This document shows, in pieces, positions 1 through 17,905 of a stretch of 17,905 nt of DNA (positions are counted from its first letter, which is position 1; each line of letters begins with the position of its first letter). A program made the position numbers and the translations under genes. The notes below the pieces were generated by a model. That model was not told the origin of the DNA. It saw nothing but the letters and a program-made list of their open reading frames with translations, and searched no databases. Origin of the DNA: Zygnema circumcarinatum SAG 698-1b (Eukaryota > Plantae > Zygnematophyceae); assembly GCA_037447605.1 (NCBI GenBank), contig JBBHKD010000057.1, positions 1-17,905 on the forward strand. Direction: 5' to 3'.

Positions 1-63
1 CAGTAAAGAAATATGCAGCCGTGGCAGCATATGTTTAGTGCGCTTTTTTTTTCTTTTTGGCAG

Positions 64-135
64 AGACTTGTCTTCGAATTCCCTAACGGGGCCAATTCCG
101 GATTCTATCGGTATCCTTACGAATCTGAGCTACTT
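64..135 (+). CDS. 72-nt single-LRR exon (plant-specific extracellular LRR)
   Basis: ggcag|A GAC TTG...TAC TT|gtaag, phase 2/2; encodes [24 protein letters not shown], matching LxLxxNxLtGxIPxxxxxLxxLxxL. Confidence 0.9.
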
Positions 136-3059
136 GTAAGGATTTTTCCCCATAAATCTGAATTGCCTGAGATAGAAATGTCAGACACAGGAATGCCAGT
201 GAGACAAATGCTAGTCGTGGCAGCATTTTTATTCAGTGCCCTTTTTGTTTCTTTTCGGCAGATTCTTGTCCTCTAATTCCCTAACGGGGCCAATTCCGGA
301 TTCTATCGGCCATAGCCAGCGAACTTCCGTCTGCTTATTCTGATTATTTTTTCTCTCTCCCTCTTTTTCCGTTTGCAGGCCTCCCTGTGTACGCGGTCAT
401 TTGTATCACACTTGGAATCGTACTACTTGTTGGCATCGCCATTGTCTTGGCCTACCTTTACTTTCGCCCAAGTAATGAACTTCATTTTCTTCAATGCTCT
501 TCTTTCGTTCCTGACAAATCTGTCCAAAATCTGCATGAAGTTACAGCAAAGAGAGCTAGGAAATACTTAATATACACTTTTGATTTATATGGAAAATATG
601 GAATTATGGTAATATGGAGTTGCTGACGGATGTTGCCACCAATTTGTTCACTAATATCACCCTCGTAACCAGATTCTCTCTTCGTCTTGATATTGGGATG
701 CTTTTGCAGGAAAATCAGCGTTTGCGGTGAAGTTGAAGGACCATTTTGTGAAGCAAATTCGACTTCAGAACATCCGTGAAGCCACCGACAACTTCAGCGA
801 GGAAAATCTTCTTGGCGTGGGCGGCTATGGAAGTGTCTACAAAGGCGTTACCAAAAGTGGAGAAATTTGGGCTGTAAAGAGAGCTAAAACTGTGTCAGTT
901 GAAGGGCTACAGGTCTTCCAGAATGAGGTTTGTGCGAACTCACCTACTCATGTTGTCGATGAATGTACCGTTTCTTCATAGGGGTGTTCATTCCTTCATA
1001 GTACAAACTGTTTGAAAAGATTTTGTATTGTTCTTATTAGAGAATTGGGCTATGCAGAAAATGTTGTACGGATTGCGGAATCTGGATATTGATCATTTGC
1101 CAGATTGGGACGTGTTGTTGATACTTAGGATCGTAAGATTTTTTTGGGGTCCTCCGATGGTCTGTCATTTCAGCTCACGTTATTTCGAGCAAGTGATGAG
1201 TTTTCAATGACCTGCTGACGTGCTTTTGTGCAGGTTGACGTCATTTCTCGAATGAACCACAAACATCTCGTGAAGCTTCTTGGCTTTTGTGACGAAGACA
1301 ATGAGCAAATTCTGATTTATGAATTTGTTGAAAATGGCACATTAAAGTCAGCCCTTCAATTGAAAGATGGTAGGGCCTCCATCTTGGCAGATGCATCCCA
1401 GCAAGCTATTTTTTGATGCCATGCTGGCATGATAAAATTTCATGAGGCCTAAAAAAAACACACACCTGATTATGTTAGTCTCTATTGGTCGTAGATGTGC
1501 ATATTTGAATTTAGCACCTTCAGCGTAGTCACATTTTTTCGTGTGTTTTTTTCTGTCCTTATAGGAGGAAGAACCCCGCTGACATTCAAGCAGCGTCTGG
1601 AGATTGCGTTGGGTTCGGCCGAAGGCTTGGCTTATCTCCACACGCAGGCGAAGCCCACAATTATCCATCGGGACGTTAAGTCGGAAAACATTCTTTTGGA
1701 TGCCCGATTGCAGGTATGAGATGGCATTTATTCGGGTTAGGGGGAGGGAGGAGGTTAAGGGAGGGAGGGAGGGAGGGGAGGGAGGGGAGAGAGGGGAGGG
1801 AGAATTGGATTGGGAGAAAGGAGGAGGGACCATCCGAGAGTTTCCCATTCTTACTTCTTGAAATATTCGTTTGCTTCGTCTGCAGGCGAAAGTTTCTGAT
1901 TTTGGCCTTCTGAAAGATAACGAGGAGGAGAGCGCTTCGGCTCGTAGGACGCGAATTGCGGGAACGCATGGATACATGGATCCCGAGTACTACACCACTT
2001 TCAAAGTCACTCCAAAGAGCGACGTCTATAGGTAAAAGCAGCCATACCCATTACCCATAAAGCGCAGTTCTTGCGCAAACGGAGAACTCTTTTTTAAAAG
2101 TGCTTCCCCCGTTCGTGCTTTAATTAATCCTAGGATCACATTGCAATTAGATTCTTGGATAATCTTGGATCTTCCATGCATAGCAACAAGGTGGCTATAC
2201 CCCACTGGTTCGTGAGTGTGAGATGTAAGCGATGCAAGCCTTTGTGCCTCGTCATGTGAGCTCACTAAAGAAGTCACATTGTACCCAAATAATACGAAAT
2301 ATGACTATAAACTGTTGCACTTGTGGCGGCAAACTTGGGCAGCTTTGGGGTCGTCGTTCTTGAGCTCATCACTGGCCAGCCAGCGGTGATCACTCAAACT
2401 GACGGAGACGTGACCTCATTGGCACGCTGGGTATGGGCTCCATACTGCACATCCCTTAGAGTCATGAAAATTACGATGATGGCATAAAGGGGTAATGTTC
2501 ATGATGTAGTCATGATGTGGTTTTGCAAAACGCTAAACGTATATTCTTGATTTTTAAAGTTGCTATGTACAGCCAATTGGCACATAATGAGGTTCAGTAT
2601 AAACTTGTTCTATGATGTGATTGATTGGAGCTAACGATGATGAAAGAATGCTATTCACAGTTATTCTCTCTCTCTCTATCTCTCTCTTTCTCTCTCTCTC
2701 TCTCTCGCTTTCTCTCTCTCTCTTTCCAAGCCTTGCAACGCATTCGAAGCTCTTTGGGCCTCGCCGCAATCACTGACCCCAACCTGGATGGAAACTTCTC
2801 GCTAGACGACATGCAGACCTTGGCGAGCATTGCCGCTTCCTGCCTTCAAAAGGTTTCCGCGTATCGACCGGAAATGGCCGATGTTGCGAGTCAGCTGCGA
2901 ATGCTCAAGGCGAAGGTGGAGGGCGCTCAAGTCCCCGTTCAACCACCCATTCAGCCTGTGGAGGAGCACGTAGAAATCACCATACCATCCGATTACTTGA
3001 GAAACCAAAGCAATACTACATCAGTGGTGCAGGAGCAGAGTGCTGTGATTGCAAGGTAA
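64..3059 (+). CDS. LRR receptor-like Ser/Thr kinase (RLK/Pelle, RD kinase), multi-exon, 5' part outside window; possibly disrupted
   Basis: Exons read by hand: 64-135 (LRR), 262-~310 (truncated LRR), 379-471 (TM), 710-927, 1234-1369, 1565-1713, 1886-2031, 2343-2430, 2730-3059. TM-to-kinase exons through 2430 join in frame via GT-AG introns. Motifs: [74 protein letters not shown]. Ends IAR* at 3057-3059. Confidence 0.9.
262..310 (+). pseudogene. Truncated second LRR exon (tandem duplicate of 64-135, 198-bp period)
   Basis: ggcag|A TTC TTG TCC TCT AAT...ATC GGC ([16 protein letters not shown]), 44/48 nt identical to the first LRR exon. Similarity stops at ~310, there is no GT at the expected 334, and the frame hits TGA at 341-343. 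Confidence 0.75.
379..471 (+). CDS. Transmembrane exon of the RLK
   Basis: ttgcag|GC CTC CCT GTG...CCA A|gtaatg; [30 protein letters not shown]; phase-1 join to 710 gives the basic stop-transfer RPRK. Confidence 0.85.
710..927 (+). CDS. RLK juxtamembrane + kinase subdomains I-III exon
   Basis: [25 protein letters not shown]...WAVKRAK...FQNE; tgcag acceptor, gtttgt donor. Confidence 0.92.
1234..1369 (+). CDS. RLK kinase subdomains III-V exon
   Basis: [37 protein letters not shown]; tgcag / gtaggg. Confidence 0.92.
1565..1713 (+). CDS. RLK kinase subdomain VIa-VIb exon
   Basis: [21 protein letters not shown]...[14 protein letters not shown]; tatag / gtatga. Confidence 0.93.
1741..1800. repeat. 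(GGGA)n-like purine tract in RLK intron
   Basis: gggagggaggaggttaagggagggagggagggaggggag... Confidence 0.7.
1886..2031 (+). CDS. RLK kinase subdomain VII-IX exon
   Basis: [10 protein letters not shown]...[28 protein letters not shown]; tgcag / gtaaaa (not in the ORF track). Confidence 0.93.
2343..2430 (+). CDS. RLK kinase subdomain IX-X exon
   Basis: [29 protein letters not shown]; ggcag / gtatgg. Confidence 0.9.
2665..2723. repeat. Imperfect (CT)n microsatellite / polypyrimidine tract
   Basis: tctctctctctctatctctctctttctctctc... just upstream of the last RLK exon. Confidence 0.85.
2730..3059 (+). CDS. RLK terminal exon (subdomain XI + tail)
   Basis: [11 protein letters not shown]...[26 protein letters not shown]...IAR*; the expected in-frame acceptor reads CAA, not CAG. 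Confidence 0.85.
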   Translation, partial: ALQRIRSSLGLAAITDPNLDGNFSLDDMQTLASIAASCLQKVSAYRPEMADVASQLRMLKAKVEGAQVPVQPPIQPVEEHVEITIPSDYLRNQSNTTSVVQEQSAVIAR

Positions 3060-4599
3060 AAAAATGAGAAACATAGCTTCTCGGAGACTCCTTAGGCCGA
3101 AGTGATTGTCACCATTGGTTGAGAGTCTTCCCAATCGCCTCTAATTAGGTTGATTTGAGATTTTCTTCCGTAGCCATTATTGGCTCTTGGCCTCCATTCG
3201 GATACCATTTGGATTAGCGCTTGAAAATGGCGAAGATGAAGGTGTTCGCATATATAGACATTGTCAATGTACAATAGTGGATGCTTGGACACTAGGATGG
3301 CACTTTGTTGTTGGTGTGTGCTCCTAGTGGTAGGGTCGTAGGATTGCGACCTAGGGTAGGTTGGCACGCGCAAAGTTGTACGAACGACTCGCGGATTTGT
3401 TCGAGGCGCGTGGAACCATTGGTGACGCTGTGACGTGACGCGTGACGAACGAATTTGTTGAAGTTGCGAAAGGCGCCATGCGACTCGTGAACAATGTTGT
3501 CGAGAGCGGAGAAGATTTGAACTCATATTAAACTCTGATGAAACTCTGATTGAACTGTGAAATTTGAACTTGCGCTGATTATTGCTTCGAAGTTTATTTT
3601 AACCTTAGGCGTTCAGTTGCCGGTATAGGATCATGGTTAGCCTGTGCAGATGGTGTTCCGATAGTCAATGAGCTCGATCCACTGTCCTTTAGCCGTGAGC
3701 TGGATCCTGCCGAGGAACAGAGGATGAGCACTTGCATTTGGTTGCATGGTCACATCACGGCAGCTGTTTAGTATGAGAGGCAGCGTTTTGGGAGTTACTT
3801 ACCCTTAGGCATTCTATCATTTATGTGGCAATAGCAGAGCAGATAGTGAAATGTAGCTTGGCTTAGTACATTGATGCGGCTTGAGGTGGGCTGCAAGCCG
3901 ACCGCAACGTTTATACGCTTGAGTCCAGTCGTGTCACACCTGACCTCAGACTCATCTTCAGCTCCATCTACAACCAGAATTTGAAAACTTTATAGTCCTC
4001 CTTTCAATTAATGTTAAGCCCCTGTTACCACAAGCCTTAAGGGTAGTGGCTTTCTTCTCACGCGCAGAGAATGTCGGTTTAGGTTACTAGTCCTACTAAC
4101 GTCATAATACATTGGCCGCAATTCTTGACTACAGCTGTTCCAATTCTTGCCTATAGCCCATTTGATGTACTTGCAAGAGCGAGTACATCGAGAATTCCCA
4201 TTAACAGGGACTCTGAACCCACGCTACATGCTACCTGCTCTCACCTCAATTTGAGTTTAAGGCTACCGTCACAGTAAACGTAGGCATTTTGATAATTGGC
4301 CGATTGCAGAAAGTTTCAATTGAATACAATTAAAAAAGGGCAGGCTGGGCTTTCTTCCCTCAGACGCTCCCCAAACCCCCCACACCCTTCCCTCTCACCT
4401 GCTTCAGCAACTGCGATAAAGTAAGATAAGAATTGATCAGATTCCGCCATTCCAAGCGGAAAAGAGAAATAAAACAGCTTACNNNNNNNNNNCTTTCGCC
4501 TCCTTAAGAGGCGAGGAGGAGCAGGAGGTAGGGAAGGAGGGGAGAAAGGAGAGAGAGGCGAGTGAGGAGAGGAGCGGAGAGGGAATCTGGGAGGAGGTA

Positions 4600-5681
4600 C
4601 AGAGCGCTTATGAGCTGCGCAGGTGAGGCTTGATGAGATACTCATCGTCCACCACAAGCAGCTTATAGAATGCACATGAATCATTCGCATGCGTGCAGCT
4701 GCAGGCTGACTACCAAAGGCCACAGCCCACATGCAGAGCAAAGGCGTTGAATGTCATTAGAACATGACCTATGTCTGAAATTAGAGGTAGGCCATATCAA
4801 CCCCAAAAAGTCAGACCCATATTTCTATCCGAGAAACTGTCTTATCCATGCAAAAATCAATTTGCAACACGTTGTTGTACGCCCATTTTACAACGATTGT
4901 GCAAATAAAACGAATAGCCCCTTTTGCATTCCCTTGGGACTGTTTCGCCCTTTTCCATTTGTTAAGAAGAATATGTGAAAGACGATCTTACATCACGACA
5001 AGGACAGTTTTCTCACCTCAGGTGTGTCAACTGCAGATGAACTAGTTCGTTCCCATGCTCTTGCTCAGCTGTCTCCGTGTTTTTGGATTTGATCGAAGCA
5101 TTCAATGGCAGAAAAAGGGGGATTGGCTTGGTTGGGCTAAGGTGGATAACTGGGGCACTTTGTCTACATACCTGCCAAAAAGAGGATTGCCTGAGAGTGG
5201 GCAGAGCTCGGGTTGTCTTCCGGCCACATCGGTATGATGATATACGCTGCAAATCTTTCCCTTGCTCAGATTTTGCTTGCAATTTTGCGCACTATTTCCA
5301 TCCGACTCGGCTGATTGGCTCCTGCTCAGACCACCCACACCACCAATTCATTTCTTCCGATTTCTATAGCCAAGAAACCTTGCTATTCCATCGTTATTCA
5401 TCCAGACCAGCCGTTGGCATACTTGTCCTGCCTATCACTTTGAGCTAACATGAGTTCCATGACGGACCTCCACAGTCTCACTTCGATCAACCTTTCAACG
5501 TCAACGACTTGAATGCCTCTAGATTCAACTGACCTCCTTCCTTATGGCTGTCCCATGCATAGGACGAGCCAAGGAAGTACTGATTCTCAATGTACAAGAA
5601 GCTCTGTGCCCGCCGAATAGAACGAATATATGCCTCTTGAATGCTACGTTCCACTGCCACGTCCTTGTCGATCTCCAGATG
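4600..5681 (-). pseudogene. PLD: Phospholipase D (plant C2-PLD beta/gamma/delta-like) pseudogene, C-terminal half
   Basis: Exon 5681-5534: [43 protein letters not shown]. Exon 5321-5172: GANQPSRMEIVRKIASKI*ARERFAAYIIIPMWPEDNP...QAILF(+1)WQ. Remnant ending VDTPE|gtgag at 5017. HKD2 exon ~4700-4600: MIHVHS(+2)KLLVVDDEYLI. Premature TGA at 5268-5266 and two frameshifts. Confidence 0.88.
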
Positions 5682-5927
5682 CTGCANNNNNNNNNNGAAA
5701 AGCATAAAAATGTCAAGATAGGATTGAAACTCAAGGAGCTCGAGACTTTTGCGTAGCACGCTGACGACAGTCTTTCCTCTCCCGTTCCATCACTCACTCT
5801 TCCTTGGTTTATTTTCTTGACTCTCCACGTATGTGTGTGACATGTGTGCTATGTAGATGACATGCATGTCTCCCTCCAGCGTTATGCCCACTTTCCCAAC
5901 TCAGTCAAGACGAGAAAGATCACAAAG

Positions 5928-6895
5928 GGATTCTATAGGTTCGAGATGTCACCCACGAAGGCCGGCACGCTGCCGCTGATGTTGTTGCTCTGCAGATAGC
6001 TGCGGCCCGGCATGACCTCATCAGACCCCATCGCCCATGGTGATGTTCAAGGCGATGTGTGCAGGGCATGCATGCGAAAATGGTCATGTCCTCATGTAAC
6101 CCGGTTTCTTTCTATGCCATTACATTGACATGATTTCGTGGAGGAAAAATTAGCAAGTCACTCGCAGTTCCTCGAGCACAGTCAACTCCGCGATCACAGC
6201 TGGTACGCTGCTCAGCCGGTTTCTCGCAAGGTTCATTCATAGAATTGCGCGTCACAGCACTGGTAAGTTTTGGGTTTTTAGTACATAAACATCAGCCTTA
6301 ACACAGAGACTTGAGAAGAAAATAAATAAATGCTCACTTTACACGCGCTAAAGGGGTCAGCTTGGCGGAATGTTTCTTGCAAGAACTTCAGAGCCGTGAA
6401 ATGGAACAGCGAGACATGTACGTTCGTCAGTTGATTTCCCTTCAAGTTCCTGCTTGTTCGCGAAACATGGATGGATGCGAGATGACGACGAGAGGTACCA
6501 AAGCTATCATTTACTCTGTCCATGATCCCTCTCACACATAGAGCGGACCATTTACTGGAATGCGCAACTATGTAATTTTTGACTATTCCTAAAACTATGA
6601 CTTGAAGTGAATGGCTGACTAACATTGTCGTAAGTCTTGAGAAATCAGACGTAAGCTCAGGCAGACTGGTTATCGAATTGTGGCTCAGGTCCCTGCATAA
6701 AGAATAAATGAAAAAAAGGGCACTGAATAATTTTGCTGCCACGACTAGCATTTCTCTCACTGGCATTCCTTTGTCTGACATTTCTACCTCTTACGTTTCA
6801 GATTTATGGGGAAAAATACTTACAAGTAGGAGAGAATCGCAAAGTTCCTGATAGAATACAGAATAAATCCTATTAGGGATTTAGAAGACAGGTCT
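5928..6895 (-). pseudogene. Decayed LRR ectodomain exon array (LRR-RLK/RLP paralog fragment)
   Basis: Five phase-2 single-LRR exons: 6895-6824 (72 nt, DLSSKSLIGFILYSIRNFAILSYL); 6692-6624 (69 nt, DLSHNSITSLPELTSDFSRLTT); 6449-6381 (69 nt, NLKGNQLTNVHVSLFHFTALKFL, GC donor); 6234-6166 (69 nt, NLARNRLSSVPAVIAELTVLEEL, acceptor AT, GC donor); 5999-5928 (YLQSNNISGSVPAFVGDISNL*, TAG at 5935-5933, no donor). Confidence 0.85.
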
Positions 6896-7202
6896 CTGCC
6901 TAAAAAAAAAAATTGAACTCCTGTCGCGCTCCATCCGTTCAGGCGCATTCAGCGCACCCCCTTTGGTACGGTCTAAGCCTAAACCGTAACCTACGACCCT
7001 AGACCTTTCCTAGACCTGCCGTACCGTGCCCTAACGATACGGGCACCCCCCCAATGTTCGGTCCTACACCAAACATGACCACCGATGCATGGACATTGTC
7101 CCTATTCCACATTGTACTTTCTCCACCAACACATTGATGTCCCAGACAACACTCATGCGAGAAACTAAGTACCAACCCCTTGATGTGCCCTACAGATCAA
7201 CA

Positions 7203-7225
7203 ATGGTATGGTATGGTATGGTGTG
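7203..7225. repeat. Short (ATGGT)n microsatellite
   Basis: atggtatggtatggtatggtgtg. Confidence 0.6.
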
Positions 7226-8336
7226 GGTTGGGCTGCGAAACATGTATCCCATGTCATGTGACAGCCCAATGCATTTGATCGCTAATGCAGAGGTTGTAGA
7301 TGAAGATGGAGATGGTCAGCACGGTCAGCGGGCGGTCTAGGGCACAACATGGGATTTCACAGTCCTCTTCAAACAACTGACGCGTATTCACCTTTGTTTC
7401 CTGGTCTCATTTCTGCTCTTGAGATGTAGACGAGATGAAGCGTGTACTGCACGCAAGGAAATATTCGACTGTGGAATGTTGAGAATGTTCAAAACGTTCA
7501 GTCAGTAAACATGGGCCATCACTTGCTTGGAAAGAACGCTAGCACAAAGACACCATTTATGTCAAAAACAATCCTCCACAAACATGTCCATGTTTGCGCC
7601 GGTCTCACGGACACGCGATTGTACTATTCTTTGTACAAAGGTCAAAAGAACATTCTCATGTGGCCACCGCTCGTTTTACAAAACAATAAATTACGATACG
7701 ATATCCGTACATTAAGAATATCGTACGGATTCCGGACAGCTTCGGTTTTACGAGCGAGATAGAGGTCCGCGGGCTTGAGCGATCGATGCCGCCCGAAAAG
7801 AATATTTTAAGTGTGTGGCGATTGGGGCCGAGTGTTACTTGAGTCCGCAGAACTGTAGCGGATGCATGGGTCACGTAGATGAGTGGCACCATGGAATGGT
7901 GTGTGGTTGCACCCGCGTTGTGGATTCAATGGTTGGCGTGCAAGCCAATGGTTGACGAACAGAGCCAACCACCGCCAATGGTTGCGACATGATTTGGCTC
8001 CAGAATGCTTGTGAAGGTGAGGGCAGATGAGAGAAGGCGGATTATGGGGGGAGCTGTGAAGTGGGACAGGGAAAGGGATTCGAGATGGATCGAGATGCGT
8101 AGCGCTGATTGGGCGGCTATCATCTTCTTTGTTTACCAAAAAAACTAAAAAAAAAGGCTGAAAGGGTACGAGCGGGAGGAGTGGCAGTAGGGGGGGAGAA
8201 CGGGACTCAATTTCAACACACCCTTCTCCCTTCCCTTCACTCTCCTTCCTTCTCTGCCTCCTCCCCCTTCTCCCGCTCCTGCCTCTCCCCTTACCGTTCA
8301 CTCTCCCTCTCCCCTCAAACGCAACTCCGCGTTTTA

Positions 8337-8563
8337 CATTTGCGGCATGGACCCCAGTCCTCTTCGCGCTGGCCTCGGCACAAATCATGCGCGCGTGCAA
8401 ACGCTGCCGGACTCGTACAGTACTTGGACTTGTCCTTCGCCGTCAAACGTCGACACTGTTTAGTTCATTCATGTTTGGTTCAGTTTAGTTTTAACTGAGA
8501 GCACATGGCAACTCAGAAGTCCCAAAAACTTAAATTGCCCTGACGGCGGTTATAACTGTCCTC
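8337..8563. repeat. ~227-bp direct repeat, copy 1 (intact; DNA-transposon-terminus-like, ends ...TAACTGTCCTC)
   Basis: Aligns with 8724-8933 joined to 17032-17048; long shared blocks such as gtgcaaacgctgccggactcgtacagtacttggacttgt. Confidence 0.8.
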
Positions 8564-8723
8564 AACTCCGCCATAGACCTTAAACCCTAACCCTCCTCTG
8601 AACTTTAGTAAAGAAATGTGCAACCCCCTTCTCAAAGGCCCCTCACTCATGGCGCCCGTTCTATGTCCTCAGCATGCCTACGGCTCCACTGAGGCCCACG
8701 GGAAACTGAAACTGTGGCGCGGC

Positions 8724-8933
8724 CATTTGCGGCATGGAGCCTCAGTTCTGTTCTCGCTGGCCTCGGCCCAAATCATGCGCAGGTGCAAACGCTGCCGGAC
8801 TCGTACAGTACTTGGACTTGTACTTCGCCGTCAAACGTCGACGCTGTTCGGTTCATTCATAAACTCAGCTTGCAGTTTCAACTGAGTGCACATGGCAGCT
8901 CGGAAGTCCCGAAGACTTAAATGGCCCTGACGG
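8724..8933. repeat. ~227-bp direct repeat, copy 2, interrupted by the non-LTR element; remainder at 17032-17048
   Basis: Starts catttgcggcatgga like copy 1 (387-bp offset). Breaks after gccctgacgg and resumes after 17031 with cgtttttaactgtcctc (copy 1: cggttataactgtcctc). Confidence 0.85.
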
Positions 8934-9090
8934 AGAGAGCAAACTTTCATTGAACTCGCGATGGCGAGGCCATCAAATGTACATGGATAAAGGCAAAATG
9001 TGGAACCACGAAGGACTGGTCACAAAGGACCGAAACACAATAAAACAAAGCTAGGAGCGGAAAACTACGCCTAGGCACAACAACGCAGCC

Positions 9091-9228
9091 CTAAAAGCAG
9101 CCGCGAAGGTCACCGATGTGAGGCACGTCGCGAGGAGGGAGCGGTGGAAGTCCACCAACACGGTCACCAACAACTGCAGCACGCCGAAGAAGCGTAGAAG
9201 CAAGGCAACGCTGAAGGGCGACGGAAAT
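9091..9228 (-). pseudogene. Non-LTR ORF C-terminus (tail after restriction-like endonuclease)
   Basis: Hand translation ISVALQRCLASTLLRRAAVVGDRVGGLPPLPPRDVPHIGDLRGCF*; (R)ISVALQRxxA is the typical terminal motif of CRE-type RLE proteins; not in the ORF track. Confidence 0.75.
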
Positions 9229-9238
9229 NNNNNNNNNN

Positions 9239-10001
9239 CCCACATGAAAGTTCACTTCCCACCCTTTGAACCTATCTTCTCTTACTCACTACCTCACAAC
9301 ACGAGCAAGGCAGCCTAGCAACACGAGCTGGCACAGAATGAGAGACAGACTAGATTACCTACCAAACACACAACACACGCTATATACTATATGGCGTTGT
9401 GACGTGACACACATGTCACGTCACGGCCGCCATAGCTGGCCCTTGCATTCGGCAAAGCGGCGCACTCAGAATAGCGACCTACGGTAGTGGTCTCGTAAAC
9501 CTACGACGACACCGACCTATTTCCGTCCTATCCGTACAGTGCCGCCGCTCGTCGGGTACCCTTGCCCCATTACCCCGACGCCTGACTCCGTCGCCGTACG
9601 CTCCGAACAAGCGGGCCCACTCGATGGTGGCCGCGTGGCGTACTTGATTGGTTCGCCCATTAAACGGCGTGGCAGGCATTTCATAGGTAAACCCCGGCGT
9701 CACCGTAGCACCGCTCCAGCGTCCTACGCGCCCGGGCCAAATGTCCAATCATCGCCCCAGCATCCGTACCCTGGCGCGCCCATCCGGCGCCACGACCAAT
9801 CAGCTCCGCGCGTCTCCAAGTTACCGCCGCGATCAATCACGGCCGTTCATCCACACTCCGCCCGCGCGCGCTACAAGCGCACCTCAGAACTTAAGTTGCT
9901 GACGTCATCGCGACTCATACTAGGTAGTTTCCATGACTGAGTACCACAACCAAGTTAGTGTGTACTATGTAATGCTTAACTATCATACACTAACACTAAC
10001 A
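9239..10001 (-). repeat. Copia 3' LTR (last ~235 bp lost in gap)
   Basis: Begins TGTTAGTG on minus right after the PPT; one substitution (9548 C vs 14942 T) in the ~325 bp comparable before the right-hand gap. Confidence 0.92.
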
Positions 10002-10012
10002 ATCCCCCTCTT
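10002..10012 (-). other. Polypurine tract
   Basis: AAGAGGGGGAT directly before the TG of the 3' LTR, a few nt after the pol stop. Confidence 0.88.
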
Positions 10013-10017
10013 GGGAC

Positions 10018-13000
10018 TCAGTCTCTCATGGGCCCCAGCCCAATAAGCCTGCTATTCACTAGTATGGTCTCTCCGCTAACACCTTTTGTCAACATATCTG
10101 CAGCCTGCTCTTTTGTTCCAACGAACTTCACAACGATCATCCCTTCCTCCACCAACTCTCGCACATAGTGATACTGCACTCTGATGTGCTTGGTCCTCTT
10201 GTGGAACACTGGATTTTCCACCAAGGCAATGGACGACTGATTATCCGTGAACAGAGCCACGGGCAGTTGCGGCCTCTTACACTCCTCGAAGAAATGTTGA
10301 AACCACACTCCCTCCTTCGCTGCATGGCAAGCCCCCATGTACTCGCCCTCGGTGCTTGACAACGCCACTGAATCTTGAAGCTTGGAGCTCCACGAGATGG
10401 CTCCGCCTCCATTCAGGAATACGAATCCTGAAGTTGATCTTGACGTGTCCACGTCACCACCCCAATCTGAATCGGTGTAACCAATCACACGATTCGGCCC
10501 CCTCTCATATCTGAGGCCGTACTCCAAGGTTCCCCGCACATACCTGAAGATTCTCTTCACGGCTTCCCAATGTTCGGGTCCTGGATTCTCCATGAACCGA
10601 CTTGCTGTGCTCACGGCTTTGGCCAAGTCCGGTCGCGTACCAATCATCAGGTACATGAGACTTCCGATAGCAGATCTGTACGGCACTCCGTACATCCGCT
10701 GTACCTCCGCATCCGTTGCGGGCGACATATCCTTCGAAAGTCGCGCCCCGATCTCCATCGGGCTGGTGCACGGTCTGCAATCCTCCATGTGAAATCTCGC
10801 AAGTACATCCATCGCGTACTTCTTCTGACTCAGGAAGAGGCTGCCGTCCTGCCCCCTCTTCAGCTGAATCCCTAACAGATACTGCGCCTCCCCTAGATCC
10901 GACATCTTGAAGTTAGCTTGCAAGAGCTGCTTTAGATTATTGATTCTCTCCAACGAGAGACTCACCATAATGAGGTCGTCAACGTAGATCCCAACGTACA
11001 TGAGATCCTCCCCCTCTCCTTGTCGGTAGACGGAATGATCCGTCTCAAATCGCGCAAATCCGTTCCTCCTGAGAAGATCGTCTATCTTCTCGTACCATAT
11101 CCTGGGCGCCTGTTTCAGTCCGTACAGGCTCTTCACTAAGCGACAAACGAGATGCTCTTGACCGGGAGTCACCTTTCCTTCGGGCTGCTCCATGTAGATC
11201 TCCTCGGTGAGATCTCCGTACAAAAACGCGGTCTTGATGTCCAACTGATGGACATGCATCCCCTCCGCAGCTGCAATCGAGATCAAGGCTCTAAGGGAGT
11301 TGAATTTCACCACTGGGGCAAAGGTCTCCGTATAGTCAACTCCGTACTTCTGGCTGAAGCCTTTCGCCACCAGCCGCGCCTTGTAGCGGTCGACGCTCCC
11401 GTCAGCTTTCCGCTTCACCTTGAACACCCACTTGCATCCAATGGCTTTCCTTCCTCTCGGCAGCTTCTGCAGTCGCCACGTGCCATTCTCAATCAGACTA
11501 TCCCATTCGCTGTCTATCGCCGCTCTCCACTTATCTCCATCGACCCCATCATGAGCCTCCATAAACGTTTGCGGCTCGGTAATCATGAAGCAATGAGCAA
11601 CACCTGCGAGATCAGCGGAGTCTGAAGGCACTCTCTCTTGCACCAGGTTATTTTGTGAGGGCCTGAAACGATCAGGCTTCCTCACCGCTCGGCTGCTCCT
11701 CCGGACTCCTTGCACTCTCCCACTTCTTGGGTTGAAGAAGATGCCGGGAACAAACCCTGGAGGCATGTTCGATAACATCGCCTCTCTCTCTTCCGCCTCC
11801 AAGTCATCAGACCCTTGTCGATGCAATGGAACGGTCTCGTCCGAGTTCTCCTCGTCTGACAGATGCTTGTGTACCGGAGCCGTCTCCACCGAGCCTTGCG
11901 GTTCTCCCGCATGCGGCGCTTCGGGTTCGTCTCCGACTGTCGCCTCAACGCTTGGTGCTGCCTCTGGCTCAGCTCTTCCGCTCACTGGCGTGCTGATCTC
12001 CTCCAAGGCCGGGACTGGGGAAGCGTCGGCGCCTCCTCCACTAGTCTCCACATCCTCGTACACAATTTCCAAATCTGCCTTCTGGGGTCGGCTCTCACCT
12101 AGTCGTGCCACCGCCCCTCTCTCATCCACCGTGACATCCCTCGAACTCTGAACTTCATTCAATCGAGGGTTCCACACCCTGTAGGTGCGACTGTCAGCGT
12201 TGTAGCCGAGAATGTACCCTTCTACGGCTCTCGGGTCGAACTTCCTCTTCTGCTTCGCTTTCGGAACTGTCGACCAACACCGCGCTCCGAATGCCTTCAG
12301 GTGAGTGACCGTGGGTTTCCTCCCACTCCACACCTCCTCAGGAACGTGATCCTTGAGGACAGAGGATGGACATCTGTTCCTAAGGTAAGCGGCAGTCATC
12401 ACTGCCTCTCCCCAAAAAGATGCCTGAAATGGGGAATCAATCAGCATGGTCCGCGCCATGTCCCCCAACGTCCTGTTAACTCTCTCAGCAGCTCCATTAC
12501 TTTGAGGGGAATAGGGAGCAGAGAATTCATGCCTTATGCCTCGAGACTTGAGGTATTCACCAAACTCCTTGGACTTGAACTCGCCTCCGTTATCTGAACG
12601 AAGAGTCTTCAACTTGTGTCCAGTCTCTCTCTCCATCTGAATCTGCCAATCTCTGAAGGCTCCGAATGCCTCAGACTTGTTCTTGAGAATCTTCACCCAG
12701 ATCTTCCTCGAAAAATCGTCAAGAAAGGTGATGAAGTAGCGGGCTCCTCCTGTCGTTGCCGGTGTCACGGGACCGCAGAGATCGGTATGGACTAACTCCA
12801 ACTTCTCCTTCGCATGGAACGCCTCTTCTCCACTCCTCGCAAACGGTCTCCTATGCGCCTTCCCCTCCACACACTCTTTGCAAAAACCGAGCTCCTTCTC
12901 AACTACGTCAACATCCAACCCACGGACCAGCCCCTTTTCTGACAGTTGCTGCAAGCCCCTATGGTTGAGGTGACCAAGTCTACGATGCCAGAGATTCACT

Positions 13001-14484
13001 ACATCTTCAGCCACGGCCATGACTTCCTCATCTTCTTCTCTCCTATAGTGAAGGTAATACAACCCTCCTTTCTCAAACCCCTTAAACAGCTGCTTCCCCG
13101 TCACAAGGTGAGTAGCTACACATGACTTCTCTCTGAACGTGACCTCATACCCCTTCTTACACACTTGGCTAACAGACATAAAATTCTGTTTCAGCTCAGG
13201 GGTGTGAAGGACGTCACCGATGCAGAGGCGCTCTTGCCTCTTTTCTTCGTAGATCACGGAGCCGTCTCCGAGGATCATCTTGACTTCACCTCCTTTCGTG
13301 ACTGTCACTCCCTCTCCGGTAGCTGAGTGAACGGAACGTGTCCTCTCCAACGTGTCCAACGTGGAAAACATTTGCTTGTCGCCACACATGTGTGTGGAAG
13401 CGCCAGAGTCGATCAGCCATGGCCGCTTCAGATCCTGAACCTGGATCTTCCCAACAAAGTCAGAATGTTCAGTCACCATGAGGTTGGTCTCCACCGCCAC
13501 TCTGCAATCTGCACTCTTGTGGCCACGCTTCTTGCACTTGAAGCAGGTCCCCTTGAACCCCTTCTTATCCTTCTTGATGGATGACGAAGCGCCTCCTCCC
13601 CGATCTGGGGTCCCCTTGTTCTTGTAACAGTCTGCCGAGTAGTGGCCGCTCTTGCCACACGTGTAGCACACTCCCGCAGGACGCTCTCCTCGGTCTGACT
13701 TCACCGCGCCTCCTCTTCGGTCTTGACGTGTGTGCAGCGCGAGCACCTTCTCCTCGGTGCTGCCAACGTCTTGAACTGAGTCCTCCTCCTTGATCCTTCG
13801 CTTCACTTGCTCAAGGGTCATTTTCGAATTTGTTAGGACGGTTCTAAGAGCCGCAACTGCTACATCAAAACGGGCAGGCAGTCCCCCCAGAAACTGGCTA
13901 ATCTTATGATCACTCTCTAATGGTTTCTGAAGGGCTATGAACCTTTCCATCAGAGTATCAAACCTGACCATATATTCGCTAAGTTTCTCATCTGAGGACA
14001 TCTTCATTTTCCCTAGCTGCGTGTAAAGGTTGACAATCGTCACATTATCCTTTACATCATACATCTCTTCTAAGCACCTCCACATCGCATGTGAGGTCTT
14101 GAGATCATACAGCATAGAGGAGGGACTTCCCCTCACACTCATGACGATCTGGGTAAGGGCCTTGTTGTCCTTGGCCTTCCATCTGGTGAGCGCCGTGTCG
14201 AACTCCGACTGCTGCTCCGCCGTGGCTCCCTCCGGTAGCACTGGTGCCTTGATGGTGCCGTCAACGTACCCCAACAGCCCCTTGCCCACGAGCAAGGGGA
14301 CCAGCCGCCACCTCCACCCCTTGTAGTCCGATCCATCGAACGCCGGGATGCTGAACTTCACGTGGTCCTCGTCGCCACCATTGGCTCTGATACCACTTGT
14401 TGAAGTAGGGGACATCTCGCTACTTCCGGCTCCACCTCGCGTGTCGCCCTCCACAGGAACTCGTGTTCCCACCGATGAAGACAT
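10018..14484 (-). CDS. Copia Gag-Pol polyprotein (gag, 2 zinc knuckles, protease, integrase, RT, RNase H)
   Basis: CYTCGKSGHYSADC and CFKCKKRGHKSADC; WLIDSGASTHM; LWHRRLGH...CKEC; HTDLCGP / LRSDNGGEF / NGAAER; YKARLVAKG, QLDIKTAFL, YVDDL; YTDSDW, STEGEY, TDNQS, ADMLTK. IN precedes RT (copia order). First ATG at 14484 (14490 is GTG). Confidence 0.97.
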   Translation of the reverse strand: MSSSVGTRVPVEGDTRGGAGSSEMSPTSTSGIRANGGDEDHVKFSIPAFDGSDYKGWRWRLVPLLVGKGLLGYVDGTIKAPVLPEGATAEQQSEFDTALTRWKAKDNKALTQIVMSVRGSPSSMLYDLKTSHAMWRCLEEMYDVKDNVTIVNLYTQLGKMKMSSDEKLSEYMVRFDTLMERFIALQKPLESDHKISQFLGGLPARFDVAVAALRTVLTNSKMTLEQVKRRIKEEDSVQDVGSTEEKVLALHTRQDRRGGAVKSDRGERPAGVCYTCGKSGHYSADCYKNKGTPDRGGGASSSIKKDKKGFKGTCFKCKKRGHKSADCRVAVETNLMVTEHSDFVGKIQVQDLKRPWLIDSGASTHMCGDKQMFSTLDTLERTRSVHSATGEGVTVTKGGEVKMILGDGSVIYEEKRQERLCIGDVLHTPELKQNFMSVSQVCKKGYEVTFREKSCVATHLVTGKQLFKGFEKGGLYYLHYRREEDEEVMAVAEDVVNLWHRRLGHLNHRGLQQLSEKGLVRGLDVDVVEKELGFCKECVEGKAHRRPFARSGEEAFHAKEKLELVHTDLCGPVTPATTGGARYFITFLDDFSRKIWVKILKNKSEAFGAFRDWQIQMERETGHKLKTLRSDNGGEFKSKEFGEYLKSRGIRHEFSAPYSPQSNGAAERVNRTLGDMARTMLIDSPFQASFWGEAVMTAAYLRNRCPSSVLKDHVPEEVWSGRKPTVTHLKAFGARCWSTVPKAKQKRKFDPRAVEGYILGYNADSRTYRVWNPRLNEVQSSRDVTVDERGAVARLGESRPQKADLEIVYEDVETSGGGADASPVPALEEISTPVSGRAEPEAAPSVEATVGDEPEAPHAGEPQGSVETAPVHKHLSDEENSDETVPLHRQGSDDLEAEEREAMLSNMPPGFVPGIFFNPRSGRVQGVRRSSRAVRKPDRFRPSQNNLVQERVPSDSADLAGVAHCFMITEPQTFMEAHDGVDGDKWRAAIDSEWDSLIENGTWRLQKLPRGRKAIGCKWVFKVKRKADGSVDRYKARLVAKGFSQKYGVDYTETFAPVVKFNSLRALISIAAAEGMHVHQLDIKTAFLYGDLTEEIYMEQPEGKVTPGQEHLVCRLVKSLYGLKQAPRIWYEKIDDLLRRNGFARFETDHSVYRQGEGEDLMYVGIYVDDLIMVSLSLERINNLKQLLQANFKMSDLGEAQYLLGIQLKRGQDGSLFLSQKKYAMDVLARFHMEDCRPCTSPMEIGARLSKDMSPATDAEVQRMYGVPYRSAIGSLMYLMIGTRPDLAKAVSTASRFMENPGPEHWEAVKRIFRYVRGTLEYGLRYERGPNRVIGYTDSDWGGDVDTSRSTSGFVFLNGGGAISWSSKLQDSVALSSTEGEYMGACHAAKEGVWFQHFFEECKRPQLPVALFTDNQSSIALVENPVFHKRTKHIRVQYHYVRELVEEGMIVVKFVGTKEQAADMLTKGVSGETILVNSRLIGLGPMRD
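14383..14395 (-). other. Primer binding site (initiator tRNA-Met)
   Basis: TGGTATCAGAGCC, 2 nt after the LTR-terminal CA. Confidence 0.93.
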
Positions 14485-15126
14485 TTCCACTCTTGCACTC
14501 TCAAAGCTCTATCTCACAATTCACTCATCGCCCATAACTACAGAATGAACACCAGAGACAAGCACAGCGGAAATCAATCGAGAGAAGTGTAGGAGAAAGC
14601 TCACGGCTCTAAAACTCCTTAATAAATGTCTTCCCACATGAAAGTTCACTTCCCACCCTTTGAACCTATCTTCTCTTACTCACTACCTCACAACACGAGC
14701 AAGGCAGCCTAGCAACACGAGCTGGCACAGAATGAGAGACAGACTAGATTACCTACCAAACACACAACACACGCTATATACTATATGGCGTTGTGACGTG
14801 ACACACATGTCACGTCACGGCCGCCATAGCTGGCCCTTGCATTCGGCAAAGCGGCGCACTCAGAATAGCGACCTACGGTAGTGGTCTCGTAAACCTACGA
14901 CGACACCGACCTATTTCCGTCCTATCCGTACAGTGCCGCCGTTCGTCGGGTACCCTTTACATTTTCGGCCGCCGACNNNNNNNNNNCCGCGCGCGCTACA
15001 AGCGCACCTCAGAACTTAAGTTGCTGACGTCATCGCGACTCATACTAGGTAGTTTCCATGACTGAGTACCACAACCAAGTTAGTGTGTACTATGTAATGC
15101 TTAACTATCATACACTAACACTAACA
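14398..15126 (-). repeat. Copia 5' LTR (contains gap; full LTR ~1.0 kb from the two partial copies)
   Basis: Minus strand TGTTAGTG...TTCAACA; matches 9239-10001 at offsets 5394 and 5125 on either side of the gap. Confidence 0.92.
14775..14818 (-). promoter_or_regulatory. Putative LTR promoter: TGACG-containing 11-bp palindrome next to a TATA-like box (also at 9381-9424)
   Basis: GTGACGTGACA-caca-TGTCACGTCAC followed on minus by ATATAGTATATAG. Confidence 0.5.
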
Positions 15127-16233
15127 AGCGCGAGCAACCATGCGATACAAAACCTCCCCTACGGCTATGGGGCGAACTCCCCCTGCAGGCTTGGCAAGGG
15201 CAACCAAACGAGCTGACGTAAGAATATGACTCACGGACGAGGGAACACGACCCTGCGATATGACACAAGCAAGCTGAAAAAGCAAACCAAACCCACTATC
15301 CCCGGTGTCTGGAGAAAACACATCACGAAGCAACTCATAAACCATGCCCGAAGGCCCCCCTGCAGACAAATGAGGGGAGCGAGTAAGCGCCCGAATGAAA
15401 GCGGCACGATCAAGCACAAACGAGTCGACAGGCTCAAAAGTGTCGATGAAGGAAGGGACATCCGCAGGCGCATCCGGATGGAGAGTCCGAAGGCGATCCA
15501 AAGTGTCGTTGTTGGCCGGGGCGGGCGTAAAGGGTCGAAGAGCGCGAGCAGCGCGAGACAACTCCCCGCATCGGCCTAACTGAACTGCCCGACGATGTCG
15601 AGCGGAGGCGTCCGAAAGGGAGGGCGGGCGAGTGGCGGCAGACGCCGACAGGGCACGAATGCGATCAGCGTGCTCGGCCTGCAAAAGCTCCCAATCCCCA
15701 CCCAAAAAACGAAGACATCGCCGACGGGTCTCGCGAACGGCGCTGGCCCCACCACGAGGGGGCAAAATTAAAACCCAAAGGGGGAAAAGAAGAAGGACAT
15801 GCCAAGCAGCAACATCTGATGGATCACACGCAAGACGAGCAAGAGGCAAACGCAAAGCATCACGAACACAAACACGCAAAGCCCGTGGGATACGAGCGTA
15901 AAGACGAGGACGACGGGACCCAACAAAAAACGACCCAAGGACATCTAAAGACCGAGCATACGCCCAAGCAGCCGGACTAGGCCCAACATGCAAAGTAGAC
16001 CCAGGGGTGGCAGTGACGGGTAGAGAAGAAGAGGGAGTAGAAGAAGGGTCGACAATGGGAGGAGGACGAAGAGGACACGCGCGCATATGCCGGGACAAAC
16101 CCGCACCCTGACCAAAACAATTTCCACAATGATCACAAGGAACCCGGGGGAGAGGCCTGGGGCGAGCAGCGGGAGGGGAAGAAGGAAGAGGGGAAGAACG
16201 GACAGGAGGGGGAAGAGCAACAGCAGATGACAA
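15127..16233 (-). pseudogene. Non-LTR ORF N-terminal part: CCHC zinc finger + start of reverse transcriptase, interrupted by copia LTR
   Basis: CDHCGNCFGQGAGLSRHMRAC; GELSRAARAL; LRTLHP; SAGGPSG; ARLVALAKPAGGVRPIAVGEVLYRMVARA, then LTR TGTTAG. Start position uncertain (no ATG upstream of the finger). Confidence 0.85.
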
Positions 16234-16250
16234 GGCAAGGGGTGGGAAGG

Positions 16251-16390
16251 GGAAGGGAAGGGAAGGGAAGGGAAGGGAAGGGAAGGGAAGGGAAGGGAAG
16301 GGAAGGGAAGGGAAGGGAAGGGAAGGGAAGGGAAGGGAAGGGAAGGGAAGGGAAGGGAAGGGAAGGGAAGGGAAGGGAAGGGAAGGGAAG
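16251..16390. repeat. (GGAAG)28 microsatellite, followed by a degenerate purine tract to ~16990, in the 5' region of the non-LTR element
   Basis: 140 nt of perfect ggaag pentamer. Confidence 0.95.
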
Positions 16391-17218
16391 GGAGAAGGGA
16401 AGGGGAGGGAGAGGAAAGGAAAGGAATGGCGAGAGGAATAAGGGTACGGAAAAGAAGGGGAAGGGGAAAGGATAAGGGAAGGGGATGGAAGGGAAGGGGT
16501 AGAGGAAGGGGAGGGAAAGAAAGGGAGAGGAGGCGGGGGGGGGGGAGGAAAGGGAAGGGAAGAGGAGGGAAGAGAAGGGACAGGAAAGAGAAGAGAGAAG
16601 GGAGAAGAAAGGGGGGAATACGGGAAAGGAAGGGGATGGGAAAGGAAAGGAGGAGGGAAAGGAAAGGAGAGGAGGAGAAACGGGGAGGAAAGAGGGAAGG
16701 GAAGGGAAGGGAGAAGGGAAGGGGAGGGGAAATGAGAAGGGGGGGGGGAGAAGGAAAAGGAAGGGGCAGGACAAAGGAAGGGATTGGAAGGGAAGGGATA
16801 GGGAAACAGAGGTGGAGGAATAAGGAAAGGAAGGGAAGGGAAGGGACCAGGGAGGCGACGGGAAGGGAGAAGGGAAAGGAAGGAGAAAAACAGCAGAAAA
16901 GGGTGGAAAGGGCATAAAAGGCGAGAGCAGCTCAAAAAGAAGAAGCACAAGGACGAAGAGACGCAAAGGGGGAGACAAAAGGGAAAACGCAACACAGCAA
17001 GACAAGCTACGGCAGAAAATCGCCCTGACGGCGTTTTTAACTGTCCTCTTGCTGCCTGGCTGGACTTGAACCAAACGACAAAATCAATGTACAAACGGTC
17101 AATGTTTGGTGGGACAGGACGATTTCCGCCGCCTGCGGTACATCCAGTTGGTCGGTGCCAGCAAGTCGTTCACAACACGACGTCAAAAGTTTACGGAATG
17201 AGTTGATCATGCACGCGA

Positions 17219-17693
17219 CTGGAATATATGACGTCACAGAAGGTTTCTTTTCGACTTGCCGCGGACCAATCGTTCGGTCGTCCTGGAGGCGCCGCAAATC
17301 TATCGCGACGGATAACGCATCGGACGGCCGAGAATTGCGCTTGGATCCATCGGACAGTCGAAAACGCGCCACGTCGGATTTCACATTTTTATTTTTTGTG
17401 GGCGGCTGGTTCCTGGGTTTTCCTGATAGTGACGTGGTGCATCCTCATTTCCCAGAAATTTCTCCTATAACCGTATGTGAATTCCACGCCTCTATCACGA
17501 AAACCCAGGAACCTGCCGCAAACAAAAAATAAAAATGGGATATCAGCCGTGGCGCGCTGTCGACTATGCGATGGATCCCACCACAATTCTCGGTTGTCCG
17601 ATGCGACATCGGCCGCGAGAGATTTGCGGCACCTCCAGGAAGACCGTACAATAGGTCCCGGCCGGGAGGGTTTTGTGACGTCATATATTCCAG
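17219..17693. repeat. Long imperfect inverted repeat (fold-back / MITE-like)
   Basis: Arms 17219-17437 and 17484-17693, ~46-nt loop; outer 20 bp are perfect (ctggaatatatgacgtcaca). Confidence 0.88.
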
Positions 17694-17905
17694 ATACGCC
17701 ATTATCAGCCACCTGCCCGCAGCCAATCATGGAGCTCAATGGACATTGACGTGGCATAAATCCCATTGACTGTACATAAATTCCGAATATTGCAAGCATC
17801 TTGAACGTACATAATGTCGGTGGATCGAAACCGTCACCCGTACGAAGAATGGCGGCCCCATGGTATACAGTACTGTACTGAACTGTACTGAACACTAACC
17901 GTCCA

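Follow-up and report, generated by a model that had tools for sequence, protein, structure and literature searches.

A putative RLE-type LINE of Zygnema circumcarinatum, abundant and dispersed, lies in a low-copy repeat and is split by a young Ty1/copia element

The LINEs of streptophytes are usually described as L1 or RTE, and the HERO clade has been described mainly from animals. Most of the RLE clades of non-LTR retrotransposons are site-specific, and HERO is the single RLE clade with many non-specific families (PMC4640811). The CRE/SLACS/CZAR elements and R2 insert strictly into spliced-leader or 28S rRNA genes, and for the bryophytes and charophytes we found nothing specific on RLE LINEs in the literature. 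Here we analyze a stretch of 17,905 nucleotides from Zygnema circumcarinatum SAG 698-1b (contig JBBHKD010000057.1 of assembly GCA_037447605.1), referred to as the window, in which a preliminary description had proposed a CRE-like element near the end of a repeat and had suggested that its family might specifically target that repeat terminus. Depth and junctions were taken from Logan contigs of four public runs (X1, X5, X6, and X11).

The insertion itself is clearly delimited, in that AAAT[G/C]GCCCTGACGG flanks an insert of 8.1 kb. The left copy of the duplication, AAATGGCCCTGACGG, is at 8919-8933, the right copy, AAATCGCCCTGACGG, is at 17017-17031, and 8532-8546 holds the corresponding empty site, AAATTGCCCTGACGG. 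A length of 15 bp with a single mismatch (14 of 15 identical) is the best reading of the duplication, which together with the restored empty site is of the kind left by target-primed reverse transcription. The pattern AAATNGCCCTGACGG matches three times in the window where 0.01 matches are expected, and three or more were seen in 0 of 200 shuffles. Removal of the insert leaves a repeat whose register agrees with that of the empty copy at 8331-8562, as the joined segments 8707-8933 and 17032-17065 align with 8320-8580 without a break across the junction, and in both repeat copies the similarity stops at ...AACTGTCCTC. Since the alignment is continuous and the end of similarity is common to both copies, an occupied and an empty site adjoin. 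Thus the preliminary description was right about the target-site duplication, about the repeat that excision restores, and about an occupied and an empty target lying next to each other some 17 bp from the repeat end, and it placed the two LINE pieces (8934-9228 and 15127-17021) correctly to within one base. The insert is a composite, consisting of a minus-strand LINE in two pieces that are split by a Ty1/copia element (9239-15127), and no further LINE pieces were found in the window. The right duplication copy and the final 17 nt of the target repeat together occupy 17017-17048 on the plus strand, as defined by the alignment and the pattern count.

The target repeat of about 232 bp is, in turn, an insert flanked by a 9-bp duplication. 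Its empty copy (copy 1, 8331-8562, plus strand) is bounded by the 9-bp direct repeat CAACTCCGC at 8322-8330 and 8563-8571, and contigs of three runs skip it (joints from 8321 to 8563 and from 8327 to 8568). The occupied copy (copy 2) is represented on the left by 8724-8933 (plus strand), which is 86% identical to copy 1 and whose last 15 nt are the left duplication. Terminal inverted repeats were sought in the repeat and none were found, only a weak internal palindrome. A known RNA gene as the target was rejected, as Rfam detected no snRNA, SL RNA, 5S, rRNA, or tRNA in the whole window or, with a more permissive search, in 8300-8940, and ARAGORN detected no tRNA. The only Rfam matches were weak ones to miRNA models on hairpins and one to a snoRNA with an E value of 2.8.

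The 5′ piece of the LINE begins with a CT-rich leader (16171-17016, minus strand) that includes a (TTCCC)n microsatellite at 16240-16400 (GGGAA on the plus strand). It is followed by the N-terminal 348 codons of the ORF (15128-16170, minus strand), which are open throughout, with no in-frame ATG upstream of the zinc finger. They specify a CCHC finger of the form C-x2-C-x12-H-x3-C (16137 to 16075), which is conserved in the relative from the liverwort Riccia fluitans, then a conserved N-terminal domain and RT motifs 0 and 1, including GGVRPIAVGE, that end ...KPAGGVRPIAVGEVLYRMVARA where the copia insertion cuts the ORF. The RT of this copy is therefore represented by motifs 0 and 1 only, up to GGVRPIAVGEVLYRMVARA, while the relatives have RVT_1. 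The 3′ piece contains the last 45 codons (ISVALQRCLASTLLRR...) and the stop codon (9091-9228, minus strand), identified by alignment with the C-termini of the relatives and matching the Riccia C-terminus YRQRVSVTLQRA, and a 3′ UTR of 157 nt without poly(A) (8934-9090, minus strand), identified from the sequence and a step in contig depth. In the sense direction this UTR closes with ...GTTCAATG and then a 14-nt tail that is specific to this copy, AAAGTTTGCTCTCT (8947 to 8934), and the loose ends of contigs cluster at 8941 and 8948. The consensus of the loose ends behind 9228, translated in frame by hand, reads AILATFYRQR.

These features support the assignment of the bounded segment to the non-LTR retrotransposons, probably of the early-branching RLE type (the R2/CRE/NeSL/R4/HERO group), in agreement with the preliminary description. 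Pfam found no apurinic-like endonuclease (Exo_endo_phos), and an N-terminal zinc finger is present instead. The relatives, which are 25-37% identical (63% for Riccia fluitans, the nearest together with Closterium), carry RVT_1 and no APE, and their RT is followed by a CCHC motif and a PD-(D/E)xK-like nuclease. Five of the six aligned C-termini have CxxC...H...C, RH, E, (R)PD, D, and K, and the other (P0008) ends after CCHC and RH. The N-terminal alignment has 25 invariant columns, VRPIAVG among them, and in a search of PDB the sole matches were weak ones to R2 proteins (E 2.7e-5 over the RT). With tblastn the matches of all 12 relatives end where the copia junction lies or slightly beyond it (15094-15130), and none of the 12 had an RT or nuclease match elsewhere in the window. 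Downstream of the nuclease region only the last 45 codons of this copy can be aligned with the relatives, and its nuclease lies outside the assembled letters.

The nested element has the Ty1/copia domain order of gag-protease-integrase-RT with RVT_2. Its minus-strand gag-pol ORF (10018-14490) is open over 1490 codons with the first ATG at 14484, and in the 1490-residue product Pfam places Retrotran_gag_2 at 66-240, zf-CCHC at 274-288, rve at 563-662, and RVT_2 at 1002-1246. It resembles other Ty1/copia elements in having gag, zinc knuckle, and integrase before RVT_2 and long terminal repeats that start with TG, and differs from them in that the interiors of its two LTRs differ and the outer end of the 3′ LTR is lost in a gap. 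The 5′ LTR (14633-15127, minus strand) starts TGTTAG at about 15126 and contains the gap at 14977-14986, and the 3′ LTR was traced over 9239-10002 (minus strand) by direct repeats and LTR alignment. Two pairs of direct repeats, 9239-9538/14633-14932 and 9862-10002/14987-15127, show 100% identity, and in the LTR alignment 325 nt with one mismatch and 141 nt with none lie on either side of that gap. The nested element is young. A word search with its gag region gave no match at E <= 1e-30, and its polyprotein had no exact entry in the records consulted. Segment 9564-9786 of its 3′ LTR is unlike the usual LTR of the copia family, as contigs join 9563 to 9787 with 195 different letters in between and depth is zero over 9608-9735. 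The 5-bp target duplication of the copia element is unreadable because the gap at 9229-9238 abuts the 3′ LTR.

Both N gaps touch copia LTRs. At 14977-14986 the 19 nt preceding the gap cease to match the 3′ LTR, so the letters there are discontinuous. The other gap (9229-9238) lies between the last 45 LINE codons (9228 to 9094) and the copia 3′ LTR at its outer side (9239). The letters are discontinuous there as well, and the gap probably hides about 2 kb of the LINE, a size estimated from the Riccia relative, with the RT after motif 1, the CCHC and nuclease domain, and also the junction of LINE and copia. This copy would then have its RT and nuclease unassembled rather than deleted, and any ORF read across this gap is an artefact. 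Users of the scaffold should be cautious, as its two gaps probably conceal the catalytic domains of the LINE.

The proposal that the family is specific for the repeat terminus is not supported by the contigs. Summed contig depth, which is not a copy number and is taken from contigs that drop rare variants, is 226-704 over 8200-8903 in X1 and 66,323-134,103 over 8904-9095, and the exact contigs at single copy have depths of 109 (X1), 48 (X5), and 146 (X6). In all four runs the 3′ end of the LINE exceeds its flank 100- to 1000-fold in summed depth, with the step from 8948 onwards, while the target repeat is at about one to seven times single copy. The contigs that leave the window at 8948 number 77 (X1), 74 (X5), 82 (X6), and 32 (X11), and their flanks have a consensus agreement of 0.47-0.51, with about 10 nt beside the break in common. 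Paralogous contigs of the repeat (records 3, 4, 19, 20, 25, and 26) align up to 8933 and end within a few letters without the LINE, and among the pieces listed the only contig joining repeat and LINE is the exact one of the window. A site-specific RLE element has most of its copies in one defined target, and here the flanks show no consensus. The flanks of the other copies, 32-82 contigs per run, are therefore unrelated, an outcome that the preliminary description had itself named as speaking against its proposal, and nothing points to a special landing site. Variable lengths of the 3′ tail would blur a short shared target in a position-wise consensus of loose ends, so a preference for a short motif could escape detection in this way.

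We therefore favor, with a probability of about 0.8, a high-copy dispersed RLE LINE that inserted by target-primed reverse transcription into a low-copy repeat of about 232 bp, was later split by the copia element, and is not specific for the repeat. The plus strand would have been nicked after ...GCCCTGACGG and a second cut 15 bp away would have given rise to the 15-bp duplication. The Ty1/copia element would have integrated later, within RT motif 1 of the LINE, and the short-read assembly would have broken at the repeats, so that the LINE RT and nuclease and part of one LTR fall in the two N gaps. The landing site would owe nothing to specificity for the repeat, the family landing in many unrelated sequences. 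A looser preference, whether for a short motif, for imperfect palindromes, or for the termini of small mobile elements such as MITE-like or retroposon-like repeats, seems unlikely. The insertion site does fall within an arm of a weak palindrome of 24 bp (TGACGGCGGTTATAA / TTATAACTGTCCTCA, 80% complementary) and the target repeat is likewise an insert with its own 9-bp duplication, but such a palindrome is at chance level and the loose-end flanks of 32-82 contigs per run lack a consensus.

That the scaffold misjoins the 3′ and 5′ pieces of two LINE copies via the copia contig is highly improbable, even though each join is an N gap at the border of a repeat, one position of the 15-bp duplication is mismatched, and a 223-bp segment of the 3′ LTR is uncovered by any contig of the four runs. 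The outer flanks rebuild a single repeat unit in register, with 29 of 32 nt on the right side, and a misjoin would require that two repeat copies had each received an insertion independently, both at the same base. We give the least credence to sequence specificity for the repeat terminus, either of the LINE family or of a sub-lineage with the 14-nt tail AAAGTTTGCTCTCT. The neighboring occupied and empty sites and the site specificity of most RLE clades (PMC4640811) would fit it, but the repeat is at only about one to seven times single-copy depth compared to 100 to 1000 times for the LINE 3′ end, and the other listed repeat contigs end at 8933 without the LINE. Moreover, the window's own contig (8792-8963) ends exactly 30 nt into the LINE which, with words of 31 letters, suggests that this 30-mer is also present elsewhere, next to another flank.

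A new target specificity of an RLE LINE would have had a bearing on how site-specific retrotransposons evolve and on tools for gene insertion, and that interest falls away with a dispersed family. What remains of value is a clearly bounded example of a high-copy family of RLE-type LINEs in a genome of the green lineage, one that lacks a poly(A) tail. As a speculation, it might represent an abundant streptophyte lineage of non-site-specific RLE LINEs with short pyrimidine-rich rather than poly(A) tails, perhaps preferring imperfect palindromes or the termini of small mobile elements; such a preference, if true, would amount to structural rather than sequence-specific choice of target.

The Riccia fluitans LINE (L001, about 8960-12340; GCA_043381455.1, CM092408.1) is 63% identical over the 73 residues before the copia break and shares the C-x2-C-x12-H-x3-C finger, the CT-rich leader, the C-terminal YRQRVSVTLQRA, and a pyrimidine-rich 3′ UTR. 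However, the Riccia copy is degenerate and its ORF is broken into at least four pieces, its 3′ UTR has no DNA similarity to that of the Zygnema copy, and it adjoins an adenine glycosylase gene rather than the target repeat. The search for a duplication flanking it gave one 9-mer match only, which is at chance level.

With the CRE/SLACS/CZAR elements and R2, the latter providing the only solved structures with detectable similarity to this family, the LINE shares an N-terminal zinc finger, a single ORF with a C-terminal nuclease (here as seen in the relatives), the lack of poly(A), and an ORF that is open to the 5′ end without an ATG before the finger. It differs from CRE and R2 in that no Myb domain was detected and, in contrast to their strict specificity for RNA genes, its copies have unrelated flanks and no RNA gene was found in the target repeat. 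The HERO clade is similar in having RT followed by CCHC and a PD-(D/E)xK-like nuclease without APE, as seen in the relatives of this LINE, and in its dispersed and mostly non-site-specific insertion, whereas HERO is known mainly from animals and the closest relatives of the Zygnema LINE are in the liverwort Riccia fluitans and in Closterium.

The 8.1-kb insert is neatly delimited. The 15-mers at its left and right ends, AAATGGCCCTGACGG (8919-8933) and AAATCGCCCTGACGG (17017-17031), are identical at 14/15 positions and constitute a 15-bp target duplication, and the unoccupied target, AAATTGCCCTGACGG, lies at 8532-8546 in an adjacent empty copy of the same repeat. The pattern AAATNGCCCTGACGG has three matches in the window versus 0.01 expected, a number reached in 0/200 shuffles. 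When 8707-8933 and 17032-17065 are joined and aligned to 8320-8580, the alignment is unbroken through the junction, and repeat similarity stops at ...AACTGTCCTC in the occupied and empty copies alike. From this junction-spanning alignment and the 15-mers, it follows that the segment was inserted in one repeat copy, ~17 bp before the repeat end. The preliminary description of a duplication-bounded insert beside an empty target is thus upheld, with the 15-mers where it placed them and excision restoring the repeat alignment, and the insert is an ordinary nested transposon insertion.

To the region 8200-10100 we placed Logan contigs (contigs, not reads) of four public sequencing runs from four studies (X1, X5, X6, and X11) at 85% likeness. 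The empty repeat copy (8331-8562) lies between 9-bp direct repeats, CAACTCCGC (within 8322-8571), and contigs in three runs omit exactly this copy (joints 8321->8563 and 8327->8568); therefore, the ~232-bp repeat is in its turn an inserted sequence bearing a 9-bp duplication. It contains no RNA gene by Rfam, terminal inverted repeats are absent, and in appearance it is closer to a small retroposon than to a DNA transposon. The insertion site within it falls on one arm of a weakly palindromic stretch, perhaps by chance. Elsewhere in the window, an imperfect palindrome of ~475 bp at 17219-17693 (arms 76.6% complementary) looks like a MITE-type hairpin, and one segment of it, 17333-17588, hits the MIR821 precursor model of plants (E 3.8e-12) at 74.8 bits, far under the gathering score of 249. 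The hairpin-like segment 8153-8299, purine-rich then pyrimidine-rich, has weak sub-threshold matches, on each strand, to models of MIR528 and MIR408. Its summed depth is 2-7 times single copy, and it is probably a low-complexity repeat.

The insert is a composite with all components on the minus strand, in which a Ty1/copia element (ORF and LTRs, 9239-15127) separates two pieces of a LINE. The 5' piece (17016->15128) consists of a CT-rich leader with a (TTCCC)n microsatellite, followed by one C-x2-C-x12-H-x3-C zinc finger and a 348-codon open stretch ending ...KPAGGVRPIAVGEVLYRMVARA. The first ~850 nt (16171-17016), including the (TTCCC)n array, are nearly all pyrimidine in sense, and the reading frame is open from beyond the element, the first in-frame ATG lying within the zinc finger (16086). 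The 3' piece (9228->8934) codes for ISVALQRCLASTLLRR..., with a stop at 9091-9093 and a 157-nt 3' UTR without poly(A); this C-terminal tail aligns to the C-termini of relatives and matches YRQRVSVTLQRA in an element of Riccia fluitans. In tblastn of twelve relatives against the window, every match stops at 15094-15130, at or slightly beyond the copia junction, and their RT or nuclease has no further match anywhere in the window.

The copia gag-pol is a 1490-codon ORF (10018-14490) with the Pfam domains Retrotran_gag_2, zf-CCHC, gag_pre-integrs, rve, and RVT_2 (E 7e-78). Direct repeats at 9239-9538/14633-14932 and 9862-10002/14987-15127 are 100% identical, and the LTRs align over 325 nt with one mismatch plus 141 identical nt; the element is young, since its LTRs are nearly identical. 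They part ways at 9564 (3' LTR) and 14958 (5' LTR), leaving differing interiors (9564-9786 and 14958-14976) that could be due to recombination or gene conversion among family members, or to an assembly chimera. In place of the 223-bp segment of the 3' LTR, a contig of the family carries 195 letters of different sequence, and 9608-9735 is covered by no contig from the four runs. One assembly gap (14977-14986) is within the 5' LTR and is crossed by no ORF of interest. The other (9229-9238) has the C-terminal LINE codons on one side and the outermost 3' LTR base on the other. Six X11 contigs run on past 9228 (consensus agreement 0.85), and by hand translation in the LINE strand and frame they encode AILATFYRQR immediately preceding ISVALQRC, which is the Riccia motif; therefore the LINE ORF is broken by this gap. 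With the Riccia relative as the yardstick, ~2 kb are missing there, namely the nuclease and the part of the RT that follows motif 1. ORFs listed as spanning 9229-9238 were rejected as artefacts. Despite the gaps, the restored target repeat argues that the two LINE pieces derive from a single insertion.

Relatives of the 348-codon stretch include Closterium proteins, a R. fluitans protein, and unnamed metagenomic proteins, with identities of 25-37% (63% for Riccia), and 25 columns of the N-terminal alignment are invariant. In the relatives scanned, RVT_1 starts exactly at the motif that ends the LINE stretch, with no apurinic-like endonuclease ahead of it. Their C-termini hold CxxC...H...C, RH, E, (R)PD, D, and K, a set established as the CCHC plus PD-(D/E)xK nuclease (restriction-like endonuclease, RLE) that early-branching LINEs encode. 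PDB matches are weak (E 2.7e-5) and to R2 proteins only. The assignment as an RLE-type LINE is borne out at that level by the relatives' RVT_1, their C-terminal nuclease motifs, and the lack of an apurinic-like endonuclease.

The preliminary description had also proposed specificity for the terminus of this repeat. Exact single-copy contigs at the locus have depths of 109 (X1), 48 (X5), and 146 (X6), and the flank, with the two target-repeat copies included, stands at 1-7 times these values. Within the LINE, starting at 8948, the summed depth, which is not a copy number, reaches 66,000-134,000 in X1 (with comparable ratios to baseline in X5 and X6) and falls to ~20,000 at 9160-9223, as expected of a family rich in 5'-truncated copies. 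Contig counts are direct: 77 (X1), 74 (X5), 82 (X6), and 32 (X11) contigs depart from the window just before 8948. Consensus agreement among their flanks is only 0.47-0.51, in a position-wise comparison in which a short motif common to the copies would be blurred if their tails vary in length. The flanks have in common ~10 nt adjoining the break (..AAGGAAGTGG on the + strand, pyrimidine-rich when read in sense) and differ beyond that. A second group of contigs departs at 8941, so that the last 14 nt (8934-8947) are a copy-specific tail. Contigs of other repeat copies (records 3, 4, 19, 20, 25, and 26, among the pieces listed) reach 8933 and end within a few letters, without the LINE, and the sole repeat-LINE join among the listed contigs is the window's own (8792-8963, zero differences). 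Specificity for this repeat is hence not supported: other LINE copies have unrelated flanks (32-82 contigs per run), the very outcome that the preliminary description had named as contrary to its proposal. Judged from the 3' junction, the LINE family is dispersed, without specificity for the target repeat. Its 3' UTR (8941-9095) has many length variants among copies, with joints that skip 42-80 nt or go back 44-90 nt and breakpoints at 8941 as well as 8948. The depth peak at 8968-9095 drops ~six-fold by 9160-9223, which could stem from an abundance of very short elements, or from a non-autonomous derivative with a common 3' end.

Non-LTR elements insert by target-primed reverse transcription, an established mechanism (PMC5753468). 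Here the + strand would have been nicked after ...GCCCTGACGG, its 3' end presumably priming cDNA synthesis on the LINE RNA, and a cut in the opposite strand 15 bp off would have produced the target duplication. The copia element would have integrated into LINE RT motif 1 later.

The Riccia element (CM092408.1, 8960-12340) is a degenerate relative whose ORF is split into four or more pieces, and it sits 1 kb downstream of a gene for an adenine glycosylase. Preserved in this copy are the same zinc finger, the RT, the CCHC plus nuclease, and the C-terminal motif; a pyrimidine-rich 3' UTR comes after the C-terminal motif, and the leader is CT-rich, as in Zygnema. Among RLE LINE clades, CRE, R2, R4, and NeSL are mostly site-specific whereas HERO is mostly not (PMC4640811). 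The architecture of the Zygnema LINE fits this group as a whole, the clade label 'CRE-like' being putative, and in its behaviour the family is like HERO.
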